DNA from: Chlamydiota bacterium
GTDB lineage: Bacteria; Chlamydiota; Chlamydiia; Chlamydiales; Rhabdochlamydiaceae
Length of the DNA stretch: 64,000 bases
Assembly: GCA_040388665.1 (NCBI GenBank)
Contig: JAZKBL010000012.1
Coordinates: 67,390-131,389 of the forward strand
Direction of reading: 5' to 3'
The notes beneath the pieces were generated by a model. The model saw nothing but the letters and a program-made list of their open reading frames with translations. It was not told the origin of the DNA and made no database searches. A program made the position numbers and the translations under genes. Each line of letters begins with the position of its first letter. Within the stretch, counting starts at the first letter, position 1. Positions 1-64,000 of the stretch are shown piece after piece.

Positions 1-212
1 CTAAATTCCATTTATTTATTAAAATTATTTTTTTTGGCGCCTCTAAAATCGATTTTTTTTAGCCATGTATTCATACATTGTCTTCAAAAATCGATTTCAG
101 ATCCATCCAAAAAATTTCAATTTTTCCAAACAAAGCGAATTTCAAAGGAGGTCTATTCTGAAAAGCAAAAACATGTTTCTAAGATTTGACCTAATCTTTT
201 ATGCTTTAAAGC

Positions 213-1421
213 ATGAGCCTATCCCACTTCTCTAGAATTATCAAAGCCTTAAAGCATCGAGGAATTCAGGTCGTCCTTGTACTTGCCCTTTATCTTTTCC
301 TAGCCCCTAGCTTATCACAACCAGTTCATCAAGGATTCTATACAATCAGTTTACTGATCAAGGATCTTCTTATTTGGCTGCTTCCTATCACGATTGGGTT
401 CTTTATTGCAGATGCTGTCTCTTCTTTTCAAAGCAGAGCGCCTCTTTTTGTGTGCACTCTCATTGTTTTTGAAGCTTTATCAAATTTAAGTAGCGTATGG
501 TATGCTTATGCTGGGGGACATGTTGTTTCACACCTATTACCCCCCATCCAGCATTTTGATATCCACTCTGATTTTACCGTTTTATGGCGCATTCCTTTGA
601 TTAAACCCTTTTGGTGGTCTCCTGAAAAAGGAGCGCTTCTAGGCCTAGGCCTAGGCTGCATTGGAGCTATAACCCAAAACAAGTTGTTGCATCAAATCAT
701 TCAAATAGGAAAAGAAAAAGCTCAATGGATACTTACTCGTATCTTTTCTAAACTTATTCCTCTATTTGTGTTGGGTTTCATAGCAAGGATGTATCAAACC
801 AACCTTTTGCAGCAAATGTTCGCTCATTATGGAACTCTTCTTCTTTTTCTCATTGCCTTGTTAGGATTATACCTTTTTTCCCTCTTCTTTGTAGGAAATC
901 ACTGTTCTCCGAAAAAAACTGTTAAAGCAATGAACAACATTCTACCTGCCGGGATGATCGCTTTTTCTTCAGGCTGTAGTCTCTCAACAATGCCCTGGAC
1001 GATTGCAGGGACAGCTAAAAATTTAAAAAATCCAGAACTTGCGCAAGCTGTGATCCCGGCAACAACAAACATCCAACAGATTGGGGATTGTATTGCTAAC
1101 ACCTTTTTATGTTTTTTGATTTATCAACACTTCTACGGGCATCCACCAGATGCTTTGATGTGGGTAAGCTTTAGTATTGTTTTTGTTATTGCTAGATTTG
1201 CAACTGCAGCCATGCTTGGAGGCGCGATTTTTATTATGCTTCCTATCTATGAATCCCATCTTTCATTTAACGCAGAAATGATCGCAATCATCCTTGCATT
1301 CAATGTGATTCTAGACCCGATTATTACATCGTGCAACGTGATTGCAAATGGCGCTTTATGTCAAATCTTTGAAAAATTTTGGAATACTCTCTCAGAACGC
1401 GTTTATACAAAAAAGATTTAA
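213..1421 (+). CDS. dicarboxylate/amino acid:cation symporter (DAACS, GltP/TcyP-like) family transporter
   Basis: 402-aa polytopic membrane ORF. 'FSSGCSLSTMP' and 'TTNIQQIGD' resemble the 'SSSxxLP' hairpin and 'NMDG' signature regions of glutamate/dicarboxylate symporters. Confidence 0.65.
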   Translation: MSLSHFSRIIKALKHRGIQVVLVLALYLFLAPSLSQPVHQGFYTISLLIKDLLIWLLPITIGFFIADAVSSFQSRAPLFVCTLIVFEALSNLSSVWYAYAGGHVVSHLLPPIQHFDIHSDFTVLWRIPLIKPFWWSPEKGALLGLGLGCIGAITQNKLLHQIIQIGKEKAQWILTRIFSKLIPLFVLGFIARMYQTNLLQQMFAHYGTLLLFLIALLGLYLFSLFFVGNHCSPKKTVKAMNNILPAGMIAFSSGCSLSTMPWTIAGTAKNLKNPELAQAVIPATTNIQQIGDCIANTFLCFLIYQHFYGHPPDALMWVSFSIVFVIARFATAAMLGGAIFIMLPIYESHLSFNAEMIAIILAFNVILDPIITSCNVIANGALCQIFEKFWNTLSERVYTKKI

Positions 1422-2107
1422 TCAACGATTGAATATCCATACCGATAAGCCATTCCTCGGAGCCGCTTAAATAGCGCCTTAGGAAGAGCTTTTTGTAATT
1501 TAGCCCAAGTTATTTTATTCGAAGTAGGCGCCCATGTATTAATATTACAAGGCAACATATCAAAAACTGCCGAATCAAAAGGGATCTTTAGCCGCAGCTC
1601 AAATTCAGAAAGAACAAAAGGAAGGTCTTCAATACGATACCGCCATTCTGCTACTTTCTCCGCTTTTAAATTCCAGTAATACCAATATTTAGCACACTGG
1701 ACAAGTAGCGAATCACGACGGGAAATTTCAGGAACGTGCAGCCGAATAAATACCCATTCCCAGCTTTTTAAATTACTTACGTTGATCATCCAAGAAGTGA
1801 TCACATGTAAGGGATGTCTTACCTGATGAAATACATGTTCAAATTGAGTGCTTTCTAAAATAGGCTCGGGAGGAAAGTAAATGCCGCCAAGAGCAAACCA
1901 AGAAGCGCACCCATCAGATCCTGTAGAACGCTCATGAATAACGTCCAACCCAGATAACTGAAAGAAACGCGTGATGTATGTGGTGCCGCTGCGGCCACAG
2001 CCAACAACAAGAATTTTTTTTGTACAAGGCTCGGCCGCCGTTTCTTCAACAGAGTGAAGATTAAAGGCGGCCAAGATGATTAAGGCAATGCTAATTTTAA
2101 ATCCCAT
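1418..2107 (-). CDS. sulfotransferase-family protein with N-terminal signal peptide
   Basis: 229 aa. Hydrophobic N-terminus, then 'VVGCGRSGTTYITRFF', which resembles the PAPS 5'-phosphosulfate-binding loop (xRSGTT) of sulfotransferases. Confidence 0.5.
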   Translation of the reverse strand: MGFKISIALIILAAFNLHSVEETAAEPCTKKILVVGCGRSGTTYITRFFQLSGLDVIHERSTGSDGCASWFALGGIYFPPEPILESTQFEHVFHQVRHPLHVITSWMINVSNLKSWEWVFIRLHVPEISRRDSLLVQCAKYWYYWNLKAEKVAEWRYRIEDLPFVLSEFELRLKIPFDSAVFDMLPCNINTWAPTSNKITWAKLQKALPKALFKRLRGMAYRYGYSIVD

Positions 2108-2122
2108 AGACTTCCTATGGAA

Positions 2123-3544
2123 TTAATACTTAGCAGCATTGCTCTTTTTAAACGATGATTTTTTTGATTTAAAAGCGAATGGCTTTGGATTCTGAGGGGA
2201 TTTTTTAAATGAATTACCTTCAGAACTCTTCTTAAATGGTCTGCTATCTTGACCAAACTTTTTTTCTTGGCCAAATCTCTTTTCAGGACCACCAAAACTT
2301 TTTTCTGAACCGAAGCTATCTTGACTATTTCTTCTTTCTGAACCGCCTCTTCTTTCTTGACCAAATCTTTTTTGTTGCCATTGAGGCTTTGCTCTTCCAA
2401 AACCTTGCTTTCTCGACGGCCCATTTTCTTGAGAAAAGCCTTTATGCTCTTCTTTGGGAGCGCCGGGATTAAGCATTCTTGTGATAGCTCTCCACTTGCC
2501 CGTCTCTTTTGGAGATACAAAAGAAAGAGCAAACCCTTCAGCTTCAGCTCTACCAGTTCTTCCAATACGGTGAATATAATCTTCAGGACACTCAGGCAAA
2601 TCATAGTTAATGACATGCATCACGTGAGGAATGTCTAATCCACGCGCGGCTACATCCGTTGCAACCATGACGCGTGTCTTATTAATTCTAAAAAATTGAA
2701 TTGCCCTCTCTCTTCGTCTTTGCGGCAAGTCCCCATGCATTGTATCTACGCTAAGACCTTCTTCTTTAAGGTCATTGCACAAGTTAACGGCCCGAATTTT
2801 TGTTCTAACAAAAACGATAACAGACCCCTCTCTGTCTTGAAGCTGCTGCAACAGTTGCGGCCATTTCTCTCCATCAGAAATATAAAGAGTTTCTTGCTTA
2901 ATCTTAGGAGCTGGTTTTAATGTTGTATCGATACAGACCCGCTTAGGATTGTTAAGATATTTTTTTGACAATTTTTCAATAGGCGGAAGCAATGTAGCGG
3001 AAAACATGAGTGTTTGGCGTTCCTGAGGTAAATACTCTGCAATCTTATCTAATTGTATGCCAAATCCCATATCCATCATGCGGTCAGCTTCATCGATAAC
3101 AAGAAAACGCGTAGAGTTTAAAGAAAGGCTCCCGCGCATCAAATGATCTGTTACCCTGCCTGGAGTACCTATAATCAACTGAGGGCGTCTCTTTAAATCA
3201 GAAAGCTGTCTAAAAATAGGAGCGCCCCCAATGAGCAATACAGTCTTAAGTACAGAAGATTTTCCAAATATTTGATTTAACGCCTGCTGGATCTGCATAG
3301 CGAGCTCTCTTGTAGGTGCTAAAATAAGAGCGGTTTCTTGAGGAGCGCTGCTTAACTTCATGATTAGAGGAATCAAGTAAGCAATCGTCTTACCCGTTCC
3401 TGTTTGCGCTGATACTAAAACGTCTGAGCCTGTCAATGCAATTGGAATAGTTTCTCTTTGAACAGGAGTCGGTGTAACCACCTTCATACGTTCTAAGGCA
3501 TTAATTAAATCAGCAGATAATCCAAAACTTTCAAAATTCGTCAT
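2123..3544 (-). CDS. DEAD-box ATP-dependent RNA helicase with basic FGQE/K-rich C-terminal tail
   Basis: Motifs AQTGTGKT (I), PTRELA (Ia), VIDEADRM (II, DEAD), SAT (III) and HRIGRTGRA (VI), all in canonical order. Confidence 0.95.
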   Translation of the reverse strand: MTNFESFGLSADLINALERMKVVTPTPVQRETIPIALTGSDVLVSAQTGTGKTIAYLIPLIMKLSSAPQETALILAPTRELAMQIQQALNQIFGKSSVLKTVLLIGGAPIFRQLSDLKRRPQLIIGTPGRVTDHLMRGSLSLNSTRFLVIDEADRMMDMGFGIQLDKIAEYLPQERQTLMFSATLLPPIEKLSKKYLNNPKRVCIDTTLKPAPKIKQETLYISDGEKWPQLLQQLQDREGSVIVFVRTKIRAVNLCNDLKEEGLSVDTMHGDLPQRRRERAIQFFRINKTRVMVATDVAARGLDIPHVMHVINYDLPECPEDYIHRIGRTGRAEAEGFALSFVSPKETGKWRAITRMLNPGAPKEEHKGFSQENGPSRKQGFGRAKPQWQQKRFGQERRGGSERRNSQDSFGSEKSFGGPEKRFGQEKKFGQDSRPFKKSSEGNSFKKSPQNPKPFAFKSKKSSFKKSNAAKY

Positions 3545-3814
3545 TTAAATCCTTTTTATAGTTTTCTCTGACACTAATGATCCAAATTAGATCAAAGAAC
3601 GATTTTAAAGGACGTCTTTTGCGTATCAAAGATGAATTTTTTAATTCGAGATTACCTTAACATAATCAAACTCTGAATGCACGCCTTTTCCTTCAAACAA
3701 AGTAAATTAGCTGATTCTCTCATAGGAAAATAATACTATATTTTTTTATAAAATAGAGGCCTAGACAAAAAAACCAAAAAAGCATAAGCTCCAATTTCAC
3801 ACCTAGGAGTATTT

Positions 3815-4942
3815 TTGAAGAATTCTAATTTTAATTGGGTACCAGGATTATTCCTCATTACCTACCATCTTGTTCTGCTAGTAGTCCTTCCACTATATGT
3901 TATACAGAATGGATTTCCTTGGAAGTTGGCTCTTCTTTCTTTTCTCTTGGTTTATGTTACGGGCATAAGCGTGACAGCCGGCTATCATCGCCTCTATTCC
4001 CATTTAACCTATAAGATCAATCCTGTTGTTGAAGGGTTCCTACTCTTTTTTTCAACAATGGCGACACAGGGAAGCGCCTTGCGCTGGGCCTACGATCATC
4101 GTTGCCACCATGCATTTCTGGATACAGATAGAGATCCTCATTCAATTAAAAGAGGTTTTTGGCATGCTCACTTCTTGTGGCTATTTGAAAAACCAAAGCC
4201 TATCGAAAACAAAGTTGTGGCCGATCTACTAAGAAATCCCCTCGTTCGTTTTCAGCACCGTTTCTACCCCGTTCTTATGCTTCTCACTAACACCGTATTC
4301 TTCCTTTTTGTTGGCTGGTGCTTTAATAACTACTGGGGAGCTTTTGTTTTTGCTTGGTTATTTAGAACATTTCTCCTCCACCACTTCACATGGTTTATCA
4401 ATTCTCTTGCACACACTTGGGGCTCTCGTCCATTCTCTCAAGAGATCTCCGCTTTTGACAACTATGTCCTCTGCCTCTTGACATTCGGAGAAGGGTACCA
4501 TAACTACCACCACATGTTCGCTTACGATTACCGTAACGGCATTCGCTGGTACCACTTTGATCCAACTAAATGGCTCATTTGGACCCTACATAAATGCAAA
4601 CTTGCTTATCAGCTAAGAAAAGTGCCTGCTTATCTTATCCAGGAAACACTTCTTTTAGAAAGAAAGCAGCTCCTTATGGAAAAAATTCAGACGCGCCTAA
4701 GCTCTCAAAAAGAAGAGTGGGAAGAAAAAATTACAGCTCTAATTGAAACTGTTCTTGGCAAAGCAAAACAAGTCAAAGAACTCAACGATCAGTACTACGC
4801 TCTTAAAAAAGAAAAAATCAAAGAAAAAGGATGTCTACGGGATTTGAACCTGCAGATTAAAGCCTTAAACAAATCTCTTAAAGAAGAGTACCGCCGCTGG
4901 ATTGCTCTTTATCGACACGTTAACACAATCGCTTCACATTAA
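3815..4942 (+). CDS. acyl-CoA/acyl-lipid Delta9-type fatty acid desaturase with about 100-aa coiled-coil C-terminal extension
   Basis: Three histidine boxes (HRLYSH, HRCHH, HNYHH) with intervening TM segments. TTG start as given by the ORF track. Confidence 0.85.
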   Translation: MKNSNFNWVPGLFLITYHLVLLVVLPLYVIQNGFPWKLALLSFLLVYVTGISVTAGYHRLYSHLTYKINPVVEGFLLFFSTMATQGSALRWAYDHRCHHAFLDTDRDPHSIKRGFWHAHFLWLFEKPKPIENKVVADLLRNPLVRFQHRFYPVLMLLTNTVFFLFVGWCFNNYWGAFVFAWLFRTFLLHHFTWFINSLAHTWGSRPFSQEISAFDNYVLCLLTFGEGYHNYHHMFAYDYRNGIRWYHFDPTKWLIWTLHKCKLAYQLRKVPAYLIQETLLLERKQLLMEKIQTRLSSQKEEWEEKITALIETVLGKAKQVKELNDQYYALKKEKIKEKGCLRDLNLQIKALNKSLKEEYRRWIALYRHVNTIASH

Positions 4943-4950
4943 TTCATGGA

Positions 4951-4977
4951 CACGGAACGCATTTCCTGCGTTCCGTG
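4951..4977. terminator. perfect 11-bp stem hairpin between convergent genes
   Basis: cacggaacgca (4951-4961), 5-nt loop tttcc, then tgcgttccgtg (4967-4977). It lies between the stops of the desaturase (+) and the hydrolase (-). No U-tract on either strand. Confidence 0.45.
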
Positions 4978-4989
4978 CCAACCTGTTAT

Positions 4990-6030
4990 CTAATAAAAAA
5001 ATTCATGAATGCGCTCTCGAACAAGCGTGTTTGAGTGCCCTTGAAAATCTGTAACATGGCCATGCATATTAGACAGCTTAATTGCAAAAAAATCGACAAC
5101 CTTCTGAACTCCCTGATATAAAGTAGCCCCTGCTTTATAAGGAATCATCTGATCTTTTTCTGCATAAATAACGCATTTATTTTTTGTCTTCAATTTTTTG
5201 AAAGCTGATTCAGCATTTATTTCTAAACCTGTTAAGTGAACAGCTGCCCGAACAAAAAAATCGGGAACATTTAAAATCACCCACTTAATAACACGTCCAC
5301 GCACACTTGTTTTCTGATTAGGCATTTTCCTTATTGTCTCTTTGATCAAAGAAACATATGCGACGGCAAGTGTACTAAGACTACTAAAAGAGCGATCGCT
5401 AATCAGTTTTACAGCATCCTTCCCATATCTACTTTCGATATAAGAGGCGCCAATGGTTGCAGCAGCACCGCCAATTGAAAACCCGTAAAGAAGAACGTTT
5501 TCTTTAGCAACGTTTAACTTTTTAACCGCATATTCAAAAGCGCTATAGACAGGAAGAGCTAAACTTTCTTCTAAATTAAGACCATTTGCAGCTGGGAAAC
5601 CCTTACTTCCGGCAACTCCAGGATAATTGACAGCCAAAACCGAAGCACCCGATCCTTTAAGTACTCTTGGAAGATATTTCTTAGAAGGAAGCCCGCCATT
5701 TCCGCTACAATAAATCACCAATTTATCAGAATGTTTCAGTCTTTGACAAAATAAGCCCTCAATTTTTTTACCATTGGCCATTTTAAATGATCCGCGATAT
5801 TTTTTATTAACCCGACACCCTTCAAAAGAATTAATTGCAGGAAGTAGTAAATTTTTTATTGCATAAGGACGAATCACATGATGATTAAGAAGCCGTGCAA
5901 CACCTACAGGAAAACACACGAGAGAAAAAACATTCCACGCACAGTTAAAAATTTTAGTTGCACATGTTGGCTCTATTGTCTTTGGCCATGATGCACAATA
6001 AATAGAATTATTGACTGCTAATGATGTCAT
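4990..6030 (-). CDS. alpha/beta-hydrolase fold protein (serine hydrolase/lipase-like) with N-terminal hydrophobic segment
   Basis: Nucleophile elbow 'GFSIGG' (GxSxG) in an alpha/beta-hydrolase-like context. One N-terminal TM-like stretch. Confidence 0.6.
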   Translation of the reverse strand: MTSLAVNNSIYCASWPKTIEPTCATKIFNCAWNVFSLVCFPVGVARLLNHHVIRPYAIKNLLLPAINSFEGCRVNKKYRGSFKMANGKKIEGLFCQRLKHSDKLVIYCSGNGGLPSKKYLPRVLKGSGASVLAVNYPGVAGSKGFPAANGLNLEESLALPVYSAFEYAVKKLNVAKENVLLYGFSIGGAAATIGASYIESRYGKDAVKLISDRSFSSLSTLAVAYVSLIKETIRKMPNQKTSVRGRVIKWVILNVPDFFVRAAVHLTGLEINAESAFKKLKTKNKCVIYAEKDQMIPYKAGATLYQGVQKVVDFFAIKLSNMHGHVTDFQGHSNTLVRERIHEFFY

Positions 6031-6161
6031 ATGCGCTACATTTTACCATGAGCTAAGAAATTAATACACAAAATCCGATCACCTCTTAACCACCTGATAT
6101 TATTCGACTTACATTAAAATAAATATTGAATAAAATTTCATTTTTTCGATAGACTTGTTTT

Positions 6162-7043
6162 ATGATTATAGGTGCCGCTCCTCCAGCACAGATCTCCTAT
6201 GAAAAAGATAGACAGATCTTAAAAGAGCACTTCACTCTCTTTTATGAAATTCTTGCAAAAGGAGAATTTAGCCCTCAGACATGCTTCGAGAACACAGGTG
6301 AAGTTAAACGCGTTATTTCCGGAATCCCTTTTCCTCATCATAACGCGATCCTTAAACACCCTCAAAAAAATCAATCTTGGGACGATTGCATTAACCAGCA
6401 GATCCAATTTTTTCAAACGGCAAAAACGCCCTTCGTCTGGTACGTTGACGAAAAGTCCGATCTCGAACTTCAAAAGAAGTTGCGTGACCGAGGTTTTAAA
6501 AGCGACGACGTATTCCAAGGCGTCATAGGAGTCTTAGATCCTTCGCTGTCGTCTCCTATCATTCCCGACGGTTGGTCCATACATCTGATTAAAGACGAAA
6601 CAGAACTAGAAGAATTTCAGCACCTCATCAATACCACGTTTTCTTTAGACAAAAAAATTGGAGAGCTTTACCGCAAAGCAATGTGGATAGGCGCTACCTC
6701 TAACTCCCCCAAAATGTTTCATTGGATCGCTCGTCATGAAAAAAAAGCAGTATCGGTTCTGACAACACTTGTTATGGGAGATCAAGTCAGTTTCTGGAAT
6801 AGCGCTTCATTACCAGAGTATCGCCGCCAGGGATTTAGTTCAGCACTGCGCCGTTTTGCTCTTCATGATGCTGTTTCTAAAGGATGTAGAATCGGGATGT
6901 CCTATTTACTTTCAGATGGACTGTCTCTTGGAATTTGCCGTCAGCTCGGATATGAGCCTAGATGGCGCTACCGAGCTTTCATCTCTCCGGAAAGCCTCAG
7001 CGAGGACGTTCAAAAACAAGAAACGCAAAACAATTCTATTTAA
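6162..7043 (+). CDS. GNAT-family N-acetyltransferase
   Basis: C-terminal 'YRRQGFSSALRRFAL' matches the acetyl-CoA-binding R/Q-x-x-G-x-G/A motif of GNATs. Confidence 0.6.
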   Translation: MIIGAAPPAQISYEKDRQILKEHFTLFYEILAKGEFSPQTCFENTGEVKRVISGIPFPHHNAILKHPQKNQSWDDCINQQIQFFQTAKTPFVWYVDEKSDLELQKKLRDRGFKSDDVFQGVIGVLDPSLSSPIIPDGWSIHLIKDETELEEFQHLINTTFSLDKKIGELYRKAMWIGATSNSPKMFHWIARHEKKAVSVLTTLVMGDQVSFWNSASLPEYRRQGFSSALRRFALHDAVSKGCRIGMSYLLSDGLSLGICRQLGYEPRWRYRAFISPESLSEDVQKQETQNNSI

Positions 7044-7052
7044 CTTTGTAAG

Positions 7053-7727
7053 TTATTTGAGAAATTCTACCTCTCCTGAGTGGAAATTATAATAGCCACC
7101 CTTAATAAGTAATGCGCCCTTATCTATACGTTGTTTCAGAGCTGGATTTTTCTGTAATTCAGCAGTGACCATCGACACATTTTCCTTAATTGTATTTTCT
7201 AATCGATCTCCAGGCGCTTTTTCTGTTTTTTTCACAGCAGGTTCTATTAAAGACGCAATAGGTTCAATGTCTTTACTCTTTCCTTCTAAGACAGCACCTA
7301 CTGCCCCACAATTTTCATGTCCTAAGACAACGACTAAGGACGAATGAAGGTAAAGCACTGAGTATTCAAGACTCGCAAGTTCAATCGGTCCAACAACATT
7401 GCCCGCAACACGAACAATAAAAAGATCCCCAATTCCTTGATCAAAAAGAATTTCGGGCGATACTCGAGAATCTGAACATCCCAAAATAGCGGCAAAAGGT
7501 TCTTGTTTTGCAGCTGTCTCTTCTCGCCGTTCTGCAGTACGGTCAGGATGAATAGATTGATCGGACACAAATCTCTTGTTACCGTCTGTTAGCCTATTAA
7601 AAGCTGTTTCTGGATTCATTTCAGCTTGAATGCAGCTACTTATAGATAAAATCAATAAAGTTGCAAACTTAACAATTTTCACACCCCACCCCTTGATATT
7701 TGACAATGAATAACACTCTATACCCAA
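7053..7727 (-). CDS. beta-class carbonic anhydrase, exported
   Basis: 'GCSDSRV' and 'GHENCGAV' zinc-ligand motifs. N-terminal signal-like 'KFATLLILSISSCIQA'. The true start may be internal. Confidence 0.9.
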   Translation of the reverse strand: MGIECYSLSNIKGWGVKIVKFATLLILSISSCIQAEMNPETAFNRLTDGNKRFVSDQSIHPDRTAERREETAAKQEPFAAILGCSDSRVSPEILFDQGIGDLFIVRVAGNVVGPIELASLEYSVLYLHSSLVVVLGHENCGAVGAVLEGKSKDIEPIASLIEPAVKKTEKAPGDRLENTIKENVSMVTAELQKNPALKQRIDKGALLIKGGYYNFHSGEVEFLK

Positions 7728-7858
7728 GTGAATTCAAAAGTTGGAGTTTTGGCAAAGTTGGGGATGCCGGCGTAGCCAAAAAACAATTTTTGAGTTTACT
7801 TGAGTATATGTTAGACAGTATCTTCAAATTAAAAATTTCACAACCCCTGAAAAATACA

Positions 7859-8722
7859 ATGACTCACTTTACGCGCAAAGAACCAAATAACAGGCTGAAG
7901 CCTGTGCTGCTAAAAATAAACAGATCTCTTTTCGTAGGACAGACTTTAGTCTGTGATTTTTTGCGTAAGATAAGTAAGACGAGAATATTTTTCGCTTTAC
8001 TATGCCTACTAAGCATAAAACCTCTTTATACCGAAAACCCTCATGCTATCCAAAAAATGCATCGATCGATCTCTCCTTATTTACTTCCTTCCGATCATCC
8101 CATAAAACCTACTCTAGATCTCATCTTTGCCGCCCCAGGTGTCCTAAAAAATGAAGAAACTCTTCTCAATCAAGGTTTCAATGTTATTACGACGGGTGGA
8201 AGCTATGTCACAATAGCGAGACATCCAGCCGTTCCTGGCTATGTTTTTAAGCTCTATTACGATGAAGAAACACGTATTAAAGACAATACTCCGCATTGGG
8301 AATGGCTAGTAAGACGGTGTATAGGCGCTGAAAAAATCCGCAAAGTCATAAAAAAAAAGAAGTGCCACTACCTGACAGTACCCGACAAATGGTTATATCT
8401 TTTACCTCAAGAATCTTCAGAAAATTTTTCTAGTCAACCCATCTTGTTAATTGCTACAGACATGGAAATTGAAAATGAACACATCACTAAAAAAGCTTGG
8501 AAATATCTCATCACCTTCCAACATCTCGACGAACTTTATGCGATTATAAAGCATGGGTATGGAACCGTTGGCCTTGTTAGAAACATCCCCTATACTAAGA
8601 ACAAAGTATTCGCCTTTACCGATACAGAGTACCCTGTAAGACCACTTAAATTAGAAAGAGTCTATCCTTATCTCTCAAAGGAAATGCAGCGCTACTGGGA
8701 CACCCTCATCAGGCAAAATTAA
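7859..8722 (+). CDS. hypothetical exported protein, possible atypical kinase-like fold
   Basis: The track ORF starts at 7700 and overlaps the divergent CA gene, so it is trimmed to ATG 7859. TTG 7961, just before the signal-like 'RIFFALLCLLSI', is also plausible. 'GGSYVTI..GYVFKLY' and 'NIPYTKNKVFAFTDTE' are reminiscent of APH/choline-kinase-like motifs. Confidence 0.5.
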   Translation: MTHFTRKEPNNRLKPVLLKINRSLFVGQTLVCDFLRKISKTRIFFALLCLLSIKPLYTENPHAIQKMHRSISPYLLPSDHPIKPTLDLIFAAPGVLKNEETLLNQGFNVITTGGSYVTIARHPAVPGYVFKLYYDEETRIKDNTPHWEWLVRRCIGAEKIRKVIKKKKCHYLTVPDKWLYLLPQESSENFSSQPILLIATDMEIENEHITKKAWKYLITFQHLDELYAIIKHGYGTVGLVRNIPYTKNKVFAFTDTEYPVRPLKLERVYPYLSKEMQRYWDTLIRQN

Positions 8723-8770
8723 AACTCAATTGACAAACATATATAAGGTGAGTGTATATACACAAAGAAG

Positions 8771-9259
8771 ATGAAAAAAACAATCGAACGTTATGTCCCC
8801 CTTTTCGTGCTTGTTCTCATTGCGATCTTAGCGGCAATGGCCCTGGTCTATCATACCAAGGGAGGTTTGTTCACCTGGATGCACTTTTTTATGGGTTTTT
8901 TCCTTTGCCAATTCGCAATGCTGAAGCTCTTTAATCTCTCTGGCTTTGTGGATGGATTTTTGATGTACGATCTGATAGCAAAAAAATATAGAGGATATGC
9001 CTACCTCTACCCCTTTATCGAACTGGGGCTCGGATTATCTTATCTCTCTTTTATCCTTCCTCCGGTAACCTATATCATCACCTTATTAGTGATGATAGTA
9101 GGAACCATTGGCGTGATTAAAGCTTTAATGCAGCATTTGGATGTCCGGTGCGCCTGTATGGGCACTCTTTTGAATGTGCCCTTATCAACCGTGACGCTTG
9201 TTGAAGATATCGCCATGGGCCTCATGGCCTGCTGGATGCTATACATCCAAATAACCTAA
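8771..9259 (+). CDS. small polytopic membrane protein (MauE/DoxX-like)
   Basis: 162 aa with 4-5 TM segments. The family call is a weak recollection of MauE/DoxX topology. Confidence 0.45.
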   Translation: MKKTIERYVPLFVLVLIAILAAMALVYHTKGGLFTWMHFFMGFFLCQFAMLKLFNLSGFVDGFLMYDLIAKKYRGYAYLYPFIELGLGLSYLSFILPPVTYIITLLVMIVGTIGVIKALMQHLDVRCACMGTLLNVPLSTVTLVEDIAMGLMACWMLYIQIT

Positions 9260-9369
9260 CAAACTTCAAGGCGGCAATGCTGCTTGCCAAGAATTGCACA
9301 ACAACGTCTTTAAAAACTTAATTGACCAGCTATCTTAATTTCATATATAACCTAAAAAAAGGAGTCTCT

Positions 9370-9699
9370 ATGAACAGAAAAAAAATTTTAGGAGTTGTGC
9401 TTTTAGTTGTGGGTTTTGCTATGTATTTGTTTTCCGTCTACATCATGAATGAAGTGGGCGAAGGAAGAGATAAAATTTCCACTTCTCAGTCTGTTGTCGA
9501 TGCAGGTAAAGGTCTTTTTTCAGAAAACCCTTTTGGCAAAGCAGCCACAGACTCTGCACAAGAAAAACTTGATGAGGGCTCAGAGGAAGCTAGCGCTTAC
9601 GAAAAACTTGCCCACGTACTTCATATTGGCGGAGCTATTCTCATCGTTGTCGGTGCCGGAGTCTTCATTCTTGGGTTTATTAACAGAAACCGTCGATAA
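9370..9699 (+). CDS. small membrane protein (two terminal TM helices)
   Basis: AGGAG at 9360-9364 precedes ATG 9370 (MNRKKILGVV...), so the track ORF start (9322) is trimmed. Confidence 0.5.
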   Translation: MNRKKILGVVLLVVGFAMYLFSVYIMNEVGEGRDKISTSQSVVDAGKGLFSENPFGKAATDSAQEKLDEGSEEASAYEKLAHVLHIGGAILIVVGAGVFILGFINRNRR

Positions 9700-9729
9700 G
9701 ATTTATTCCAAGCTGCCACCTGCCTTTTC

Positions 9730-10053
9730 TCATCCGCACTTGGCAGCTAAAATAAAATCGCTTTCTGTTAACCCATTAATTCTATGCGTCCATAACGATA
9801 TCTTCACTTTCCCATAAGAAAGATAGATGTCTGGATGATGCCCTTCTTTTTCAGCAAGCTCCCCTATCTTGTTTGTAAACTCAAGCGCTTGCTTGAAATC
9901 TTTAAAAAGATACTCCTTTTCAAGATGATGCTCTTCAATCACCTTCCATCCTTCACCGAGTTGTCGATACAACAAAGCTAATGCTTCACCTTTTAAAGGG
10001 GAAGTATCCTTTTTACAGGGAACACATGCTTTTTGAGATAACTTTGATTCCAT
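9730..10053 (-). CDS. phhB: pterin-4-alpha-carbinolamine dehydratase (PCD/DCoH)
   Basis: 107 aa. 'EKEGHHPD' active-site motif and typical length. Confidence 0.85.
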   Translation of the reverse strand: MESKLSQKACVPCKKDTSPLKGEALALLYRQLGEGWKVIEEHHLEKEYLFKDFKQALEFTNKIGELAEKEGHHPDIYLSYGKVKISLWTHRINGLTESDFILAAKCG

Positions 10054-10100
10054 AAAACGTCCTCTAGCCTATAAATATTACACACTGTTAATCTTAAAAC

Positions 10101-10802
10101 ATGATGAATTTTAAAGATGCAATGGAAACTGCTTGGTCTCAAGAATATCAGAGAAAAGGGATACCTTCTTCTTTTAGAAAAGATCCCACTAAAGTTCTCG
10201 TTGAGTTCATTGCTTGGGCTAAAGAAAGGGGCAAAACAGAAGGTTTTGCTGCAGACATCGGCTGTGGTCAGGGAAGAAATAGCTTTTATTTGGTAAGTCA
10301 AGGATTTCACGTTGCTGCCATCGATCTTCTTCAAGAAAATGCAGATAGCATCAATGATACAGCAAAGAAAAACCATCTTCCTGTGCGCGCTTATGCACAA
10401 ACTGTAGCAGGAACATGGCCCATTGCACCAAACTCACTTGACATTGCCATCGATATCTTTTGCTATAAACATGTTACTCTAAAAGAAGGGCAAAAAAAAT
10501 ACAGAAACTCCCTTTGGAACTCTCTTAAACCCGATGGACACTACTTCATTTCACTTGCTTCTGACCGTGATGGATTCTACGGCCCCTTATTAGATGACTC
10601 CACAAATCCCGATGAAAAACTTATCATCGATCCCCACTCAAACATCCCCTCCTTCCTCTATTCTCTAGAAGATTTGATTGCAGAGTTCTCTGACCTCTTT
10701 GAACTCATCGAAGCACGCGAAACCTCTTCAATAAGCCCTATGTATGGAAAAGAATACCAAAGAAGCGTTCTGAACTGCATTTTTAAAAAGCGCTCCCCCT
10801 AA
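10101..10802 (+). CDS. class I SAM-dependent methyltransferase
   Basis: Motif I 'ADIGCGQGRNSFYL'. TehB-like overall layout. Confidence 0.75.
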   Translation: MMNFKDAMETAWSQEYQRKGIPSSFRKDPTKVLVEFIAWAKERGKTEGFAADIGCGQGRNSFYLVSQGFHVAAIDLLQENADSINDTAKKNHLPVRAYAQTVAGTWPIAPNSLDIAIDIFCYKHVTLKEGQKKYRNSLWNSLKPDGHYFISLASDRDGFYGPLLDDSTNPDEKLIIDPHSNIPSFLYSLEDLIAEFSDLFELIEARETSSISPMYGKEYQRSVLNCIFKKRSP

Positions 10803-10817
10803 AAAAGGTCATAAGCA

Positions 10818-11189
10818 ATGCCTCATTTAAGACTAGAATATTCAACAAACGTTAAAGAAGATCTTCATCCTGAAATACTTTTTCCTTCTTGCCATCGTAT
10901 CCTTGTCGATACGATCAATGCAGATTTATCCCGTTGCCAAAGTAGAGCCATCTCTCGAGACCTTTTCTACATAGGAGAAGGTTCATCACAAGAAGCTTTT
11001 GCTTATCTAGAAATCCTTCTTCTCGAAGGACGTCCACTCCCCAAACTCCAGGAAATGGCCAATCAACTCCTAGAAGTTCTTAAAAAATACTTCTCCCGTT
11101 CATTGCAAGAGCTCAACATGCAAATAGCCGTCCGCTTTGTAGAACTCCCCAAATCCCACTACTTTAAAACAGAATCAAAAATAACATGA
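10818..11189 (+). CDS. 5-carboxymethyl-2-hydroxymuconate isomerase-like (tautomerase superfamily) protein
   Basis: N-terminal 'MPHLRLEYS' with catalytic Pro1 context. About 120 aa. Confidence 0.65.
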   Translation: MPHLRLEYSTNVKEDLHPEILFPSCHRILVDTINADLSRCQSRAISRDLFYIGEGSSQEAFAYLEILLLEGRPLPKLQEMANQLLEVLKKYFSRSLQELNMQIAVRFVELPKSHYFKTESKIT

Positions 11190-11521
11190 GACATTTTCTA
11201 CTAATGACTGTTTGCTTATTGCCTGTTTTAGCATGCGCAGATGATGAAGAAGTTCTCTTCGAAAACGAGCAGATATGCGTTTCCAAATGGAAAATGGCGC
11301 CTGGAGAAACCCTTGAACTGCACCGCGATGAAAACCCTCAAGTCGTGATTGCTCTACAAGGCGGCACGATCACACGCATCGCTGAAGACGGCTCCACAAC
11401 CAATATTTTCCTACCTGCAGGACAAGCTGTCTTTCAAGAACCCGATCTTGAATGGCATCATGGCATCAATGCATCCAATGAAACAATCGAAGCAATTACG
11501 ATCGAGCTCAAAGTTAAATAG
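11186..11521 (+). CDS. exported cupin-domain protein
   Basis: Signal peptide 'LLMTVCLLPVLACA'. Cupin-like 'LHRDENPQ...G...WHHGINASNE'. 4-nt start/stop overlap with the upstream gene. Confidence 0.6.
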   Translation: MRHFLLMTVCLLPVLACADDEEVLFENEQICVSKWKMAPGETLELHRDENPQVVIALQGGTITRIAEDGSTTNIFLPAGQAVFQEPDLEWHHGINASNETIEAITIELKVK

Positions 11522-11540
11522 TAAAAACCTGTAATTCTTC

Positions 11541-11706
11541 TATTAGAGTTCTTCTAAAATCTCGGTAATTTTGGGAAGCTAAAATTTGTGAAGCCAAAAG
11601 TAGACATGTCGGGAACAAAGCACTTCGTGTCGTTGTTCCCGACATGTCTATTGTTGGCTCTATAATCTCAATTTTATGAACTCACGAGGGTTTTAGAAGA
11701 GGTCTA
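11541..11706. repeat. about 165-bp MITE-like imperfect palindrome
   Basis: Perfect inner 18-bp inverted repeat: tagacatgtcgggaacaa (11601-11618) / ttgttcccgacatgtcta (11633-11650). Outer arms tagagttcttctaaaa (11544-11559) / ttttagaagaggtcta (11691-11706) match 14/16. The left 78 bp recur at 53213-53290. Confidence 0.65.
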
Positions 11707-11716
11707 TTTAATGACT

Positions 11717-11742
11717 ACTCCCTCTCTTAAAAATGAGGGAGT
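11717..11742. terminator. 8-bp stem hairpin between convergent genes
   Basis: actccctc (11717-11724) / gagggagt (11735-11742) with a 10-nt loop. It sits just downstream of the stop of the minus-strand gene ending at 11757. No U-tract. Confidence 0.4.
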
Positions 11743-11756
11743 GGAGTTGTATCCGC

Positions 11757-12938
11757 TTAGTTGTCTGAAGTTTTGCCCCAGAAAAAGTTTAAATTTCTGC
11801 TATAAAGCCTATCAAGTTCTGTGCGGTCGAGCTGCTCTAATTCTTGCGTGCGCATCACATCCGTGCCAGGAATAAATGTTCCGCCAAGTGTTCCATAGAC
11901 AACTTTTCCGTCAGGACAGTCAGATGTCACTTGAAGGCATTTAGGAAACATATAGACATACTCATCGCTTCCATCTGCATCTTTTACCTTCGTATAAATC
12001 ATATAATTCATATGCTCTCTTCCAGACTGTTCATTCAAATTAAGCAAATGACCTCGTACAGCAACCATCTTATCATCTCCATTTAAGCTCTTAGCGCCAA
12101 GTCCTGAGCAATTAAACACAATTTCTTCTGTAACTTCGCTAAAAGTTTTAAATTCTTTTTCTTCAACGGGGATCTCTAATTTAGCGACGGTCTCTCTAAG
12201 TTGAATCATAATCTGCGTTGTATCCATAAAATACGTGATAAATTTAACAAAATTCGGACGAATAACCCCATTGCCAAAGTCAAGAGTGACGTATTCTCTT
12301 TCAGGGATCAGTCCCTCATTTTCTAAATCTTCTACTCCAGCTTCTGTTTCAACACTGCAGTAAACAGGAAGCAAGCGCGCACACTCAGATGTTATATACG
12401 GATGCTTTCCTTCATGGATCACTTTAAACTCTTTAAATGTGTCTAGGCCGATTTTGTTTAAATTTAACTGCTCTTCTGGATCTGTTTGAACAGAAACTAA
12501 AGCAAAATATCCTGCATTTTTCCATGAAGGAATGTCGTAAAATTCTTTTGCTGTTATCCCAGCTACTTGATAACCCTTCAAAGAAAGCTCGATTGCAGCA
12601 ATCATCCCGATGATACCACTACCAATAACACGAATAGGTGTTGCAGGCAGATCTCCCAACTGATCTTCAAAAAGCTTAATCGCTTTTTTTACAGAACCAA
12701 ACGATGTCGTACATCCAGAGCCTCCATGACCATAGCAATGAACGAGCAATTTCCCTTCTTTCTCTTCAGACGAAATATTGAATTTCCCCTCTCTCATAGG
12801 TCTTGTGCACATGATTTTTTCATCGATGGACGCGGGTTTAATAATAGGTGGTGTTAACACTTCAATTTTTTCTGCAAACATAGCTGTAGATATACTAAAG
12901 CTCAAACAAAGAGCGCTTACTGCTTGAATCAATTTCAT
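11757..12938 (-). CDS. exported FAD-dependent D-amino-acid-oxidase-family oxidoreductase, apparently circularly permuted
   Basis: Signal peptide. 'RPMREG...LLVHCYGHGGSGCTTSFG' (the DAAO C-terminal signature) lies N-terminal to the Rossmann 'IRVIGSGIIGMIAAIELSLKG'. 'VFNCSGLGAKSL..VRGHL' also fits DAAO. Confidence 0.8.
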   Translation of the reverse strand: MKLIQAVSALCLSFSISTAMFAEKIEVLTPPIIKPASIDEKIMCTRPMREGKFNISSEEKEGKLLVHCYGHGGSGCTTSFGSVKKAIKLFEDQLGDLPATPIRVIGSGIIGMIAAIELSLKGYQVAGITAKEFYDIPSWKNAGYFALVSVQTDPEEQLNLNKIGLDTFKEFKVIHEGKHPYITSECARLLPVYCSVETEAGVEDLENEGLIPEREYVTLDFGNGVIRPNFVKFITYFMDTTQIMIQLRETVAKLEIPVEEKEFKTFSEVTEEIVFNCSGLGAKSLNGDDKMVAVRGHLLNLNEQSGREHMNYMIYTKVKDADGSDEYVYMFPKCLQVTSDCPDGKVVYGTLGGTFIPGTDVMRTQELEQLDRTELDRLYSRNLNFFWGKTSDN

Positions 12939-13112
12939 AATAGCTTGTCCTGTAAAGGTTGCGATGAACTCGAAGGTAATCGCTTAATTTTTTTTTGTCC
13001 ACAGCAGGTTTTTGAATTGATAAATTCCCCTTGAAGGTGCTGTAATGAACATTTATACCGAAATGAATTCAAAATTTGGATATAAAATCTTCGAACATAT
13101 AGGAGTTTCAAC

Positions 13113-14150
13113 ATGCTATTAGGAGCGTTACTTGCCATGAAAGCAATTGTCTTAAATGGATCTAATCTTTCATTAGAAGAAAAAGAAAAACCTTTTCCAC
13201 AGATAGGCGAAGTGAGAATCCGCGTTAAAGCTGTCGGGTTCAATCCCGTTGACTGGAAAATACGCGATCAATGGTTTGGCACGCCCGCAAGCGATATCCT
13301 CGGCAGTGATGCAAGTGGCGTTGTCGATGCTATAGGCGAGGGCATTACCCGCTTTAAAGTGGGCGATGAAGTGTATGCGATGACAATGTCGCGCTGCTCC
13401 AATGGAAGCTACGCTGAATATACATGTATTCCCGAGGAGCTTCTTGCAAAAAAACCATCTACTCTCTCTTTTGAACAAGCAGCAGCAATCCCCCTCACTG
13501 CAATGACAGCTTACCGCATGACGCTTGCAGAGAACACCATAAAAAAAGGGGATACGGTCTTTATACCAGGAGCTGGCGGCGGCGTTGGAACTTTTGCTAC
13601 ACAATTTGCAGAGCTTGCAAAAGCGCAATCGATCATGACAGTTGCAAAAAATGAAAAGAGCAAAAACTACTTACACGAGCACTCCCATATCCCTCTTGAC
13701 AATATCCTCATCTATGAAGGGCTATCTACAGAAGAACTTACAAAAAAGCTCATCGAAATGAACGGAGGCAACCGCTTTGATGTCTCTGTAGATCTTGTTG
13801 GGGGCTCGATGAAAGAAGTCTGTTTGCATGTCACACAAGATACGGGGACCTTTGTCACAATTGTAGGATACGGAGAAACTTATCCTGATGATCAATGCGC
13901 AATTAAGCAAGTTTTCGTAGGAACAGAACTTGGAGACTTTGCACGCGCTCTACCTGGAAAAACAGACCGCAGCCAATGGACTATCTACACTGACCATATG
14001 CACCTCATTTCTCAAATGCTCGAAAGTGGCGACATAGAGCCACCCTCTGTGCACGATCTTGGAACGCTCGCAACAGAAACCGTCGAACAAGCCCATGCTC
14101 TTCTTAAAGCAGGAAGAACTAAAGGCAAACTCATCATGAGCGTTCCTTGA
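13113..14150 (+). CDS. medium-chain dehydrogenase/reductase (NADPH:quinone oxidoreductase-like)
   Basis: 'MKAIVLNG' N-terminus and nucleotide motif 'IPGAGGGVGTFATQFA'. ATG 13137 is an alternative start. Confidence 0.85.
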   Translation: MLLGALLAMKAIVLNGSNLSLEEKEKPFPQIGEVRIRVKAVGFNPVDWKIRDQWFGTPASDILGSDASGVVDAIGEGITRFKVGDEVYAMTMSRCSNGSYAEYTCIPEELLAKKPSTLSFEQAAAIPLTAMTAYRMTLAENTIKKGDTVFIPGAGGGVGTFATQFAELAKAQSIMTVAKNEKSKNYLHEHSHIPLDNILIYEGLSTEELTKKLIEMNGGNRFDVSVDLVGGSMKEVCLHVTQDTGTFVTIVGYGETYPDDQCAIKQVFVGTELGDFARALPGKTDRSQWTIYTDHMHLISQMLESGDIEPPSVHDLGTLATETVEQAHALLKAGRTKGKLIMSVP

Positions 14151-14213
14151 AATCCGGTGACCGCTCCTTCGTCTTTAGGCGAGGGAGCAATCACCAAAAA
14201 ACCAACGCATACT

Positions 14214-14423
14214 TTACATCTTTTTTAGAAAGCAAGTTTTAAGAACAAGTGTCGATTTGCCTTCACGACACTCTACCTCTTCTTCGTTATCTGTGAGGCG
14301 GATATTTTTAAACACCTTCCCTCTCTTAAGAGTAAGCGACGACCCTTTGACTTTTAGATCTTTAATGACATGCACAGAGTCGCCTTCATTGAGAACATTC
14401 CCATTACTATCTTTTGTTGCCAA
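14214..14423 (-). CDS. PhnA/YjdM-family small protein (C-terminal domain only)
   Basis: 69 aa. 'DSNGNVLNEGDSVHVIKDLKVKGSS..LKRG..VKNIRL' is the typical PhnA C-terminal domain pattern. Confidence 0.7.
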   Translation of the reverse strand: MATKDSNGNVLNEGDSVHVIKDLKVKGSSLTLKRGKVFKNIRLTDNEEEVECREGKSTLVLKTCFLKKM

Positions 14424-14605
14424 AATTATTTCTCCTTTAAATGACCCCTAATTTTTCATTCGATGATACATTTTTTAACACCTCAAGACTTACTTTTTGA
14501 ATGAGCGATCGTACCGGAAGAAAAAGAGGAGACGGCAGCTCATCCCATTCAAACCACTCCCACCCTTCACAATACCTGCAAAAAATCTCATTTTAACAGA
14601 AGTTT

Positions 14606-15445
14606 TTAAAAACCAAAATTTTTAAATTTTTTTATATCAACTATAAGTCTAGCGCCAAGAAAACTAAGCCACAATCCTTCACTGAAGTCCCAGAGAAACT
14701 GAAAAGCTGGAAAAATAAATCCCGCTGCAAAAAGAACGCCTAGCCCAAAAATCACGCTTAGCGTCTGCATGATACGAAGCTGCATACTCTTCGTCTCAGA
14801 CTTCTTATCCATAATAAGTCCAACGCCCACCCCAAGATTTACAAAGAACAAGTAATAAATCCATGTAGGACTAACAGGCAAAAATTGCCCAAGAACAAGA
14901 AGAAAAAAAGGAAAAGCAATAGCTGCTACTCTCCACATCTTTTCTACAAGAGGAAAAAGCTTTTTATACGCTAAAACGAGAACTCCCCCAACAACCAATC
15001 CGCCCAAAATATCTGTCGGATAATGCATTCCAAGGTAGACTCTTGAAAAACAAAGAAACGCCGCAAAAATAACAGCGAACCACCTATAAAGACTTCTTTT
15101 ACACTCAATGAATACACAACCGACTAATATGACCGCTGTTTGGGCAGCTCCACTTGGGAAACCAAAAGAAGTACAGCACACAACTCCAACTGACGGATCA
15201 ACCTGACAAGGTCTCGGCTGATGAAATGCTCCTTTTAATAATTTATTTAAAATAAGACTCATCATCAAAGCATACAAAAGACGAGCTCCAATCCGTTTAT
15301 TCCAAAGGTACCAAACAAACGCAATCACAATGATATCAAAATATAGTGTATCAACGTAGTTCCAACCTTTGAAAAAAATATCCATCCAAGGCGTACGGAG
15401 CACCTCATGAAGATCACGTATCCACTGCAGTTGCATCTCAAGCAT
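14606..15445 (-). CDS. PAP2-family membrane phosphatase
   Basis: Motifs KGAFHQPRP (KxxxxxxRP), PSGAAQ (PSG) and SRVYLGMHYPTD (SRxxxxxHxxxD). Polytopic. Confidence 0.85.
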   Translation of the reverse strand: MLEMQLQWIRDLHEVLRTPWMDIFFKGWNYVDTLYFDIIVIAFVWYLWNKRIGARLLYALMMSLILNKLLKGAFHQPRPCQVDPSVGVVCCTSFGFPSGAAQTAVILVGCVFIECKRSLYRWFAVIFAAFLCFSRVYLGMHYPTDILGGLVVGGVLVLAYKKLFPLVEKMWRVAAIAFPFFLLVLGQFLPVSPTWIYYLFFVNLGVGVGLIMDKKSETKSMQLRIMQTLSVIFGLGVLFAAGFIFPAFQFLWDFSEGLWLSFLGARLIVDIKKFKNFGF

Positions 15446-15526
15446 TACTTCATCCTACCTGTCATGTCTAAATAATCATTGAATTTATGGATTTGTTGCT
15501 ACATAATCCTTGTGAGGACAATAAAA

Positions 15527-16333
15527 ATGAAAAAAATCTTCGCCTTGCTTGCATTTGTATTTCAAACTGTCTACGGAACCGATCCGCTTGAAGAATATTT
15601 CGCCTATATCAAGCAACTTGCAGAGCCAAAAGGCAATTACAAAAACGGAGAGATTGAGATCGTTCTTGATCCTGCAGAAATCTCTCAGATTCAAAAAATA
15701 CAACAAGAGCGCCTACTGAAAAAAGGCTTTTCAAAAAAAGAGGCTACCGAATTTTCCCGCATCGGCGTTATTTCTCACGATCATTACTGGGTTTGGCTAC
15801 GCGATGCTGTTTATTTCCCGAAAAAAATTCCAGGAACTTATGACAGACTACTCTGGAAAAATGAATTAACCGCTAAATCCCCAGGCGTTGCTGTCCTGCC
15901 CGTATTGCCTTCAGGCAACATCGTGTTAAATCTTAATTACAGACACGCAACAAGGTCGTGGGAACTCGAGCTTCCACGAGGAAGAGTTGACCCCCAAGAA
16001 ACCACTGAAAATGCCGCATTACGCGAAGTCAAAGAAGAAACTGGATTTGTAGCCTCTTTTTTAATTTTCTTAGGCGATATGGCACCAGATACTGGGGTAC
16101 TAGCGTCCGTCATACCTGTCTTCATGGGAAAAATTACAAGCAAAGAAGCTTCTAATCCAGATTACTCTGAAGCCATCGCCGATGTCCTTTCTTTCACCAA
16201 AGAGGAATTATCAAAAGGTCTTATTCAAGGTTTCTTAGAAGTCTCAATTGAGGGCAAAAAACAAAAAGTCCCCTTGCGTGATTCGTTTTTAACCTTTGCC
16301 TTATTTCAAGCAGAACTCCGCAAACTTCTTTAA
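15527..16333 (+). CDS. NUDIX hydrolase with N-terminal signal peptide
   Basis: Nudix box 'GRVDPQETTENAALREVKEETGF'. Start trimmed to ATG 15527 (MKKIFALLAFVFQTVYG). Confidence 0.8.
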   Translation: MKKIFALLAFVFQTVYGTDPLEEYFAYIKQLAEPKGNYKNGEIEIVLDPAEISQIQKIQQERLLKKGFSKKEATEFSRIGVISHDHYWVWLRDAVYFPKKIPGTYDRLLWKNELTAKSPGVAVLPVLPSGNIVLNLNYRHATRSWELELPRGRVDPQETTENAALREVKEETGFVASFLIFLGDMAPDTGVLASVIPVFMGKITSKEASNPDYSEAIADVLSFTKEELSKGLIQGFLEVSIEGKKQKVPLRDSFLTFALFQAELRKLL

Positions 16334-16477
16334 AAAAATAAAATATTATTTTTTTTCTTAAGCTGATGATTAACAACTAATTAACTCATATTATCTAATA
16401 ATTTACACATATTATACATAAATTAATTACAATTTTTAGTAGAATCGTACAAAACTACTTTAATTAATATGTAACTT

Positions 16478-19400
16478 ATGATAAATAATATAATTATTTT
16501 TAATAATTCAATTAACAATCAATTACAACCCTCTAATATAGAGGCACCTGAGATTTTAGAGCAAAATCCAATCCTCGAAGGTTATAGCAGCTCTGATGCA
16601 GCGGCTATCATCTTTCATTTATTCAATGCGCAATACATAAATTTTCAATCCAACTCAAAAACAACATCAAGTTTTCTCCCTTTGAGTTTCCTCATCCAAG
16701 AACTTGAAACACTTTTAGACCATCCAAAACTCAAAGAAGAACGGCACAATCTTGAAGAATTAATCATCTCTTATCGTTGCTCTTATACCGTAGGCCAATG
16801 GTTTGAACACATAGCAACGAATAAAGATGCCGTACGCGGACAGATCCTAGACTATCTTAAAAAACATGGCTGGATCTCCATTCCAACAGGTTACGCTGCA
16901 GAGCCCTCAGGGCACCGCATAACACTCTATCTCACCCTCGAAGAAAAACGGGGAAAAACCTATGTCAAAGGCAAAATCGCCAATCTAGGAGAAGGTCTTA
17001 ATAACCATCTTGAACATTATATCGGTGCAACAAAAACCTATTACGAACCTTGGCTAGAACTAGATAAAGTTCCTTTGGCAAAACTGGAATCTACTCCCTT
17101 CTTCGATCTACTTTTAGAATTACAACAATTAACACATCCTGATGGCGAAAAAACCTACTATTGTATCGAAGATTTCTACAACATACTCCTTCCCGCATGG
17201 CCGGGAATGATTTCTATGACAGAACATCCCATGCCTGCAACGAAACAACGTACAGGAGACTGCTCTCTAAAACCCTATCTTGTAGAACTCAATACAAAAA
17301 TAAGCGTAAAAACTGCTCGTTTTATTAAGTTGCATTTGACCAAGAAAAGCATAGAGTTGCTACTAGAGCATCCCGAGCTCACGCAATCTCTCTATAAAAC
17401 TGTTGAAGAAACCCTGCAAAAACTGATGCGGCGCGCACTTAAATTACAGAAAAAGGGAGATCTCAATGAAAAAGAGATTCAAGAGTATATTAACTTTACG
17501 CTAAAGAGCCAACTTGCGCTTAAAAAGATCCACCAAGATTCCCTATCACTTGCTAAACAGCACACTTTAGATTTCTCTCTTGTCCGCGACCTCTCTGAAG
17601 AAGGAGAGCTCATTTTCACGCAAAAAACACCTCTTGTTTTGGAAAATTCAGTAGAAAAAATAAAAGCTGAAGCCCCTGTAGCTACACATTGGATAGCAAC
17701 TCTTGTTAAAGACGCTGCAAAGAGCGTCAATGATGCCATGAAAAAATCAGATTACAATGAGTGCATGCGGCTGATTATAGATACTTTTGAAAAATTACCT
17801 CCAGCTACTGATCTTTATTGGAAAACTCAAATGACACCTAAGGTCATGAAGGGCATCAAAACGCTCCATCAAAGATTTCATTACGTTACTGAATACAAAA
17901 TTTTTAAAAAAGAAGAGCACATCTATATCACTCCAACAATGGCAATCATTGCGCTCAAAGCATTTGCCATCACTGTTGCATCAGGAAGCATGCTCGGGCT
18001 CCCTCAAGATTTCGTGCATTTTTTTGCAGGGTCTTTATTAAAGCGGATTGAGGAAGCACAAAACCATTACCGTCCCTTAACTCCTTTTCAAGCCAACGAA
18101 TACCGTTCTTCTTTAAAGATTTTGAAAGAAGCCAGTCAACTCGATTCTCCTACTCTTAAAATTACAACGCCTCAGCTCGATCAATATGGGATCCACCATA
18201 GCCACGTCGTTAGCTCCCAACAATTTGAAACGCCTCGCGATGTTTTTAATGACCCTTACATTAAATTTTTAAATACACTTATCACAGAAAAAAATGAAGC
18301 CAAGTTCGAAAAATTTAAAAGGCCTCATGCAACAAGAGAATACCTAGCAATCCATCACATGGGCTTAGTTGCATTGAATAATATTGGTTGTTACAGCCTC
18401 ATCGATATGTATGAGCTCTCTATCTTATTCTTTTACTTAAGCAGTGGAGTTTTTGATACCGACTCAAGCTTAACTCAAGGTAGACCACTTCTTGATAAGA
18501 AAAAAATTCCAGGATATGTTCTAACGGTGTTTAAAGAATGGGGTATTGAAAAAAGCGAAGCTCAAACAACCCGTGAAGTGATTGAGGGGCTCTTCTTAAG
18601 TGCACATCATCGCTTGGCTGACCCTAAAGTGCTTGATGAACTTCTTAGCTCTGACCTCTCTAACATTCGAAGCCAGAATGAACTCCTCTCTTTAACCCCC
18701 AAATCAAAAAAAATTGCACCCCCACTCTTCAAAGACCTCCTGCTCGGAAGGCTTTACCCCGATCTTGCAGTTCCCCTATGGATCGATTATCTTTCTCAAC
18801 ATACAAACACACTTCAAGCTCCAACCCTTCAAGCCTTTTTATCGTTAGCTATTTTTGCACGCATCCCAGGAACGGATGATTTCGTCATAGAAAAGGTGAT
18901 GCGAGACAATAGTCTTATCAAGGAGCGTCTTTTCGAATTCTTGCGCTCTAGAATCAAAAAAACCGCTACGGAGCAATTTCTTGACATCCATTTTCTTTAT
19001 CTTAGAGTCTATGTGCACTCTCTCTTGTTCGCTAAGGAAGCAGGAGTTAATCTAGAATCAGAAATCTCTTTTTTAAAAACCCGCCTTGAGACACTTTTAA
19101 CGAGTAAAAAATATTCAGAAGAGGCAAGACAGCTCATTGGGTGGCAGCTCACAGCGCTGTTTACCTACTTGCGTGCATGGGGTGACGAATTAACTGATTT
19201 TTGTAATCGAGCCTACAATCTTGTCAAAGAAATCCCTATTACAACCGACTCTGAAGTGATTTCTCAGGAATACCGCTATGCAGAACACATCCTCTCCCAC
19301 TTGGACCTCCAACAAAAAGCCAAAATCCCTTCTTGGATCATCTCTGACTCTAAATTTCCTTACCGAACAATCACTTCCATCAAAACATCAGAAGATAAAC

Positions 19401-22400
19401 TCTCCTTCATAAATGAATATCAAGAGAGGATCTATCTCACTTTTGATGAGGAAAAAAAGGAATTTTATCTTCATCAAAAGTTTACAACGCTTGAGGGTAA
19501 CATCGCTCTTTTCACATTAGCAGATAAACCGCCCACAAGCTCTGTCTTTTCATACAAAAATCATCCATGTGTCGATGGCTGCCTTGCAAGCCAAGCGCGT
19601 TACTTTGTCAGAATAGATGATAAAGGCTCTATGGAGGCTGTATGCACAGATCTTAGCGGAAAAGAAATTTTGGCGCGCATGGATAGCACAAAAATTTATC
19701 CGGCTAATGCAGATCGCTCTTTACATCTTATGACCAATTTATCTGCCCCTCCACCCATTTGCACACGCATTTTTCCTCTTTATGGCCAAAAAGAAACCCT
19801 TTGCTACAAAAATGAACATCATGAAATCGTAAAAATTAGCATCCCCAAATATGACCTTCACTTCACAAGAGATCTTTTAAGAACAGAACAGTGGTACTGT
19901 TCTAAGCTCCCCGGATATTTTCTTGATGAAAATGATCAACATCCAACTCTTGAACCTCATAGTCATTACCTGCGGCTAAAAAGTAAAACAGGATCTGGCA
20001 TCATTCTAACATTCGATCATCTGCTTCCCCACGAACGCTCCATCATCCCTCCAGAGGATCCTTGCCTAATGAAATCCAAGGCAATCCCAAGACAACATCC
20101 TCGCCTCTTAATTTATCCACTAGATAGCACAGGTAAAATTAAACCTTCTCAAGAGGTTTATGAAAGTCTTTATCTTATCTATCTTACGCTTATGAAAAAG
20201 GACTACACAGAAGCGCAGGAGCTCATTTTAAAGTTAAAACGATTAGGAAAGGAATGGGGTGAGGAGGAATGCAACCTCTTTAACTTGTTTAACCCTCAGC
20301 AGATCACACAAAAAGATCGAGATTTTCATCCGGCAGCAGCAGCGCTTCGTTTGCAGCTTAAGATCATAGAACATGCTTCGGTTAATGAAATGAAGCTATC
20401 GGAAAACCAACTGCTTTGGCTAAAAAAGGATTATCTTAACTACATCGATCAGTGGAATAACACCATGCTCTACCGACTTTCTGAACAGGATGAAAAAATC
20501 CTTTTACGACTTATCAGCACTAAAAACGAGCTCGAATGTTTACAACTGTCTCAACGCGAAAATAAATATGCAGAGCTCAAAGAAACACCTCTTTATCATC
20601 AAACTAAAATCACTCCCTCTAAAAATAAATCACAGAAAACAGATGGCTTTACTTGGCTTAACCTCGAGCGCTTTCAAACAATGAAAACCCATCTTTTAAA
20701 CCCCTTGCCCATTACCTCTCATTTAAGACCAGGACCTAACTTCACCCTTAATTTTCTTTACTACTACAACTTATTATACGGTTCTGAAGCCCACGAAAAA
20801 CAAGAGGTCATCAGGATTTTACAATGCTGCGCTCATGATCCTCATCCAGAATCTCAAGATGTCAGACAAATACTCTTAGAGCTCATTAAAAATCCTAGTA
20901 AAATGCCAGAACTACAAAAAATCATCGCTACCGCAGAAAAAGACATAAAAAAACTTCCGCAATTTTTAAAAGATCTTTTGCCTGGGGGAGCTTCTAAAGC
21001 ATCAAGTTTTTCTGAAGTATTTCTTACAAGAACAAGGAATAACACGTGGACTATCAAACAGCCTCTTGAACCAACGCTCCCATGCAGCCTATCAAAAATA
21101 CCACAACGATCTCATCTTATATGTGAAAAAGAAAAACTTCCTAAAATCCTTATCAACAAAGGGTGTTTACTACAACAAGACAACAATGCAGCAAATAAGC
21201 AAAAGATAGAAAATCTTCAAAATTTAAAAGTCGTCTTCTCCTCTATTCCCACGGATAGTCCCTGTGTCAAAAGAGCAAGCAATAGACTCATCGAAGGGAT
21301 TGAAGAAATGCAAGAAGACCTGTCCTCAGAAAAAGCACAAATTTCCTACCATATCAATTTAGATAAAAAAAGTAGAAAGGAGTTATTTAAGCAGCTCACA
21401 CTTCATCATGAAATCCAAAAAACAGAAATGATCCTATACAAAAAAAAGATTTACGAATCCTTTGAAATAGATTCCCCTCTCTTAAAAGCAGAACAACTCG
21501 GAGGATTGCTCCCAAGCCTTAAATTCCGCGAGATTCTGCTTGCTGTTATTAATGATGATGCTACGCAGATTCATAAAGCCCTTCCGACCAAAATACCTAG
21601 CCTACTTACAAGACAGGTTACACGCTATCTTCTCGCCGCAACACAAAAGCAGCACTATGAACGCGCTCTCAAAAACTTGGAAGATCTCAATCAAGCCATG
21701 AGCGATGGAGAAAAGACAAATACAGCTGACAACAAACTTGTTCACTCTCTTCTTGCCAAAAGAGCTTATACTAAAACAGAAGACTTATACGCTCTTTTCT
21801 TTGAATATGCTTCAAACATCCGGTTGCGCAAAGAGCAGTATACAGCTTATCAAGAACTTTCTAAAACAGATCATCTAGAAAATATCCAATTGGAAGCGCC
21901 TACAGGTTTTGGAAAATCCTCTACTGTCATTGCTCTTTGGTTATTAAAGATAAGCCATGTACACAAAACAGCGCTCATGACGCTACCTCCTGCACTACTG
22001 CCAAGTGTCCTAGCGCAGCTTTACTCGATTCTTGGCACTCATTTTGACAAATCATTTTTCGTAATTAAATTTGAAAGAAACCAGGGTAACAATTTTGCAT
22101 TCCTAAAAAAGCTGAATACGCAGTTAGATGATGCTCAACGTAAAAATAAAATCCTTCTCATCTCCATCGATCACCTGCATCGCTTGACAACTCTTCAACT
22201 CAAACAAAATTTACATGAATATGGTGATTTAAGTATATTAAGAGAACTCGTCCTTTTGCGTAAAACTCTAAAATTTGAAATTTCAAGCTTTGTCGATGAA
22301 TCCAAAGAGTGTTTTGATGTGAGACACCGCTATGATTATGCAATCGGCGCTCCTATCAAAATTTCTCAAAACGAATGTCAAAAAACAGACTTGATCTATA

Positions 22401-24862
22401 ACATGCTCCTCACAGAAGAAATTCTAGAACAATTCAATTTTGAGTTTCTTCCAGAATTTTTTGATCTTAAGAAAAAAAGTATCACCATAAAAAACTATAC
22501 AAAAAAACTGCTCCCTCTCCTTGCAAGTAAAGCAATTAACATACTGCAGCTTCCAGAAGAGATCGCTCAAATCGCTCTACAAGACCTTAAAGAAATTAAG
22601 CTTACTGACGCTGATCGATTACGTCTTAATACATTTTTAGATCAACATCCTTTAATTAAAAAAGAGTACAGGCATTTTCACAAACAACTGAACCTCCATC
22701 TTAAGAATACTCTTAACCGCAACTGTGGCGAACATTATGCACTTATACCCGAGGCATCCATTCCACTAGCGCGCCCGATGCGGCATGGTAAAATTAAAAA
22801 GAACTCAGAGTTCTCTACACTTGATGAATTGAAAAATTTCACTGTACAAGCTAACTTAAAAGTTTCTCTAAAACAATCTCAAGTCGCAAATTTCATCTTT
22901 CAGCTTGCAGCACATCTTATAGATCATGAAAACACCCTTGAACCGTCGGGTATCAACGCTTTTTATCAACTGATTGCCCATCAATTAAAGCTACCCACGA
23001 AACCTAAAAATCTCAATGCTGCACACATTTCTACCATCACAGAATTTTTAAACGACAAAAAAAACATCAAGTACAAAATCCAATTCATCACACAAACCAT
23101 ACTTCCGCAGATTATTTACTATAATGAAAAAGCATCAAGTGGCTCTTTCCAATTAATCGATGCGATCAAGCAGGTCAATTCCGCATCTGGAACGGTTGAT
23201 CCCGATGTACTTCCCCCCTCTGTTCGAACAATAGAAAAAAAATCAGCGCCCATTGGCAATTTATTCGCTCTATGGCAACACTCACAAGAGCGGATCTACA
23301 TCAATAAAGGAAGCACACCAAAGGAAATCCTTGAACAGATTATTGATTTAGATCCACATGCACGCGTTATTCCTGATGGAGGAACTCTCACTCGAGGTCT
23401 TTCTGAAAAAGAAATTACAACGACTATTTTAGAAAAAACAAAAAATGCAGAGCCCCCCGTAAACGGTGTGGCCTTTTTCGATGACGAAGGAAAATTATGG
23501 GTCCAATCTCGAAATGGAATGAGCGCAATGGATGGAAGCGATATTCCCTTAAAAGAGCTTTTTATCTTTATTCGTCAAAGTAACTGCCTTGGAGCAGACC
23601 TTACTATGCTTCCGTGTACACGAGCAACAATCACCATCAATCGCTACACCCCCCTTGACTTTCTCATCCAAACAGCTGGTCGCATGAGAGGGCTGCAGCT
23701 TGGACAAACATGCAGCATTACCTGCACTGAAGAAGATGCACAGGTCATCAAAGATTTTTTAAAAATACCAAAAAAGGCAGATCTTACCCTAACCCATATT
23801 TTCCAACACGCTGCAATTCTTTACGGAGAAATTAAAGGGCTTGATTACTTCTTTACCTTAAACCGTTTTTTAGCAAACGCCTCTGAGCAAATTTTTTGGA
23901 ACTTTCTTGATAAAAACACCCCTGCACAAGCGCGCAGGCTCTCCCTAAGAATGGATAGTCTCCTCGTAAGTTCCACAAGCGAAGAAGATGATGATGACGA
24001 TGCTATCAGCAACTCTGAAATCGATATCTCGTTAGCTGTTGAACACTTGCAAAATAGTTATCGTAAAAAATTAATGACTGTTCAAAAAAATGTTTCTTTT
24101 GTCACATTCCCTATCGATCAAATCTTTGAGGAATTTAATCGTTTCCTCGACTACGACAAATTACCTTCTAAAATCATGATGAAAAGCGCGATGGGAGAAG
24201 AATGTAGCGTAGATATCGATGCAGACACAGATATCGCCGCTGATCAAGAAATGGAGTCACAAGCAGATTCCGAAGCCTCTACAATCACCACCTTTATACC
24301 TGCACAACCCGTTGAGTGGAATGAAGATTACGCAGATAAAAACAATTACAAACAAGCAGAAAGCCAGCTTGGCATTAAAATATTCCATTTTCCTAATGGT
24401 CATTTCGTATCAGATAATGAAGAAACAAATAGACAAGTACGCAAATCTTCAATCCAGTGCCTGATCATGAAAGATCGAGTCACACAAGAGATGCGCTATG
24501 CACCTCTTGATGCGCAGGATGCACATCTTATCTATAATAGCATGCTCCATAAGGGAGGCTCTATAAAAGCTCCAAGCGACCCTTATCATGACTTTTATCT
24601 CATGTCAGGGGGCAAAATCATCGCGTTTGACGCTGAGTCATCTATTTTAAATAGGAAAGATGCGGCGTTTATAAAAATTTCCATCCTAAACAAAGTCCAA
24701 CGCGGATTACCTTTCCTCAACCAAAAAGAGTTAACACTGATTGAAACGCTCCTTAGAGAATATCCCGCGGATAAAATCGCATTCATCAATTTCGTCAAAG
24801 AATATCAAGCTGCCTTTCCCCAATTGAAATCCCTTACAACCTGGCTTCAAAACATGATTTAA
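16478..24862 (+). CDS. giant 2794-aa protein with P-loop NTPase/helicase-like core in its C-terminal third; candidate secreted effector
   Basis: Uninterrupted 8385-nt ORF. Walker A-like 'LEAPTGFGKSST' (21896-21919), 'FVDESKE' (22292-22303), 'QTAGRMRGL' (23669-23692). Acidic tracts near the C-terminus. AT-rich leader. Confidence 0.85.
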   Translation: MINNIIIFNNSINNQLQPSNIEAPEILEQNPILEGYSSSDAAAIIFHLFNAQYINFQSNSKTTSSFLPLSFLIQELETLLDHPKLKEERHNLEELIISYRCSYTVGQWFEHIATNKDAVRGQILDYLKKHGWISIPTGYAAEPSGHRITLYLTLEEKRGKTYVKGKIANLGEGLNNHLEHYIGATKTYYEPWLELDKVPLAKLESTPFFDLLLELQQLTHPDGEKTYYCIEDFYNILLPAWPGMISMTEHPMPATKQRTGDCSLKPYLVELNTKISVKTARFIKLHLTKKSIELLLEHPELTQSLYKTVEETLQKLMRRALKLQKKGDLNEKEIQEYINFTLKSQLALKKIHQDSLSLAKQHTLDFSLVRDLSEEGELIFTQKTPLVLENSVEKIKAEAPVATHWIATLVKDAAKSVNDAMKKSDYNECMRLIIDTFEKLPPATDLYWKTQMTPKVMKGIKTLHQRFHYVTEYKIFKKEEHIYITPTMAIIALKAFAITVASGSMLGLPQDFVHFFAGSLLKRIEEAQNHYRPLTPFQANEYRSSLKILKEASQLDSPTLKITTPQLDQYGIHHSHVVSSQQFETPRDVFNDPYIKFLNTLITEKNEAKFEKFKRPHATREYLAIHHMGLVALNNIGCYSLIDMYELSILFFYLSSGVFDTDSSLTQGRPLLDKKKIPGYVLTVFKEWGIEKSEAQTTREVIEGLFLSAHHRLADPKVLDELLSSDLSNIRSQNELLSLTPKSKKIAPPLFKDLLLGRLYPDLAVPLWIDYLSQHTNTLQAPTLQAFLSLAIFARIPGTDDFVIEKVMRDNSLIKERLFEFLRSRIKKTATEQFLDIHFLYLRVYVHSLLFAKEAGVNLESEISFLKTRLETLLTSKKYSEEARQLIGWQLTALFTYLRAWGDELTDFCNRAYNLVKEIPITTDSEVISQEYRYAEHILSHLDLQQKAKIPSWIISDSKFPYRTITSIKTSEDKLSFINEYQERIYLTFDEEKKEFYLHQKFTTLEGNIALFTLADKPPTSSVFSYKNHPCVDGCLASQARYFVRIDDKGSMEAVCTDLSGKEILARMDSTKIYPANADRSLHLMTNLSAPPPICTRIFPLYGQKETLCYKNEHHEIVKISIPKYDLHFTRDLLRTEQWYCSKLPGYFLDENDQHPTLEPHSHYLRLKSKTGSGIILTFDHLLPHERSIIPPEDPCLMKSKAIPRQHPRLLIYPLDSTGKIKPSQEVYESLYLIYLTLMKKDYTEAQELILKLKRLGKEWGEEECNLFNLFNPQQITQKDRDFHPAAAALRLQLKIIEHASVNEMKLSENQLLWLKKDYLNYIDQWNNTMLYRLSEQDEKILLRLISTKNELECLQLSQRENKYAELKETPLYHQTKITPSKNKSQKTDGFTWLNLERFQTMKTHLLNPLPITSHLRPGPNFTLNFLYYYNLLYGSEAHEKQEVIRILQCCAHDPHPESQDVRQILLELIKNPSKMPELQKIIATAEKDIKKLPQFLKDLLPGGASKASSFSEVFLTRTRNNTWTIKQPLEPTLPCSLSKIPQRSHLICEKEKLPKILINKGCLLQQDNNAANKQKIENLQNLKVVFSSIPTDSPCVKRASNRLIEGIEEMQEDLSSEKAQISYHINLDKKSRKELFKQLTLHHEIQKTEMILYKKKIYESFEIDSPLLKAEQLGGLLPSLKFREILLAVINDDATQIHKALPTKIPSLLTRQVTRYLLAATQKQHYERALKNLEDLNQAMSDGEKTNTADNKLVHSLLAKRAYTKTEDLYALFFEYASNIRLRKEQYTAYQELSKTDHLENIQLEAPTGFGKSSTVIALWLLKISHVHKTALMTLPPALLPSVLAQLYSILGTHFDKSFFVIKFERNQGNNFAFLKKLNTQLDDAQRKNKILLISIDHLHRLTTLQLKQNLHEYGDLSILRELVLLRKTLKFEISSFVDESKECFDVRHRYDYAIGAPIKISQNECQKTDLIYNMLLTEEILEQFNFEFLPEFFDLKKKSITIKNYTKKLLPLLASKAINILQLPEEIAQIALQDLKEIKLTDADRLRLNTFLDQHPLIKKEYRHFHKQLNLHLKNTLNRNCGEHYALIPEASIPLARPMRHGKIKKNSEFSTLDELKNFTVQANLKVSLKQSQVANFIFQLAAHLIDHENTLEPSGINAFYQLIAHQLKLPTKPKNLNAAHISTITEFLNDKKNIKYKIQFITQTILPQIIYYNEKASSGSFQLIDAIKQVNSASGTVDPDVLPPSVRTIEKKSAPIGNLFALWQHSQERIYINKGSTPKEILEQIIDLDPHARVIPDGGTLTRGLSEKEITTTILEKTKNAEPPVNGVAFFDDEGKLWVQSRNGMSAMDGSDIPLKELFIFIRQSNCLGADLTMLPCTRATITINRYTPLDFLIQTAGRMRGLQLGQTCSITCTEEDAQVIKDFLKIPKKADLTLTHIFQHAAILYGEIKGLDYFFTLNRFLANASEQIFWNFLDKNTPAQARRLSLRMDSLLVSSTSEEDDDDDAISNSEIDISLAVEHLQNSYRKKLMTVQKNVSFVTFPIDQIFEEFNRFLDYDKLPSKIMMKSAMGEECSVDIDADTDIAADQEMESQADSEASTITTFIPAQPVEWNEDYADKNNYKQAESQLGIKIFHFPNGHFVSDNEETNRQVRKSSIQCLIMKDRVTQEMRYAPLDAQDAHLIYNSMLHKGGSIKAPSDPYHDFYLMSGGKIIAFDAESSILNRKDAAFIKISILNKVQRGLPFLNQKELTLIETLLREYPADKIAFINFVKEYQAAFPQLKSLTTWLQNMI

Positions 24863-25731
24863 GGCCAGCACTCTTCATAGGAAAAATCAAACTCGTCGGT
24901 AAAGCCAACGCGCGCTTTGTCGAGTCTATATCGAGAACCCGTTACTGCTCTTTGATCAAGAGTGTGCATCTCTTCAGTAGAAAGGACAAAGTCCATAACA
25001 TTCAGGTTTTCTTGCATATGGCGCGCATCTTTGCTCCCTGGAAGAGGGATGCACCCATGCTGAACAATCCATCTAAGCGCTATCTGACACGCGGTCTTTC
25101 CGTGCTTCTTTCCCATCTCAATCAGAACTTCATCTTCATTCATACGGCCTAAATTTAAAGGCCTCCACGCTTGAATGCCAATCTTGCATTCTTTACAAAA
25201 TGCAAGCAGCTCTTTGTCATAAAAGTAAGGGTGCATTTCTACTTGAATCCACGTGATAGAAACTCCCACCTCTAATGCTTTTTTTAAATGATTAACAGTA
25301 ACATTGCTTAGACCAATGTGGCGGACTTTTTTCTCTTGGACAAGTCCCCTCATTGCTGTGAGCGTTTCTTTGATAGGGATCTGGCTATTGGGCCAATGCA
25401 GCAAATAAGCATCAAGGTAATCCGTTTGCAGCAGCTGCTGCGTCTCTTGCAAGTCTTTACGTAAATTTTCCTTAGCCTGCATATCATGCCACACTTTTGA
25501 AATGATATAGAGCTGGCTACGATCTAATTTCTTTAAACCCTGGGCCATCCCTTCAAAGTTGTTATAGTAGGTAGCCGTATCAATGATCCGGTAGCCAATA
25601 TTAGCAGCTTCAATTAACGCCTTAGCACAAATTTCGCCAGTTAAACGATAGGTTCCAAGCCCTACCATCGGGTACTCTTTTCCTTCAATCCGGCATTTAC
25701 CTCTCTCAATATCAAGTTCTACCATCATCAC
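24859..25731 (-). CDS. aldo/keto reductase (2,5-diketo-D-gluconate reductase-like)
   Basis: AKR pattern 'GLGTY', 'IDTATYYNN', 'LDAYLLHWP', 'IGLSN'. About 290 aa. Confidence 0.9.
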   Translation of the reverse strand: MMMVELDIERGKCRIEGKEYPMVGLGTYRLTGEICAKALIEAANIGYRIIDTATYYNNFEGMAQGLKKLDRSQLYIISKVWHDMQAKENLRKDLQETQQLLQTDYLDAYLLHWPNSQIPIKETLTAMRGLVQEKKVRHIGLSNVTVNHLKKALEVGVSITWIQVEMHPYFYDKELLAFCKECKIGIQAWRPLNLGRMNEDEVLIEMGKKHGKTACQIALRWIVQHGCIPLPGSKDARHMQENLNVMDFVLSTEEMHTLDQRAVTGSRYRLDKARVGFTDEFDFSYEECWP

Positions 25732-25784
25732 TCCCCTATCATTTCACTTGTATATAGCCAAAAGTCTAATGTATAGGGACTATT

Positions 25785-26999
25785 ATGACCAGTAGACAAA
25801 AACGCCCCCATCTTTCATTTACCGTTCTTTATATTGGAGCATTTTTAGATTGGATGAGCTATGGACTTGTCTATCCTCTTTTTTCCCTCATGATCTTTCA
25901 CCACGATCCGCTCTTCCTTGCTGCAGCATCGAATGCTACACGAGCCGCCTGGCTTGGAATTTTAATGGCCGCAAGCCCTTTTGGGCAATTTTTTGCTGCG
26001 CCTATCTTAGGAATACTGTCTGATCGGTTTGGACGAAGACCTATTTTACAACTCTCCTATCTCCTAATCATTACCGGCTATCTTCTTTCTGCTTTAGGAA
26101 TCTGGGAACATAGTTTCCTCTTTCTTATTTTAGGTCGTCTTACAACCGGTATTGGAGCTGGCAATATTTCTGTCATCAATGCTGCTATTGCCGACTTAAG
26201 CGATCCTGACAAAAAAGCTAGCAATTTTGCTCTTTTAGCGATGATAAGCGGTCTTGGCTTTACAGCAGGACCCTATATTGGTGGAAAATTATCTATGTTG
26301 AGTTTTGATACTCCCTTTATTTTATCAGGAATTCTCACCCTTGTAACATTCCTTTTTTTCAATCTCGTATTTGCGGAAACCCATTCTAAAAAAGAAAAAA
26401 CTGCAAGTAGTTTCATGCCTCAATTATTTCGTTTTATGCACCTGCATTCCTTTAGTAAGTTTCGCATTCTATTTTCTACATTTTTTATTTTTTGTTTCGG
26501 ATGGTCATTCTATTGGGAATTCATCCCTGTAACGTGGATCAAAATTTATGGACAAGAAGCAGAACAAATCGGCAATTTCTATGCTTATGGATCCGCTTTT
26601 TATGTATTAAGCAGCGGTCTTCTCATCAGGCCAATCATCAAAAGATTCAATCCCAGAGCAATCCTTGCTTGCGCATGGTTGGCTCTTGGAATCTGCTTTA
26701 TTCTTCTTTTTCATGCAAAAATTGATGCCTATTGGGTCTATATCCCCATTCAACAATTCTTTGTTGCGCTCATCTTTCCTGTCGGAATAGCCATCGTATC
26801 TAATGCAGCAACAGAAAAACACCAAGGAGAGGTTTTAGGCACTTTCCAATCCCTACAATCTTTTGCCTTTGCCATCACACCATTAATCAGCGGCATTTTA
26901 TTAGATTTTACTTATCACATGCCCCTAATCATAGGAAGCATCACAATGCTGCTCGCAAGTTTCATTCTTTTCATGAAGTACCGAAGTCGTTATATATAA
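25785..26999 (+). CDS. MFS transporter (drug:H+ antiporter/TetA-like)
   Basis: 12-TM layout. Motif A 'GILSDRFGRRPIL'. Confidence 0.85.
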   Translation: MTSRQKRPHLSFTVLYIGAFLDWMSYGLVYPLFSLMIFHHDPLFLAAASNATRAAWLGILMAASPFGQFFAAPILGILSDRFGRRPILQLSYLLIITGYLLSALGIWEHSFLFLILGRLTTGIGAGNISVINAAIADLSDPDKKASNFALLAMISGLGFTAGPYIGGKLSMLSFDTPFILSGILTLVTFLFFNLVFAETHSKKEKTASSFMPQLFRFMHLHSFSKFRILFSTFFIFCFGWSFYWEFIPVTWIKIYGQEAEQIGNFYAYGSAFYVLSSGLLIRPIIKRFNPRAILACAWLALGICFILLFHAKIDAYWVYIPIQQFFVALIFPVGIAIVSNAATEKHQGEVLGTFQSLQSFAFAITPLISGILLDFTYHMPLIIGSITMLLASFILFMKYRSRYI

Positions 27000-27013
27000 G
27001 TAAAGGAGAGTCT

Positions 27014-27214
27014 ATGAAAATTACAAATGCTATTGCAACAATTCTACTTCTCTTTGGAGGTTTAAATTGGGGACTTGTAGGGGTGGCTGACTTTAACGTC
27101 ATCATGTGGGTCTTTATTGCCATGCCGTTAGTTCAGCATATTATCTATATTGCAATCGGTCTTGCTGCAATCTGGAAAATCATTTTCTACAAAAATGGGA
27201 TCGCAACAAGATAA
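27014..27214 (+). CDS. DUF378-family small membrane protein
   Basis: 66 aa. 'FGGLNWGLVG' hallmark. Good RBS (aaaggagag) 5 nt upstream of the ATG. Confidence 0.7.
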   Translation: MKITNAIATILLLFGGLNWGLVGVADFNVIMWVFIAMPLVQHIIYIAIGLAAIWKIIFYKNGIATR

Positions 27215-27684
27215 GCGCCAATGACTCTACCTTGTCTATCTCGAAATACATCATAATCGGCCATGTATTCCTTTCCGCCTAAAGTGATTTTGTCCGTATA
27301 GCGCAGCTCGCCTATAAGTCGTTTATAAGCTGGATGCGCGTGATCTAGAATCGTCCCGGCCTCTTCACCAACCTCTGTTGTCATCAGCCTAATGAACTCA
27401 TTTTCTGATTTAACAAAAAGCGTAGCGACCGAGTGCGTCTGTGCAGCAAAGCTGTCTATAAGAGAAATGGGCTGTGTTGTAAGAACCCAGTTACCATTTC
27501 GGATACTCGGTACATGACGCCCATCGATTTTCTCTTGATTTTCATGATCAAGCGAAAATATTCCAGGCAAATTATTCATCAGCTCTTTACCAAGAGCCTT
27601 TGCGTCCGATGGCCTAGGTTCTTCTGTATTAGCAAATACAAAACCACCCATGGCACACAAGAAAAAAAGAAAAACCAATTTCAT
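27187..27684 (-). CDS. exported stand-alone Cache-type (Cache_3-Cache_2-like) ligand-binding domain protein
   Basis: Signal peptide, then 'ATLFVKSENEFIRLMTTEV..AGTILDHAHPAYKRL..GGKEYMADYDVFRDRQGRVIGAYLVAIP', the pattern of MCP/kinase Cache sensor domains. No output domain. Confidence 0.55.
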   Translation of the reverse strand: MKLVFLFFLCAMGGFVFANTEEPRPSDAKALGKELMNNLPGIFSLDHENQEKIDGRHVPSIRNGNWVLTTQPISLIDSFAAQTHSVATLFVKSENEFIRLMTTEVGEEAGTILDHAHPAYKRLIGELRYTDKITLGGKEYMADYDVFRDRQGRVIGAYLVAIPFL

Positions 27685-27764
27685 ATACCCCACCTTTATA
27701 CCCATTCATTTCGGTATACAAGTGAGGTATACTAAACCTGATCATTTCCCTTCAAGCTATGAAA

Positions 27765-28103
27765 CTAATTACCGTTACTGTTATCCGAAACAGTCATTTT
27801 CATGTTAACGCCTACAACTCCATCAACGCTTTTAGCGATCGCAACAATACGATCTCTATCTGCAGCAGTTGGAACTGTCCCCTCTAGAGTTACAATACCA
27901 TTTGTTGTCGTTACAGATACCAATCGAGCTGAAGCAGAAAGCTCTGTATCAGCAATGATCTTAGCTTTTACTTTTGTTGTAATCGACCAATCCGCAGGAG
28001 CTTCTTGGTCCTGCACAATAACTGTTGTATTGTTGGTTTGACTATCAGCATTGCATGCAAAACATAATGCACAGAACACAGGAATTAATAATAGATTTCT
28101 CAT
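27765..28103 (-). CDS. BON-domain lipoprotein (OsmY-like)
   Basis: Lipobox-like 'LCFAC'. BON pattern 'VTTTNGIVTLEGTVPTAADRDRIVAIAKSVDGVVGV'. Start trimmed to ATG 28103. Confidence 0.8.
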   Translation of the reverse strand: MRNLLLIPVFCALCFACNADSQTNNTTVIVQDQEAPADWSITTKVKAKIIADTELSASARLVSVTTTNGIVTLEGTVPTAADRDRIVAIAKSVDGVVGVNMKMTVSDNSNGN

Positions 28104-28297
28104 AATACCCCTAAATTTATTCACCCTATAACTGTATAGTAACAAACAACACAAACTATGTAAACAATATAATTTAATTTTTTATTACAAATTAATTACA
28201 AATCCAACAAACTGTATTTATCTAAATAACTTTAAATAAAACACTTAAATGCTATCACTGCATATGAAAATTCATCCAACCATCCGCTTAACTTCTC

Positions 28298-28873
28298 TCA
28301 CATGTTTTTAAGAAACTTTTCCAATTCTTGCTGAAAATTCTCTTGTAGATTCTCTACAGCAATAATTGTTTCAGGAAAATCACTACCATCGATTTGCTCG
28401 GTAAGATTCAATACTATGCTTCTAGACTCGTGTGTTAACCCTTGATGCCAGCTTAAATCAGCAAAATACTGTTGTGGAACAGCACGTCCTTCTAGATTAA
28501 TTCCGCATTTTTTTAAAGACTCGTCAAAAAAACCTTGAGGTTTACCTTCTATAAAAATTGCAAAGCGTATCCCTTGCTCAAAAAAGTTAAGCGGTATAGC
28601 AAAAGCTTCTTCTAGATCATCTGTGATTGCATTTAATGTGTGGAGTGATAAAGACGCTACTTCTTGCTCTGAAAACAATGATTTATTTTCTGCAGCAGGC
28701 CCCAATTTATTCAGAATGCTCTGTGAAATTTCTACTCCTATAAATTCAATTTCCTCTGCAGTGATACTTCTGATTTCTTCCTGCACTTCTTCTGGAGACA
28801 TGGGAATTATCTGAGACGGATTTGGAACGCCTGAAAAAGGAAATTCAATTGAAGGAAAATTAGCAGCTGACAT
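28298..28873 (-). CDS. hypothetical acidic protein
   Basis: 191-aa ORF with no recognisable motif. Flanked by AT-rich intergenic DNA. Confidence 0.45.
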   Translation of the reverse strand: MSAANFPSIEFPFSGVPNPSQIIPMSPEEVQEEIRSITAEEIEFIGVEISQSILNKLGPAAENKSLFSEQEVASLSLHTLNAITDDLEEAFAIPLNFFEQGIRFAIFIEGKPQGFFDESLKKCGINLEGRAVPQQYFADLSWHQGLTHESRSIVLNLTEQIDGSDFPETIIAVENLQENFQQELEKFLKNM

Positions 28874-28965
28874 AAAAAATTCCTCTGATATGGTTTGTAG
28901 ATGGATATTTTAATTTTTTTCGTAATTTGGCACAATCTACAACATTCCTCAACCCCAAGATTAAT

Positions 28966-29814
28966 ATGTTTCTTTGGAAATGGGTTACTAGATTTTTTCT
29001 CTTGTGTGCATTGGCTCTCTATGCCGAGGTAGAATCTACACGCGATGTCGCACTATACACAACCTTTCGTCCAAAATATCCCGAAGAACTTCTTGAGCTG
29101 TTCAGAATAAAATTCACTCCAGATGGTTCAGGACGGTTGCTTGATTTAGGATGTGGATCAGGACAGATCACGTTCTTACTAGCGCCTTTTTACAAGGAAG
29201 TGGAAGCTCTTGATATCGATGACCACATGATTCAAAAAGCTATAGAACAAGCTAAAACCAAAAACGTAACGAATATAGCCTGGCTTCATCAAGGCGCGGA
29301 AGAGACCTCTTTAGAATCGGAAAAATTTGATTTGATCACTATTGCAACAGCCTTTCATTGGATGGATCGGCCGGTTGTTCTTAAAAATGCCTACACATTA
29401 TTGAAAGAAGGTGGCGGCATTGCCATTTTCTGCGCCAAAAGCTGGTGGAGCAGTACAATTGCCTGGCAACAAGAAATCATTAAGCTCATTCAGCATTATC
29501 TAGGAACAAATCAACCCTACTACCCACCAGCCTTTGTCCATAACTCATCCCACGCGGCTCTTCTACATGCAGCGCATTTTGAAAATATCCAAAGCTTCAC
29601 TGTAACAACACCACATTTTTGGTCGCTAAAAACCATTTTGGGATATCTTTATTCTACAGCGTTCTGCAATCCCTCACGCTTTGGCAAACAATTAGAGAAG
29701 TTTGAAAAAGACGTAGAATCGATTTTTTTAAGGCATCACCCTTCTGGAGAATGTAAGGAAGACTTCCCCTTTCACGTCCTCATTGGCTATAAATCTTATC
29801 CAGGTTGTTTATAG
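28966..29814 (+). CDS. class I SAM-dependent methyltransferase with signal-like N-terminus
   Basis: Motif I 'LLDLGCGSGQITFLLA'. Start taken at ATG 28966 (MFLWKWVTRFFLLCALALYA). Confidence 0.75.
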   Translation: MFLWKWVTRFFLLCALALYAEVESTRDVALYTTFRPKYPEELLELFRIKFTPDGSGRLLDLGCGSGQITFLLAPFYKEVEALDIDDHMIQKAIEQAKTKNVTNIAWLHQGAEETSLESEKFDLITIATAFHWMDRPVVLKNAYTLLKEGGGIAIFCAKSWWSSTIAWQQEIIKLIQHYLGTNQPYYPPAFVHNSSHAALLHAAHFENIQSFTVTTPHFWSLKTILGYLYSTAFCNPSRFGKQLEKFEKDVESIFLRHHPSGECKEDFPFHVLIGYKSYPGCL

Positions 29815-31171
29815 CGCGGCCCATATCAATCCCCTTTTTTAAAACGGGAGCGTAGAGATCGCCCATTTTCTTAAGACGCTTGAGCGTATTTTTGATAGTA
29901 TAGTTAAGAGGATCAAGCCCTAGTTTTACCTCACTCCACTTCAGAGGAGTTGAGACAGGAGCTTCAGGGCGCGCTCTTACGCTATAGGGAGCTGCAAGCG
30001 TCTGTCCAAAATTGTTTTGGTTACAGTCGATATAAACCTTCCCCTTTCTTTTCAAAAGAGAACGCTCTAAGGTCGATGATTGTGGAATGCGTTCATGGAC
30101 AATGCGTGCAATAAGTTCTGCAAACTTTTTAGCTTGAGCGTATGTATATTTAGCGCCAAGTGGAACTGCTACATGTAGCCCAGTAGCACCAGATGTTTTG
30201 CAATAGCTTGGTACTTTTATCTCATCTAAGACTTCATGAAGCACTTGCGCAACTTTGATGACTTTAGAAAACGACGCACTCTTGGGATCTAGGTCAAAAA
30301 CAACAAAATCTGGATTCTGCAACTTTTTTACTCTGGAAAAAAAGGGATGAATTTCAATGCAGCCTAAATTCGCTGCAAAAAGAAGACTGTCTTTATCTTG
30401 GATGAGCAGGTAGTTAACGTTTTTCTGTCCATGTTTAATGCTTGCCGTTTTAATAAAGCTAGGATGCTCTTTTAAATTTTTTTGAAAAAAAGATTCCCCT
30501 TTAATGCCATCAGGAAAACGTCTTAACGATTCAGGCCGGTCTTTAAGGTGAGGAAGAAGCCAATCAGCCACTTCTGCATAATAGTTAAGAAGATCTTCTT
30601 TCGTGTACTTTTCTTTTGGCCAGAACATTTTTTCTAAATTGGACAGTTGTGCATTTGCCGGCGATTTTTGAAGAGATGCACTCTCTTTCTTTTTTATTAA
30701 AAGCCACTCATTTTTATCGGAGGTCTTTAATCGAATAAGATGAAACGTTCCCTGCAATTTTTTACCTTCAAGAGAGAAATGAATAACCCCTTTTTTTAGT
30801 CCTTGTTTAATCGCTTTTTCCGAGTCCTTTGCACTTGTATCATTCACCGAATATGTGCCCTTGTCCCAAATGCGTACCGTTCCAGCCCCATAACCAGAAG
30901 CAATGATGCCTTCAAAATCTTTGTAACTATAAGGATGATCTTCAACCATAATTGCCAAACGTTTAACTGTTGGATCTGAAGACGGCTCTTTCGGAATTGC
31001 CCAGCTCTTTAATACGCCCCCAACTTCTAACCGCAAATCGTAATGAAGATGCTTCGCATGATGCTCTTGAATCACAAACTGAAGTTGCAAGCTTTTTCTC
31101 TTATGCATTTTTGCAGCGGGCTCTGAAAAAGACTTTAGATCCCTTTTGGCTTTATATTTAGTAAGATTCAT
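29780..31171 (-). CDS. ligD: LigD-type NHEJ protein: 3'-phosphoesterase domain + polymerase/primase domain, no ligase domain
   Basis: N-terminal 'FVIQEHHAKHLHYDLRLE..GVLKSWAIPKEPS' (PE domain). C-terminal 'RFPDGI.GESFFQK', 'VVFDLDP', 'KTSGATGLHVAVPL' (AEP primase-polymerase domain). Confidence 0.85.
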   Translation of the reverse strand: MNLTKYKAKRDLKSFSEPAAKMHKRKSLQLQFVIQEHHAKHLHYDLRLEVGGVLKSWAIPKEPSSDPTVKRLAIMVEDHPYSYKDFEGIIASGYGAGTVRIWDKGTYSVNDTSAKDSEKAIKQGLKKGVIHFSLEGKKLQGTFHLIRLKTSDKNEWLLIKKKESASLQKSPANAQLSNLEKMFWPKEKYTKEDLLNYYAEVADWLLPHLKDRPESLRRFPDGIKGESFFQKNLKEHPSFIKTASIKHGQKNVNYLLIQDKDSLLFAANLGCIEIHPFFSRVKKLQNPDFVVFDLDPKSASFSKVIKVAQVLHEVLDEIKVPSYCKTSGATGLHVAVPLGAKYTYAQAKKFAELIARIVHERIPQSSTLERSLLKRKGKVYIDCNQNNFGQTLAAPYSVRARPEAPVSTPLKWSEVKLGLDPLNYTIKNTLKRLKKMGDLYAPVLKKGIDMGRAINNLDKIYSQ

Positions 31172-31326
31172 ACTCCACCTTTATCAACTCCATTAAAATA
31201 GATTCAAGAAAAACGGTAGTCCTAAACATGTAATGCTCGTTTACGAAGACTATATCACAAGACTAATGGGAATACCGGTTCGCTAAAAACATACATGTCG
31301 GAATCTAAAAATCAAGCAGAGTATGC

Positions 31327-32283
31327 TCAAGAAGTAGGCTCATCAATCCAATGAAGAAGCACGTGATCCATCCAATAAGGGCTATAAGAGTTTGGAGTCC
31401 TCCCTAGAAAGCCCATATGTCCGCCATGCTCTGTCGTCCACAAGTGCACGGAGTCTGCTAAAGACAAGCCTTTCAATTCATCAAAAGAAATAAAGGGATC
31501 ATCTTCTGCAAACAGAAGATGTGTCGTTTGCTCAATGTTCGGTAAAAAGCGCATGCTGCTGCAATCCTGATAATAAGCATTAGCTCCTTCATATCCCCAG
31601 AGGGGCGCTGTAATCACATCGTCGAATTCATATAACGTCTGCACTCTTTGAGAAGAGAAAGCTCTAACTTGCCTGGAAATGTGTTTGAGATAATAAGAGT
31701 GGTACAACTGATTGCGCTTCTCTTGAATACGGTCCACTGTATGAGCCAAATCGAGCGGAGCGCAGACAGCGATAAAGGTGTTCACTAAACCTTTTGCTAG
31801 AGCGCCCAATTCTCCTGCTAGCTTCAACGCAATATTTCCCCCAAGAGAAAAACCGACTAATATGATTTCTGAAAAAGGAGATCTTTCCTTTAAAAACTGC
31901 AATACCTTTAATACATCAAAGCTTGTACCTGCATGATAAGGCAATTTTGAAAGTCCTTTGCCAGATCCACATCCTCTAAGATTGACCCTAACAACCTTGA
32001 TTCCCTTAGCATATAATTTTCGCGACAACCGGATCATATAGTTAGAAGCATGAGAGCCTCCCATGCCATGCACCAAAATCACAGTCAAACCTGTCTGTTG
32101 CCAACAAGGCGGTGTAGAAATCTCACAAGACAAGTAATTGCTGTCTTCGAGCTCTACCAAACAGCGCTCTGAAGGTGCAGGCAATCCTTTAGGAAGATAT
32201 GAGGAAACAATCATCTGAAGATGACAAGAACTCAATCCTAGCAACGGCTTAAATTTAAGTTTATTTATTTTCATTTCAGCCAA
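31327..32283 (-). CDS. alpha/beta hydrolase (YheT/ABHD1-3-like)
   Basis: 'VHGMGGSHASNY', nucleophile 'GFSLGGN', C-terminal 'HGGHMGF'. Confidence 0.75.
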   Translation of the reverse strand: MAEMKINKLKFKPLLGLSSCHLQMIVSSYLPKGLPAPSERCLVELEDSNYLSCEISTPPCWQQTGLTVILVHGMGGSHASNYMIRLSRKLYAKGIKVVRVNLRGCGSGKGLSKLPYHAGTSFDVLKVLQFLKERSPFSEIILVGFSLGGNIALKLAGELGALAKGLVNTFIAVCAPLDLAHTVDRIQEKRNQLYHSYYLKHISRQVRAFSSQRVQTLYEFDDVITAPLWGYEGANAYYQDCSSMRFLPNIEQTTHLLFAEDDPFISFDELKGLSLADSVHLWTTEHGGHMGFLGRTPNSYSPYWMDHVLLHWIDEPTS

Positions 32284-32285
32284 GT

Positions 32286-33029
32286 CTAATGATGAAGGTA
32301 AAAGACTTGCTTAATGATGCCATCTTCCGCTTCATAAGTTAAAATCTTTTCCCCAGAGCAATTGAAAGGAGGTTGCGTGAGGTCTAATTCTTTGCAATAT
32401 CCCCTTTTTTCTAAATCTGCATTGATCGGCACAATTGTGAAAGGGCTATAAAAATCATTGGTAATCAGACAATGTTTAAACTTAGAAGCTTTTTTCAAAA
32501 ACAAAAAAATATCCTCATTCGTTAAATGCTGAAGCACATCTTTGCAGACAATTAAGTCTGCTTTAGGTAATTCCTCGTGGATCCCCTCAACTGTCATAAA
32601 GTGAATATGATCCGTTTGATACTCTTGACTATTTTTCTCAATCACATGTTCTACGACATCAATTCCTGTATAATCAATTCCCTTCCAGTCAATGAGTCTA
32701 GAAAACTCCCAATCCCCACATCCAAAATCCACAACGCTCGATATCTTGTTTTCTTTCATAAATTTCTCAAGAAAGTTTCTATAAACCTCGGTAACATCTG
32801 CAGTTGAGCCTGTTCCTGCGCCTCCAACATCTTTTCCATGCTTCCAATATTCTGTTTTGTAAATATTGGTAAATGCACGGCGAATTTTTGCAGATTTCCT
32901 TCTGTCAGAAGAACGTTTATGAACAAAATGCGCCGTAACAGAACTCAATCCCACGACTGCAGCAACACCCACCAACACATATTTTTTATATGAAGCCATA
33001 AAAATCCTATTTATTTGAGCAGTGTACAC
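32286..33029 (-). CDS. membrane-anchored class I SAM-dependent methyltransferase
   Basis: N-terminal TM 'YVLVGVAAVVGLSSV'. Motif I 'VVDFGCGDWEF'. Confidence 0.65.
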   Translation of the reverse strand: MYTAQINRIFMASYKKYVLVGVAAVVGLSSVTAHFVHKRSSDRRKSAKIRRAFTNIYKTEYWKHGKDVGGAGTGSTADVTEVYRNFLEKFMKENKISSVVDFGCGDWEFSRLIDWKGIDYTGIDVVEHVIEKNSQEYQTDHIHFMTVEGIHEELPKADLIVCKDVLQHLTNEDIFLFLKKASKFKHCLITNDFYSPFTIVPINADLEKRGYCKELDLTQPPFNCSGEKILTYEAEDGIIKQVFYLHH

Positions 33030-33064
33030 GCCGTAAGCAAAATTTTCAACAACGTCTTTTAAGC

Positions 33065-33105
33065 CAAAAAAAAAGGAAGAGCACCATTTTATAGATGATC
33101 TTCCT
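33065..33105 (-). terminator. intrinsic terminator of the 503-aa gene
   Basis: On the minus strand, a 7-bp stem (33099-33105 / 33074-33080) is followed by a T9 run (complement of A-run 33065-33073). It lies 22 nt after the stop at 33127. Confidence 0.6.
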
Positions 33106-33126
33106 CTTTGACTTAAAAATATTCAA

Positions 33127-34638
33127 TTAACGCATTGCAGGTTGCACTAATCTTGGAATTAAAGCGTGAGAGGCTCTTTCTTCTTGCATTCCTTTTAATC
33201 CTTGCTCCAAAAGGGCCATGGACTTAGCGGTTGGCATCTTTGACCATGTTGGGTTTTGGAGATGCATCTCTGCGAGAAAATTTTGCATTTCGTTAAAAAT
33301 CATAGAAATGTTTGCCCCTTTTTGCAGTGCCGCCTGCGTTGCCGCTGCGACAACATACGCTGCATAAAAACCAGGGCCTTGCAAGTTTGCCGGCAAATGA
33401 CCATTAATTTTTAAAATAGAAACAAGATTATCTACAGCTGTTTGATCTTGATCTTTCCAATCTTGCAGCTCCTGTAAAGAATGTCCTTGTAAACTGCTAA
33501 GTTTTGATTGCATAATCACCTCTGCAACAACATCTGCTGACGCTACCGCTGAAACAAAAGAGACGGGAAATGAAAATAGCCTTCCGTTTTGATCCGCTAA
33601 ACGCAGTGCGGCATTATCTTTTTGCGTTTCTTTAGTAATTGTCTGACTCCATGTCGCAGCATCCTTAAAATGTAAACGTTTAACAGCCGCTGCAGCCAAG
33701 TATCCTCTTAACAAATCGATAGGATGAGGATCATCTGTCGATCCAATACTTCTTAATTTACCATTTCCCAAAGCTCTAAAATATCCAATTAAGCCGATCC
33801 CAAGGCTTGGCCCCATGTGGAGATACCCGCAAACATCAGCAGTGCTTTCATCAATGCAGTTAGCCCAGTAGTTAGCAAGACTTGTGGAATTAAATCGTCG
33901 CAGCACCGCCGCATATACTTTCTGTGCAAGCTCATCTAGAAGACCTTTATCTGCATGCGTCACATCATGCCCTCCTGTCTCATGCCCTAAAGTGGACCAT
34001 GCAATGAGCCCACCCTTTATCTGCGCCGGGGGCAAACTAACAATGCCGCATCCCATGCCAAGAACCTGTTTTGTCGCATCTCCTGGCCACGTATAAGGAC
34101 CTGCATCCGGATCGCCAAATTTCACAAGAGGGGGAATCGTCCCATAGGTTGGAGGATCAATGGACTTGCCCATTTGCTTGCCCACACGAGCCTCATTACT
34201 TAAAAACCCATCGTAGATATCACTGACCACTTCTTGGAAAGCGTTGATTCCCAAAACAGTCATCCCTTCATACGATAAAATAGCGAGCGCTGCATCAGGA
34301 ATGATCTGTTGATAAACTGCAGTCTCTTCATCCGTTGGATCTGAAGCAAATATTTCAAGAAACTGATCTTCCCCTAATTTTTGTAAAAATTGAATGAGCG
34401 GTCCTGATGCAACTTGTTGATAAACGTAAGGCAAGTGAGCTGCAGCTTTATGTAGATCAGCAAGGAGTTGCTGATAGTCTGTTACATAAGGATCAAATGT
34501 ATCAATACCAGGTGCATGAGTGGCTGCATAACGCACCTCAGAAATACAATTCTTCAAATTGCTAATATCAGGGGTCGCTGCCTGCAAAACACCTAAGCCA
34601 GATAAAGCCAATGCTGCGATTCGTATGGATGAAATCAT
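33127..34638 (-). CDS. exported hypothetical protein with HExxxH-like motif
   Basis: Signal peptide 'IAALALSGLGVLQA'. 'LGHETGGHDVTHAD' is the only motif-like element and is not a canonical HExxH. Confidence 0.6.
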   Translation of the reverse strand: MISSIRIAALALSGLGVLQAATPDISNLKNCISEVRYAATHAPGIDTFDPYVTDYQQLLADLHKAAAHLPYVYQQVASGPLIQFLQKLGEDQFLEIFASDPTDEETAVYQQIIPDAALAILSYEGMTVLGINAFQEVVSDIYDGFLSNEARVGKQMGKSIDPPTYGTIPPLVKFGDPDAGPYTWPGDATKQVLGMGCGIVSLPPAQIKGGLIAWSTLGHETGGHDVTHADKGLLDELAQKVYAAVLRRFNSTSLANYWANCIDESTADVCGYLHMGPSLGIGLIGYFRALGNGKLRSIGSTDDPHPIDLLRGYLAAAAVKRLHFKDAATWSQTITKETQKDNAALRLADQNGRLFSFPVSFVSAVASADVVAEVIMQSKLSSLQGHSLQELQDWKDQDQTAVDNLVSILKINGHLPANLQGPGFYAAYVVAAATQAALQKGANISMIFNEMQNFLAEMHLQNPTWSKMPTAKSMALLEQGLKGMQEERASHALIPRLVQPAMR

Positions 34639-34767
34639 ATCAAACCTCGTTAAAAATTTAAGACATCAACTCCTAAGATCTAAAAAACAAATCTCAGGAC
34701 AAAGGAGTGTAGTAAATTTTTTATAAACAAGGCAAGTATTATTTTGTGCGCGTTATTTTTTAACCAT

Positions 34768-34800
34768 TGCAATTATAACAACAGAACGTTTATAATTGCA
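34768..34800. promoter_or_regulatory. operator-like 11-bp perfect inverted repeat upstream of the 34843 gene
   Basis: tgcaattataa (34768-34778), 11-nt spacer, ttataattgca (34790-34800). Its right end is 42 bp upstream of the ATG. Confidence 0.3.
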
Positions 34801-34842
34801 TATTAATTAAAAACACAACAAACATATAAACTATATATAATT

Positions 34843-35679
34843 ATGTCTAGTTATCCAATAATATATACAAGAAATTTTTCGAATGATTTGCCAAATAATG
34901 ATTTTTTAACAAATCTTATTCCCAACCAAGAAATGTTAAAAAAAAGTTTATCTATCACTCGAAGAGCAACCCTTGCAGCTTTACCGATATTAAGTGCTTA
35001 TCGACCTTTTTACGGGCCTATTTCAGTGGGAATGTCTACTGTCCGCGCTGTGACCTGCACACATCAAATGATCAAAAATATTAGAGAAGGCAACTACAAA
35101 GAAGGGGTTTTTCACTTAGTTCACGCAGCACTTGCAGTAACTGCTGTCGGAATTTTCTTTTTCAACCCTGTTTTTTGTTTTTTATTTTCTTCTGTAAGTG
35201 ATTTGATGATCAATTATCGCACATGTATCGAATGCATTCAGACTGAAGATTATCTCGGGGCTGCTAGAGCTTTAGCTTTCATGACTCTAGACTTACTATT
35301 TATTATCGCACTTTGTCATGGCTCGCCTGCACTTACAGTAACGTGCATGCTTTTCCAAATCGCTCTTGATTTTTACCAACTCGTTAATCACTTTAAAAAA
35401 GGGGAATATTTAGAAGGAATTTCTCGAACATTCCTGACAGGAATACACATGCACCAATCTATTCCACGGCTACAATCTGTTTTCCAAAGTCCCCCTAAAC
35501 CTAAAAAAAATTCACTAACAGCACAACCTCAATACACACGCATGAGCGTTTATGAAGCTCGTCAATTATTAACAGCCAAATATGCATGGAAAGCCGCCCA
35601 CGAATGGGATACGGTCTATAATTTTAGAGAAAATGCATCAAGCACGCATGTTAGTCAAATCAATCACAAGCATTTTTAA
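34843..35679 (+). CDS. membrane protein with two bilobed hydrophobic domains (Inc-like)
   Basis: 'HAALAVTAVGIFFFNPVFCFLFSSV' and 'ALAFMTLDLLFIIALCHGSPALTVTCMLFQIAL' are paired-TM hairpins. Hydrophilic tail. Confidence 0.5.
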   Translation: MSSYPIIYTRNFSNDLPNNDFLTNLIPNQEMLKKSLSITRRATLAALPILSAYRPFYGPISVGMSTVRAVTCTHQMIKNIREGNYKEGVFHLVHAALAVTAVGIFFFNPVFCFLFSSVSDLMINYRTCIECIQTEDYLGAARALAFMTLDLLFIIALCHGSPALTVTCMLFQIALDFYQLVNHFKKGEYLEGISRTFLTGIHMHQSIPRLQSVFQSPPKPKKNSLTAQPQYTRMSVYEARQLLTAKYAWKAAHEWDTVYNFRENASSTHVSQINHKHF

Positions 35680-35707
35680 ATGCTACTTTCATTTAATTTA
35701 ATTTGAA

Positions 35708-36688
35708 TTAATTTATTTTTTCTGAAGGCACTTTCAATTCTATTTTTTTGTCAACAACAACCTCGCCTCCACACTCTACTTTTTCAATTTTCCCTTCGCA
35801 CACCCTCAGATGAACATAAATATCAGAGGAAGCATTTAAACTGTCGCCCTGCCTGAAAAGCAACCTATGTTCTAAGCCGGATGGAAGCATTCCTTTTTCA
35901 AATAAATAACATGCAAGAGAGCCATTAGAGGAGCCTGTTGCAGATTCTTCATCAATACCATGCAGCGGAGCAAAATTGCGGCAATGAGCAATAGCCGCAC
36001 TCCCTGGAGGATCTAAGGAAAAAACGTGCATGCCAATCGAGTCTGTTCTTTTATTAAGCTCTGACATGAGTTTAAGGTTGGGTTTTAACGATTGAAGACA
36101 CTTCTCATCCTGCACCTGAACAAAAATATCACGAAGACCTGTTGAGACAATCCGTGGGTGAAGCCCACCGGTACTAACAAAATCTCCGAGAATAGAAGTG
36201 ATCTCAATCCCCCCGATTTCCTCTCCAAAAGCGGGTAAAGGTTGGCTCAAAAAGATCAAACGATCTTTTAGAGTTACCTCACATTTTCCTGCCTTGGTAT
36301 CCAGTGGATAAACTTTATCATCTGCTAATCCAAGCTGCCTTAGTACTCCAAATGCCGCCAATGTCGCATGACCGCAAAAATCAATAGGAGAAGTTGGTGT
36401 AAAATAAAGAGCTTTATATGGATGACTCCCTGCAAATGAAATAAAAACTGTTTCGGAAAAATTAAGTTCTTTTGCAATAGATTGCATTTGAGCTGGAGTA
36501 AACGGGTGTTCTTGATCCACAATGACAACGCCAGCGGGATTTCCCCCAAGAGAACCATGACAAAATGCTCTGGCAATATATGCAGTAAAACTCATACTTT
36601 CTTCATCCTCCTTATTTACAACTTTCTCCTTTCCGCATAACGAAAAGGACGCAGTACATAGATAAACAACAACTGCCCAAAACCACAT
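35708..36688 (-). CDS. PhzF-family isomerase-like protein with signal peptide (copy A)
   Basis: 'GNPAGVV', 'SETVF', 'FCGHATLAA' and 'ESATGSSNG' fit PhzF/DAP-epimerase-fold proteins. Paralog at 45762-46736. Confidence 0.85.
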   Translation of the reverse strand: MWFWAVVVYLCTASFSLCGKEKVVNKEDEESMSFTAYIARAFCHGSLGGNPAGVVIVDQEHPFTPAQMQSIAKELNFSETVFISFAGSHPYKALYFTPTSPIDFCGHATLAAFGVLRQLGLADDKVYPLDTKAGKCEVTLKDRLIFLSQPLPAFGEEIGGIEITSILGDFVSTGGLHPRIVSTGLRDIFVQVQDEKCLQSLKPNLKLMSELNKRTDSIGMHVFSLDPPGSAAIAHCRNFAPLHGIDEESATGSSNGSLACYLFEKGMLPSGLEHRLLFRQGDSLNASSDIYVHLRVCEGKIEKVECGGEVVVDKKIELKVPSEKIN

Positions 36689-36748
36689 ATTCTCCTCTGA
36701 ATTTTGGTGAAGAATACAGGCTATCGTAGATTTTTTGAAAAGTAAAGC

Positions 36749-37582
36749 TTAACTTTCAGGTGTCACGCGGGAAATTTCACGCTGTTCAAGTTCCAAACGC
36801 GCTTCACTGTCGGAAACCCAGCGGTGTTCGTGAACAAGAATGGACAGTTGATAATCAGCTATTTTTTCATTAAGCTCCGGAGCGCTTGCCATAGGCACGT
36901 AGTGAAAAGCTGTACATGGGATTTCAAGCTCACAGCAAGTATCATCCACGCTTTGAATTTGCTTCGTCCGATCATCAACAAAAATAATCTTCTTGAGGGG
37001 CGTAGTAAGGCCTGAAAGAACCTCCTTTAGAACCGGTCCTTTTGATTGACATTCTGTCTCGATAACTCCCCCGGCATATTCATAAAGTGCTCCTTGAGAG
37101 AGCTCCGGCAGATCATTTTTAAAAGGTATTCCAAGAACTCGTAATATTTGAGCTCTTGAGCCCCTTATAGACGGATCCATGGCTACTTTCGTAAAAGCTA
37201 CCACCTTTATCCCAAGATCTTGCGCTTGTACAACAACTTCAGGCCACCGTGCATCGAGCAGCTCCCATTTACCTAAAGTGCCTAGAATAATCCTGTCAAA
37301 GGCAATTTTTTCTTCTCTTGAAATGTTGGGACAGTGCGTTTGAAACCACTCATATTTCCATGCCTCATGAGAGGGATGGAGAATGGCATCAGGATAGGCT
37401 AATAGGGTTCCACCAACATCCAAAAGAACAAGAGTCTCTCTTGGACTGTTTGCAATCTCCTGTTGAATAGGTTCTAAGAAAGATGCCGTTCGAATTTCTG
37501 CATATCCTACACAAAAGTTAATTAAGCAAAATAATCTGATCAATAGCTTCATGATAGCTCCTGCAAGTCTCTTAAACGACAC
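36749..37582 (-). CDS. exported HAD-superfamily-like protein (copy A)
   Basis: Signal peptide. 'LVLLDVGGTLL' is a motif I variant lacking the second Asp. 'IIFVDDR' is motif IV-like. Truncated paralog at 43918-44670. Confidence 0.55.
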   Translation of the reverse strand: MSFKRLAGAIMKLLIRLFCLINFCVGYAEIRTASFLEPIQQEIANSPRETLVLLDVGGTLLAYPDAILHPSHEAWKYEWFQTHCPNISREEKIAFDRIILGTLGKWELLDARWPEVVVQAQDLGIKVVAFTKVAMDPSIRGSRAQILRVLGIPFKNDLPELSQGALYEYAGGVIETECQSKGPVLKEVLSGLTTPLKKIIFVDDRTKQIQSVDDTCCELEIPCTAFHYVPMASAPELNEKIADYQLSILVHEHRWVSDSEARLELEQREISRVTPES

Positions 37583-37585
37583 GCT

Positions 37586-38701
37586 CTAGTTTTTTGCTTT
37601 GTCAGTTTTTTCTAAAATCCATTCCGACATCATGTTTAAAACTACAGGTGAAGTTGTTTCCTCAATATGTGCGCATTCTGTGAAGGATCCTGTCTGACAG
37701 GTTTGAAAAGCATGGTTCAGACGTGGCAGTTCTCTTACCATGTAGTCTTTGTGCCCTGTTTCTTTGAGTACTTGCTCAATTTGAACAAGGTTTTGCTTTG
37801 TAGATACAGCAAAATCGAGTTCTCCATTTAAAGCAAGTATAGGAATTTGAAGCTTCTTTAATGTTACAGCTGGCTCATGTATAAAATTATAACGAAACCA
37901 CGCTGAATTAAAAGATTGTACTTGAACCTCTAGTGGACCATAATAAGCTTCTGCTATCTGTCTTTCAGATGGACTTAATTGATTAAAATGTTGTGTCAAA
38001 CATGCGCGCAGTTGAACCTCAGCAATTTCGCGATTTTTCTCTTTTTTTAATAAGTTAAACACTTCCTGTCTTAAGCTTTGATTGTTAAGAATCATCTCTT
38101 CAGATACACCGTCAATACGCTGAAGAGCGGGTTCTTGCGCAAGGATCAGTTGTTCCCAATTAACACAGGGAGATGCCATTAAAACAACAAAAGATACATC
38201 ATTTGATTTTGTAGCTGCTAATAACGCAGTCATTCCTCCTTCGCTATGACCCACCAAACCTATGCTCTTAGTATTAATCTCTTTTCGTGCTTTTAAATAA
38301 TCTAGACCAGCTAAGGCATCATCTGCAAAGTCCTCTAAAGTTGATATGTTATAATCTCCCGTTGATTTTCCAGCACTTCGTTTGTCAAATCGCAGCACCG
38401 CAATGCCCTGTTTGGTCAAATGGTCTGCCCAAACAAGAAAGAGTCTATGCCCAAACGTTGCCGCATCACGATCTAATGGCGCTGAGCCATGAAGAAGTAT
38501 AACAGCTGGAAATGGACCATCTCCCTGAGGCAATGTTAACGTACCTGCCAATTGTACATTGTCATTCATATTGTGAAAGATGACGTCCTCTGCCTTGTAT
38601 GGATAAGGAAAAGAAGGTTCCTGAGGCCGATTTGATGCCAAACATTCCCCATGAAACGCAATGATCACTATCACAAGCAGATTTAAGATTATTTTTAACA
38701 C
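37586..38701 (-). CDS. exported alpha/beta hydrolase (serine hydrolase)
   Basis: Signal peptide. 'LLHGSAP' and nucleophile 'GHSEGG'. Confidence 0.75.
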   Translation of the reverse strand: MLKIILNLLVIVIIAFHGECLASNRPQEPSFPYPYKAEDVIFHNMNDNVQLAGTLTLPQGDGPFPAVILLHGSAPLDRDAATFGHRLFLVWADHLTKQGIAVLRFDKRSAGKSTGDYNISTLEDFADDALAGLDYLKARKEINTKSIGLVGHSEGGMTALLAATKSNDVSFVVLMASPCVNWEQLILAQEPALQRIDGVSEEMILNNQSLRQEVFNLLKKEKNREIAEVQLRACLTQHFNQLSPSERQIAEAYYGPLEVQVQSFNSAWFRYNFIHEPAVTLKKLQIPILALNGELDFAVSTKQNLVQIEQVLKETGHKDYMVRELPRLNHAFQTCQTGSFTECAHIEETTSPVVLNMMSEWILEKTDKAKN

Positions 38702-38795
38702 ATCTAACCTCAGTTCATGTTCTTTATTGCCTCTTAAGTTAGCAAAATCTTAATCAAAAAATCTATCACAAAATTAACGTTTAGACGTTCATTCC

Positions 38796-38824
38796 TTGAC
38801 AGGTATTTGACCGTGCGCTAGAGT
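38796..38824 (+). promoter_or_regulatory. sigma70-like promoter candidate for the 38853 gene
   Basis: TTGACA (38796-38801), 17-nt spacer, TAGAGT (38819-38824). The -10 element ends 28 nt upstream of the ATG. Confidence 0.35.
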
Positions 38825-38852
38825 AACGGAAAATTTTTAATTTAAGGAAAAC

Positions 38853-39194
38853 ATGTCACAATCTCTTGAAGATAAAGTCATCGCCTACCGCATGCTAGCC
38901 AAACAGATCAAAGAACTAGAAGATCAGAAAAAAGCTCTCAATAGCGAAATCATGAATATGCTCGCCCAAGACGTTAAGACTTTTTATATCGCTGATTTTC
39001 GCGTAAGTCGATGGAAAAGATTGTTGATTAAAACATCACTCGAAGAAGCACGCATACTGAAAGCCACTAAACACGAAGAAATTGTAGACAAAGAAATGAT
39101 CAAGCAGCTGTTTGAGCTCGGTCATGTTATTCCGGGCGTCACTACTCTAGAATCTTTAATTGTATCTGACAACCGAAGTTCTGCAAATTCATGA
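38853..39194 (+). CDS. hypothetical coiled-coil protein
   Basis: 113-aa ORF with a promoter-like element upstream. No family recognised. Confidence 0.45.
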   Translation: MSQSLEDKVIAYRMLAKQIKELEDQKKALNSEIMNMLAQDVKTFYIADFRVSRWKRLLIKTSLEEARILKATKHEEIVDKEMIKQLFELGHVIPGVTTLESLIVSDNRSSANS

Positions 39195-39375
39195 TTGTTC
39201 GAAAAACTTTGTTTCTATGGATTTTTCTCTTATCTGCATTGCAATCTCTCATAATGAAAAATTCCATTGGTATTGCAATGCCAGTTGACTATGTCCCAAT
39301 CATTCAAGACAAATTACTGCAATAACCATATTATACATATCGTAAATCAACAATCATATGTTTATAATCAATGGC

Positions 39376-42300
39376 TTAAGGATGATTTTCAAGGATGTGC
39401 TGCGCGCTTGACTCCAGATCAACTGATTCATTTTCAACAGGTAGCTCTTGAGTAGGGTCGTATAAGATGGCGCACGTGTTTTCGGGGATTGAATAAACTC
39501 CGTGTCCAGCATTATCGAGGGTGTCTACATATTCAAAAGGGCCTTTTGTGGAAAATGATTCTAAAGACCCTTTGTAAAGGTTTTTACTTTGAATATATTT
39601 TTTGTTTGAAACGAGGTAGAGATTAAGTTCTTTTGCTTTGTTTTTTGCGAATTTGAGAAGGGCTTTTTTTAGGGGAAGAGGATCACCATGTAGAGAGTAA
39701 AACTTATCTAATAAAAGGAGAGGTCTTTTATTTGCTTCATCCCAAAGAAGGCGTATGAGAAAGCGTGCGATTTGTTCTCCCTTCTCATTTTTTATTGCAA
39801 GGGCACGAATTTTTCCATCTGAAATATAACCTAAAATGTGAGTCCTATTTTCACCTCCATTGATGCGCAGACATCCTCCCGTTTCTTTTCCAAGAAGCAT
39901 TAGATCGGAAAAGTCACCGGTACAACTAAGCGTCCATCCTTCATGTTTTTGTGAATCAAGCATCAAAGGTTCGTTTTTGTCGCATAAGTAGTTGTTAACG
40001 AGATCATCAAATCCATTATCGCGTATTTTGTTAAGATGTTCTGTGTCGTTTCTCCACTCTGAAAATCTATTTTCAATGAGGGCTAAACAGCACTGTTTAA
40101 AAGTTTCAAGAGCAGCTGATTTGTTATATTCGAATCCACTTAAGAAGCGCTCGAAATTTAATTGATTTAAGACTCCTAAATAGGTGAAAATTGCATTTCC
40201 TGCTCTTAAGCTATCGGTAATTTTAAAAAAACTTTCTTCAACATGTTCTGTATAATCAGACCCAAAAAAATCTTTAGGTACGCTTTTAAATAAAGCTTTC
40301 AAAGGGTCTAAAGAGATGGGAGAGTTATGAATAGCAAGCTCAGAGGCTTTTCCTAGATCTATCAAAGCAGTTGATAAAACAAGCCTATTAATATACTCAT
40401 CGTCGTTATTTTTTTTAGCTATTGCGAATTTTTGTTTTTCTTCTTTCTTTTTAGAAGCAATCTTTTTTGAGCCTGGTTCAGTTCTTTGTTTTTTTATTGG
40501 ATTGAAGAAAATTTGTTGTAGAAGTGTTTCTTTGTTTTCACGTAAGAATTTTTCGTTCCGTTGAAGACTTAGTAAAAATGACATCAGCTGTGTTTTATGA
40601 GTTCTATCGTTAAAAAGATGGCTAGCAGATTTTAGACTTTTACTCCATTCATTGCGTGAGGTATTTTGCAATTTGGAGAGAGTTAAGTCCCCTAAAAAGA
40701 AAGCAAGGTCTAGTTTCGGAGGTAAGGGATTATTTTTCCATGTTTCCCATTGGTTAGATAGGATGTGCTCAGACAGAGATCTACGTACAACAAAGAATTG
40801 TTCTTCTGCTAGAATCTTGTTTTTTGAAAATGCGCGGATGAGACGGGTTAGCCGTGGTTGAATTTCTGGATGTTCTGATATAAGCCCCATGTATATTATT
40901 GCAGATCCTGCGCTGGAGACGCCGATTTTTCGAAGATCTTCAAAGACAGGTTTTAATTCAGGAATTAGATCGCCGCAAATGTCTAAAAAACAATGGGAAC
41001 TTAGTCCAAAAGGAAAATTTCCATAAAGCTTGTGGACAATGATATCAATAATCTTGAGCGCCTCTGTCTTATTGGCTATTTTAATGATTTCAAAATTTCT
41101 AACTAATTCAACCGGATGTTTTTCTGCGATGAGCTCCAAATTCAGGATATTTAACATGAGAGCATGTTGCTCTGAATTGAGATCTCGAAATTGATGAAAG
41201 TTGGTAATAACGAGTAAAGAGGCATTTTTTGCAAGAATTTTGACAAGTTGAGAGCAGCGCTCTGAATTGTCAATCCCAACTGGACTTAAATTAAATAGAT
41301 CAAAGTGAGGAACTATTAGTTCAGGTTTTGTTTCTGCAAAGCTCTCTAATGGTAACATCTCTGAGACTTCAAAAATCTGCTCAATGCTGAGTTGTTCAGA
41401 CTTGCGCATAGAGAACAATATTGAGAAATTTTTAATAAGATCTTCAGGGGCTTTTTCTGCCAGGATTTTCAAGATTTGAAAGCTGTGATTTGGATCAAGT
41501 TTTTTTAATGCATCGGCTTTTTTGATTACTTTTTTAGGAGCTTTTTCTGCTAGGATTTTCCAGATTTGAAACTTGTGATCTGGATCAAGTTTTTTTAATG
41601 CATCGGCTTTTTTGATTACTTTTTCAGGGGCTTTTTCTGCTAGGATTTGCCAAAGTTGAAAACTGTGAATTGGATCAAGATTTTTAAATTCGTAAGATTT
41701 TTCGATTACTTTTTCAGGAACTTTTTCCGATAGGATTTGCCAAATCTGAAAGCTGTGAGTTACATCAAGCTTTTTAATAAACAAGTAATAATTTTTGATG
41801 GTTACTTCAGGGACTTTTTCCGCAAGGATTTCCCAGATCTGAAACCTGTGATCTGGATCAAGGCCTTCAAATTTATAAGATCCTTCAACCGTCGCTTTAG
41901 GAACTTGTTCTGCAAGGCTTTTCCAGATCTGAAGGACTTGTATTGGATCAAGCTTTCTGATAAATTCGTAAGATTTTTTGATTGCTGCTTCAGGGACTTT
42001 TTCTACTAGGATAGTGAGGATCTGAAAATATTGCTCAGAATTGAGCATTTCAAACCTGTATAAGCTATTGAGTAACTCAAGAGGATCTCTTTCTGTAAGA
42101 GCCAAAGCGAGCTGGAAGCAATGATCATTGTTTTGAGATTTAAAGTGCTTTAAATAGATAAGCGCAGTTGACCAGTCGGAGTTTGCTATTTTTGAGATTC
42201 GTTTAAAACGTTCTTCATCTGCAATATTTATTATTTCTTTTTTAATAACATGTTGAATGAACTTGTCTTTTAAAACTTCTTCATGTTTGATTTCAGGGTT

Positions 42301-42408
42301 TTTGTTCCAAACTTTTGTTGCATAAGTAGTTAGAGTTTCATAGGTTAAAAAACCAAACGTCTCACAAATGGGTGCTATTAATTTTTTTAAATTATTATCT
42401 ATCGACAT
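39376..42408 (-). CDS. 1010-aa tandem-repeat protein (about 8 x 30-aa helical repeats); candidate effector
   Basis: Repeats of consensus 'FQIW.ILAEK.PEKVIKK...LKKLDP.H.' across roughly aa 97-332. AT-rich leader. No catalytic motif recognised. Confidence 0.8.
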   Translation of the reverse strand: MSIDNNLKKLIAPICETFGFLTYETLTTYATKVWNKNPEIKHEEVLKDKFIQHVIKKEIINIADEERFKRISKIANSDWSTALIYLKHFKSQNNDHCFQLALALTERDPLELLNSLYRFEMLNSEQYFQILTILVEKVPEAAIKKSYEFIRKLDPIQVLQIWKSLAEQVPKATVEGSYKFEGLDPDHRFQIWEILAEKVPEVTIKNYYLFIKKLDVTHSFQIWQILSEKVPEKVIEKSYEFKNLDPIHSFQLWQILAEKAPEKVIKKADALKKLDPDHKFQIWKILAEKAPKKVIKKADALKKLDPNHSFQILKILAEKAPEDLIKNFSILFSMRKSEQLSIEQIFEVSEMLPLESFAETKPELIVPHFDLFNLSPVGIDNSERCSQLVKILAKNASLLVITNFHQFRDLNSEQHALMLNILNLELIAEKHPVELVRNFEIIKIANKTEALKIIDIIVHKLYGNFPFGLSSHCFLDICGDLIPELKPVFEDLRKIGVSSAGSAIIYMGLISEHPEIQPRLTRLIRAFSKNKILAEEQFFVVRRSLSEHILSNQWETWKNNPLPPKLDLAFFLGDLTLSKLQNTSRNEWSKSLKSASHLFNDRTHKTQLMSFLLSLQRNEKFLRENKETLLQQIFFNPIKKQRTEPGSKKIASKKKEEKQKFAIAKKNNDDEYINRLVLSTALIDLGKASELAIHNSPISLDPLKALFKSVPKDFFGSDYTEHVEESFFKITDSLRAGNAIFTYLGVLNQLNFERFLSGFEYNKSAALETFKQCCLALIENRFSEWRNDTEHLNKIRDNGFDDLVNNYLCDKNEPLMLDSQKHEGWTLSCTGDFSDLMLLGKETGGCLRINGGENRTHILGYISDGKIRALAIKNEKGEQIARFLIRLLWDEANKRPLLLLDKFYSLHGDPLPLKKALLKFAKNKAKELNLYLVSNKKYIQSKNLYKGSLESFSTKGPFEYVDTLDNAGHGVYSIPENTCAILYDPTQELPVENESVDLESSAQHILENHP
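41413..42120 (-). repeat. in-frame 90-bp tandem repeat array inside the 1010-aa gene
   Basis: About 8 units. The units around 41479-41661 are nearly identical at the DNA level (ttttctgctaggattttccagatttgaaa...). Confidence 0.8.
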
Positions 42409-42529
42409 AATATAACCATCCTTGCTGTTTTAATATTTAAATGGTATCAAAAAATATGTTTTATTAATATATAAACTTTATTTATTAAATTAATAATATC
42501 ATTTTTTTTTGTAAATAGCTAATAATAAA

Positions 42530-42760
42530 TTATTTAAAACAACATTCCGATTGGACACAGCCAAAAAAATCACGACAGAATTGAATCGAGTCCCCTTTGA
42601 GATCGCATTGTCGACACCAATATCTTCCAGTTTCTTTCCAAATGATGAATCGATCCTTTCCCCCACATTTTGGACAAGGAGAGTGATATTCTCCGCCGCA
42701 AGTAGATGCTATCCGTTTTGGAGAAATTCCTAACTCTTGAGCAAAATGAAGTAAACTCAT
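42530..42760 (-). pseudogene. N-terminal zinc-ribbon fragment of a P4-alpha/plasmid-type primase(-helicase)
   Basis: 'CPKCGGKDRF..GRYWCRQCDLKGDSIQF' is the primase Zn-ribbon pattern. The ORF stops after 76 aa with no Toprim or helicase part. Confidence 0.55.
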
Positions 42761-42810
42761 GTTTCATACCCCCGAAATTTCAATGTTAATAATCCTGTCT
42801 TTTTTACCGC

Positions 42811-43047
42811 GTGACATAAGTGACAAGCGTGACTTATCTATAGAATGACATGTCACGGACGGTTTTTTCATGTGCGTGACACCGTGACAAAACTATTAGC
42901 TCCACACGGCCAAACCTCTTTTGTCACGCCTGTCACAGTTATAATCTAAAATCTCGTGACGGCAAGCAAGGCTATACAAGGACATCTATTTTCTCTATGC
43001 AGTCCGAATTCACACATTAGACTTGTCACAAGCGTCACGCGTGTCAC
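42811..43047. repeat. array of 12 GTGAC/GTCAC cores (iteron- or operator-like)
   Basis: GTGAC at 42811, 42820, 42829, 42876, 42884, 42956. GTCAC at 42852, 42923, 42932, 43025, 43034, 43043. Extended consensus sCGTGACa. The outer triplets (9-10 bp spacing) are mutually inverted. Palindrome TGACATGTCA at 42846-42855. Confidence 0.75.
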
Positions 43048-43069
43048 GTAAATAAAACGAACACAAAAT

Positions 43070-43885
43070 TTAAACATCTTCTTCCCCCAAAACCTTAGAT
43101 GTAAAAAGATAACATCGCGTTGTATTCTTCTTGCTTGGGAGGCGTTCGCTTCGAGTACATTCTCCTTGCGCACTTAGCTTAAGAAGTCCATGTTTTGCGC
43201 ATACTTTTGCCACAAGACTAGGGTCATACCCCTGACAGATTTCACTTTTATACCTCTCTGGAAACACGTAAAATTCAATCTCCTCATTGTTATTCCGCCT
43301 GAATCCTGTGCGATTTATCGTCTTAGTTTCACAAGATGCTTCCCAGAAAGTAAATCTACTTTCGCCATGTTGCTCAAAATAACGCTTTACTTGAGATAGT
43401 ATTGTGCTTTCCTCTTGAGATCCAACACCGCCCCGCACGCGTAACCATTCTTTAAAGCACTCTAAGGAGGCCTGAATGGCCTCTCCTTCATTCCACCCTG
43501 TAATTCCAAAACTTGCCGCCAATTCTCCTGCAACAGCAACTAATACAAAGCGATTCAGAACCCTCCCTACTTGCGCATCGGTATCAACTGGATAATGTTC
43601 CTGAACAAATCCACCAAAGATTTTTTTACCCATTTCAATAGCATTCGTTCGATCTGCGATCAAGCATTTGAGAAATTCACGACTAGCATTCCCGTAATAG
43701 GAACGGCATGCCGCTTCAAGAGCTTCCGCAAAAGCCTTTCCACTTTCAAAGCCGTGTAAATTCTCAAATATCCCAAACTTGCCAGTATCAGCAGGAATTT
43801 CGACAAGACGAACCTCCTGGCCAGCTCTCGTCCGTTTTCCCGCTTCTGACATATGTTGGCTTAAGGTTACCTCTCCAGTAGACAA
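43070..43885 (-). pseudogene. C-terminal fragment of a DUF927/COG5519-type primase-associated helicase
   Basis: 'RLVEIPADTGKFGIFENLHGFESGKAFAEALEAACRSYYGNASREFLKCL' matches my memory of the region after the ATPase core of DUF927 proteins. There is no ATPase or Toprim part upstream. Confidence 0.55.
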
Positions 43886-43917
43886 AAAAAACGATCGCCA
43901 AGATGCTTTACTCCTTT

Positions 43918-44670
43918 TTAGAGCGCCGTAAGAATCTGCTCGATTTTTACTTGCTTCATCCGATCGTCAACAAAAACAATCTTCTCAGGACGCATAGTAA
44001 GACTTGAAAGAATCTCCTTAAGAACCGGTCCCTTCAACTGACATTCTGTCTCAATGACCCCTTGAGCATATTCATAGAATGCCCCTTGAGAGAGTTCCGG
44101 CAGATCATTTTTAAAAGGTATTCCAAGAGTCCGTAATATTTGAGCTCTTGAGCCTCTCACGGAAGGATCCATGGCTACTTTCGTAAAAGCTATTACTTTT
44201 ACCCCAAGATCTTGCGCTTGTACAATAACTTCAGGCCACCGCGCGTCGAGCAGCTTCCATGTGTCTAAAGTGGCTAGAATAATCCTATCAAAAGCGATTT
44301 TTTCTTCTCTTGAAATGTTAGGACAATGCGTTTGAAACCACTCATATTTCCATGTCTCATGAGAGGGATGGAGAATAGCATCAGGATACGCTAGTAGAGT
44401 TCCACCAACATCCAAAAGAACAAGGATCTCTTTCGGACTGTTTGCAATCTCCTGTTGAATAGGTTCTAAGGAAGATATCGTTCGAATCTCTGCATATCCT
44501 GCACAAAAATTACCCAAAAAAATAATCCAATAAACAACTGCATCATGTTTTTTATATTCTTGCGGTATATCCACCACTCTCGAAAAATTAAAATCATAGA
44601 CTGCCGCCACCATCAACACAAAGAGTTTGACCTGTAATAAATCCAGCATCCTCAGAAAGCAGAAACTCAA
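43918..44670 (-). CDS. HAD-superfamily-like protein, copy B; 3'-truncated and with a replaced N-terminus (probable pseudogene)
   Basis: About 85-90% aa identity to copy A from 'GYAEIRT' to 'FVDDR'. Homology ends about 30 bp before its stop, next to the DUF927 fragment. No convincing signal peptide or start. Confidence 0.55.
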   Translation of the reverse strand: MSFCFLRMLDLLQVKLFVLMVAAVYDFNFSRVVDIPQEYKKHDAVVYWIIFLGNFCAGYAEIRTISSLEPIQQEIANSPKEILVLLDVGGTLLAYPDAILHPSHETWKYEWFQTHCPNISREEKIAFDRIILATLDTWKLLDARWPEVIVQAQDLGVKVIAFTKVAMDPSVRGSRAQILRTLGIPFKNDLPELSQGAFYEYAQGVIETECQLKGPVLKEILSSLTMRPEKIVFVDDRMKQVKIEQILTAL

Positions 44671-44679
44671 TAGCCAAGG

Positions 44680-45330
44680 CTACTCACCTCTTAGATTTTT
44701 GATCCAATAAATCATGAGATGATCTGTATCCTCCAAGGCATCAACCTCTTTCCATCGGTAATAACTGCTAAGACCCGGCTGTTTAATAAATCCGTTATCT
44801 TTCCAAAGAGATTCTACAAAAGAATCATAAGAGGGTCTTTCTATCTCACATAAAGAAATTCCATCGTACTCCGTCAATTCCATTACAAATTTTTCAAATT
44901 GTCGATAAAGTCTCTTTTGAATATCTGCATTTCTATATTCTGGAAGCAGAACAAACTCGCCTATATGAAAAATATGCTCCGCAATACTTTGCTTATGCTT
45001 AAACACTATACGATTTTCCTCTTGAGACTCAAGTAAGGGAAGCCCAGTGATAGCTCCAACCATTTTCTCGCCTTCTTTAGCAATTACAAACAAAGAATTT
45101 TTTGAATCAGCATATAAACTCAAATACTTCTCTTCTTCTATCAAGCTGCCTTCATAAAGATAAGGATAATCCCGATAAAACGAAATTCGTAATTCTGCAA
45201 GTTGCTTTAGATAAGGGATTACTTCAGTACCTTCTAGAACCTCGATTTTGACTATTGACTCCTCTATATGCGCACCCCACGCATTAAATTGCATGCAAAG
45301 ACACGCCAACAAAAACTTCACAATGCCCAT
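44680..45330 (-). CDS. GNAT-family acetyltransferase with signal peptide
   Basis: 'MGIVKFLLACLCMQFNAWG' signal. 'VGAITGLPL' and 'HIGEFVLLPEYRNADIQKRLYRQF' are GNAT-like. Confidence 0.65.
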   Translation of the reverse strand: MGIVKFLLACLCMQFNAWGAHIEESIVKIEVLEGTEVIPYLKQLAELRISFYRDYPYLYEGSLIEEEKYLSLYADSKNSLFVIAKEGEKMVGAITGLPLLESQEENRIVFKHKQSIAEHIFHIGEFVLLPEYRNADIQKRLYRQFEKFVMELTEYDGISLCEIERPSYDSFVESLWKDNGFIKQPGLSSYYRWKEVDALEDTDHLMIYWIKNLRGE

Positions 45331-45376
45331 ATTCTCTCTCAGTTAAAAATCTATATGTGCTTTCAGTATAGATAAA

Positions 45377-45709
45377 TTAAAAGTTCGTAGCACTAAAAAT
45401 TACCAAAGCTTTGCATCCTCTTGGTCGTCTATAACCCCCTTCCCTTCTAGGTCTTCTTTCGAACTCTTTTTCGTTAAGTGATTTAATTCTACGTTCAGGA
45501 TCAAAACCAGTAATAGTCACTATTTGATTGATATCATTCGAATTTCCTTTATTATGCCTTGTCAGTGCAGCTCGAAGAATTAAAGGAGAATAGATAGATC
45601 CTTTTAGCATAACTACTAAAGCTTCATGACCAGTTGTATAATCTGGGTAAACAGCGTATGTAATTTTTCCATCACCAGCCTTTCCTATCGCACACCGATC
45701 TTTACTCAT
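45377..45709 (-). CDS. hypothetical protein
   Basis: 110-aa ORF with an Arg-rich tail. No family recognised. May be a gene fragment. Confidence 0.35.
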   Translation of the reverse strand: MSKDRCAIGKAGDGKITYAVYPDYTTGHEALVVMLKGSIYSPLILRAALTRHNKGNSNDINQIVTITGFDPERRIKSLNEKEFERRPRREGGYRRPRGCKALVIFSATNF

Positions 45710-45761
45710 GCTATAAGTACTAGCAACAAGAACTTTTTTGACCTACAACATTCGAATTAAT

Positions 45762-46736
45762 TTATTTTTCTGAAGGCACCGCTAATTCTCTTTTTTTATC
45801 AACAACAGCCTCACCGCCGCACTCTACTCTTTCAATTTTCCCTTCGCATACCTTCAGATGAACATAGATATCAGAGGGAGCATTTAAACTATCACCCTGT
45901 CTGAAAAGCAACTTATGTTCTGAGCTAGATGGAAGCATTCCTTTCTCAAATAAATAACACGCAAGAGCGCCGTTAGAGGAGCCTGTTGCAGATTCTTCAT
46001 CAATACCATGCAGTGGGGCAAAATTGCGACAATGAGCAATAGCCGCACTCCCTGGAAGATCTAAGGAAAAAACGTGCATGCCAATCGAGTCTGTTTTTTT
46101 ATTAAGCTCTGACATGAGTTTAAGGTTGGGTTTTAACGATTGAAGACACTTCTCATCCTGCACCTGAACAAAAATATCACGAAGACCTGTTGAGACAATC
46201 CGTGGGTGAAGCCCACCGGTACTAACAAAATCTCCGAGAATAGAAGTGATCTCAATCCCCCCGATTTCCTCTCCAAAAGCGGGTAAAGGTTGGCTCAAAA
46301 AGATCAAACGATCTTTTAGAGTTACCTCACATTTTCCTGCCTTGGTATCCAGTGGATAAACTTTATCATCTGCTAATCCAAGCTGCCTTAGTACTCCAAA
46401 TGCCGCCAATGTCGCATGACCGCAAAAATCAATAGGAGAAGTTGGTGTAAAATAAAGAGCTTTATATGGATGACTCCCTGCAAATGAAATAAAAACTGTT
46501 TCGGAAAAATTAAGTTCTTTTGCAATAGATTGCATTTGAGCTGGAGTAAACGGGTGTTCTTGATCCACAATGACAACGCCAGCGGGATTTCCCCCAAGAG
46601 AACCATGACAAAATGCTCTGGCAATATATGCAGTAAAACTCATACTTTCTTCATCCTCCTTATTTACAACTTTCTCATTTCCGCATAACGAAAAGGACAC
46701 AGCACACAGATAAACGATAACTGCCCAAACTCTCAT
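45762..46736 (-). CDS. PhzF-family isomerase-like protein with signal peptide (copy B)
   Basis: Paralog of 35708-36688. Start trimmed to ATG 46736 (MRVWAVIVYLC), which aligns with the copy A start and RBS. Confidence 0.85.
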   Translation of the reverse strand: MRVWAVIVYLCAVSFSLCGNEKVVNKEDEESMSFTAYIARAFCHGSLGGNPAGVVIVDQEHPFTPAQMQSIAKELNFSETVFISFAGSHPYKALYFTPTSPIDFCGHATLAAFGVLRQLGLADDKVYPLDTKAGKCEVTLKDRLIFLSQPLPAFGEEIGGIEITSILGDFVSTGGLHPRIVSTGLRDIFVQVQDEKCLQSLKPNLKLMSELNKKTDSIGMHVFSLDLPGSAAIAHCRNFAPLHGIDEESATGSSNGALACYLFEKGMLPSSSEHKLLFRQGDSLNAPSDIYVHLKVCEGKIERVECGGEAVVDKKRELAVPSEK

Positions 46737-47113
46737 ATTCTCCTCTGAATTTTGGTGAAGAATACAGACTATCGTGGATTTTTTCAACCATAAGTAAGGA
46801 GCGTTGATTTAATTATCGTTCAATTCTACTGGTCTCATTCATTTTGCGTCAGTCTTAATTGGCCAAGCGCGTAAAATTTGCGTAATCCTATTCTGCAATT
46901 GACATATGTCAAATATGCTGGTACAAGGAAATGGGATGACCTGTTGGATAGTGAGCTTTTCTAGAGAAGCAGCAAAGCCGTACGAAAAACTTAAAAGAAG
47001 CAGCCTAGGCCGTCCATTAATGACGTAATCGATTTGCTCGTGCTTGATCTTCAAAAAAACGGCCCACAGCTTTCCGACTGGCCACACTTTGGAGTATTAG
47101 CAACAGAGCATTT

Positions 47114-47386
47114 TTGGAAAAGTATGGCGAATCTGATTCTATCCCCTGGGAAGATCTCACCAAAGACCGCATAGCCAAGTACAAAAAATCTGGCTTGGCA
47201 CTTCGTGGAGCTAGATACCGCGAAAGCATCTCTCAAAAAGAGCTCGCTAAGCGCACCGGCATTAACCAAGAAAACATCTCTCGCATGGAAAACGGGAAAA
47301 GAGCCACCGGCGAACAAGTCGCTAAAAAACTCGCCAAAGTCCTCCGCATTAACTTTGAACTGCTAACAAACAATGGTCAAAAATGA
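47114..47386 (+). CDS. XRE-family helix-turn-helix regulator (antitoxin-like)
   Basis: 'ISQKELAKRTGINQENISRMENGKR' HTH_3 pattern. The frame is open upstream, so the start is uncertain. Confidence 0.75.
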   Translation: MEKYGESDSIPWEDLTKDRIAKYKKSGLALRGARYRESISQKELAKRTGINQENISRMENGKRATGEQVAKKLAKVLRINFELLTNNGQK

Positions 47387-47407
47387 AAAATTCTGTTCGT
47401 ATTGTAA

Positions 47408-47752
47408 TCATAGTGATTTCCCCTTCCTTCGGGGCCTTCTTCTAATGGGGGTTTCGTAAAGTCTACTACGAAGATCTTCAGGAACTGCTTCGTAAGCTTT
47501 TTTCAAAAAAGCTTTCAACTCGGCTAAAAATGGATATCTGGGATTGAATTGATAAAGTTGTGTTTTTCCTTGAGCCTGCCTCACTAAAATCCCACCCTGC
47601 TCTAACCGTCCTAATGCAATCTGGATGCTATATAAAGGAATGCTCAGCTCTCTGCTCATCTGAATAGCGTAACTTTTCTCATTGGCAGGCAAATAAAAGA
47701 GAATCTTCTCAATCACCACATTACCAAATAGCTTTTCAAGCATAACAACCAA
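47408..47752 (-). CDS. winged-helix (ArsR/MarR-like) DNA-binding protein
   Basis: 'SYAIQMSRELSIPLYSIQIALGRLEQGGILV' is wHTH-like. Basic tail. Confidence 0.5.
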   Translation of the reverse strand: MVVMLEKLFGNVVIEKILFYLPANEKSYAIQMSRELSIPLYSIQIALGRLEQGGILVRQAQGKTQLYQFNPRYPFLAELKAFLKKAYEAVPEDLRSRLYETPIRRRPRRKGKSL

Positions 47753-47989
47753 TCTTTTTAGTCATATTACCAAAATTCTTGGTTATCAATAATAAAACAA
47801 TTGAACCACCTCAAAATGAATATATTAAGAAATTGACATTTGGAGATCGATCGAAGAAAGCCACGAAATTCTGTCCAGTGCAAGAATGAAGGGGGAGGCG
47901 ATTGAGCCGGCTTCCATAAGGAACCAGATGACTCGATTGGAAAGTCTAAGACTTATGCACTTTGAGGAACATCAGCTGCGGCGTAGGTT

Positions 47990-48412
47990 TCATTTAGAAT
48001 TCTTTACCATCATGATAATTTGAGGATGTGTTTTGCGAGTTTCTGCAATTCTCTCCTGTAAAAATAAAGGAGCTTGACTCTCTGGCACTTTTTTAAATCC
48101 AATCCGATTATAAAAATCTTCAAGCCACTGATACGAAATACACCAACAAACATCGCGTTCAATCAAGAAGTTGACCTCATTTAAAATACGGGTTCCAACT
48201 CCTTGTCTTTGAAAAATTAGGGCAATCTGCATACCCCGCAATACAAAAATGTCTTCTTCTATCGAAATACGAGCTGCTCCGATAATACGATTTTGAGATA
48301 TTGCACCGATAACTCTATCTCCCTCTTCAATCTTTTTCAAATAGCCTACTGTGTTATAAAAATCCTGAACCTCCCCGTATTTTTCTTTAAGAAGAATATC
48401 GACAATAACCAT
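47990..48412 (-). CDS. small GNAT-family acetyltransferase, translationally coupled to higA
   Basis: 'GMQIALIFQRQGVGTRIL' acetyl-CoA motif. ATG 48412 lies 1 nt after the higA stop (TAAcATG). Confidence 0.75.
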   Translation of the reverse strand: MVIVDILLKEKYGEVQDFYNTVGYLKKIEEGDRVIGAISQNRIIGAARISIEEDIFVLRGMQIALIFQRQGVGTRILNEVNFLIERDVCWCISYQWLEDFYNRIGFKKVPESQAPLFLQERIAETRKTHPQIIMMVKNSK

Positions 48413-48413
48413 G

Positions 48414-48716
48414 TTAGACAATCACTTTTGTTTTTCGTCTAACTCTAATCAAAGGACGGATTTTTAACTTTTGAGACCGAAGCGACCATAAGTCAACAGC
48501 CATTTGTGCATTTAGCCAAAAGTCAGGTGTCGTCTCAAAAGCAGCAGCAAGCTTGAGTGCCATTTCAGGTGTAACACTCACCTTTTCATTTACAATTCGA
48601 TTGATTACTTTGTAATCACAGCCCAGATGCTCGGCAAGTTCCTTCTGCGTTAACCCCAACGGTTTCAAAAATTCCTCGCTCAGGATCTCCCCTGGCGTTG
48701 TCGGCTTCCTCTTCAT
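48414..48716 (-). CDS. higA: HigA-family antitoxin (VapI/XRE HTH)
   Basis: 'PTTPGEILSEEFLKPLGLTQKELAEHLG....INRIVN.K..VTPEMALKLAAAF.TTPDFWLN'. GGAGG RBS overlaps the higB stop. Start trimmed to 48716. Confidence 0.85.
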   Translation of the reverse strand: MKRKPTTPGEILSEEFLKPLGLTQKELAEHLGCDYKVINRIVNEKVSVTPEMALKLAAAFETTPDFWLNAQMAVDLWSLRSQKLKIRPLIRVRRKTKVIV

Positions 48717-48726
48717 AATCCCCTCC

Positions 48727-49020
48727 TCAATGATAATCAATAATTCGCACGTCATAAGGCTGATTATCCCAACGAAATACAATCCGCCATTGCTCATTGA
48801 TCCGAATGCTATAACATCCTTTTAAATCTCCGCTTAAAGCCTCCAACCGATTACCTGGAGGACTTCGCAGGTCCTTTAACTCGCACGCATAGTACAACAT
48901 ATCAAGCTTTCGTCGCACAATCGCCCGGATACTTGCCCATCCCTTCCTCGAAGGAGCTCTTCCGCTCTTAAAAAAGACCTCGAAATCTTCATCTTGAAAA
49001 GACCGTATGACCATCTTCAA
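48727..49020 (-). CDS. higB: HigB-family toxin (plasmid maintenance system killer protein)
   Basis: 'IRSF.D...E.FF..GR......W..I...V.RKLDML..A..L.DLRSPPGNRLEALSGDLKG.YSIRIN.QWRIVF.W......V.IIDYH'. Confidence 0.8.
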   Translation of the reverse strand: MKMVIRSFQDEDFEVFFKSGRAPSRKGWASIRAIVRRKLDMLYYACELKDLRSPPGNRLEALSGDLKGCYSIRINEQWRIVFRWDNQPYDVRIIDYH

Positions 49021-49133
49021 TCGCCCATTAAGCTATATATACCTCAACAAGGTATACTACACAATAGATAATTTTCAAGAAAAAAATTAGATAGAACGAC
49101 AAGAAAGCTCACGACTTAACGAAATGGAGGGTA

Positions 49134-49240
49134 CCCCCAATTGGAGCCCGAGTCAAATTTCAAAGATCTTCAAATAACACAGTGTGGGCAACACGGGCTA
49201 TTCAAAGATCTTTGAAATTTGACCGGGATACGATTGGGGG
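49134..49240. repeat. 107-bp imperfect palindrome abutting the tRNA-Tyr fragment
   Basis: Arms 49134-49170 and 49205-49240, including a perfect 19-bp inverted repeat gtcaaatttcaaagatctt / aagatctttgaaatttgac. The right arm's last 6 nt (49235-49240) are also the first 6 nt of the tRNA-Tyr fragment. Confidence 0.65.
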
Positions 49241-49291
49241 CGGTGTGACTCGAACACACGGACTCCGAAGAGGAGGGATTTACAGCCCTTG
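49235..49291 (-). repeat. direct copy of the 3' part of tRNA-Tyr (att-like remnant)
   Basis: Identical to 53969-54020 (discriminator through anticodon loop). Similarity then continues across a 1-nt gap to 49291. Same orientation as the intact gene. Confidence 0.75.
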
Positions 49292-49657
49292 AAAATCAAT
49301 AAGTTACAACGAGCTACGCAACTTAACAGTAAGGCAATCAAAAAGATACATTAAAAAGTTTTTGGTAATTTCCTGTGAAAAATCGCCAATCCTTTTTTTC
49401 ATTTGCACCACTGATGCACCAAATACTCTTCTCTTACAAAATCATGCGCACGCGAACATATCCTTAAAATAAGCTGTTCATTTGTTGACAAGGTGACCTT
49501 GTAAACGACTGCCACCATCGGCGTCTTGATGGTCGATGCGCTCAAAAATTGCACTTTAAAAATGCAGCCTCTACCGATGCAAAAGGATAAGACGATCCGC
49601 CTTGCTCTCACGCTTTATTATCTTTAGCAATCATCCAGCGGTCTTTAAAAATATCTT

Positions 49658-50896
49658 TTATTCCCAGGTTACATCAACCCCGGCTTTGACATTCCCCTTC
49701 ATCTTTCCAAATCGATCCTTCTTTGTCGTTGTCTCAAGTTTGTAGGTTACGGAATTTGTTTTGTTCTTAGCAGAATATTTTACAATGTGCTCTTCTTCTG
49801 ACCCAGATATTCTTGTCTCTTCCGAAACCGTTTCTTTGTAATTGTTATTTTTAGGAGCAGTAAGACAATTTTCATCCAAGGAATCAAAACAAGGATGGTT
49901 TGTCGCACTGTCTTTACAAACGGAGTTATCGGCTTTTTTTAGCTCCGGTTCCGTTAAGCGCTTTGAAATTATTTCATTCTCAACTGTTTGATTTCCTTCC
50001 GCATCGCCAATGTAAATCATTTTATTCGGGTAATCGATATATAAGATTCGGCCTTCCAAGAAGTTCATCCCCAAAACGCCATCGATTTCATGCAGCTCGG
50101 AAGTGATGTCATAAAGATAAAGATCCGATCTCCCAAAATCTTTCCCCGCTATAACAAATTTTTCTGAAGTGAATATTGGCATACCATACTGACTTTTGCA
50201 GGCGTCTGTGCCTTCTACGACGCGTGAGGCTCTTAATAAAGAAACTGTGGACCCTGTGTCCAAGGAAAGTCGGATCTGTCCAATATCTGTATCGATATTC
50301 AAAAGCAATCCAGTTCTTCCTGTATTAAAAGGAACAACGAGATATTTTTCAGGAAAAAATCCACGCTTTATCAACACATCAAGATTATTACTTTCCAATA
50401 TAAAAAGGTTATGAAAATCTAATAACAGACTCATCTTTTCCAAGATTCCTCTACCTATCACCCCATTTTTATCATTAACAAGCTCCAAATCACTCATATT
50501 TGTATAAAGCGTGGTATTTTTTATAAAACCTTCATCAAGTTGTTTTACAACTACATTAGAAAACACACTATTTCCAACAACAACTTTTGAAATTAAATAA
50601 GCATTAGAATCATAACTATTTCCCTTTCCATCCCTTCCGACTAAGACACCAACCGGTTGCTTATCCAAACAATCCAAGATCTCCTCAGATAAAGTTAATT
50701 GAAATTTCGAACCATAATCCACATCCAATAAAAATTTAACTCCTTGAATTTCGACATCAATTGAGGGTGTTTTTGCCCGACTCATTTTCATAGGAACTAT
50801 CTGCCTTCCCGAATCTTTGACACATAGAAACCAGATAAAACTTCCAATTACTCCTACAAATAAGGTGATAGCAAAGAAACGAGGAATCCGATTCAC
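49658..50896 (-). CDS. membrane-anchored protein with two tandem retropepsin-like aspartic protease domains
   Basis: N-terminal TM. Domain 1 'FLLDVDYGSKF...VIGRGILEKMSLLLDF'. Domain 2 'RLSLDTGSTVSLL...IDGVLGMNFLEGRILYIDY' (DTG at 50252-50260). Beta-rich tail ending 'GVDVTWE'. Confidence 0.65.
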   Translation of the reverse strand: MNRIPRFFAITLFVGVIGSFIWFLCVKDSGRQIVPMKMSRAKTPSIDVEIQGVKFLLDVDYGSKFQLTLSEEILDCLDKQPVGVLVGRDGKGNSYDSNAYLISKVVVGNSVFSNVVVKQLDEGFIKNTTLYTNMSDLELVNDKNGVIGRGILEKMSLLLDFHNLFILESNNLDVLIKRGFFPEKYLVVPFNTGRTGLLLNIDTDIGQIRLSLDTGSTVSLLRASRVVEGTDACKSQYGMPIFTSEKFVIAGKDFGRSDLYLYDITSELHEIDGVLGMNFLEGRILYIDYPNKMIYIGDAEGNQTVENEIISKRLTEPELKKADNSVCKDSATNHPCFDSLDENCLTAPKNNNYKETVSEETRISGSEEEHIVKYSAKNKTNSVTYKLETTTKKDRFGKMKGNVKAGVDVTWE

Positions 50897-51909
50897 CAGT
50901 CGACCTCGAACGTTGTCTTAATTTGTCCAGATGTGTTCCCCTCACTGTCTTTTTCTACTTTACCAGAAAATCCTCCTGAGAATTCAACGCCATTTTCCGT
51001 TCTGTCTCTAACTTCGATACTAGCTTCAACTGATTTATTCCCATCTATATCTTGCGTTGCAGATACCTCGGCATGCCCTTTGCACAAAATACTGGAATCT
51101 TCTTTCAAAATGTTTGCCCAGTTGTATTCAATCGAAGAATCGAATTGGACAATTGAAAACAATCCATTGGAGCAATTTCTCTGTTCAGCCAGATAATACT
51201 GTCCATAAATCAGCCCCTGCGGTTGAAAAAGAAGCGTCAACTGCGGTCCTAGAGCACCTTCGATCCTGGTAAAATTGGACAATTCGATAGCTAGAGTCCC
51301 AAATTCACCGCATAAAACGAAAGGAATCGAATCTCTGGAATTCGAATAATCATCTTCTACTTTACTGACAACAATCTCTAATAAGCCTGGATCGCTCAGC
51401 CGCGTAAGATACAAATGTCCTATAGGGTTTTCTTGGTTTAGAATCACAAAATCAAATAACCCACAACCATCTCCAAACGGGATGAAAAGAGGATTTTCGA
51501 TATGATACTTGGAAGCAATCAAGGAAATGCCTCTATCGCACGTTTCAGCATAAAAATGCGCATACAGATCTTTAAGTGCTCTATAATACACATATCCTTC
51601 CTGATGCGACCCGATTCCCTGCAAACACACGATATCTGCATCAGACCCCAGTATCTCCTCAGAAATATTTTGATCCACCTTCACTGTAGCATTGAAAAGG
51701 GTAAACTGACTTTTTTCGGCCACTCTTTCTTCAGCATCTCCCTCCAAATAGGCATAAGAATGCACATGTACTTCCAGTCTTTTGTCTAAAAAACATTGGT
51801 AGGAATCATCAAACATCGATTCTTCTTCAACCCCGCTACATACAATATTAGAAACCATCTCATCAACTTGTACAGAGTGTGCTAACAATGTGCGTCCGGT
51901 AACGAGCAA
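50893..51909 (-). CDS. endonuclease/exonuclease/phosphatase (EEP)-fold-like protein with degenerate catalytic motifs
   Basis: 'DADIVCLQGIG' (canonical LQE has become LQG), 'ISLIASKYHI', 'PFVLCGEFG' (canonical GDFN has become GEFG). 4-nt overlap with the downstream protease gene. Tail ends 'TFEVDW'. Confidence 0.45.
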   Translation of the reverse strand: MLVTGRTLLAHSVQVDEMVSNIVCSGVEEESMFDDSYQCFLDKRLEVHVHSYAYLEGDAEERVAEKSQFTLFNATVKVDQNISEEILGSDADIVCLQGIGSHQEGYVYYRALKDLYAHFYAETCDRGISLIASKYHIENPLFIPFGDGCGLFDFVILNQENPIGHLYLTRLSDPGLLEIVVSKVEDDYSNSRDSIPFVLCGEFGTLAIELSNFTRIEGALGPQLTLLFQPQGLIYGQYYLAEQRNCSNGLFSIVQFDSSIEYNWANILKEDSSILCKGHAEVSATQDIDGNKSVEASIEVRDRTENGVEFSGGFSGKVEKDSEGNTSGQIKTTFEVDW

Positions 51910-52072
51910 TCCAAAAAAATAACTGAAGATTTCATCATAACTCCTCTTTTCTTGAAAATCCTAGCACCTTAAATAAATTCGTGCAAAAACAAAATTGCCA
52001 CCTGATCCACCCTGTAGGATCATCGATGAGGAATTAAGACTTTTGACCGGAACCCGCATCAAATTTAATTTC

Positions 52073-52102
52073 TTGACAAATCGAGTGGTTTTTTTGTATA
52101 AA
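52073..52102 (+). promoter_or_regulatory. sigma70-like promoter candidate for the AbiEi gene
   Basis: TTGACA (52073-52078), 18-nt spacer, TATAAA (52097-52102). The -10 element ends 22 nt upstream of ATG 52125. Confidence 0.35.
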
Positions 52103-52124
52103 ACCCTTAAATATTAGGGGATAT

Positions 52125-52883
52125 ATGAAGATGCCGGAGTCAGAACTCTTTGAGATAGCGGAAAGTCAGCAGGGGTATTTCACCTTTCAACAGGCTGTTA
52201 CTGCTGGGTTTAGTGATAAAAATCATGCTTATCACGTCAAATCAGGTGACTGGGTCAAAGTTTTTAGGGGTATCTATCGGCTTGCTAAATATCCGGTAGG
52301 GGAAAGGGAAGAACTTGTTCTTTGGTTCCTCTGGTCTAGAAATCGATCAAATGTTCCCCAAGGGGTATATTCTCATTATACAGCTCTTGATCTCTATGAG
52401 CTTTCAGATTACATGCCATCAAAATTACACATGACCGTTCCAATGGGATTTAGAAGAATGGCAAAAATTCCTGAGGTTTTAGTTTTACATAGAGAACAGT
52501 TGCAAGCCAATGAGATTGTGATGCAACAAGGTTATAAAATCACCACCCCTTTGAAAACCTTGATTGATGTGCTAAATGATGGTGTGCTAGCGGAGGATCT
52601 ACTAGTGCAGGCTGTTCAGGATGCTAAGAAAAAGAGACTAATCACGAAACATGCTATTGAAACCAATAAAAGATGTCCTGCTAAAATCGCTGAAAGGCTC
52701 CTAAAAATAATGGAAGAGCCGACTACCCTTCCACTACCACCAGAGGGATGGAATGTAAAATTTGCTTTGTTAGCAAAAGAATGCGGAATCAATGAATCAT
52801 TAGACCGAGCTATGGAAAGCGTTGAGGAATTTTATCAGAAGGCCGTAGTTAAAAATTTTCTAAGCGACGTATTGCTGCCTTAA
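52125..52883 (+). CDS. AbiEi-family (type IV TA) antitoxin-like transcriptional regulator, orphan
   Basis: N-terminal 'QQGYFTFQQAVTAGFSDKNHAYHVKSGDWVKVFRGIYRL' fits the AbiEi_4 domain. No AbiEii nucleotidyltransferase ORF follows. Confidence 0.65.
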   Translation: MKMPESELFEIAESQQGYFTFQQAVTAGFSDKNHAYHVKSGDWVKVFRGIYRLAKYPVGEREELVLWFLWSRNRSNVPQGVYSHYTALDLYELSDYMPSKLHMTVPMGFRRMAKIPEVLVLHREQLQANEIVMQQGYKITTPLKTLIDVLNDGVLAEDLLVQAVQDAKKKRLITKHAIETNKRCPAKIAERLLKIMEEPTTLPLPPEGWNVKFALLAKECGINESLDRAMESVEEFYQKAVVKNFLSDVLLP

Positions 52884-53060
52884 ATTTCTCCACTCTTCAG
52901 CCGATAATCCTTTACTTGCTAGCTTCCCCATGCCTACGGCTAACATTCTAAAAGCATCTGCACCGTGGCTAGCGAAATTGTGTAGAGGCTGTCTAGACCA
53001 GCACCCTAGTCGGTCGTTCCATTGCTTTTTGTAGCTTTCTAAGGCTGTGATTCCCTTAGC
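52860..53060 (-). pseudogene. C-terminal fragment of a phage terminase large subunit
   Basis: Hand translation: 'AKGITALESYKKQWNDRLGCWSRQPLHNFASHGADAFRMLAVGMG...'. The '...L..Y...W........P.H.+.SH.ADAFR' pattern is the terminase C-terminal nuclease end. No upstream ATPase part. Confidence 0.55.
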
Positions 53061-53066
53061 ACACTT

Positions 53067-53212
53067 GATCTCATCAAACCAGCAGCTTTTAAAGAGATTG
53101 ATTCCGATCTGAACCAGGCATTAATGGTCGTAGAAGACAACAAGAAAATCATCGGCACCTGTCATCTGACCTACATACCCTCGATTACTTTCCAAGGCGG
53201 AAAAAGATTAAA
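53067..53212 (+). pseudogene. internal fragment of a GNAT acetyltransferase gene
   Basis: Hand translation 'DLIKPAAFKEIDSDLNQALMVVEDNKKIIGTCHLTYIPSITFQGGKR' looks like GNAT N-terminal beta strands. It has no start and is cut off by the repeat at 53213. Confidence 0.45.
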
Positions 53213-53290
53213 TATTAGAGTTCTTCTAAAACTTCGGTAATTTTGGGAAGCTAAAATTTGTGAAGCTAAAAATAGACATGTCGGGAACAA
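53213..53290. repeat. half copy (left arm) of the 11541-11706 MITE-like element
   Basis: About 74/78 identity to 11541-11618, by eye. It ends inside the 18-bp core repeat at 'cgggaacaa'. Confidence 0.75.
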
Positions 53291-53353
53291 GTTGCTAAAA
53301 AGCTCGCCAAAGTTCTCCGCATTGATGTTGCATTATTGACAGATGACATCTAA
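53288..53353 (+). pseudogene. 3' fragment of an XRE-family regulator gene (paralog of 47114-47386)
   Basis: 'QVAKKLAKVLRIDVALLTDDI*' compares with 'QVAKKLAKVLRINFELLTNNGQK*' in the intact gene. DNA similarity starts at the shared 'gaacaag' junction with the repeat. Confidence 0.55.
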
Positions 53354-53354
53354 G

Positions 53355-53786
53355 TTACGAAAAAATACAACTGTCTTGTGAATACTCGTTAATTCTTTGA
53401 GCAGCTGCAGCACGTTGAAGTTCAATGAATCCTTCGCGACTCATAGAATGGCAAGTTGATCGATCATGAGGAAAAACTACACGTGGAGCAGATACGCGAA
53501 TATTTGCTAAATAAGCTTCATTTAAGCGAGTAAGAGAGGCTTTAGCATTCTCAAATAATTTAAGAGATAAGCGAAGGAAAGAATTGCCTTGAAATTCTTT
53601 CTCTATCTTTTCTATAAACGATCCTAAAGGCATTTCACCACTAGGTGGATCCATTTTGATTTCTTCCCAAAACTTTTTCAGGTAGTCATCCACACGCTTC
53701 CCGCAATCTTTCGAACTCGCAGAAATCTCCTGCAATTCGTGAATACAACAAGTTGAAAAATCACGTACTTCTACTAAACCACTCAT
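53355..53786 (-). CDS. hypothetical protein
   Basis: 143-aa ORF next to tRNA-Tyr. No family recognised. Confidence 0.45.
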   Translation of the reverse strand: MSGLVEVRDFSTCCIHELQEISASSKDCGKRVDDYLKKFWEEIKMDPPSGEMPLGSFIEKIEKEFQGNSFLRLSLKLFENAKASLTRLNEAYLANIRVSAPRVVFPHDRSTCHSMSREGFIELQRAAAAQRINEYSQDSCIFS

Positions 53787-53968
53787 TTCTTCCTTCTCTT
53801 TTAATTTTTATAGATACCACTAAGGGCGGCAAGCCGACCCCATGAGGGATCATCTGCTGGAATTGAGGAGATCTTTCGATAGATTTAAAAAAACGCGACG
53901 CAAGTAATCTCAATGAGCGTTCTTTAAAAGCTGCGAAAGAGAACTCAGTTACAGCGATGATAACAAAA

Positions 53969-54050
53969 TGGGGGCGGTGTGACTCGAACACACGGACTCC
54001 GAAGAGGAGGGATTTACAGTCCCTTGCAATTGCCACTATGCGACACCCCC
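53969..54050 (-). tRNA. tRNA-Tyr (anticodon GTA), long variable arm
   Basis: Minus-strand read: GGGGGTG acceptor, anticodon arm AGGGA-CTGTAAA-TCCCT, variable arm CCTCTTCGGAGTC, T-loop TTCGAGT, 3' CGCCCCC-A. No encoded CCA. Confidence 0.9.
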
Positions 54051-54065
54051 GAAACAGGAAAGATA

Positions 54066-54138
54066 TGCTGGAGAAAGGAATTGAACCCTCAACCATCCGA
54101 TTACAAGTCGGGCGCTCTACCAATTGAGCTACTCCAGC
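54066..54138 (-). tRNA. tRNA-Thr (anticodon TGT)
   Basis: GCTGGAG acceptor, D-arm GCTC-AATTGGTA-GAGC, anticodon loop CTTGTAA, T-loop TTCAATT, 3' CTCCAGC-A. Confidence 0.9.
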
Positions 54139-54186
54139 ACGAGGAAAGATGAAAGTGTAACAAAGTGTTGATTTTGTTACAAGAGT

Positions 54187-54420
54187 CTACAGTTCATTTT
54201 CTGGAGCAGGAGGCTCTTTATGCTCTGGAAGCGCCTCTAGAGGCTTTTTTTGGAAAAAACTAGTCCCAATTTTTGTCGCTTTATTAAGGATTGGTGTTTG
54301 ATTTCCGGAAGAAATAATTGTAGCATCAAATTTTTTACGAGTTACTTTTTCCTCACAGCACTTCTTGAACTTTTTGCCAGACCCGCAAGGGCAAGGATCG
54401 TTACGGCCTACTTTATGCAT
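54187..54420 (-). CDS. SEC-C metal-binding motif protein
   Basis: '[18 protein letters not shown]' at the N-terminus. Start trimmed to ATG 54420. Confidence 0.7.
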
Positions 54421-54511
54421 TACAACCTCGAGGTTAAGGAGAAAAAGATACACCTTGAAAGCTTTTTAATAAAGGAATAAACTCTTACACGATATAACGC
54501 ATTAAATATTT

Positions 54512-55258
54512 ATGAATATAATACTTCCCATTGCGCGTCCGCCATGGACAGGTCTTGGCAAAAGACTAGAAAGCTTGTGTCGCAAGGCTCTTTACGATTT
54601 CAACTTGCTTGAAGGCGTTTCTAAAATTACCGTTGCTTTAAGTGGTGGCAAGGACAGCCTTACACTTCTTTTTTTATTGAAAGCGATTTCAGGAAAGGGC
54701 TTTCCTGAATTGGAAATTCATGCAGTGCATGTAGGCGGCGCATTTTCTTGCGGAGCTGGAATTAGCGAAAAATTTTTAGAAGACATTTGTAAAGAACTTG
54801 GTGTTAATTTCATCACATGCACGTCAACGCAAAAAAGAGAAACGCTTGCCTGTTATAGTTGCTCTAGAGAAAGAAGGCGTTTAATTTTTGAAGCTGCTAA
54901 AAGTGTGGGCTCTACAACGATTGCATTTGGACATCACCGCGATGACAGCGTGCAAACGCTTCTGATGAATCTTCTTCACAAAGGGGAATTTGCAGCAAAT
55001 CTTCCTAAAGTCCCGATGCATGATTACGGAATCACGATCATTCGTCCTCTTATTCTTGTCAGCGAAAACGAGATCCGAGAATTTGCACGCAACCACGGAT
55101 TTGCACGTATTCTTTGCCAATGTCCCGTCGGACAAAACTCGATGCGCAAACAAGTGGAATCTCTTCTAAAGGAAATGGAAGCGCTTTTTCCTAACGCAAG
55201 ACAGAATCTCAGCACAGCAGGGCTTAACTACGGATCGCAAAAAGCCCTATTGAAATAA
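54512..55258 (+). CDS. ttcA: PP-loop ATPase, TtcA-like tRNA 2-thiocytidine biosynthesis protein
   Basis: 'ALSGGKDSLTLL' PP-loop. 'CYSCSRERRRLIF' and 'CQCP' Cys clusters. Confidence 0.75.
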   Translation: MNIILPIARPPWTGLGKRLESLCRKALYDFNLLEGVSKITVALSGGKDSLTLLFLLKAISGKGFPELEIHAVHVGGAFSCGAGISEKFLEDICKELGVNFITCTSTQKRETLACYSCSRERRRLIFEAAKSVGSTTIAFGHHRDDSVQTLLMNLLHKGEFAANLPKVPMHDYGITIIRPLILVSENEIREFARNHGFARILCQCPVGQNSMRKQVESLLKEMEALFPNARQNLSTAGLNYGSQKALLK

Positions 55259-55295
55259 CTTGATATTTAGCTAACGGACTGTCATAAATAGAATT

Positions 55296-56732
55296 ATGTA
55301 TATCTATGAACTCTCAGCAATCGTTATCTATCTTGCTATTCTATTAGGGATAGGTTACTTCTCTTATCAAAAACACTTATCTGCTGCAGATTTTATCATC
55401 GGAAGCAGATCCTTAAACTATTGGTTAACGGCACTTGCTGCGCATGCAAGCGATATGAGCAGCTGGCTCTTTATGGGATACCCTGCACTTATTTTAACCA
55501 AAGGCATGCCCGGTGCTTGGGCAGGCATTGGTCTTATTTGCGGCATGTACTTAAATTGGCAGTTCATTGCCCCTAAAATTCGTGTAGCAACAGAGCAGTT
55601 CAACAGCCTTACATTTTCTTCATTTTTTGAAAGTAGACTTGCTGACACAAGCGGCCTTATCCGGATTTTTACCGCAGTCATTCTCGTCTTCTTTTATACG
55701 ACATACATTTCTTCTGGGCTTGTAGGCCTTGGATTACTTCTTGAAACGCTCTTTAATCTCGATTATACAATCGGCATTTTGATAGGAATTCTTGTAGTTG
55801 TTCCTTACGTGTTTACAGGAGGCTACGTCACTCTTGCCTGGATCGATTTATTCCAGGGGATATTCCTCATGTGCGTTGTGATTTTTGTCCCTTTTTATGT
55901 CTTACCTCAGATCGGTGGCTTTGCAGGAGTCTCGCAAGCAATGCAAGTAAAAGCGTTATCCACCTCATTGCTCCCCGATTTTTCTGCCATGTCTTTACTG
56001 GCTATTGTCTTTACAGCGGCAAGCTGGGGCCTTGGCTACTTTGGCCAGCCTCACATTATCACCAAGTTTATGGGAATCAAAAATGTTCATGAAATGCCAA
56101 AATCTAAGTATGTTGGTATGACATGGATGGTTCTTTCTTTAAGCGCCGCCACTCTCGTTGGGCTGGTGGGTATCGCTTTCTTTAAAACAGACCTTCACGA
56201 CTCTGAGCAGGTATTTATTCAAATGGTGCGGCAAGTATTCCCTCCTTTTGTCATAGGGTTTATTCTTTGCGCTGTTCTTGCTGCCACAATTAATGCAATG
56301 AGCTCTCAAGTGCTTGTCCTCTCCTCTAGTTTAACAGAGGATTTTTACAAGCGTTTGATCCGAAAAAATGCGACATCCAAGGAATTGCTTCTCGTTTCGC
56401 GTCTAGGTGTTGTCGTTGTCTCTTTTGTTGCCTTTGTGATCGCTTATGGACAATTTAGTACCATTTACACATTGGTTCTTTACGCTTGGTCAGGGCTTGG
56501 CTCTTCTTTTGGACCGCTACTTATCCTTTCTCTCTACTCAAAACAAGTCAATAAATACGGAGCTTGGGCAGGTGTTCTTTCCGGAGGAATTATGGCGGCC
56601 ACCTGGCCTTATTTTAATAAATTTTTTACATTACAAATCCCTGCCATGATTATGGGCTTTAGTTTAGGGATGATCGCCATCCTCGTCGTATCAAGGCTCA
56701 CGAGACACAAAGTCTTTCAGAAAATGAGTTAA
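55296..56732 (+). CDS. putP: sodium:solute symporter family, proline symporter-like
   Basis: 478 aa with about 13 TM segments. SSS-family pattern: 'GSRSLNYWLTALAAHASDMSSWLFMG' and 'GQPHIITKFMGI'. Confidence 0.8.
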   Translation: MYIYELSAIVIYLAILLGIGYFSYQKHLSAADFIIGSRSLNYWLTALAAHASDMSSWLFMGYPALILTKGMPGAWAGIGLICGMYLNWQFIAPKIRVATEQFNSLTFSSFFESRLADTSGLIRIFTAVILVFFYTTYISSGLVGLGLLLETLFNLDYTIGILIGILVVVPYVFTGGYVTLAWIDLFQGIFLMCVVIFVPFYVLPQIGGFAGVSQAMQVKALSTSLLPDFSAMSLLAIVFTAASWGLGYFGQPHIITKFMGIKNVHEMPKSKYVGMTWMVLSLSAATLVGLVGIAFFKTDLHDSEQVFIQMVRQVFPPFVIGFILCAVLAATINAMSSQVLVLSSSLTEDFYKRLIRKNATSKELLLVSRLGVVVVSFVAFVIAYGQFSTIYTLVLYAWSGLGSSFGPLLILSLYSKQVNKYGAWAGVLSGGIMAATWPYFNKFFTLQIPAMIMGFSLGMIAILVVSRLTRHKVFQKMS

Positions 56733-56750
56733 ACTAGTACACTCTACCTC

Positions 56751-56915
56751 ATGAGCCTATCCCACTATTCTAAGAATTCGCTTTTTGCGTCTTTTTTCCT
56801 ATTTTTCAGAGCTTCTTTTCGGTCTACTTGTTCAAGTATGTCTCGCAAAGAAGTTCTGAAAAATAGAAAAGAATCCATCAAAAATCAAAATCTTGAAATA
56901 GTGGGATAGGCTCAT
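56751..56915. repeat. 165-bp imperfect palindromic element between putP and surE
   Basis: Termini atgagcctatcccactatt (56751-56769) / aatagtgggataggctcat (56897-56915). Inner arms ttttcctatttttcagagcttcttt / aaagaagttctgaaaaatagaaaa. The terminal 16-mer also occurs at 213-228. Confidence 0.75.
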
Positions 56916-57690
56916 GACAAAAAAACCTCGTATTTTGATTATTAATGATGATGGGATCCATGCTCCTGGACTAAAACACCTATGGAATGCTGTATCTACG
57001 ATTGGCGATGTGAGCATCGTAGCGCCAGCTAGTGAAAAATCAGGCGTTGGAGTTTCGATCACACTGTATTCGCCTCTTCACATAGAGTCTGTTACCTGGG
57101 AAAAAAACACTCCTGCATGGAAAGTCACAGGAACTCCTGCGGACTGCGTGCGTATGGCTGTAAGTGTCGTCCTCAAAGATAAACCAGACCTCATTGTATC
57201 AGGAATCAATAAAGGGTCAAATTCTGGAAAAACAGCTCTTTTTAGCGGCACTGTAGGCGGTGTCATTGAAGGCGTCTTGCGCGGCATCCCAGGAATTGCG
57301 TTTTCTTGCGAAGATTTCCAAAATCCAGATTATGCTGCAACCGAAAAGCACATTTCACAGATTGTGGATCATCTTCTAGAACATCCGACGACAAAAGGAA
57401 CTTTCCTTAATGTCAACTTTCCAGACAAAAAAGAGTTCAAAGGACTCAAACTCGCTAGACAAGGTCGTGGATATTGGATCGAAGATCCTGAAGCACGAGA
57501 GCACCCTGATGGCCACACGTATTATTGGCTTGGTGGTCAGTGGGGACATCATGAAGAGCATGATGACAGCGATGTCAAACTTCTTTCTGAAGGATATATT
57601 ACAGCTGTGCCGATCCATGTAGAAGAACTCACCGATCACACTTTCTTAAACTCCAGAAAACACCTTTTTGAGAACCTATTTACCCTTTAA
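56914..57690 (+). CDS. surE: 5'/3'-nucleotidase SurE
   Basis: 'ILIINDDGIHAPGL', 'SGINKGSN', 'SGTVGG'. Confidence 0.95.
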   Translation: MTKKPRILIINDDGIHAPGLKHLWNAVSTIGDVSIVAPASEKSGVGVSITLYSPLHIESVTWEKNTPAWKVTGTPADCVRMAVSVVLKDKPDLIVSGINKGSNSGKTALFSGTVGGVIEGVLRGIPGIAFSCEDFQNPDYAATEKHISQIVDHLLEHPTTKGTFLNVNFPDKKEFKGLKLARQGRGYWIEDPEAREHPDGHTYYWLGGQWGHHEEHDDSDVKLLSEGYITAVPIHVEELTDHTFLNSRKHLFENLFTL

Positions 57691-58083
57691 GAGTTGCCTG
57701 GTAAAGTTTTTTTCGAAAACATCTAGACGCAACAAGGCTTCGTGCTGAGCCTCTTCAATAAGAACTCTACCTCCCTCAAGAGCATAAATCCTTTGAAGCT
57801 CTGCACGTAACGCTTCACTCTGAAGACCCTCGTACAAACTGCCATCTTCTGGATGATTCGCTTGATATACGCGGGCCTCCACCACAAGATCAACAAGATT
57901 TTCAAATTCTTTTTTTAAATGAGGCATTACTTTTACAAGCTCTTCTCTAGAATGCACTTGTTGAAATTCTTTTACCAATTTTCGGCAAAGCGCATCTCCT
58001 TCCTTCTGATAATCCTCTAAAGAATTAGGCGCACAGCTACTAAGACACAGCAAAATACAGCATAATCTTTTCAACCTAAACAC
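57676..58083 (-). CDS. hypothetical lipoprotein
   Basis: Lipobox 'LLCLSSC'. Helical remainder. Confidence 0.5.
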   Translation of the reverse strand: MFRLKRLCCILLCLSSCAPNSLEDYQKEGDALCRKLVKEFQQVHSREELVKVMPHLKKEFENLVDLVVEARVYQANHPEDGSLYEGLQSEALRAELQRIYALEGGRVLIEEAQHEALLRLDVFEKNFTRQLLKGK

Positions 58084-58628
58084 TCCAAAGAGAGATCTTC
58101 GATCGGATAAGACTTCCAGTCTGCATCATCAAAATGCCACCATTCTGTAGGCAACCCGATAAAGCCTTCTTCTGCCATCATCATTTCTAAAAGATTCCGA
58201 TTTTTAAGCGCTTCTTCAGGGAGATCCATACAGCTCCGATGCGCTTTTTCTGAAAACGTATCAAATAAGGTCGGCATTATAAGCTCTTTACCATACGCAT
58301 CTACAAGAGTAACGTCTACAGCAGCTCCTCGATTATGCTTAGAACCGGTCGCTGGATTAGCGATATATCGATTATCTGGCAAAAGATCCCAAAAAAGTTT
58401 TTGCACACTAAGAGGCCTATACCCATCCCAAACCTTCAAGCCAAGCTCTCTCTTTTCAAGATGCTCTTGGATACGATGTAGTTTTTCAGCAACCTTCTTA
58501 CGCACATAACACTTGGAAACAGGATAAAGCGCTTTCCCCATAAAGTTATCGTCTGTCGCATAACGAATATCCATCAAAATACGAGGGGAAACTTTCGCGA
58601 GTTCGACAAATTCCATTTCTAATTCCAT
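58071..58628 (-). CDS. ddpX: D-alanyl-D-alanine dipeptidase (VanX/DdpX, peptidase M15D)
   Basis: 'YATDDNFMGKALY', 'DGYRP', 'SKHNRGAAVDVTL', 'EWWHF'. Start trimmed to ATG 58628, which follows an AGGAG RBS. Confidence 0.85.
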   Translation of the reverse strand: MELEMEFVELAKVSPRILMDIRYATDDNFMGKALYPVSKCYVRKKVAEKLHRIQEHLEKRELGLKVWDGYRPLSVQKLFWDLLPDNRYIANPATGSKHNRGAAVDVTLVDAYGKELIMPTLFDTFSEKAHRSCMDLPEEALKNRNLLEMMMAEEGFIGLPTEWWHFDDADWKSYPIEDLSLECLG

Positions 58629-58735
58629 AGAGGTCTCCTTTGTATACACAATACGAGATTTTTTTTCTCGCAGCAAGTGATCATTTTGCATTGCTTAAAT
58701 TCGTGCGGTATTGTATATTATGTACTTCATTGTTA

Positions 58736-58808
58736 GGGCGTATAGCTCAGTTGGTAGAGCTCCTGTCTTACACACAGGTGGTCATAGGTTCGAGTCCTTT
58801 TGCGCCCA
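58736..58808 (+). tRNA. tRNA-Val (anticodon TAC)
   Basis: GGGCGTA acceptor, D-arm GCTC-AGTTGGTA-GAGC, anticodon arm CCTGT-CTTACAC-ACAGG, T-loop TTCGAGT, TGCGCCC-A. Confidence 0.9.
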
Positions 58809-58848
58809 AGTTTACATAACGGCAAACGTAAGTTGTGCCCACTCCATT

Positions 58849-58922
58849 GCGGGAGTAGTTCAATTGGTTAGAGCACCGCCCTGTCACGGCGGAAGTTGCG
58901 GGTTCGAGCCCCGTCTCCCGCG
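58849..58922 (+). tRNA. tRNA-Asp (anticodon GTC)
   Basis: GCGGGAG acceptor, anticodon arm CCGCC-CTGTCAC-GGCGG, T-loop TTCGAGC, CTCCCGC-G. Followed by a T-run. Confidence 0.9.
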
Positions 58923-58989
58923 CATTTTTTACTGTACAACCAAACATCTTGAGTACTATCATAAAAATTGAAAACTAAGACTAGACAAT

Positions 58990-59901
58990 ATGCCCGTTGC
59001 TAAAACAAAAATGAAAATCTTTCTGCACCATGCATCCAGCTTTACATGGATTGCAATAGGAGCGTTTTTAGCGGCTGTTGCTGTGCAGATTTTTCTCCTT
59101 CCCAACCAACTTATTGACGGCGGCATTGTCGGCATCTCCCTGATTTTAGCTAGGCTTTTTGGCGAAGGCTATCTTTCCTTTTTCCTAATCGCTCTAACGA
59201 TGCCTTTCCTCTTTTTAGCCTACCGCTACATCCGCAGTACGTTCGTTATCCACATGCTAGTAGCAGTGCTGCTTTTTGCCGGTTTTCTTGCAGTGTTGCG
59301 CCTTGCACCTCCCTTCACAAGCGATCCTCTTGAAATCATCGTCTTTGGCGGCGCCATTTTAGGGATTGGCTGTGGCCTTATTATACGACATGGAGGATGT
59401 TTAGACGGCACAGAAATTTTAGCGATCATCATTAACCGTAAAAAAGGGTTCACAGTCGGGCAGGTCGTTCTATTCATCAATGTTTTCGTATTTGCAGCAT
59501 ACGGCTACCTCTTTCAGGATTGGCATATCGCTCTCCGCTCTCTTATGATGTACATTGTCGCTTTCAAAATGATTGATATCGTGATTGTTGGACTTGATGA
59601 GCTTAAATCTGTTATGATCATCTCATCGTCTCCCAAAGCTCTTTCCGATGTGATCATGAATGAGCTAGGCCTAGGCCTTACCATCATGCATGGCAAAGGC
59701 GGTTTTTCTGGAACAGCAAAAGAGATCTTGTTTATCATCGTTGAACGCCTTGATCTTGCAGAACTAAAAGAAATTGTCCTTCGCGAAGATCCCATGGCCT
59801 TTATGGCCATTGAAAATCTGCACGAGGTTGTCTACGGAGATCACGCCTACCTTCCTCATAAGAAAAAACTCCGCGGTAAAGGTCTTAAAAAACCTATTTA
59901 A
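58990..59901 (+). CDS. YitT-family membrane protein (with DUF2179 C-terminal domain)
   Basis: 'IDGGIVGISLIL', 5-6 TM segments, C-terminal soluble 'LTIMHGKGGFSG...IVERLDLAELKEIV'. Confidence 0.8.
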   Translation: MPVAKTKMKIFLHHASSFTWIAIGAFLAAVAVQIFLLPNQLIDGGIVGISLILARLFGEGYLSFFLIALTMPFLFLAYRYIRSTFVIHMLVAVLLFAGFLAVLRLAPPFTSDPLEIIVFGGAILGIGCGLIIRHGGCLDGTEILAIIINRKKGFTVGQVVLFINVFVFAAYGYLFQDWHIALRSLMMYIVAFKMIDIVIVGLDELKSVMIISSSPKALSDVIMNELGLGLTIMHGKGGFSGTAKEILFIIVERLDLAELKEIVLREDPMAFMAIENLHEVVYGDHAYLPHKKKLRGKGLKKPI

Positions 59902-60779
59902 ACATGTACAGCATTTATCTTCATGAGCTGCTTGAGATATGTGCCGTATTCGCTTTTGGAGTGCTGAAAGACAAGGCGTGCAAATTGCTCCTCATTGATA
60001 AATCCCATATTTAAAGCAATTTCTTCTAGACAGGCAATCTTGATCCCCTGCCTTTCTTGAATCGTCTGAACGTAATTGGACGCTTTGTGAAGCGCATCGT
60101 GGGTGCCAGTGTCAAGCCACGCAAATCCGCGCCCAAGAAGACGCACCTCAAGATCACCTCTACGAAGATAGCTCAAATTCACATCTGTGATCTCAAGCTC
60201 ACCTCGCTTTGAAGGTTTTAAAGACTTGGCAATTTCAATAGCATCGTTGTCGTAAAAATAAAGTCCCGTTACAGCGTAAGATGTTGGAGGTATTTCTGGT
60301 TTTTCGATGATGTCTAACACTTTACCTGTAGGATCAAAATCAATCACGCCATAGCGCTCAGGATCTTTTACTTCATAACCAAAAATCGTAGCTCCTGTAC
60401 TCGAAGAAAGAGGCGACGCCATTAAGGATTTAAGATCATGGCCGTAAAAAATGTTATCTCCAAGAATCAAAGCCATGCAGTCCCCTTTTACAAAGGAGTC
60501 TGCCAAAATGAGCGCCTGAGCGATTCCTTCAGGAGCCTCTTGAGCTATATAAGAAAAAGAAAGCCCAAGATGCGCACCATCGCCAAAAAGACTATGAAAA
60601 CGGGGAAGGTCTTCTGGTGTTGAAATGATCAGTATCTCTTGAATTCCTGCATACATGAGTGTCGCAAGCGGATAATAAATCATCGGCTTATCAAAAACAG
60701 GAAGAAGTTGTTTACAAACTACCTGTGTCACAGGAAAAAGGCGCGTCCCTCTTCCTCCAGCTAAAATAATTCCTTTCAC
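59898..60779 (-). CDS. rfbA: glucose-1-phosphate thymidylyltransferase
   Basis: 'KGIILAGGRGTRLFPVT', 'KPMIYYPL', 'LGDNIFYG', 'EITDVN'. Confidence 0.95.
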   Translation of the reverse strand: MKGIILAGGRGTRLFPVTQVVCKQLLPVFDKPMIYYPLATLMYAGIQEILIISTPEDLPRFHSLFGDGAHLGLSFSYIAQEAPEGIAQALILADSFVKGDCMALILGDNIFYGHDLKSLMASPLSSSTGATIFGYEVKDPERYGVIDFDPTGKVLDIIEKPEIPPTSYAVTGLYFYDNDAIEIAKSLKPSKRGELEITDVNLSYLRRGDLEVRLLGRGFAWLDTGTHDALHKASNYVQTIQERQGIKIACLEEIALNMGFINEEQFARLVFQHSKSEYGTYLKQLMKINAVHV

Positions 60780-61306
60780 AGATTAGCCATTGTGTAGATC
60801 CCCGGAAGTCCACGATAATGTTCTTTGTAATCAAGACCATATCCTACAACAAAACGGTTTTCTATTTCAAAAAGAACGTAATCGGGCGTGTAATTCACTG
60901 TGCGTTCCACTTTTTTAGAAAGAAGAACAAGTGACTTAAGAGTTATTGGCTGCAGCTTTTTAAACTGATTGACGATCTCAGTAAGCGTTGTTCCTGAATC
61001 AAAAATATCATCCACAACAAGCACATTTTTTCCAGTGACATTCATCGCTTCTAGACCCGTAATGATAAGATCTCCTCGCTCTACCCCTCGAGCACCATAG
61101 CTACTTCCACGTACAAATTCTAAAGAACATGGAGAAGAAAGGTGGCGAATGAGATCAGCCACAAGACAAATGGCGCCTTTCATCACAATGACAATGACAA
61201 TTTCTTGCCCTGCGTAATCATGATCAAGCTGTTTAGCAACAGAAGAGATTTTTTTCAAAATCTCTTCTTCAGAAATTACGACTTCAAGCTTATCCCTTGT
61301 TTCCAT
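60776..61306 (-). CDS. hpt: hypoxanthine phosphoribosyltransferase
   Basis: PRPP motif 'VLVVDDIFDSGTTL'. 'VVGYGLDY'. About 176 aa. Confidence 0.9.
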   Translation of the reverse strand: METRDKLEVVISEEEILKKISSVAKQLDHDYAGQEIVIVIVMKGAICLVADLIRHLSSPCSLEFVRGSSYGARGVERGDLIITGLEAMNVTGKNVLVVDDIFDSGTTLTEIVNQFKKLQPITLKSLVLLSKKVERTVNYTPDYVLFEIENRFVVGYGLDYKEHYRGLPGIYTMANL

Positions 61307-62657
61307 GGAAAGTACAGCCTTCCGCGAGGAGTTGGTCGATATAATTAATGAAATAATCTGAGTTCAAAAATCTAGGGTCTTCAAGCATATGAAGATGAAA
61401 AGGAATAGTCGAATGAACTCCACCAATATGAAACTCTTTTAATGCGCGTTTTGTAACAGCAATCGCCTCTTCTCTATCTTTGCCTCGCACGATCAGCTTA
61501 GCAATCATTGAGTCATAATTAGGGGGAATTCTATACCCGGAATAGCAAGCGCTATCAACGCGGACATGCGGTCCGCCAGGCGGAATATAATACTCAAGGT
61601 TGCCAGGAGATGGAGCAAAATTGCGCGCTGGATCTTCAGCATTAATCCTGCATTGAATAATGTGTCCAGTAAATGTAATATCTTTCTGCTTGAACTTGAG
61701 CTTCTCACCCATTGCAATTTTAATCTGCTCTCGAACAAGATCAATCCCTGTTAACTCTTCTGTTACCGTATGCTCTACTTGGATACGCGTATTCACTTCC
61801 ATGAAATAAAAGCGCTTCTCTTCATCAAGAAGGAATTCAACTGTTCCTACAGAGTAATAGCCGGCAGCACGCACAATATTAACAGCACTTTCCCCTATCT
61901 TTTTGCGTAAAGCTTCTGTCAAAACGGGACTTGGAGCCTCTTCAATCAACTTTTGACGTCGTCTTTGAATCGTGCAATCTCTTTCTCCTAAATGGACGTA
62001 ATTTCCATACTTATCGCCCATAATTTGCACTTCAATATGCCTTGGATTGACAACCATCCGCTCTAAGTAAACGTCAGGATTGTTAAAACTTGACTCCGCT
62101 TCAGCGCGAGCTGCAGAAAATTGACGAGTAAATTCTTCTGGATCGTAGGCTATTCTAATCCCCTTCCCCCCACCTCCTGCGGACGCTTTAATAAAAACAG
62201 GAAAGCCGATTTTTTTTGCTTCTTTTAGCGCGGTATTGACATCCTCTACGATACCTTCAGAACCGGGAATAACGGGACATTTCACACTTTTTGCAGTAGC
62301 CTTAGCTTGAGCTTTGTCTCCCAAAAGTGCGATCGTAGCGGCAGATGGACCGATGAACGTAACGCCGCAACTTTCACAAATTGACGCAAAATTAGCATTC
62401 TCACTCAAAAAACCATAGCCGGGATGTATCGCATCGGCACCTGTAATTTCACAAGCAGAAAGAATGTTTGCTGTTTTTAAATAAGATTTTTGAGAAGGTG
62501 GCTCTCCTATGCAAATTGCTTCATCTGCGTGCAATACGTGCAGAGCTTCAGCATCTGCTTGAGAGTATACGGCTACAGTTTGTAGCCCTAAATCGTGACA
62601 GGCACGGATAATTCTAACAGCAATTTCGCCACGATTGGCAATAAGAACTTTGCGCAT
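61290..62657 (-). CDS. accC: acetyl-CoA carboxylase, biotin carboxylase subunit
   Basis: 'MRKVLIANRGEIAVRIIRAC', 'GGGGKGIR', 'EVNTRIQVEH'. Confidence 0.97.
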   Translation of the reverse strand: MRKVLIANRGEIAVRIIRACHDLGLQTVAVYSQADAEALHVLHADEAICIGEPPSQKSYLKTANILSACEITGADAIHPGYGFLSENANFASICESCGVTFIGPSAATIALLGDKAQAKATAKSVKCPVIPGSEGIVEDVNTALKEAKKIGFPVFIKASAGGGGKGIRIAYDPEEFTRQFSAARAEAESSFNNPDVYLERMVVNPRHIEVQIMGDKYGNYVHLGERDCTIQRRRQKLIEEAPSPVLTEALRKKIGESAVNIVRAAGYYSVGTVEFLLDEEKRFYFMEVNTRIQVEHTVTEELTGIDLVREQIKIAMGEKLKFKQKDITFTGHIIQCRINAEDPARNFAPSPGNLEYYIPPGGPHVRVDSACYSGYRIPPNYDSMIAKLIVRGKDREEAIAVTKRALKEFHIGGVHSTIPFHLHMLEDPRFLNSDYFINYIDQLLAEGCTFHGNKG

Positions 62658-62679
62658 AATAGTCTACTGATAACCTAAA

Positions 62680-63171
62680 TTAAACAATTCGGAACAATTT
62701 CGTTGCAAACTCAACCGGATGAGCATTCTCAACACAGACTTCAGCAATCTTACCGCTCACTCCAGCTTTTACTTCATTCATCACTTTCATTGCTTCGATA
62801 ATACAAAGAACTGTGTTTTCATCGACACTGTCACCCACTTTAACAAGAGGTGGATCGTCAGGAGAAGAAGTTGCGTAGAAAGTGCCCACCATCGGTGACG
62901 TCACATACTTGCCTTCAACCTTCACATCTTCTTTTGCTTTGATAGGAGATTCTTCATGATGCCTTGAAGTTACCACGGGAGCTGCCACGTGAATAGGTGC
63001 AGAAAAACGGGTTTGCGGAACATCTTCCCGAGGAGGATAAAAATGCCCCTGAGGCTGTTCATCATGCCTTTCTAAAAGAAGCTCATAACCTGTCTTCTCT
63101 TTAATACTCAGCTTTTTAATTCCCGCTCGACCCATGGCAGTCATGAGTTCTTTAATCTGTTTGAGGTCCAT
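62680..63171 (-). CDS. accB: acetyl-CoA carboxylase, biotin carboxyl carrier protein
   Basis: 'CIIEAMKVMNEV' biotinyl-lysine motif. Start trimmed to ATG 63171 (MDLKQIKELM) to remove the overlap with efp. Confidence 0.9.
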   Translation of the reverse strand: MDLKQIKELMTAMGRAGIKKLSIKEKTGYELLLERHDEQPQGHFYPPREDVPQTRFSAPIHVAAPVVTSRHHEESPIKAKEDVKVEGKYVTSPMVGTFYATSSPDDPPLVKVGDSVDENTVLCIIEAMKVMNEVKAGVSGKIAEVCVENAHPVEFATKLFRIV

Positions 63172-63175
63172 AAAA

Positions 63176-63733
63176 TTACACTCTTTGAATATATTCGTTT
63201 GTTTGCGTATCGATTTTGACAATGTCGCCAGACTCAACAAAAAGCGGAACCTCAATGCGGGCTCCTGTCTCGAGAATTGCGATTTTAGTTGCATCAGCAA
63301 CGTGGGCGGCATCATCGCTTTCTTCTGTCTTAACAACCATTAGCTCAAGAAACTGAGGCAATTCTACGGAAAAAATTGCAGATCCGTAAAACATGGATTT
63401 CAGCTCGATACCTTCTTTAAGATAATGAACTTTATCACCAATGACCTCTTTGGGCACAACGACTTGGTCAAGGTTGCCAATATCTAAAAAGAGATAATCC
63501 TTGCCTTCTAAATAAAGGTACTCAAGACGACGTTCTGTTAAAGTAACATCTTCAACTTCTTGCTGCAGCTTAAAATTCTTCTCAACAAGCTCATCTGTCA
63601 CCAAATTTTTGAGCTTTGTCTTAATGAAAGGAACTCCTTTCGCAACAGTGACTTTTACGCTTGATTCCACTCGAAAGATTTTACCATCAATACAGATAGT
63701 CATTCCTGGAGTGATTTGATTGCTTGTAATCAT
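63176..63733 (-). CDS. efp: elongation factor P
   Basis: 185 aa. 'KVTVAKGVPFIKTKLKN', OB-domain layout, 'GARIEVPLFV..GD.VKIDT'. Confidence 0.95.
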   Translation of the reverse strand: MITSNQITPGMTICIDGKIFRVESSVKVTVAKGVPFIKTKLKNLVTDELVEKNFKLQQEVEDVTLTERRLEYLYLEGKDYLFLDIGNLDQVVVPKEVIGDKVHYLKEGIELKSMFYGSAIFSVELPQFLELMVVKTEESDDAAHVADATKIAILETGARIEVPLFVESGDIVKIDTQTNEYIQRV

Positions 63734-63754
63734 TAATTTCTACCGCTATTTAAA

Positions 63755-64000
63755 CTATGAGAGATAATCTTTAATATCAGCCAACTTAGAGATCGAATAA
63801 TCGACATCACCTTTAGGGCCTACACTATTCAAGCCCCGACCCCATCGCACATGTATCGTCTTAAAACCCAAAGCTTTTGCTGGAGAAAGGTCTGTAGTAA
63901 TACGATCTCCACAAACGATAACATCTACATCAGCTATACCCAATGCTTCAACAACAGCTTGATAAGATGGTCCCTTATCAGGTCCCCCACACACGATTAT
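63755..64000 (-). CDS. HAD-family hydrolase, C-terminal part only (gene runs off the window)
   Basis: 'CGGPDKGPSYQAVVEALGI..DVDVIVCGDRITTDLSPAKALGFKTIHVRWG' fits HAD motifs III/IV. The frame is still open at 64000. Confidence 0.6.
   Translation of the reverse strand: MIVCGGPDKGPSYQAVVEALGIADVDVIVCGDRITTDLSPAKALGFKTIHVRWGRGLNSVGPKGDVDYSISKLADIKDYLS

Follow-up and report, generated by a model that had tools for sequence, protein, structure and literature searches.

The giant gene and its surroundings

The window analysed here is a stretch of 64,000 nucleotides of a Chlamydiota contig (JAZKBL010000012.1, family Rhabdochlamydiaceae), and by far its longest open reading frame (ORF) encodes a protein of 2794 aa (Table 1). 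The frame starts with ATG and remains unbroken to its stop codon, as a first-pass annotation had stated in describing an uninterrupted 8.4-kb ORF, the largest of the window. From the base composition of the window, 2794 stop-free codons would be expected by chance with a probability of about 1e-75. NCBI holds an identical protein, entered as [quoted passage not shown]. The intact frame and the retention of all catalytic residues conserved throughout the family led us to reject a reading of the ORF as a pseudogene or an artefact. The giant ORF is thus a genuine gene.

The gene upstream, a NUDIX gene, ends at 16333, and the gap up to the giant ORF is filled by an intergenic leader. The leader had been called extremely AT-rich, and its A+T content is indeed reached by only 0.18% of 144-nt windows. 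Sigma-70-like matches in the leader are weak and do not exceed shuffle expectation. The first 30 residues of the encoded protein are rich in Asn and Ile, and its first charged residue is at position 22, features that are at most suggestive of a type III secretion signal. The GC and GC3 contents of the giant ORF are those of neighbouring genes, giving no sign of recent transfer. The gene is flanked by unrelated metabolic genes; no secretion or chaperone gene was found among the neighbours, no nuclease or partner genes at the locus, and no second copy of either the N-terminal (head) domain or the ATPase within the window.

The protein probably joins a previously undescribed catalytic domain, likely to be Cys-based, to a helicase-type ATP motor. 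After the head domain comes a scaffold of ~1,350 aa with two conserved blocks, and beyond the ATPase the chain continues through an acidic linker into a C-terminal region that is again conserved.

Table 1. Coordinates of the giant gene, its leader and the features of its product (all on the + strand; positions are those of the window)
Feature	Position	Strand	Residues and description	Basis
Leader, intergenic	16334..16477	+	144 nt, 84% A+T	
Giant ORF	16478..24862	+	2794 aa and stop	Identical NCBI protein, intact frame
Head domain (N-dom)	16802..17551	+	aa ~109-358, alpha/beta	Profile search, AlphaFold model, conservation
His146	16913..16915	+	Candidate general base, start of strand beta2	148/149 conserved; strand from model
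Asn169	16982..16984	+	Candidate third triad residue, just after strand beta3	141/149 Asn, 3 Asp
Gln257-x4-Cys262	17246..17263	+	QRTGDC; candidate oxyanion-hole Gln and nucleophile Cys	Conservation, model
Conserved block 1, middle region	18725..19477	+	aa ~750-1000, no domain assignment	Family conservation profile
Conserved block 2, middle region	19775..20497	+	aa ~1100-1340, no domain assignment	Family conservation
RecA1-like lobe, first part	21764..22372	+	Pfam DUF3638 match, including conserved Gln1787	Pfam, conservation, model
Walker A / motif I	21896..21919	+	APTGFGKS, aa 1807-1814 (G1810, G1812, K1813)	96-100% in 115 relatives
Walker B / motif II	22292..22303	+	VDES, aa 1939-1942 (D1940, E1941)	100% conserved; strand end in model
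Helical insertion in RecA1	22373..23110	+	~250 aa (aa 1966-2211)	Secondary structure of model
DUF3645-equivalent segment	22727-22849	+	aa ~2084-2124, inside helical insertion	Alignment to fungal P0039
Return to RecA1, motif III-like	23111..23212	+	S-G-T (G2238, T2239)	Conservation, model
RecA2-like lobe	23225..23767	+	aa ~2250-2430	90-100% conservation; Foldseek
Motif V	23591-23599	+	G2372-x-D2374, in RecA2-like lobe	Conservation
Motif VI	23669-23692	+	QTAGRMRG, aa 2398-2405	Q2398, R2402, R2404 100% conserved
Acidic-rich linker	23960..24337	+	aa ~2495-2620, poorly conserved	Conservation, composition
Conserved C-terminal region	24365..24859	+	aa ~2630-2794 (F2636, G2743, E2751)	Family conservation

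An SF2-type ATP motor

The sole Pfam family in the giant protein is DUF3638 (PF12340), which matches aa 1763-1965 with an E-value of 2.6e-16 and 60.1 bits, against a gathering threshold of 31 bits. The first-pass annotation had noted a resemblance to the DUF3638/DUF3645 module; the DUF3638 part of this is correct, whereas the Pfam DUF3645 profile (PF12359, a 33-residue model) gave no match at E<=1, although a homologous stretch at aa ~2090-2122 can be aligned with the DUF3645 segment of the fungal protein P0039. As Pfam recognises only DUF3638 and NCBIfam gave nothing relevant, the earlier statement that most of the protein lacks a recognisable domain is correct as far as these two databases go.

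Walker A, Walker B, motif VI and Cys262 all lie at the positions first read for them, and the nucleotide-binding and arginine-finger motifs of an SF2 ATPase are all intact. Counted over 115 full-length relatives, the ATPase motifs are 96-100% conserved, the Lys of the GKS (K1813) included, and the RecA2-like lobe additionally contains a conserved D2300-x-G2302. When the AlphaFold model of this segment (pLDDT 78.5) was compared with the PDB by Foldseek, 53 matches were obtained at E<=1e-3, and the 50 listed are without exception SF2 ATPases, including DinG/XPD, SecA, Snf2/ISWI/INO80, MDA5/LGP2, Dicer, FANCM/Hef, UvrB and DdmD. Motif conservation and the model thus bear out the original suggestion of an SF2-like NTPase: the P-loop core is, as modelled, an SF2-type ATPase with two RecA lobes, of the DUF3638/DUF3645 type, and is predicted to hydrolyse NTP.

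The giant ATPase resembles the XPD/DinG helicases and SecA in its pair of RecA lobes, in having motifs I, II, III, V and VI with a conserved Gln ahead of motif I, and in the large insert within its first lobe. Cysteines of an FeS cluster, an Arch domain and a PPXD domain, on the other hand, were not identified in it, and there is no match to these proteins at the sequence level. TM scores to XPD/DinG and SecA are only 0.25-0.36, and Snf2, RIG-I-like, Hef and UvrB ATPases match about equally well, so that the ATPase cannot be assigned to an SF2 subfamily.

A conserved Cys/His domain near the N-terminus

The head domain is ~230 aa in size, with a profile match spanning aa 115-343. Its AlphaFold model (pLDDT 82.4, pTM 0.71) places a six-strand beta region ahead of several helices. 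Four of its residues, His146, Asn169, Gln257 and Cys262, are 93-99% conserved across the family, and the giant protein keeps every one. His146 belongs to a family motif GH-A-x-YYE and is predicted to sit on a beta-hairpin; Asn169, in a motif YN-x-G-x-G, is predicted to follow the next strand. Cys262 (nt 17261-17263, within KQRTGDCSLKPY) lies 116 residues beyond His146 and, in the model, directly precedes a helix at aa 264-274. The proposal of Cys262 as a nucleophile in a Gln-x4-Cys context proved unexpectedly well supported by conservation, since among 149 domain sequences the Cys is found in 145, Gln257 in 138 and Gly260 in 140. His177, E214 and D232 are conserved as well.

The order His, Asn, Gln, Cys looks like that of a circularly permuted enzyme of the papain type, and we infer from it that the head domain may be a thiol enzyme, either a hydrolase or a transferase, whose layout is papain-like but circularly permuted. 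This reading draws on motif order and predicted secondary structure only, because the domain has no match in Pfam, among PDB sequences or among PDB structures. The Cys with its His, Gln and Asn helpers, which characterizes papain-like cysteine peptidases of clans CA-CE, is present by conservation, but likeness in sequence or fold to a recognised member of these clans was not found in Pfam, PDB sequences or Foldseek comparisons with the PDB. Pfam searches with 47 members of the head-domain family at E<=10 gave no recurring family, and a search of PDB sequences with a profile of the same 47 sequences was empty. PDB sequence searches with the whole protein or with a full-length profile of four sequences gave nothing meaningful. 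Constructs from 10 members in which the permutation was undone, with the Cys segment placed ahead of the His segment, had no match in Pfam. The best Foldseek match of the model in the PDB has an E-value of 0.08, TM scores are at most 0.27, and the matches are spurious helical or unrelated folds. The link to a protease or deubiquitinase family that had been suggested for the head is therefore not borne out by Pfam, PDB-sequence or Foldseek PDB matches. The layout of the predicted strands and the order of the residues led us to reject assignments to clan CD and to VTD.

In clan CE (Ulp1/SENP, ChlaDub, RavZ), the permuted NlpC/P60 enzymes (LRAT/PLAAT) and PPPDE, the catalytic residues occur in the order His-(Asp/Asn/His)-Cys. 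In these enzymes a strand begins with the His, the polar partner comes after the strand that follows, and the Cys lies ~90-120 residues further on at the N-terminus of a helix, with a Gln a few residues before it. The candidate residues of the head domain resemble these families in order and placement, but none of the three appears in the domain's Pfam, PDB-sequence or listed Foldseek results. We therefore treat the likeness as a lead to be followed and not as membership.

Relatives in chlamydiae, eukaryotes and giant viruses

The giant protein belongs to a large family in environmental Chlamydiota. A profile search found the head domain in at least 1,538 protein clusters (at 50% identity), 776 of them at E<=1e-10, and most cluster representatives are 2,900-3,300 aa long. 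Among 165 head-domain proteins that were retrieved, 128 have the ATPase as well; the remaining 37 measure 250-2,026 aa and are possibly fragments. Named relatives come from MAGs of Chlamydiales, Parachlamydiaceae and Waddliaceae and sit in a bacterial chromosomal context, one of them with mobile-element genes on its flanks. Often there are several paralogs: three giant genes stand in tandem at one locus (L003), and a genome scan whose narrow alignment samples one subfamily only found more than one locus in the same MAG. Three family members (P0008, P0010 and P0012) carry ankyrin repeats. When the head-domain alignment was used in a k-mer search for homologs, only two proteins came up, and they added nothing new.

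In eukaryotes, the giants of fungi, ciliates and microsporidia that combine DUF6606, DUF3638 and DUF3645 are, like the chlamydial protein, of ~3,000 aa, and likewise carry their ATPase at about aa 1,800-2,450. Walker A, Walker B, motif VI and the DUF3645-equivalent segment are common to both, at only ~17-28% identity. The two differ at the N-terminus, where the fungal giants have DUF6606 and neither the His nor the Cys of the head domain. Pfam DUF6606 (PF20255) does not match the giant protein, and alignment of the head-domain profile with fungal DUF6606 N-termini by hhalign was not significant (E 0.11); homology is not claimed. The giant gene is a variant of the DUF3638 giant ATPases with a previously undescribed, putative catalytic head. 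The literature examined assigns no function to DUF3638 giants.

Structural relatives with significant scores were found for the head domain only in BFVD, by Foldseek, and are proteins of Klosneuvirinae: Harvfovirus A0A3G5A476, Fadolivirus A0A7D3V923, and Hyperionvirus A0A3G5ABW2 and A0A3G5AAS1. These match with E-values of 5e-7 to 9e-5, a probability of 1.0 and a query TM of up to 0.55; they are 16-20% identical to the head domain and were compared by predicted structure alone. Pattern scans of IMG/VR, one for the head domain and one for the Walker region, detected no viral loci, and the giant-virus link is consequently one of BFVD structures.

A proposed host-directed enzyme and its alternatives

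With a probability of about one half, we read the giant protein as a multidomain enzyme in which a thiol head is carried by an ATP-driven SF2 motor and which is likely to act in the cytosol of the amoebal host. Fuelled by ATP, the motor would grip, translocate or remodel a polymer, either nucleic acid or protein, while the tethered thiol domain would cleave or modify this substrate or a partner. Coupling of the two activities is suggested purely by their co-occurrence. The cytosol of a eukaryotic host would be the most likely place of action, given an obligately intracellular lineage, an expansion of paralogs, fusions of some members to ankyrin repeats, and relatives in eukaryotes and giant viruses. 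The host-directed and eukaryote-derived readings of the first-pass annotation are plausible given the chlamydial host genome, the fungal relatives of the ATPase and the giant-virus relatives of the head; as a whole, that first interpretation is partly supported.

A more specific possibility, which we regard as unlikely though worth weighing, is that the head domain is a deubiquitinase (DUB) or a protease of ubiquitin-like (Ubl) modifiers, making the protein an ATP-driven effector by which ubiquitin would be removed from host targets or the inclusion. The conserved Cys/His/Gln/Asn set is typical of thiol isopeptidases, and relatives are named “ubiquitinyl hydrolase 1” in UniRef and BFVD. DUB classes are also unusually many in Chlamydia-like bacteria (PMC10643670, PMC9741609), consistent with the notion of a further one. 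Against this, the head domain matches no DUB family in Pfam or PDB sequences, and among the 50 Foldseek matches listed from the PDB there is no solved DUB, nor does a match of any kind reach E 0.001. Solved structures exist for CE, OTU, USP, UCH, Josephin, MINDY, ZUFSP and VTD. The name “ubiquitinyl hydrolase 1”, moreover, is equally attached to fungal DUF6606 proteins that have no Cys/His domain and lack its Cys and His; it appears to have been given automatically.

Somewhat less probable is a role within the bacterium itself, where the protein would act on nucleic acids as a helicase or translocase, for instance in defence, conflict or DNA repair, with the thiol domain as an accessory. DinG, CasDinG, XPD, UvrB and DdmD are among the top structural matches of the ATPase, giant proteins combining an NTPase with a peptidase are common in prokaryotic conflict systems, and the mobile-element genes beside one relative would suit such a role. 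The Foldseek matches are, however, generic to the SF2 core, with the protein translocase SecA at ranks 2-3, and no family of the PADLOC-DB defence HMMs matches the giant protein at E<=1. The metabolic flanks without nuclease or partner genes also argue against it, as do the relatives, which are otherwise eukaryotic for the ATPase and giant-viral for the head domain.

It is improbable that His146, His177, Asp232 and Cys262 instead bind a structural or catalytic metal, with no thiol nucleophile at the site. Two conserved His, one Cys and the acidic E214 and D232 are potential ligands, but a Gln-x4-Cys before a helix, an N-x-G-x-G turn and a single Cys seem more typical of thiol hydrolases. Least probable of all is a self-cleaving processing protease in the style of MARTX or the large clostridial toxins, which would free the ATPase after delivery: the protein is toxin-sized and its His precedes its Cys, as in clan CD processing domains, but the model has consecutive beta-strands without intervening helices and not an alpha/beta caspase-like fold, the spacing of His and Cys far exceeds the roughly 40-50 residues of clan CD enzymes, and no CPD structure is among the Foldseek matches listed.

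Implications for the family

DUF3638/DUF3645 giants occur widely among eukaryotes. In environmental chlamydiae they have a very large sister family, which joins the same motor to a conserved Cys/His domain with neither a Pfam entry nor a solved structural relative. The database name “ubiquitinyl hydrolase 1” should be regarded as unsupported for these proteins. Two candidate active sites that can be mutated, C262/H146 in the head and K1813/E1941 in the motor, offer handles on the function of the family. More speculatively, and at odds that we would put as low, the head domain might found a new class of Cys-dependent (iso)peptidase or acyl-transferase, with a fold absent from the PDB and tethered to an SF2 motor. 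The whole would then be an ATP-driven “extract-and-cleave” machine deployed in amoebal hosts by chlamydiae and perhaps by giant viruses, an armed counterpart of the eukaryotic DUF3638 giants. The head domain is in this sense a candidate new enzyme class among the effectors with which amoeba-associated bacteria and giant viruses are equipped.

A conserved Cys/His domain at the N-terminus

The 2794-aa product of the giant open reading frame carries, in its N-terminal α/β region (aa ~109-358, the head domain), a set of Cys, His, Asn and Gln residues that is intact and strongly conserved. A block at aa ~130-270 is common to the query and its first three relatives (P0002-P0004, ~23% identity), with G138, H146, P191, Y228, D232, Y234 and C262 invariant among them. 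In an exhaustive search of 1.84 billion cluster representatives, the profile built from this block hit 1,538 proteins with E ≤ 1e-3, of which 776 had E ≤ 1e-10; the majority are 2,900-3,300 aa long and have the domain at aa ~200-500. The head domain and an SF2 motor are kept together in this very large family: the ATPase is also present in 128 of the 165 head-domain proteins retrieved, and the 37 that do not carry it (250-2,026 aa) may be fragments. Across the family the consensus is GGW-G-P-GHA-YYE ... R-YN-G-G--YH ... D-Y ... PQ-SG-C-W-SL-A. The query diverges from it, for example with Tyr for Trp at 139 and Leu for Trp at 264, but keeps every candidate catalytic residue. The first-pass annotation had singled out C262 as a possible nucleophile in a Gln-x4-Cys context, and the counts for both residues in the homologs bear this out.

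Positions and conservation of features (head domain, 149 domain sequences; ATPase, 115 full-length relatives)
Feature	Position	Strand	Conservation or status
Giant ORF	nt 16478-24862	+	
Cys262 codon	nt 17261-17263	+	position confirmed
APTGFGKS	nt 21896-21919	+	position confirmed
VDES	nt 22292-22303	+	position confirmed
QTAGRMRG	nt 23669-23692	+	position confirmed
Aldo/keto reductase	nt 24859-25731	-	
LigD-domain ORF	nt 29780-31171	-	
1010-aa ORF	nt 39376-42408	-	
tRNA pair Tyr-GTA/Thr-TGT	nt 53969-54139	-	
tRNA pair Val-TAC/Asp-GTC	nt 58736-58923	+	
Head domain	His146		148/149
Head domain	Asn169		141/149 + 3 Asp
Head domain	Gly171 / Gly173		144/149 / 147/149
Head domain	His177		131/149
Head domain	Asp232		132/149
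Head domain	Tyr234		145/149
Head domain	Gln257		138/149
Head domain	Gly260		140/149
Head domain	Cys262		145/149 + 2 Ser
ATPase, Q-motif-like, 23 residues before P-loop	Gln1787		99%
ATPase	G1810 / G1812 / K1813		96-100%
ATPase	D1940 / E1941		100%
ATPase	G2238 / T2239		93-95%
ATPase	D2300 / G2302		98% / 91%
ATPase	G2372 / D2374		98% / 90%
ATPase	Q2398 / R2402 / R2404		100%

The AlphaFold model of aa 89-390 (pLDDT 82.4, >90 across most of the core) begins with a long helix, continues with six successive strands uninterrupted by helices, and ends in several helices. In this model, His146 opens strand 2, Asn169 follows directly after strand 3, and Cys262 lies two residues ahead of helix 264-274. 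His and Asn on neighbouring strands, together with Gln-x4-Cys at the N-terminus of a helix, are the leads to a predicted papain-type thiol-enzyme arrangement in which the His/Asn part comes first. The same order is found in clan CE proteases (Ulp1, ChlaDub, RavZ) and in permuted NlpC/P60 enzymes (LRAT/PLAAT, PPPDE). The motifs also resemble papain's 'Q..C-W' and 'H-A ... N-S-W-G', a likeness that is a lead only.

In Pfam searches of 47 members, up to E ≤ 10, no family recurred, nor did reversing the presumed permutation yield one, and the profile search of PDB sequences was empty. Foldseek matches of the model listed from the PDB comprised unrelated folds only (best E 0.08, TM ≤0.27). Both the consecutive strands and the distance of 116 residues between His and Cys speak against a caspase-like clan CD fold. 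Significant structural similarity was limited to four predicted structures of Klosneuvirinae giant viruses (Harvfovirus, Fadolivirus, Hyperionvirus; E 5e-7 to 9e-5, probability 1.0, TM up to 0.55), two of which bear the database name 'ubiquitinyl hydrolase 1'.

The SF2-type ATPase

The sole Pfam match of the query is DUF3638 (aa 1763-1965; 60.1 bits, cut-off 31); NCBIfam, PADLOC and PDB sequences gave no match. The nucleotide-handling residues, including the Lys of GKS, are near-invariant in the alignment of full-length relatives. AlphaFold modelled aa 1690-2480 (pLDDT 78.5, pTM 0.71) as two RecA-like lobes. A helical insertion of ~250 residues follows motif II (aa 1940) and precedes the motif III-like SGT (aa 2237-2239), which places the insertion in the first lobe. 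Foldseek returned 53 PDB matches to this model at E ≤ 1e-3, and every one of the best 50 is an SF2 ATPase; those listed include DinG/XPD/CasDinG, SecA, Snf2/ISWI/INO80/SWR1, MDA5/LGP2/DRH-1, Dicer-2, FANCM/Hef, UvrB and DdmD, at low TM-scores (0.15-0.36) and with no subfamily prominent among them. XPD/DinG and SecA, the two best-matching groups, have large RecA1 insertions, as does the query.

Together, the Pfam match, the conserved motifs and the structural matches confirm the SF2-like NTPase of the DUF3638 kind proposed in the first-pass annotation. Motifs and model alike show an intact SF2 motor, the SF2-like nature of which is no surprise. Residues ~2090-2122, inside the insertion, align with the fungal DUF3645 motif, although the Pfam DUF3645 model does not match the query.

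Remaining regions of the protein

Two further blocks (aa ~750-1000 and ~1100-1340) and the C-terminal region (aa ~2630-2794) are conserved across the family, and an acidic stretch (aa ~2495-2620) shows low conservation. None of these has a database match, consistent with the ~1800 aa previously described as lacking a recognisable domain. The query lacks ~100-250 residues that precede the head domain in most relatives. It has no signal peptide; residues 1-30 are Asn/Ile-rich with the first charged residue no earlier than position 22, a composition that would fit a type III secretion signal but proves nothing. The sole markedly hydrophobic stretch, a moderate one (aa 482-508, nt 17921-18001, PTMAIIALKAFAITVASGSMLGLP; Kyte-Doolittle 19-residue mean up to 1.8), may form a buried helix or associate with a membrane.

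The gene and its surroundings

The giant ORF is a real gene. It runs from an ATG without interruption and is far longer than any other ORF within the window, as first read; at the window's base composition, 2794 codons without a stop have a chance of ~1e-75. All motif and Cys codon coordinates match the translation. GC (0.39) and third-position GC (0.35) are similar to those of adjacent genes. The leader, the 144-nt gap after the NUDIX gene, is indeed extremely AT-rich (84% A+T, a value reached or exceeded in only 0.18% of equal-size windows). The product is already deposited: an identical NCBI entry is labelled 'MAG: DUF3638 domain-containing protein [Chlamydiota bacterium]'.

The flanks are housekeeping or metabolic and unrelated to the giant gene, with a methyltransferase, FAD oxidoreductase, alcohol dehydrogenase, PAP2 phosphatase and NUDIX hydrolase on the 5' side and a convergent aldo/keto reductase, then an MFS transporter, on the 3' side. 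The stop overlaps the end of the reductase by 4 nt (24859-24862), leaving no room for an intergenic terminator. No convincing promoter or terminator of the giant gene was found, matches being at shuffled-sequence expectation, and the gene looks monocistronic. The window holds no second copy of the head or ATPase domain.

Elsewhere in the window, the 1010-aa ORF, without Pfam match, occupies the lowest-GC patch (GC 0.35, GC3 0.30), where GC skew is opposite in sign to the remainder; this, too, could be a gene that is specific to the lineage or was acquired. A further ORF has LigD 3'-phosphoesterase and primase-polymerase domains (E 1e-89) and represents, in this Chlamydiota genome, a component of non-homologous end joining. 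Two tRNA pairs are also present.

Distribution and relatives

Named family members come from Chlamydiota or Chlamydiales MAGs. When one genome of each GTDB species was scanned with a subfamily alignment, 13 loci were found, several from one MAG: eight in MAGs titled Chlamydiales, Chlamydiae, Parachlamydiaceae or Waddliaceae, four in MAGs titled only 'uncultured bacterium', and one on a 1.3-kb contig binned as Verrucomicrobia. On a 2.05-Mb metagenome contig (L003, 1-15309), three DUF3638 giants of 3105, 3102 and 3481 aa form a head-to-tail tandem array, indicating local paralog expansion. Neighbours of other relatives are ribosomal and other core bacterial genes. One relative (P0161, 4108 aa) has IS605/IS630-type transposase fragments on both sides (contig L018, 3897-7097 and 20531-22167), which hints that some copies lie in mobile or rearranging regions. 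Three relatives (P0008, P0010, P0012; 2486-4268 aa) contain ankyrin repeats, a eukaryote-like interaction module frequent in effectors of intracellular bacteria.

Fungal giants (DUF6606 + DUF3638 + DUF3645) share the ATPase module with the query, but not the Cys/His domain. In fungal P0023-P0039, DUF6606 (N-terminal ~300 aa) occupies the same position, with QNA instead of GHA and without the conserved Cys. Profile-profile alignment by hhalign was topologically sensible and not significant (E 0.11); DUF6606 may be a decayed, inactive form of the Cys/His domain.

Proposed function

The literature mentioning DUF3638, as far as consulted, assigns it no function. The head-plus-motor architecture is near-certain. 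The head would act as a thiol hydrolase or transferase and the SF2 motor would engage a polymer (nucleic acid or protein), both sharing one target, most likely within the eukaryotic host; this overall picture has a probability of about 0.5, and its host-directed coupling is speculative.

That the head is a genuine deubiquitinase, as once suggested, seems unlikely: proteins that lack the Cys/His domain bear the 'ubiquitinyl hydrolase' label too, and the head matches no DUB family in Pfam or among PDB sequences. An intrabacterial helicase or defence role is doubtful given the absence of a PADLOC match and of partner genes. A metal site instead of thiol catalysis is improbable, since the motif style favours a thiol hydrolase, and so is a self-processing protease, against which the predicted fold speaks.

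What is new beyond the deposited DUF3638 label and the SF2-like motor is the recognition of the head domain itself, a domain missing from Pfam and PDB, with a near-invariant candidate active site, a family of 1,538 clusters and a link to giant-virus proteins.

Follow-up and report, generated by a model that had tools for sequence, protein, structure and literature searches.

A dense array of short sites between two replication gene remnants

The locus lies in a 64-kb window (the whole stretch of DNA analysed, C12:67390-131389; positions below are those of the window) of a genome that was searched at its full length of 1,757,651 bp in 73 contigs. On the minus strand, it contains the C-terminal remnant of a DUF927-type (SaPIbov1-Rep/Cch-like) Rep helicase (43070-43948), a 237-bp array of 12 short sites that is very probably an iteron-type origin (42811-43047), and the N-terminal remnant of a separate DnaG-like primase (42500-42760). 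The helicase stop codon occupies 43070-43072 and the first iteron lies 22 nt beyond it, while on the other side 50 nt separate the array from position 42760, where the zinc-ribbon open reading frame (ORF) of the primase begins. The array thus sits between a helicase C-terminal and a primase zinc-ribbon N-terminal fragment, as a preliminary description had it, with 22 nt in place of the 23 bp given there for the helicase side.

The array contains six GTGAC pentamers on the plus strand (42811, 42820, 42829, 42876, 42884 and 42956) and six GTCAC pentamers (42852, 42923, 42932, 43025, 43034 and 43043), so that the counts and positions reported earlier were recovered, and all 12 cores are perfect. 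The extended consensus sCGTGACa also holds, with C at position -1 and A at position +1 in 9 of the 12 sites each, and the palindrome TGACATGTCA is present at 42846-42855 as described. A quarter of all GTGAC/GTCAC matches in the window (12 of 49) fall within these 237 bp. Genome-wide there are 1261 cores, so that 237 bp should contain 0.17 by chance, and 12 or more would arise with a Poisson probability of ~1e-18; the enrichment claimed in the preliminary description therefore stands, while its chance figure of about 0.5 is replaced by this lower, genome-based value. A chance origin of the array is ruled out by the same probability. Apart from the array, no 240-bp stretch of the genome holds more than five cores, the density reached by two windows (C9:31957 and C40:13373).

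These two five-core windows belong to a palindromic repeat that is unrelated to the array. The repeat, TTTGGAGTGCGGTGAC-nn-GTCACCGCACTCCAAA, recurs in the genome (C9:31950-32140 and C40:13400-13520), partly beside assembly gaps, and looks like a REP/MITE-type hairpin element. The array itself is single-copy in the genome, and membership in a genome-wide repeat family was rejected on these grounds.

Along the minus strand, starting at the helicase stop, the 12 sites follow the layout >>> < >> << > <<<, at offsets of 22, 31 and 40 (>), 109 (<), 133 and 142 (>), 181 and 189 (<), 213 (>) and 236, 245 and 254 (<) nt. The orientation string >>><>><<><<< is its own reverse complement and amounts to two iteron sets running in opposite directions. 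The helicase-proximal triplet of direct iterons (43025-43047, minus strand, sites at 43043, 43034 and 43025) is followed by a single inverted iteron (42956-42960, minus strand), a 19-bp spacer of 79% AT, and an inner pair of direct iterons (42923-42936, minus strand). Beyond a 34-bp central spacer come an inner pair of inverted iterons (42876-42888, minus strand), a single direct iteron (42852-42856) that overlaps the palindrome (together 42846-42856, minus strand), an 18-bp spacer of 78% AT, and the primase-proximal triplet of inverted iterons (42811-42833, minus strand). Both outer triplets are spaced at 9 bp and oppose each other, in keeping with the roughly helical spacing and mutual inversion noted earlier. 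The central spacer has 59% AT against 60% for the genome, so there is no large central AT-rich block, and only the two spacers of 18-19 bp reach 78-79% AT. The outer spacers are unequal (64 versus 18 nt); in several relatives, described below, they are equal.

Both flanking genes are truncated

The helicase ORF (43070-43885, minus strand, 271 aa, TTG start) matches positions 653-893 of the 895 positions of phrog_1139, annotated as 'DNA primase', with an E-value of 7e-40. Homology to the helicase extends past the ORF to 43948, so that the remnant represents the C-terminal 271-293 aa. In a tblastn comparison it aligns to residues 307-598 of the intact 611-aa helicase of a related chlamydial MAG (locus L009) at 51% identity. 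The DUF927 domain of that intact homolog spans residues 41-319, outside the region aligned to the window fragment, and a Pfam search of the ORF returned no match, including none to DUF927 or a P-loop ATPase. The remnant thus retains the C-terminal helical region and the winged-helix domain and lacks the N-terminal ~306 aa that bear the DUF927/Walker-A part; it is homologous to the DUF927 family and too truncated to count as an intact, active Rep helicase.

On the other side of the array, the 76-aa primase ORF (42530-42760, minus strand) matches Zn_Ribbon_Prim with an E-value of 3.6e-10 and has an intact CxxC...CxxC ribbon. The remnant aligns to residues 15-105 of a 353-aa zinc-ribbon and Toprim primase, the remainder of which is absent, and is 52-56% identical to the N-termini of the primases at L009 and L010; the intact homologs carry Zn_ribbon_DnaG and Toprim_2 domains. 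With its complete four-cysteine zinc ribbon and an ATG start, the remnant could be made as a small protein.

The break in the helicase gene can be traced at its edge. The adjoining DUF2608 (HAD-like) gene (43951-44546, minus strand) is a 3'-truncated paralog of a second copy in the window, with 86.6% identity over 597 bp to 36959-37555 by blastn and 84% identity between the proteins. The DUF2608 homology ends exactly at the start of the helicase remnant, which marks a rearrangement junction where the 5' half of the helicase gene was lost; as the DUF2608 paralog is truncated at the same junction, a single rearrangement cut both genes. For the synteny comparison with a genome of the same genus (G001), the contig is short and rearranged; G001 bears a different, intact element instead of the window module.

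No second helicase copy was found in the 1.76-Mb genome. As both genes are truncated and neither has another copy, the origin would be an orphan relic unable to fire alone. The view that the replicon is dead is thereby borne out: the helicase lacks ~306 N-terminal residues, the primase ends at about residue 105, and the genome has no second copy of the helicase.

Intact relatives keep the helicase-array-primase order

The whole genomes of relatives, together with a scan of one genome per species, yielded 80 loci whose helicases are homologous to the query at ~40-59% identity. Chlamydiota, Legionella and many Beta- and Gammaproteobacteria are represented, among other groups. Closer relatives of the window fragment were sought and none above 53% identity was found; a metagenome scan for a close intact relative of the element gave nothing above 46% identity.

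Where a zinc-ribbon/Toprim primase accompanies the helicase, the two are separate, co-oriented genes with the helicase first (L009/L016, L017, L018, L019, L020 and L021). At L019 only an array of ~280 bp separates them, as in the window. The preliminary description had suggested that the order at the locus reflects a circular replicon linearised inside its own primase-helicase gene. Helicase, array and primase follow one another natively in the relatives, so circular permutation is not needed, and permutation of a fused primase-helicase gene was rejected because the flanks correspond to two separate genes in intact relatives.

Arrays directly past the helicase are a general feature of these loci. 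While no GTGAC arrays were seen beside the first seven homologous loci, arrays appeared once other cores were allowed: with any core permitted, a dense short-repeat array lies within 500 bp past the helicase stop in most loci. The cores vary by element (GGGGACA, GGGACA, GGGTAACA, GGCAACA, GTGGAA, GTGGCA, GTGAGA, GTGACA, CGAGACA and GGAACAC), with up to 16 copies per array. At least eight exact copies of one 6-mer occur within 370 bp past the stop in 30 of the 80 loci. As a control, every 400-bp window of each locus was scored; in 27 loci the densest has 10 or more copies of a single 6-mer, and in 22 of these 27 it starts within ~160 bp of the helicase stop. The search for arrays near intact primase-DUF927 genes, proposed in the preliminary description as a check, thus turned up such arrays at the same place.

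The layout recurs as well. A triplet equivalent to the helicase-proximal one lies 4-60 nt past the helicase stop in most relatives, and the 12-site string >>><>><<><<<, or its flipped form, is found exactly in two loci besides the window (L064 and L075). Layouts off by one or two sites occur at L019, L047, L061, L063, L066, L071, L072, L080, L092 and L228; scoring by exact 6-mers undercounts degenerate sites, which bears on the tally of two exact loci and about 10 more that differ by one or two sites. At L019, L047, L064, L066, L075, L092 and L228 the shared layout is built from cores other than that of the window. Six-site variants also exist, namely L022 (>>><<<) and several loci with a 2+1+3 arrangement. 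GTGAC-core arrays directly past the helicase stop are found at L018 and L020 (Parachlamydiales) and at L031 (a gammaproteobacterial MAG), and the spacing '> 17-18 nt <<<' is common to the window array and those of L018 and L020.

At L018 (7802-8305) and L020 (7756-8274), the GTGAC array falls inside the 5' part of a conserved ORF of ~170 aa between helicase and primase. The two ORFs have kept the DNA cores but agree neither in frame nor in the residues encoded there (SDESDNVT versus RDRRDSVA), which points to selection on the DNA motif and not on the protein.

These comparisons also bear on what else the array might be. The preliminary description had named an autoregulatory operator as its alternative. 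In that case the sites would mainly serve to let the C-terminal domain of the helicase, or some other regulator, autoregulate transcription of the rep operon or of the downstream primase gene. Such a role would fit an array only 50 nt upstream of the primase start, as well as the few GTCAC sites just upstream of the primase start at L009, and dual use of sites as origin and operator is common among iteron initiators. Yet a zinc-ribbon primase lies downstream of the helicase in only 6 of the 80 loci, while arrays trail the helicase 3' end in dozens, including those without a downstream primase. Furthermore, the minus strand of the array has no predicted sigma-70-like promoter, a promoter and terminator scan gave nothing above shuffled background, and 12 sites in a dyad over 237 bp exceed what an operator needs. 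We therefore regard a primarily regulatory array as highly improbable.

Still further from the evidence is a partition (centromere-like) array, a set of integrase arm sites, or a feature due to chance or low complexity. Two sets of short repeats do also make up centromere sites, R1 parC being an example (PMC2241845). Against this, neither a par gene nor an integrase adjoins the array in the window or in the relatives (the integrases found at L009 and L019 are several kb away), the array is tied to the helicase 3' end, the genome contains no second copy of it, and chance is excluded as above. Partition and arm sites were accordingly rejected, and we give this group of explanations almost no weight.

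Several further observations concern arrays of other kinds. At L009, from the group of the closest relatives (51% identity to the fragment), a TTTGA triplet stands at offsets of 19, 28 and 36 nt past the helicase stop (L009:7150-7195, minus strand), and only three GTCAC and two degenerate sites follow, at a distance of another ~1 kb and just before the primase gene; the origin of this element may be organised differently. In some elements a further dense array precedes the helicase gene by several kb, at positions ~1900 of L070, ~2700 of L030, ~4350-4390 of L062 and ~200 of L048; that of L070 consists of 10 copies of GGGGAC 5.8 kb upstream, and that of L030 of eight copies of GGGACA 5 kb upstream. 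These could be a second cis site like crr of phage P4, or part of a neighbouring element. In IMG/VR viral contigs, mixed-orientation GTGAC triplet arrays occur beside other helicase families (L179:7108-7351, L144:1178-1403, L172:2890-3153, L182:13609-13770 and L141:5073-5283), with neighbours that include an 821-aa zinc-ribbon primase-helicase (array 6 nt past its stop), VapE/DUF5906 helicases and an AAA_25 protein; the L141 array is near terminase and head-completion genes.

The helicase family is also present on small records labelled as plasmids. In OX345456.1 (6,989 bp, Salmonella, labelled plasmid), a TOPRIM-DUF927 fusion gene is directly followed by a 12-site GGTAACA array of the same layout, and plasmid III of Legionella fallonii (14.6 kb, circular) carries an integrase and a DUF927 gene with a TGGGACA array after it. 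In pTAO100, a DUF927 gene was found without such an array, and a RepM gene is present.

The helicase C-terminus resembles SaPI-type initiators

A search of the intact helicase against PDB sequences gave two matches, SaPIbov1 Rep (8tch) and SCCmec Cch (5dgk). An AlphaFold2 model of the window fragment built on a 78-sequence alignment reached a mean pLDDT of 85.9, compared with 39.9 for the single-sequence model. The model ends in a helix-turn-helix plus hairpin, with helices at 209-216 and 222-231 and a beta hairpin at 244-261. Foldseek placed 8tch and 5dgk at the top, with a probability of 1.00, followed by TcpK (5vfx), a winged helix-turn-helix protein solved on oriT DNA. The cognate Rep is thus predicted from the model to carry a C-terminal winged-helix DNA-binding domain, as SaPI-type initiators do.

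Across the C-terminal alignment, the highest mutual information with core class falls on fragment residue 246, in the first wing strand, and 9 of the 25 top columns lie within the last 50 residues. The window, L018, L020 and L021, whose cores are GTGACA or GTGGCA, have the wing motif TRSERLP in common; other pairings are TRTExLP with GTGAGA, TQKPR[LI]P with GGGGACA, and RRE[RY]LP with GGGACA. This covariation is suggestive only, since it is confounded by shared ancestry. The pairing does indicate that the helicase remnant and the array in the window are a matched pair from one element.

A further possibility arises from the state of the remnant: the truncated C-terminus might still be made and bind the array, the module being kept for a role in the host or against other elements: it could make related islands incompatible or titrate them as they arrive, or it could act locally as a roadblock. 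The frame is open over 298 codons, every one of the 12 cores is perfect, and the cognate wing motif TRSERLP is still present. At columns conserved in the family, the fragment departs from the consensus at 3 of 47 positions against a median of 2 in intact homologs, i.e., it is no more deviant than they are and shows no visible decay. Recent truncation, however, accounts for the same facts and is the simplest reading of the lack of decay. The different intact element carried by G001 in place of the window module, and the ceiling of 53% identity among relatives, also speak against retention, and we consider it highly improbable.

Comparison with known replication systems

The closest parallels are the staphylococcal pathogenicity islands (SaPIs), in which a SaPI-type Rep and origin are already known. 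The C-terminal winged helix of SaPI Reps reads iterons of five or six nucleotides, and the origin comprises 6-12 iterons immediately downstream of rep, running in opposite directions and split by an AT-rich region (PMC9371898; PMC7581432, the latter citing the origin work of Ubeda et al. 2007). In a 2026 preprint, four C-terminal domains of a Rep hexamer sit on origin DNA with the wing in the major groove, one of them swinging out to an inverted iteron, and melting is reported at AT-rich inter-iteron segments too (10.64898/2026.10.17.759575). The '>>> <' units of the window array would fit this picture. In Gram-negative PICIs, too, the origin is reported to lie downstream of pri (PMC10111431).

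As in SaPIs, the array begins directly past the rep gene (22 nt after the stop in the window, compared here with SaPIbov1 Rep, 8tch), its 12 GTGAC cores fall within the 6-12 penta- or hexanucleotide iterons that SaPI origins spread over ~240-300 bp, and two opposed iteron sets include single inverted iterons beside direct runs. By analogy, the initiator would likewise be a hexameric helicase that loads itself and has its winged helix at the C-terminus; in both systems the primase is encoded next to the helicase. The predicted fold of the fragment matches 8tch, but with only ~11-12% identity over the aligned fold. Unlike the SaPIs of Staphylococcus, the window element resides in a Chlamydiota host (a Parachlamydiales-like MAG), has its primase gene downstream of the origin and of the DnaG-like type (zinc ribbon plus Toprim), where the SaPI primase is encoded upstream of rep, and lacks the large central AT-rich block. 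The window copy is, in addition, truncated and cannot be active.

Phage P4, an integrase-bearing satellite, offers a related case: the C-terminal domain of its primase-helicase alpha binds short repeated octamers in an origin near its gene. Alpha is an SF3 (D5-like) fusion and needs a second cis site, crr. The P4 origin-binding domain was not among the Foldseek matches of the window fragment at E <= 0.001. Like SCCmec Cch (5dgk, DUF927), the initiator of the window element belongs with the DUF927/MCM-like helicases of integrative elements. No origin is defined for Cch itself (PMC7581432). The C-terminal domain of Cch2 does bind short direct repeats (AAGTG) immediately past its own gene, in an origin with three iterons in contrast to the 12 in the window, and Cch2 is of the Primase_Cterm class (PMC7581432).

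Classical iteron plasmids (pPS10, F and R6K) share with the window array the principle that repeated initiator-binding sites define the origin. They differ in their direct repeats of ~17-22 bp, a non-helicase WH1-WH2 Rep, DnaA boxes and loading of host DnaB (PMC4980987), while the window sites, each of ~8 bp and spaced at 9 bp, form a dyad, and the helicase doubles as the initiator. Assignment to the Rep_3/RepA type, with 17-22-bp direct repeats by a RepA gene, does not fit sites of ~8 bp in both orientations whose neighbours are a helicase and a primase.

A probable SaPI-type origin orphaned by truncation

Taken together, we are confident, short of certainty, that the array is a complete SaPI-type iteron origin of an integrase-type mobile island, orphaned when the helicase was deprived of its ATPase half and the primase of its Toprim half. 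The earlier proposal of an iteron-type origin is upheld to the same degree by the uniqueness of the array, its position past the helicase stop, the same layout in relatives and the fold match. The analysis itself shows how many sites there are, how they are laid out and where they lie with respect to the genes, as well as the homology of both flanks, the return of the layout in relatives and the likeness in fold to SaPIbov1 Rep and Cch. That the C-terminal domain would bind the sites, and that a double hexamer would load and melt the DNA, follows from published SaPI work.

In the live element, the initiator would have been a DUF927-class, MCM-like, self-loading Rep helicase as in SaPIbov1 and SCCmec. 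By analogy with SaPIs, Rep hexamers would bind the 8-bp iterons (core GTGAC) through the C-terminal winged helix, probably with one hexamer per six-site half (3+1+2 and 2+1+3), and would distort the short AT-rich spacers, melt them and self-load onto the DNA. The DnaG-like primase encoded just downstream would then prime synthesis. In this genome both genes have been cut by rearrangements, the helicase losing its ATPase half and the primase its Toprim half.

A bolder interpretation, which we advance tentatively and think unlikely, is that the 12-site dyad (3+1+2 and 2+1+3), with its distribution from Chlamydiota to Proteobacteria and its core and seven-residue wing changing together, is a template for double-hexamer loading in which six C-terminal domains of each hexamer occupy six sites; and, separately, that the orphan domain and origin have been kept as a working module, for example one that excludes related islands. 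If the loading-template interpretation is true, these loci would serve as a natural data set on the 'recognition code' of self-loading helicases of the DUF927/MCM-like type.

For the uncultured chlamydia-like bacterium itself, the array is the trace of an integrative replicon that has decayed, within a region undergoing rearrangement, and has no evident present function; what is an established Rep/origin system in staphylococcal pathogenicity islands is present here as an orphan in a Parachlamydiales-like MAG. For the family, the DUF927 Rep helicases of many Gram-negative and chlamydial islands have a SaPI-like origin just past their gene, often with 12 sites and with element-specific cores, which gives annotators a simple rule for locating origins in such islands. 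The part of most use is the cross-phylum 12-site layout with its co-varying cores and wing motifs, as it provides dozens of natural helicase-iteron pairs that bear on how the winged-helix domain reads its site and how two hexamers sit at the origin, both questions raised in the SaPI structural papers.

Follow-up and report, generated by a model that had tools for sequence, protein, structure and literature searches.

A decayed, integrase-less island between the tRNA-Tyr gene and a displaced copy of its 3' part in a chlamydial genome

RESULTS

The tRNA-Tyr gene and a displaced copy of its 3' part bracket a probable integration remnant

In a 64,000-nt stretch of a Chlamydiota genome (here called the window), the tRNA-Tyr gene and a displaced copy of its 3' part lie 4,677 nt apart (49292-53968). 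We consider it highly probable, at roughly 80%, that this 51-nt repeat is the scar of a site-specific integration and that the DNA between its copies is the non-mobile, decayed remainder of one or more elements. Decay of this DNA is directly visible as a frameshift, an in-frame deletion that fused two genes, and several truncated genes, while an integration step is suggested by the geometry of the repeat together with the organization of the same site in related genomes.

ARAGORN placed an intact tRNA-Tyr(GTA) gene, the target gene on the attL side, at 53969-54050 on the minus strand, next to a tRNA-Thr(TGT) gene at 54065-54139 on the same strand, and this is the single tRNA-Tyr gene of the whole assembly. 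Its 3' part, positions 32 to 76 of the tRNA, is one copy of the repeat; the other, which would be the scar on the attR side, is the displaced fragment at 49235-49291, also on the minus strand. The 51-mer TGGGGGCGG...GGATTTACAG has two exact matches in the window, at 49235-49285 and 53969-54019, with 0 expected by chance in 100 shuffles. The exact block opens with the first anticodon-loop base, continues through the discriminator base, and ends where the tRNA gene ends; beyond its anticodon-loop end the fragment has a 1-nt gap (tRNA position 31 is missing) followed by six more matching nucleotides, CCCTTG, at 49286-49291. These data agree with a sequence-only reading of this DNA, which had described an intact tRNA-Tyr(GTA) gene, a same-orientation copy of its 3' portion, and an island on the 3' side of the gene. 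That reading had also named membership of a dispersed repeat as a finding that would speak against it. When we searched the 1.76-Mb assembly with BLAST and with nhmmer at maximum sensitivity, using a profile built from the 3' halves of tRNA-Tyr of ten relatives, we found only these two copies, so the fragment is not a dispersed repeat. The same nhmmer profile also served to look leftward for more degenerate tRNA-Tyr fragments, as tandem islands would leave, and it gave only the two known copies.

Fragments of tRNA-Tyr recur in related genomes

At least 13 of 40 same-order relatives, which are probably Rhabdochlamydiaceae and kin, carry a tRNA-Tyr fragment that starts in the same anticodon stem-loop. 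The fragment lies 2 to 34 kb downstream of tRNA-Tyr in G013, G020, G022, G040, G019, G034, G011, G024, G026, and G008; in G001 and G032 it is on a contig other than that of tRNA-Tyr, and G006 also carries fragments. The fragment starts at tRNA positions 27 to 32 in the window genome (G000) and 12 relatives, and the fragment-bearing genomes represent several families. In G024 and G026, PF00589 integrases that are 39% identical to each other directly adjoin the intact tRNA-Tyr gene, each accompanied by primase/helicase genes. This recurrence of the fragment, together with the tRNA-side integrases of two relatives, argues that the repeat is an integration scar and the site a recurrent hotspot, and it lends weight to the earlier description of the repeat as an attL/attR-like footprint, which the geometry also matches. 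The fragments of G034, G008, G019, and G032 show mismatches to the resident tRNA in the T or variable arm, as expected if a foreign attP had replaced the 3' part of the gene. The 2-kb tRNA-Tyr island of G020 consists entirely of a complete AbiEi/AbiEii pair.

In the sister species, G001, the fragment adjoins the same HigBA flank and is followed by different content, and the fragment and flank are 90% identical at the nucleotide level between the two genomes. The HigB flank of G001 joins the fragment directly, without the palindromic stretch of ~104 nt that lies between higB and the fragment in the window (49131-49234). That the two species share fragment and flank, yet not the content, indicates that the slot turns over. 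We found no clean empty tRNA-Tyr site among the relatives, so a comparison that the sequence-only reading had proposed gave no such case, with G001 retaining the fragment and flank around different content. One candidate, G018, has no fragment, and a homolog of the first gene of contig C42 abuts its tRNA-Tyr; we dropped it as an empty site since this gene encodes a large serine recombinase. An integrase on contig C96 of G001, considered as a partner of the tRNA-Tyr contig of that genome, proved to be Xer-like, and no overlap was found. To locate the core left flank by synteny, we searched the DNA of 14.4-54.2 kb against G001 and compared proteins with those encoded in 52.8 kb of G019, and collinearity was too low in both cases; synteny of the distal flanks is not kept across genera.

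The island has no integrase and a native-like composition

The statement that no integrase is left inside the island held at maximum sensitivity. Searches of the window and genome by tblastn with the G024, G026, and G008 integrases gave no integrase remnants, and a hidden Markov model of the integrase family (four members), run with --max and filters off, found none in the six frames of 49000-54000. The assembly contains two PF00589 genes, on contigs C13 and C19, and both are Xer-like, which suggests that the segment no longer excises by itself. The sequence-only reading had also proposed looking for a compositional skew. The GC content of the island (0.390) is not atypical compared with that of the genome (0.4055 ± 0.018), and its tetranucleotide distance falls at the 67th percentile among genome chunks, so by both measures the base composition is native-like.

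A two-gene cargo operon is present and frameshifted

The island holds a minus-strand operon, in which gene 1 (50893-51935) encodes an EEP-fold (DNase I/TDP2-like) protein and gene 2 (49658-50896) a 412-aa protein that motifs and predicted structure identify as a pepsin-like aspartyl protease. A terminator-like hairpin (49589-49603, minus strand) follows right past the operon stop codon, within a 366-nt spacer (49292-49657) in which sequence searches gave no recognizable coding remnant. The sequence-only reading had called this operon still intact. The operon is present, but gene 1 has a 1-nt deletion at a T7GG site (51911-51919) that is intact in relatives, and the resulting frameshift splits the ancestral ATG (51935) and nine signal-peptide codons from the body of the gene, whose open frame begins at a TTG at 51909. 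An independent Logan contig carries this frameshift as well, although it may come from one and the same sample. Related contig L065 has lost nearly all of the operon.

Homologs possess a signal peptide. The protease has an N-terminal membrane helix, a bilobal pepsin-like domain with DYGS and DTGS motifs, and a lineage-specific C-terminal module of four beta strands whose last residues are Trp-Glu; the EEP-fold protein, which has Gly in place of the LQE glutamate, also bears a Trp-terminated four-strand C-terminal module. In the models of both proteins these four strands are long (pLDDT, ~70 to 80). Foldseek matches to the Hia and AtaA anchors of trimeric autotransporters (type Vc) were weak (E, 0.2 to 0.6; for the protease, TM of 0.57 on the target), and no coiled-coil stalk, which in such autotransporters is trimeric and precedes the membrane anchor, was seen. 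The shared module may be a surface anchor of both proteins, and given this possibility the pair is a reasonable candidate for host-interaction studies.

We also found the pair in a metagenome contig (L049) that carries a tRNA-Met gene, a truncated integrase of the same family as the tRNA-Tyr integrases of the relatives, a DUF1016 gene, and then the EEP-like and protease genes, whose products are 49% and 37% identical, respectively, to those of the window. Its location beside another tRNA gene and a truncated integrase argues that the gene pair is, as judged from its sequence context, horizontally moving cargo.

The remaining content is a patchwork of fused and truncated genes

The remainder of the island begins with an open frame at 52125-52883 (plus strand), in which residues 1 to ~197 of AbiEi (profile match, E = 1.7e-65; closest homologs, 201-aa chlamydial AbiEi proteins) are fused in frame, at ~52717/52719, to the last ~50 codons of AbiEii (profile positions 216 to 268 of 310). 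Relative to L065, the locus has a 386-nt deletion that took the nucleotidyltransferase domain. Thus, the AbiEi gene that had been read as a simple orphan is an AbiEi gene but not an orphan of that kind, and the predicted products of the module cannot act as a toxin-antitoxin pair.

The end of this fusion frame is overlapped by what is left of a phage-type terminase large-subunit gene, its last ~79 codons (52860-53120, minus strand). In G001 the corresponding piece is contiguous with a GNAT gene, and the window copy of that GNAT gene lies outside the repeat. Within the island, the supposed GNAT fragment is a 65-codon open frame (53043-53240, plus strand) with a weak match to residues 44 to 88 of 1z4e_A (E = 4.5e-5) and no family match in Pfam or NCBIfam, so the frame is there and its identity as GNAT is weak. 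At 53213-53290 lies a multi-copy palindromic repeat element reduced to its left half, which had been read as half a MITE; this copy breaks off at the first arm of the central palindrome, while a full copy lies at 11541-11660 of the window and more copies occur in C24 and at contig ends (C49 and C16). The C-terminal tail of an XRE-family gene (53276-53353, plus strand) was identified by its similarity to the intact XRE gene at 47114-47386 (92% identity over 39 nt). The tRNA-adjacent position, where relatives have an integrase, is occupied by an orphan frame of 143 aa (53355-53786, minus strand), which has no family match in Pfam, PHROG, NCBIfam, or PADLOC and no similarity to the tRNA-Tyr integrases of the relatives. 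The terminase, half-repeat, XRE, and orphan-frame assignments of the sequence-only reading were thus all upheld. Mobile-element debris is also found outside the repeat pair, including a primase piece homologous to that of G026 at 42560-42754.

DISCUSSION

In the reading that we prefer, a tyrosine recombinase crossing over in the anticodon stem-loop would have integrated DNA into tRNA-Tyr, and the incoming DNA would have given the gene a new 3' part while displacing the old 3' part and its downstream flank by 4.7 kb. The DNA now present between the copies would be an integrase-less, non-mobile remnant of one or more integrated elements, carrying a two-gene module of surface or secreted EEP-fold and pepsin-like proteins, as predicted from sequence and models, a crippled AbiE module, and remnants of terminase and XRE genes and of a repeat element. 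The tRNA-Tyr site itself would be a long-lived hotspot whose content is exchanged between species. Of the earlier description of an immobilized, eroding island, the erosion stands, while the 4.7 kb need not be a single element eroded in place, given the different content in G001 and the debris outside the repeat. Several findings weigh against an integration account. The integrase is missing, so that the island fails the integrase filter of Islander, the composition is native-like, and there is no clean empty site. The repeat bounds no coherent unit, as the GNAT neighbor of the G001 terminase piece lies outside it in the window. In addition, the fragment is identical at 51 of 51 positions despite heavily decayed content that is ~12% diverged from the nearest relatives, which is not what a simple old-scar model would predict.

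Some of these findings would fit an old slot that was refilled, with the 4.7 kb having arrived or been reshuffled through homologous recombination or gene conversion with related chlamydiae, anchored by the tRNA gene, the fragment, and the HigBA flank, and with no integration event of its own. The native-like composition, the mosaic content, with a terminase piece that has another neighbor in G001, and the fragment and flank held in common with G001 around different content all favor refilling. So does the T-stem, since the fragments of G000 and G001 each match that of their own species (GTGTG/CACAC versus GTCAG/CTGAC), which requires gene conversion or independent events. However, independent integrations with a host-matching attP fit the same facts without a new mechanism, and relatives hold intact elements of the same geometry; we regard refilling as rather unlikely. 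Mobilization in trans, by which the island would remain satellite-like and borrow an integrase from a co-resident or co-infecting element, draws on the perfect core repeats, the circulation of integrases of the matching family within the order, and the terminase remnant, but it seems to us improbable when the PF00589 genes of the assembly are two Xer-like genes on other contigs, neither P-arm nor integrase-binding repeats were identified beside the scars, and many genes of the content are truncated. An origin with no mobile element at all, by local duplication of tRNA-Tyr, loss of one copy's 5' half, and accumulation of genes in between, has a parallel in G029, which has two full tRNA-Tyr/tRNA-Thr copies 12 kb apart, and in the duplicated PhzF and DUF2608-like blocks nearby in the window. 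Such an origin is extremely unlikely, as one fragment boundary lies within the same anticodon stem-loop across 13 genomes of several families, the opposite boundary coincides exactly with the final tRNA base, the flanking sequence was not duplicated along with the fragment, and the integrases of relatives occupy the homologous position.

Beyond the integration scar that we favor, a broader and more tentative proposal, which we hold to be possible but doubtful, is that in environmental chlamydiae tRNA-Tyr is a still-active, order-wide hotspot of one anticodon-loop-targeting family of tyrosine integrases, on which a large serine recombinase element is superimposed at that end of the tRNA. If true, small self-replicating or satellite-like elements would carry abortive-infection modules and surface-enzyme cargo from one obligate intracellular lineage to another, and the fragment would be kept by gene conversion or secondary att use rather than by youth. 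Environmental chlamydiae are obligate intracellular bacteria whose gene-exchange routes are poorly known, and our literature search turned up no publication about chlamydial tRNA-Tyr islands. Taken alone, the feature is a decayed tRNA island of an ordinary kind; for the recurrent tRNA-Tyr hotspot of environmental chlamydiae it provides one more documented case, and its erosion is visible stepwise, from a frameshift and an in-frame toxin deletion here to near-total loss of the operon in a close relative.

Among the closest known systems are the tRNA-Tyr elements of G024 (12.1 kb) and G026 (14.5 kb), which have the same target gene, fragment start, and side. These elements retain a tRNA-adjacent integrase and a primase/helicase replication module, whereas the window island has neither and has no gene in common with them inside the repeat; AbiE-type and toxin-antitoxin cargo is shared with the tRNA-Tyr site of G020 and G022. 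The AbiEi antitoxin is shared with AbiE type IV toxin-antitoxin (abortive-infection) systems, but the AbiEii nucleotidyltransferase toxin is deleted here except for the ~50-codon end fused to AbiEi, and the island does not have AbiEi and AbiEii as adjacent genes. Nor is it a PICI-like phage satellite or prophage with integrase, replication, and packaging functions in one bounded element, as it has ~79 terminase codons only, no integrase, and a primase piece that lies outside the repeat. Pam100G of Protochlamydia amoebophila UWE25 is a tRNA-associated chromosomal island of ~100 kb with 17-bp direct repeats and an F-like transfer system (PMC548262). Both are thus chlamydial chromosomal islands with direct repeats and a tRNA gene, but the window island is 4.7 kb long, its repeat measures 51 nt, and it has neither transfer nor integration genes. 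Islander defines a tRNA gene (tDNA) island by a full-length tRNA gene, a fragment at the opposite end, a non-Xer tyrosine integrase inside, and a length of 2 to 200 kb, and 2083 of its 3919 islands belong to the anticodon-centered att class "A" (Hudson, Lau & Williams, PMC4383910). The window island has the full-length tRNA-Tyr, the same-orientation 3' fragment downstream, a length of 4,677 nt, cargo, and, as in class A, an identity block from the anticodon stem-loop to the 3' end that places the crossover region at that stem-loop; a non-Xer tyrosine recombinase was not found inside it by tblastn of the window or the six-frame profile search. With its native-like composition and its patchwork of truncated genes, it therefore counts as a decayed relic of such an island.

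A displaced tRNA-Tyr 3' end brackets the island

ARAGORN called two minus-strand genes here, tRNA-Tyr(GTA) at 53969-54050 and tRNA-Thr(TGT) at 54065-54139. The window has two exact copies, and no more, of the 51-mer that spans tRNA-Tyr from the start of the anticodon loop to the final base of the gene (53969-54019 and 49235-49285); none would be expected by chance. Beyond these 51 exactly matching nucleotides, tRNA position 31 is absent from the copy and 6 further bases match. This fragment (49235-49291) is oriented like the tRNA, is located 3' of it and stops precisely where the gene does, confirming the same-orientation copy that the sequence-only reading had described as bracketing a 4.7-kb island. 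The genome contains a single tRNA-Tyr gene, and neither BLAST nor a maximum-sensitivity nhmmer profile (3' halves from ten relatives) found a third copy of the fragment in the 1.76-Mb, 73-contig assembly. Since only these two copies are present in the assembly, the fragment is not a dispersed repeat. Our reading is that integration at a recurrent hotspot left this repeat as an attL/attR-type scar, because it matches the Islander signature and because integrases occupy the same hotspot in relatives.

The tRNA-Tyr hotspot in relatives

Using the tRNA-Tyr/Thr pair as the query, we searched 40 genomes of the same order. The right flank (genes for a SEC-C protein, a PP-loop ATPase, and a sodium:solute symporter) is kept throughout these relatives, and each genus has its own DNA downstream of tRNA-Tyr. 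A tRNA-Tyr 3' fragment lies on the tRNA's contig in 10 relatives, 2 to 34 kb away and with the orientation and side seen in the window; in three more (the sister species G001, G032, and G006), it either has no linked tRNA or is on a different contig. Alignment of each fragment to its own genome's tRNA put the start in the anticodon stem-loop (positions 27-32) and the finish at the 3' end in every case. In most relatives the fragment has the resident tRNA sequence; those of G034, G008, G019, and G032 have mismatches to it in the T or variable arm, as expected if the gene receives a new 3' part from an incoming attP.

A whole-genome PF00589 scan found tyrosine integrases directly adjoining intact tRNA-Tyr in two relatives, G024 (island of 12.1 kb) and G026 (14.5 kb), and an integrase adjoining the fragment in G008. 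The G024 and G026 integrases, which are accompanied by primase/helicase genes, have a full-length identity of 39%, and their source genomes belong to different families within the order. We infer that a tyrosine integrase of this type made the scar in the window.

Other arrangements were seen at this site. The 2-kb tRNA-Tyr island of G020 (L034 2653-4118) holds a complete AbiEi/AbiEii pair and no other content, and is either a minimal island or an island's last remaining module. On contig C1 of G029 the tRNA-Tyr/tRNA-Thr pair occurs twice in complete form (115652-115822 and 127819-127989), with 12 kb between the copies. A large serine recombinase gene (Resolvase, Recombinase, and Zn_ribbon_recom) ends at the tRNA-Tyr 3' end in G018 (L028 802-1494), and genes of the same type end at the displaced fragment in G011 (L039 15747-17282) and G026 (L041 405-1056). 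All that remains of such a recombinase in the source assembly is a 241-aa C-terminal piece at the start of contig C42 (53-775). This layering of a serine recombinase at the tRNA-Tyr end is noteworthy given the statement in the Islander paper that tRNA genes are not known as targets of serine integrases (PMC4383910).

Island content and the missing integrase

The island contains no integrase, as the sequence-only reading had held: relatives' integrases gave no tblastn match in the window, and the integrase family HMM, run with filters off in six frames of 49000-54000, was likewise without a match. The two PF00589 genes of the genome are both Xer-like, and neither is on the window's contig. The slot next to the tRNA where an integrase usually sits is filled by a 143-aa ORF (53355-53786), the orphan ORF noted earlier, which matched nothing in any library searched. 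The island segment would now be immobile.

Most of the smaller remnants proposed earlier also stood. An 86-codon minus-strand frame at 52860-53120 is a terminase large-subunit remnant: it matches phrog_2472 and has 75% identity to the end portion of a G001 piece of 280 aa, and this piece shares 44 to 46% identity with annotated terminase large subunits of phages. An XRE gene tail was confirmed at 53276-53353, as was the left half of a multicopy palindromic repeat element, the proposed half MITE, at 53213-53290; the proposed GNAT fragment gave only a weak PDB sequence match. Copies of the repeat element, which has a central palindrome (AGACATGTCGGGAACAA...TTGTTCCCGACATGTCT), are found at 11541-11660, at 53213-53290, at the ends of contigs C49 and C16, where it breaks the assembly, and at 36314-36513 of contig C24, and several G001 contigs hold relatives of it.

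Erosion of the operon and of abiE

Erosion goes deeper than the sequence-only reading held. The cargo operon, consisting of an EEP-like gene (50893-51935) and a pepsin-like protease gene (49658-50896), both on the minus strand, had been taken as intact, but a 1-nt deletion at T7GG (51911-51919) puts the ancestral start codon (ATG at 51935) and nine signal-peptide codons of the EEP-like gene out of frame with the body. The related contigs L062 and L066 (85% and 88% nt identity) have T7GGG or T7GGGG there and an intact signal peptide, MKSSV(V/I)FLGLLV. The lesion is also present in an independent Logan assembly that is identical to the window and possibly from the same sample. In contig L065 the operon is nearly lost: the signal peptide runs directly into what remains of the protease gene, its final nine codons.

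The AbiEi gene is present, but it is not the simple orphan proposed. Its 252-aa product has 51 residues more than chlamydial homologs (~201 aa), and residues 186 to 241 match the C-terminal part of AbiEii. Compared with L065 (88 to 94% nt identity), the window lacks 386 nt, a loss that joins abiEi in frame to the last ~50 abiEii codons and removes the catalytic domain of the toxin.

The cargo pair

The 412-aa protease has few homologs, and these bear retropepsin-type Pfam domains; it is modeled (pLDDT 81) as a bilobal pepsin fold, with a match to penicillopepsin (E 1e-9). The model of the EEP-fold protein matches TDP2 and DNase I, and the protein has a glycine in place of the conserved LQE glutamate. 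A metagenome contig, L049, keeps the pair at 49% and 37% identity directly after tRNA-Met, a truncated integrase, and a DUF1016 nuclease gene. This integrase has 32 to 34% identity to the tRNA-Tyr integrases. The pair is therefore mobile and behaves as island cargo.

Both proteins end in a module of ~60 residues with four long beta strands and a terminal Trp (49658-49830 and 50893-51080), which is conserved over the whole EEP-like family. The modeled module (pLDDT ~70 to 80) weakly resembles the membrane anchors of the trimeric autotransporters Hia and AtaA, and might tether enzyme passengers to the surface without a coiled-coil stalk.

One eroding element or turnover

In G001 the fragment is joined to the HigB-HigA flank as in the window (90% nt identity), except that a 104-nt palindrome between higB and the fragment (49131-49234), of which the source genome has no other copy, is absent, so that the flank abuts the fragment. 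Other genes lie behind the G001 fragment, and a methyltransferase-like gene is next to its tRNA-Tyr. The terminase piece of G001 is contiguous with a GNAT gene, whose window copy is at 44680-45330. The tRNAs of the two species differ by four compensating T-stem changes, and each fragment has its own species' version, which an inherited, neutrally drifting fragment cannot explain. Either each lineage underwent an independent integration with an attP matching its host, or the repeats were homogenized by gene conversion.

Mobile-element debris also lies beyond the repeat, at 38.8 to 47.8 kb, and each piece has homologs in tRNA-Tyr islands of a different genus. Between 38853 and 47752 are two small ORFs, orf113 and orf110, with homologs in the G019 and G034 islands, respectively; a primase N-terminal piece (42560-42754) that is 58% identical to the G026 island primase; a toxin piece and XRE90 pair (46965-47386) with homologs in the G022 island; and a winged-helix gene (47408-47752) with a homolog in the G032 island. 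The variable zone downstream of tRNA-Tyr probably spans at least 15 kb, and nhmmer found no further tRNA fragment marking an older boundary. The window also has a duplicated block, with a PhzF-family gene (35708-36688) that has a paralog at 45762-46787 and a DUF2608-like gene (36749-37582) that has one at 43918-44670.

The G001 content, the T-stem versions, and the outside debris speak against plain decay of a single element in situ; the content would instead have been replaced through repeated integration, excision, or recombination. Composition of the island is not atypical, with a GC content of 0.390 versus 0.4055 ± 0.018 and an unremarkable tetranucleotide distance. Such native-like composition is consistent with long residence or with chlamydial donors, the latter indicated by AbiEi homologs of Neochlamydia and Protochlamydia (81 to 86% identity).

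Comparison with known systems

The observation of a tRNA-Tyr-flanked island is well supported, and our literature search yielded no paper on chlamydial tRNA-Tyr islands. The known chlamydial island Pam100G (PMC548262) is different from, and far larger than, the island in the window. The feature works like the tDNA islands of Islander, whose commonest att class is anticodon centered (PMC4383910), the class to which the island in the window corresponds. Membership among these islands calls for an integrase, which the window's island lacks, and the feature is therefore a relic of an Islander-type tDNA island.

Follow-up and report, generated by a model that had tools for sequence, protein, structure and literature searches.

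What is the conserved unit behind a pair of overlapping genes carried by a small island at a tRNA-Tyr gene of a Chlamydiota bacterium, and what might that unit do? The pair lies in a 64,000-nucleotide stretch of contig JAZKBL010000012.1 (referred to here as the window), and a preliminary description, made by inspection of the sequence, had joined a degenerate EEP-fold protein (gene 1) to a membrane-anchored, retropepsin-like protein (gene 2) through a similar C-terminal tail. The elements of the island are as follows.

49235-49288, minus strand: island boundary, an att-like 54-nt copy of the tRNA-Tyr 3' half (repeat family D3, 98% identical to 53969-54022)
49658-50896, minus strand: gene 2, encoding a 412-aa protease-like protein, with a GTG start
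50893-51938, minus strand: gene 1 as a full gene; its true start is an ATG (51938 or 51935), and a frameshift of 1 nt leaves the signal peptide and the 338-aa ORF in different frames
50893-51909, minus strand: the 338-aa ORF within gene 1 (degenerate EEP-fold protein plus beta tail)
52125-52883, plus strand: AbiEi-type antitoxin-like regulator (PF13338, 1.3e-10)
53355-53786, minus strand: 143-aa ORF that matches no family
53969-54050, minus strand: tRNA-Tyr (GTA), whose 3' half (53969-54022) is the second att-like repeat copy

Both minus-strand ORFs are present as originally reported, and their 4-nt overlap (GTGA) supports the predicted translational coupling of the two genes; a scan for an operon promoter and terminator was uninformative, promoter-like sites being fewer than in shuffled sequences. 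Their designation as cargo of a tRNA-Tyr island also stands, in that the direct repeat of the tRNA 3' half brackets both genes within 4.7 kb. A search among the island ORFs found no integrase; a related cassette in another locus (L002) adjoins a phage-type integrase and tRNA-Met.

The assignment of the gene 1 product to the EEP fold is supported by a family profile, an AF2 model and a Foldseek search. As a single sequence the protein scored below the threshold of Exo_endo_phos (PF03372: E=0.021; score 15 bits, cut-off 24.5). Its family profile matched CNOT6L (E=1.2e-4), aligning DADIVCLQG over DADIISLQE and LCGEFG over LCADLN, and its model, a four-layer alpha/beta sandwich characteristic of the fold (pLDDT 77-92 in the EEP core), retrieved TDP2 (1.2e-6) and LINE-1 EN (1.8e-5), as well as PltC, APE1 and DNase I. 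Two motifs depart from the enzymes of this fold:

51616-51624, minus strand: degenerate EEP motif LQG, with the metal-binding Glu replaced by Gly98
51298-51312, minus strand: degenerate EEP motif CGEFG, with GDxN replaced by GEFG (aa 201-204)

These replacements, proposed from inspection as LQE to LQG and GDFN to GEFG, are real on alignment and do not stand alone: the terminal SDH of the family is also gone, with NGLF at the aligned position. The fold and the order of its motifs are thus common to gene 1 and the EEP enzymes (CCR4/CNOT6L, TDP2, CdtB/PltC and DNase I, and chlamydial EEP proteins such as L009), whereas the catalytic Glu, Asp/Asn and His present in those enzymes are all replaced, which argues for the pseudo-enzyme reading; the protein is predicted to keep the EEP fold without being a competent enzyme. 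A Rhabdochlamydiaceae relative shares the N-terminal region of gene 1 but has intact LQEV, GDLN and SDHH motifs, and in other proteins with the tail the EEP domain is truncated or absent. When contigs were scanned with the EEP alignment, two tail-less, catalytically intact EEP genes were among the matches listed, neither with a protease neighbour. The locus offers a view of an EEP enzyme fold decaying while its C-terminal tag stays conserved.

Gene 1 had further been counted as intact cargo, and here the description requires correction. Its orthologues begin MKSS... and carry a signal peptide; in the window the corresponding segment, ATGATGAAATCTTCAGTTATTTTTTTGG (51938-51911), is one base out of frame by comparison with a 77%-identical orthologue, at the following site.

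51911-51919, minus strand: frameshift, T7 (51913-51919) followed by GG (51911-51912), where the orthologue has T7 and GGG, in frame

Insertion of one base at this position recovers MMKSSVIFFGLLVTGRTLLAHS, and the same frameshift was found in an independent assembly. The TTG start of the 338-aa ORF is, as judged from the aligned orthologues, an artefact of ORF calling. Since a 1-nt deletion at the T7/GG tract severs the signal peptide, gene 1 may be crippled, or expressed through slippage only.

The product of gene 2, identical (100%) to NCBI MAG protein V4494_01785 (Chlamydiota), has the following features.

50819-50878, minus strand: transmembrane helix or signal anchor, aa 7-26, FFAITLFVGVIGSFIWFLCV (AF2 helix, aa 3-27)
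50711-50719, minus strand: lobe 1 active-site motif D60-Y61-G62, with D60 and G62 invariant and L, S, F, Y or I between them
50252-50260, minus strand: lobe 2 active-site motif D213-T214-G215
49847-49999, minus strand: linker, aa 300-350, missing from orthologues, with a helix (300-314) and then a Cys-containing, low-confidence stretch

The N-terminal membrane helix and the two retropepsin-like lobes in one chain had both been recognized at the outset, and the model reproduces them, the D60 and D213 motifs falling in a pepsin-like bilobe. Both Asp residues are invariant in 17 homologues; the Thr/Ser of D-[TS]-G is replaced by Tyr in lobe 1, where Asp and Gly are retained, and lobe 2 has D-T-G. 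Several paralogues have lost both catalytic Asp. With a core pLDDT >90 over most of aa 41-290, the model shows a single chain whose two lobes each supply one Asp, as in pepsin, and its Foldseek matches included penicillopepsin (1.2e-9), a Bacteroides fragilis protein (9iy9; 5.5e-9, the second-best), renin and pepsin. By sequence, Asp_protease_2 (PF13650) was matched by 16 of 17 aligned family members (best 3e-10), the 412-aa protein itself giving no match to it at E<=1; no A1 family of Pfam matched gene 2, which places it outside A1 at the sequence level, and a profile search of the PDB with the protease family retrieved DDI1, a retropepsin-like protein, alone (E=0.14). The proteolytic activity of the gene 2 product is putative. 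Basic residues precede the membrane helix in its homologues, a charge distribution that would place the catalytic domain outside the cytoplasm.

At ~300 aa, the orthologues of the protease are shorter and end without a tail. One candidate origin for the additional 116 residues of gene 2, fusion with a downstream small tail gene of the "WNGR" type, was suggested by the resemblance of "TVENEI" to "MSVENI" starts but found no support: when 26 small tail proteins were made into a profile by their N-terminal halves, the linker (pLDDT <50 over aa 314-350) scored -0.2 bits against it, inside the range of shuffled sequences. Beyond the linker lies the module that the two genes have in common.

50896-51096, minus strand: gene 1 beta tail, aa 272-338 (SSILC...FEVDW), with four amphipathic strands
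49661-49846, minus strand: gene 2 divergent four-strand beta tail, aa 351-412, ending ...VDVTWE (strands 353-364, 367-378, 383-393 and 399-409)

Evidence that the tail is a shared module comes from three sources. AF2 modelled four C-terminal strands in both products; a profile of 144 tails scored the gene 2 C-terminus at 16.3 bits (E=0.008), ranking it second of 1053 window ORFs, a score attained by none of 2000 shuffles; and hhalign gave E=0.001 for the shared tail. The common tail first described is therefore real, but the similarity is weak, direct BLASTP of the two window proteins giving only E=0.099 for the tails, so that significance requires the broad family profile, and the tail is not a conserved part of the protease orthologues. 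The Trp ending likewise holds as stated for gene 1, which terminates in FEVDW, and with one residue added in gene 2 (VDVTWE).

In its general form the tail comprises ~65 residues, usually preceded by [IV]-L-C-x-G, in which four amphipathic strands linked by D-x-[DE]-G-N turns lead to a final Trp or Phe (one of the two closes 114 of 144 tails). Hydrophobic and polar residues strictly alternate in the strands, creating a face made mainly of Val, Ala and Gly and an opposite face that is highly charged. A terminal F/W with alternating hydrophobic residues is the pattern of the C-terminal signal of outer-membrane proteins. Interrogation of 1.84 billion representative sequences with the tail profile yielded 158 matches at E<=1e-3, ~15 of them false, and nearly all located at the extreme C-terminus of proteins of 66-500 aa; matches in multiple stretches of proteins of 1000-3700 aa were discarded as false positives (SdrD_B, PAS, Big_5 and similar repeat proteins). 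Approximately 140 protein clusters end in the tail, with N-termini as different as EEP domains (intact, decayed or truncated), an alpha/beta-hydrolase and the small "WNGR" type; ten of 90 tail proteins matched PF03372 (best 2e-9). No family in Pfam or NCBIfam describes the tail, isolated tails and small tail proteins giving scattered sub-threshold chance matches; among the candidates considered, NCBIfam TUL4 lipoprotein (E=0.006, aa 229-286) was set aside as chance, being mostly ahead of the tail and far under its cut-off. A word-indexed protein search with an alignment of 53 tails retrieved two proteins only, look-ups of the tail protein clusters returned no names, and a single neighbour gene could be linked to Chlamydiales/Rhabdochlamydiaceae MAGs.

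Genomic neighbourhoods then indicate which partner is constant. A tail gene adjoins a protease gene in 16 of 17 informative loci: all ten that were seeded with the tail have a protease neighbour, and a tail gene accompanies the protease in six of the seven protease-seeded loci with enough flanking DNA. The two genes therefore do co-occur elsewhere, as the preliminary description required, but without the specificity for EEP and protease that it implied, since the protease gene also adjoins genes for 137-aa tail proteins without an EEP domain and for tail proteins with other N-terminal domains. The EEP domain cannot be the conserved basis of the pairing because proteases pair with EEP-less tail proteins, and co-folding of one tail with the other cannot be that basis because protease orthologues lack the tail. 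As read from these gene neighbourhoods, the conserved partnership is that of the tail module with the protease.

Our preferred reading, to which we assign a probability of roughly 45%, is that a two-gene envelope cassette of uncultured Chlamydiota is present here as a mobile copy; the cassette would join a beta-anchor or tag to an aspartic protease of the periplasm that is cognate to it. The tail protein would be exported by Sec, and its tail would serve as an envelope-targeting or oligomerising beta anchor; optionally, the tail could be the subunit of a mini outer-membrane barrel, working like the anchor of trimeric autotransporters without detectable homology to it. The protease, anchored in the inner membrane and facing the periplasm, would take proteins bearing the tail as substrates or partners, serving their maturation, release or quality control, presumably with an extended strand bound in its cleft. 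The protease of this window appears to have acquired a divergent tail of its own, and therefore both products would reach the same place. As several paralogues lack both catalytic Asp, what is conserved may be binding and not cleavage.

Several observations sit less comfortably with an envelope role. Any physical link between tail and protease is putative; the small "WNGR" tail class, having no Sec signal, fits a periplasmic or outer-membrane route poorly; and lobe 1 has D-Y-G instead of D-T/S-G, the hydrophobic face of the tail is built of Val, Ala and Gly, and one locus (L020) has a protease pair with no recognisable tail gene nearby. A more ambitious version of the envelope reading, which we hold to be doubtful, envisages a Chlamydiota-specific, undescribed sorting or surface-display system that spreads on small integrative islands, in which ~140 cargo families would share a self-assembling mini outer-membrane anchor or tag and be matured or released by the protease, often accompanied by a dead paralogue.

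Among the alternatives, the tail might instead be a cleavable C-terminal sorting or recognition tag that is removed or exchanged, with the bilobal protease as its dedicated peptidase, following the logic of sortase, exosortase or PorU with unrelated parts. The occurrence of one C-terminal domain on many otherwise unrelated proteins and the peptidase gene linked to it in 16 of 17 loci are what such a tag would leave behind, and the conserved hydrophobic junction [IV]-L-C-x-G directly before the tail would be a suitable site, aspartic proteases preferring hydrophobic residues at P1/P1'. We consider this unlikely: cleavage is putative, catalytically dead protease paralogues are common, the protease itself bears the tag in this window, and neither partner has homology to any known sorting enzyme, the protease matching clan AA families alone and the tail no family.

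Less probable again is a function outside the envelope: secreted effectors (type III substrates, for example) would carry the tail as a soluble module, either oligomerising or host-directed, while the protease would regulate, bind in a chaperone-like manner or confer immunity. Of 131 full-length tail proteins, 82 have no N-terminus resembling a signal peptide when judged by a crude hydrophobicity test, among them a coherent small class ("MSIExI...WNGRxV", at least 26 clusters) with an acidic N-terminus; the highly charged sheet face and the degenerate protease paralogues, which suggest a binding role, point the same way. The longer tail proteins, the EEP-tail orthologues and all close gene 1 orthologues, however, have classical signal peptides, the terminal F/W and alternation recall the outer-membrane signal pattern, and the protease domain is predicted to lie outside the cytoplasm.

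Of similarly low probability is the reading of the cassette as decaying island cargo with no current function here, gene 1 being a pseudogene and the protease extension an accidental read-through or fusion. The signal-peptide frameshift, present in two assemblies, agrees with this, as do the existence of an NCBI protein record for the protease and none for gene 1, the lost EEP catalytic residues, the missing integrase and the restriction of the C-terminal extension to this protease. Against decay, the gene 1 frame is otherwise open, with a well-conserved tail and 77% identity to its orthologue over its whole length, and the T7 tract could permit slippage; the protease has an uninterrupted ORF and invariant catalytic residues, and its extension fits the tail profile and is modelled with four strands, an improbable outcome of random read-through.

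The original proposal, that an EEP pseudo-enzyme and a protease specifically form a heteromer by mutual recognition, co-folding or co-sorting through their Trp-ended tails, is the least probable: both window proteins bear the module, their genes overlap by 4 nt and two four-strand tails could in principle make one eight-strand sheet or barrel, but all other protease homologues seen (~300 aa) lack the tail, even beside EEP-tail genes, and pair with EEP-less tail proteins too.

The envelope reading concerns the assembly and decoration of the envelope in environmental chlamydiae, about which little is known; the lineages carrying the cassette are uncultured. A short domain at the C-terminus of ~140 otherwise unrelated clusters, without annotation in Pfam or NCBIfam and nearly always encoded beside one protease, is the kind of genomic signature that earlier led to sortase, exosortase and T9SS. 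Were the tail a minimal outer-membrane anchor, few of the self-contained beta-anchor units known would be smaller, and it could be considered as a display scaffold; were it processed by the protease, the pair would be a bacterial case of an aspartic protease linked genetically to the family of its cognate substrates, with a bearing on the disputed idea that retropepsin-like enzymes such as Rickettsia APRc mature beta-anchored surface proteins.

How does the cassette compare with systems already described? The single-chain, two-lobed protease had been called unusual in bacteria. Uncommon it is, but not novel: pepsin homologues are already known in bacteria (PMC2761423), and these and a putative endopeptidase of B. 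fragilis (PDB 9iy9) likewise have two lobes with one Asp each in a single chain. Gene 2 differs from them in lobes that, by the sequences of their family, are retropepsin-like (Asp_protease_2) and not A1, in an N-terminal membrane anchor, in the D-x-G of lobe 1 and in a fixed genomic partner.

APRc (RC1339), a membrane-embedded retropepsin-like aspartic protease of Rickettsia, processes the autotransporters Sca5/OmpB and Sca0/OmpA in vitro (PMC4140852), although its role in autotransporter maturation in vivo is disputed (PMC10414592). Both proteases are membrane-associated members of clan AA, one lobe of the gene 2 model superposes on APRc (5c9d) with a TM score of 0.65, the APRc host is an obligate intracellular Gram-negative bacterium, and the proposed APRc substrates bear a C-terminal beta-barrel anchor. 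APRc is, however, a single retropepsin domain that needs dimerisation, whereas gene 2 has two lobes in one chain, and its gene is not a neighbour of those of its proposed substrates, unlike gene 2 and the tail genes.

The anchor of the trimeric autotransporters Hia and AtaA (type Vc; YadA_anchor, PF03895) resembles the tail in its extreme C-terminal position, four strands of ~10-12 residues, tight turns and terminal Trp/Phe, and the tail has the four amphipathic strands and final aromatic residue of that family. In Foldseek, the tail region of the protease model aligned with the Hia and AtaA anchors over 58 columns (rmsd 2.1-2.3; 24% identity to Hia); these were its best small-domain matches but weak ones (E 0.3-0.6), equalled by unrelated four-strand sheets. 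Membership of YadA_anchor was excluded by sequence, leaving a generic four-strand structural likeness: PF03895 matched none of nine tails (Hia control, 9e-19), hhalign of the tail with Hia gave a probability of 2%, and a profile search of the PDB with the tail found no anchor. The AF2 models contain no long pore-filling helix or coiled-coil stalk ahead of the tail, which follows only a short helix in gene 1 (aa 265-270) and the low-confidence linker in gene 2. The tail also differs from YadA_anchor in its strongly charged face and in the many carriers without a signal peptide, and its trimerisation to a 12-strand barrel in the outer membrane is putative.

In the LPXTG/sortase, PEP-CTERM/exosortase and T9SS CTD/PorU systems, many unrelated cargos have the same domain at the C-terminus, and the gene of a peptidase lies beside that of a cargo. 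The tail cassette shows this arrangement too; what sets it apart from those systems is that the tag is a folded beta domain with a final aromatic residue, the peptidase is of the aspartic type and cleavage is putative. The tail-protease cassette looks like an undescribed envelope tag-and-protease system of putative function.

The two minus-strand genes, gene 1 and gene 2, overlap in GTGA, and the coordinates, motifs and overlap assigned to them in the preliminary description were all found in the sequence. NCBI lists a MAG protein, under the label Chlamydiota bacterium, that is identical to the 412-aa product of gene 2.

Features of the gene pair in the window
49658-50896, minus strand: gene 2, 412-aa ORF with GTG start
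50893-51909, minus strand: gene 1 as called, 338-aa ORF
51911-51938, minus strand: out-of-frame signal-peptide region of gene 1, with a 1-nt deletion at T7/GG (orthologue alignment)

In the family of EEP (endonuclease/exonuclease/phosphatase-like) proteins represented by gene 1, the last ~65 residues are the best-conserved portion. An exhaustive search of 1.84 billion representative proteins with a nine-sequence profile of this tail retrieved 158 matches at E<=1e-3; about 15 were long repeat proteins, discarded as false positives, and in the remainder, which measure 66-500 aa, the module forms the extreme C-terminal end. In an alignment of 144 sequences, each of four strands alternates strictly between hydrophobic and polar residues, with three D-x-[DE]-G-N turns linking them; the module is preceded by a conserved [IV]-L-C-x-G and in 114 of 144 cases ends in F or W. 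No Pfam or NCBIfam model matched the tail. The N-terminal parts of its carriers range from EEP domains (10 of 90 in the Pfam scan) and truncated versions of them to alpha/beta hydrolases and uncharacterised domains; one coherent family, termed WNGR, comprises small acidic tail proteins beginning MS[IV]E.[IV], bearing the motif WNG[RH].V and lacking a signal peptide. WNGR-type proteins (P0085, P0099, P0131 and at least 23 further clusters; also metagenomic locus L012, 2944-3357) span 110-165 aa, with an acidic N-terminus M-S-[IV]-E-x-[IV] ... W-N-G-[RH]-x-V and no Sec signal. Ten tail proteins were looked up, all from metagenomes only.

At each of ten distinct loci retrieved with the tail (the window, L001, L002-4, L008, L011, L012/13, L030/31, L033, L032 and L034), the tail gene has a protease gene as its same-strand neighbour, in many cases with an overlap; the pairing is weak at L032, where the contig ends. 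The tail partner is a 29%-identical EEP-tail protein at L008, a 222-aa non-EEP protein in two copies with flanking protease paralogues at L011, and a 137-aa WNGR-type protein at L012/13. Conversely, of seven protease-seeded loci whose flanks were long enough, six have a tail gene directly upstream, the exception being L020. There a lipase-like ORF (minus strand, 2879-1761), divergent from the protease pair, shows a weak match to the WNGR N-terminal motif (E=0.18). The conserved unit is thus tail plus protease: the N-terminal "cargo" changes and decays while these two persist, which makes the EEP domain incidental to the pairing. The two genes first described do co-occur elsewhere, and the pairing of tail gene and protease is not specific to EEP proteins, given the non-EEP partners. 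That the unannotated tail is widespread and has a fixed partner in the protease goes beyond what had been described, and our limited literature search found no account of such a cassette, which is absence of evidence only.

Homologues of gene 2 are ~300 aa long, and in their N-terminal region basic residues lead into a hydrophobic helix, a charge distribution from which the catalytic part would be expected on the periplasmic side. Each half contains a D-x-G-S or D-T-G motif, then G-x-[IL]-G-x-x-[FL]-L. D60, G62, D213 and T214 are invariant among 17 protease sequences, 16 of which match Pfam Asp_protease_2 (best 3e-10); the window's own protein gave no such match in the Pfam scan. Its structure model, with a mean pLDDT of 81 and more than 90 in the core, can be superposed on bilobal pepsins, among them penicillopepsin (1.2e-9), renin and pepsin. 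Another match is a B. fragilis structure of 2025 described as a "putative endopeptidase" (9iy9, 5.5e-9), and a single lobe superposes on Rickettsia APRc. Because a motif occurs in each half, family members match Asp_protease_2 and the model is pepsin-like, gene 2 is predicted to be a single-chain pseudo-dimer of retropepsin-like lobes, as first proposed. Such bacterial proteases are uncommon, as was claimed, and not unprecedented (PMC2761423; PDB 9iy9). One homologue (P0002, 615 aa, JGI metagenome) fuses two complete two-lobe units in tandem, so that a single chain has four retropepsin-like lobes. On longer metagenome contigs, ORFs of only 49-69 aa (L026 1789-1995, L027 2178-2384, L029 3450-3596) resemble only the protease's last ~45 residues (61-71% identity), and may be gene remnants or an independent mini-protein.

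At four loci with two proteases, one paralogue retains both Asp and the other lacks them, with motifs lost or altered in both lobes (e.g., AVLGS/DISA, INLGT/LTTGA, INLGN/LGTGC, LDLAL/IETTA). This looks like a recurring pair of active protease and putative pseudo-protease; at L020 both neighbouring paralogues are intact.

Adjacent protease paralogues, one with and one without both Asp
L011, 2126-7554
L019, 973-2744
L030, 4606-6547
L033, 627-2377

The tails of gene 1 and gene 2 are not significantly similar by direct BLASTP (E=0.099), and a narrow tail profile is marginal on gene 2. The end of the 144-sequence profile aligns to the final 43 residues of gene 2 with 16.3 bits (E about 0.008), the second-highest score of the 1053 ORFs in the window; in 2000 shuffles that preserved composition this score was never reached, and hhalign gave E=0.001. 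AlphaFold2 places four C-terminal strands at 353-409 (pLDDT 70-76, the window sequence alone covering the tail in the alignment). We accept the gene 2 tail as a divergent copy of the module. The similarity is not kept in protease orthologues: all other homologues examined lack the tail, even beside EEP-tail genes; its presence on gene 2 is a lineage-specific acquisition. Fusion with a small WNGR-type gene was tested as its origin and not supported.

Alone, gene 1 is sub-threshold against Exo_endo_phos (E=0.021, 15 bits, cut-off 24.5). A 12-member family profile matched CNOT6L, CNOT6, Angel2 and Nocturnin in the PDB (best 1.2e-4), pairing DADIVCLQG with DADIISLQE and LCGEFG with LCADLN, and the AlphaFold2 model (mean pLDDT 70, core 77-92) matched TDP2 (1.2e-6), LINE-1 endonuclease, PltC, APE1 and DNase I; on these two grounds the proposed EEP fold holds. 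Substitutions have removed the metal-binding Glu, the Asp/Asn of the GDxN motif and the His of the terminal SDH. Relatives are graded, from tail-less chlamydial EEP proteins whose motifs are complete (L009, from a Rhabdochlamydiaceae MAG; L010; P0030) to others with partial loss. The suggested pseudo-enzyme is supported.

Gene 1 is not the intact island cargo it was thought to be. Its orthologues start MKSS..., a classical signal peptide; the window counterpart, ATGATGAAATCTTCAGTT, runs from 51938 onward in a different frame. Relative to a 77%-identical orthologue, one base is missing at the T7/GGG junction, which here reads T7/GG (51911-51919), and one added base brings back MMKSSVIFFGLLVTGRTLLAHS joined to VQ. 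A separate Logan assembly is identical at this site, and the TTG start of the "338-aa protein" is an ORF-calling artefact. NCBI holds no protein record for gene 1, though it does for neighbouring gene 2, consistent with a pseudogene call. The zero-frame reading is U UUU UUG, a heptamer of a form able to support -1 slippage; expression by this route, or by transcriptional slippage, is conceivable from the sequence.

A 54-nt copy of the tRNA-Tyr 3' half (98% identical; 49235-49288) and the other repeat copy (53969-54022) bound a 4.7-kb island (49289-53968). Besides gene 1 and gene 2 it contains a single orphan ORF and an AbiEi-like gene; its ORFs include no integrase. At L002 the cassette adjoins tRNA-Met, a phage-type integrase and a YhcG-like gene. 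The repeat-bounded island and these neighbours together indicate that the cassette is mobile. Labelled sources are Chlamydiota (window), Chlamydiales/Rhabdochlamydiaceae (neighbour of L030) and one MAG labelled Anaerolineae. The last (L034, GCA_050257195.1; P0011) has at least two protease genes and one EEP-tail/protease pair, and is either a mis-binned chlamydial contig or a cassette reaching beyond Chlamydiota. A 70-aa ORF (49399-49611, minus strand) between the repeat and gene 2 may be a gene fragment. Just outside the repeat lie a HigB-like toxin (PF05015, 6e-20) with an HTH antitoxin (48414-49020) and, next to them, a GNAT acetyltransferase (47990-48421); an older element beside the island may have left them behind. 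Elsewhere in the window, a 1010-aa ORF (39376-42408) has ~90-nt tandem repeats (41429-42054; copies 70-87% identical) encoding the unit FQIWxILAEKxPExxIK.

Most of the preliminary description stands, its interest lessened by the frameshift in the EEP gene and the precedent for bilobal proteases. The module's architecture, its genetic linkage to the protease, both folds, the retained Asp residues and the signal peptides of close gene 1 orthologues are established. We prefer a reading in which the tail would be an envelope-targeting, oligomerising beta anchor, and the inner-membrane-anchored protease would use its cleft to bind a junction or strand in extended form, and would mature, release or police tail proteins. 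Alternating hydrophobic residues, an aromatic C-terminus and four ~10-residue strands are features associated both with beta-barrel signals of the outer membrane and with trimeric autotransporters, whose subunits have four strands, and the tail's best small-domain structural matches are the Hia and AtaA anchors. Counting against an anchor are the lack of any sequence relationship found to YadA_anchor, the absence of a pore helix from models of the window proteins, and an only mildly hydrophobic face; small tail proteins without signal peptides argue likewise, and dead protease paralogues argue against processing. That the tail is instead a cleavable sorting tag, with the protease its dedicated peptidase, is unlikely; the fixed partnership speaks for it and the dead paralogues speak against it. 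A soluble or host-directed module, for which the signal-less WNGR proteins speak, is somewhat less probable. Equally so is simple decay of the cassette in the window's genome, which the frameshifted gene 1 favours and the retained Asp of gene 2 disfavours. Least probable is the tail-tail heteromer first proposed, which the shared tail in the window favours and the lack of a tail in other proteases weakens.

For a protease acting on beta-anchored tail proteins, the nearest precedent is APRc of Rickettsia, which cleaves autotransporters in vitro (PMC4140852) and whose role in vivo is contested (PMC10414592).
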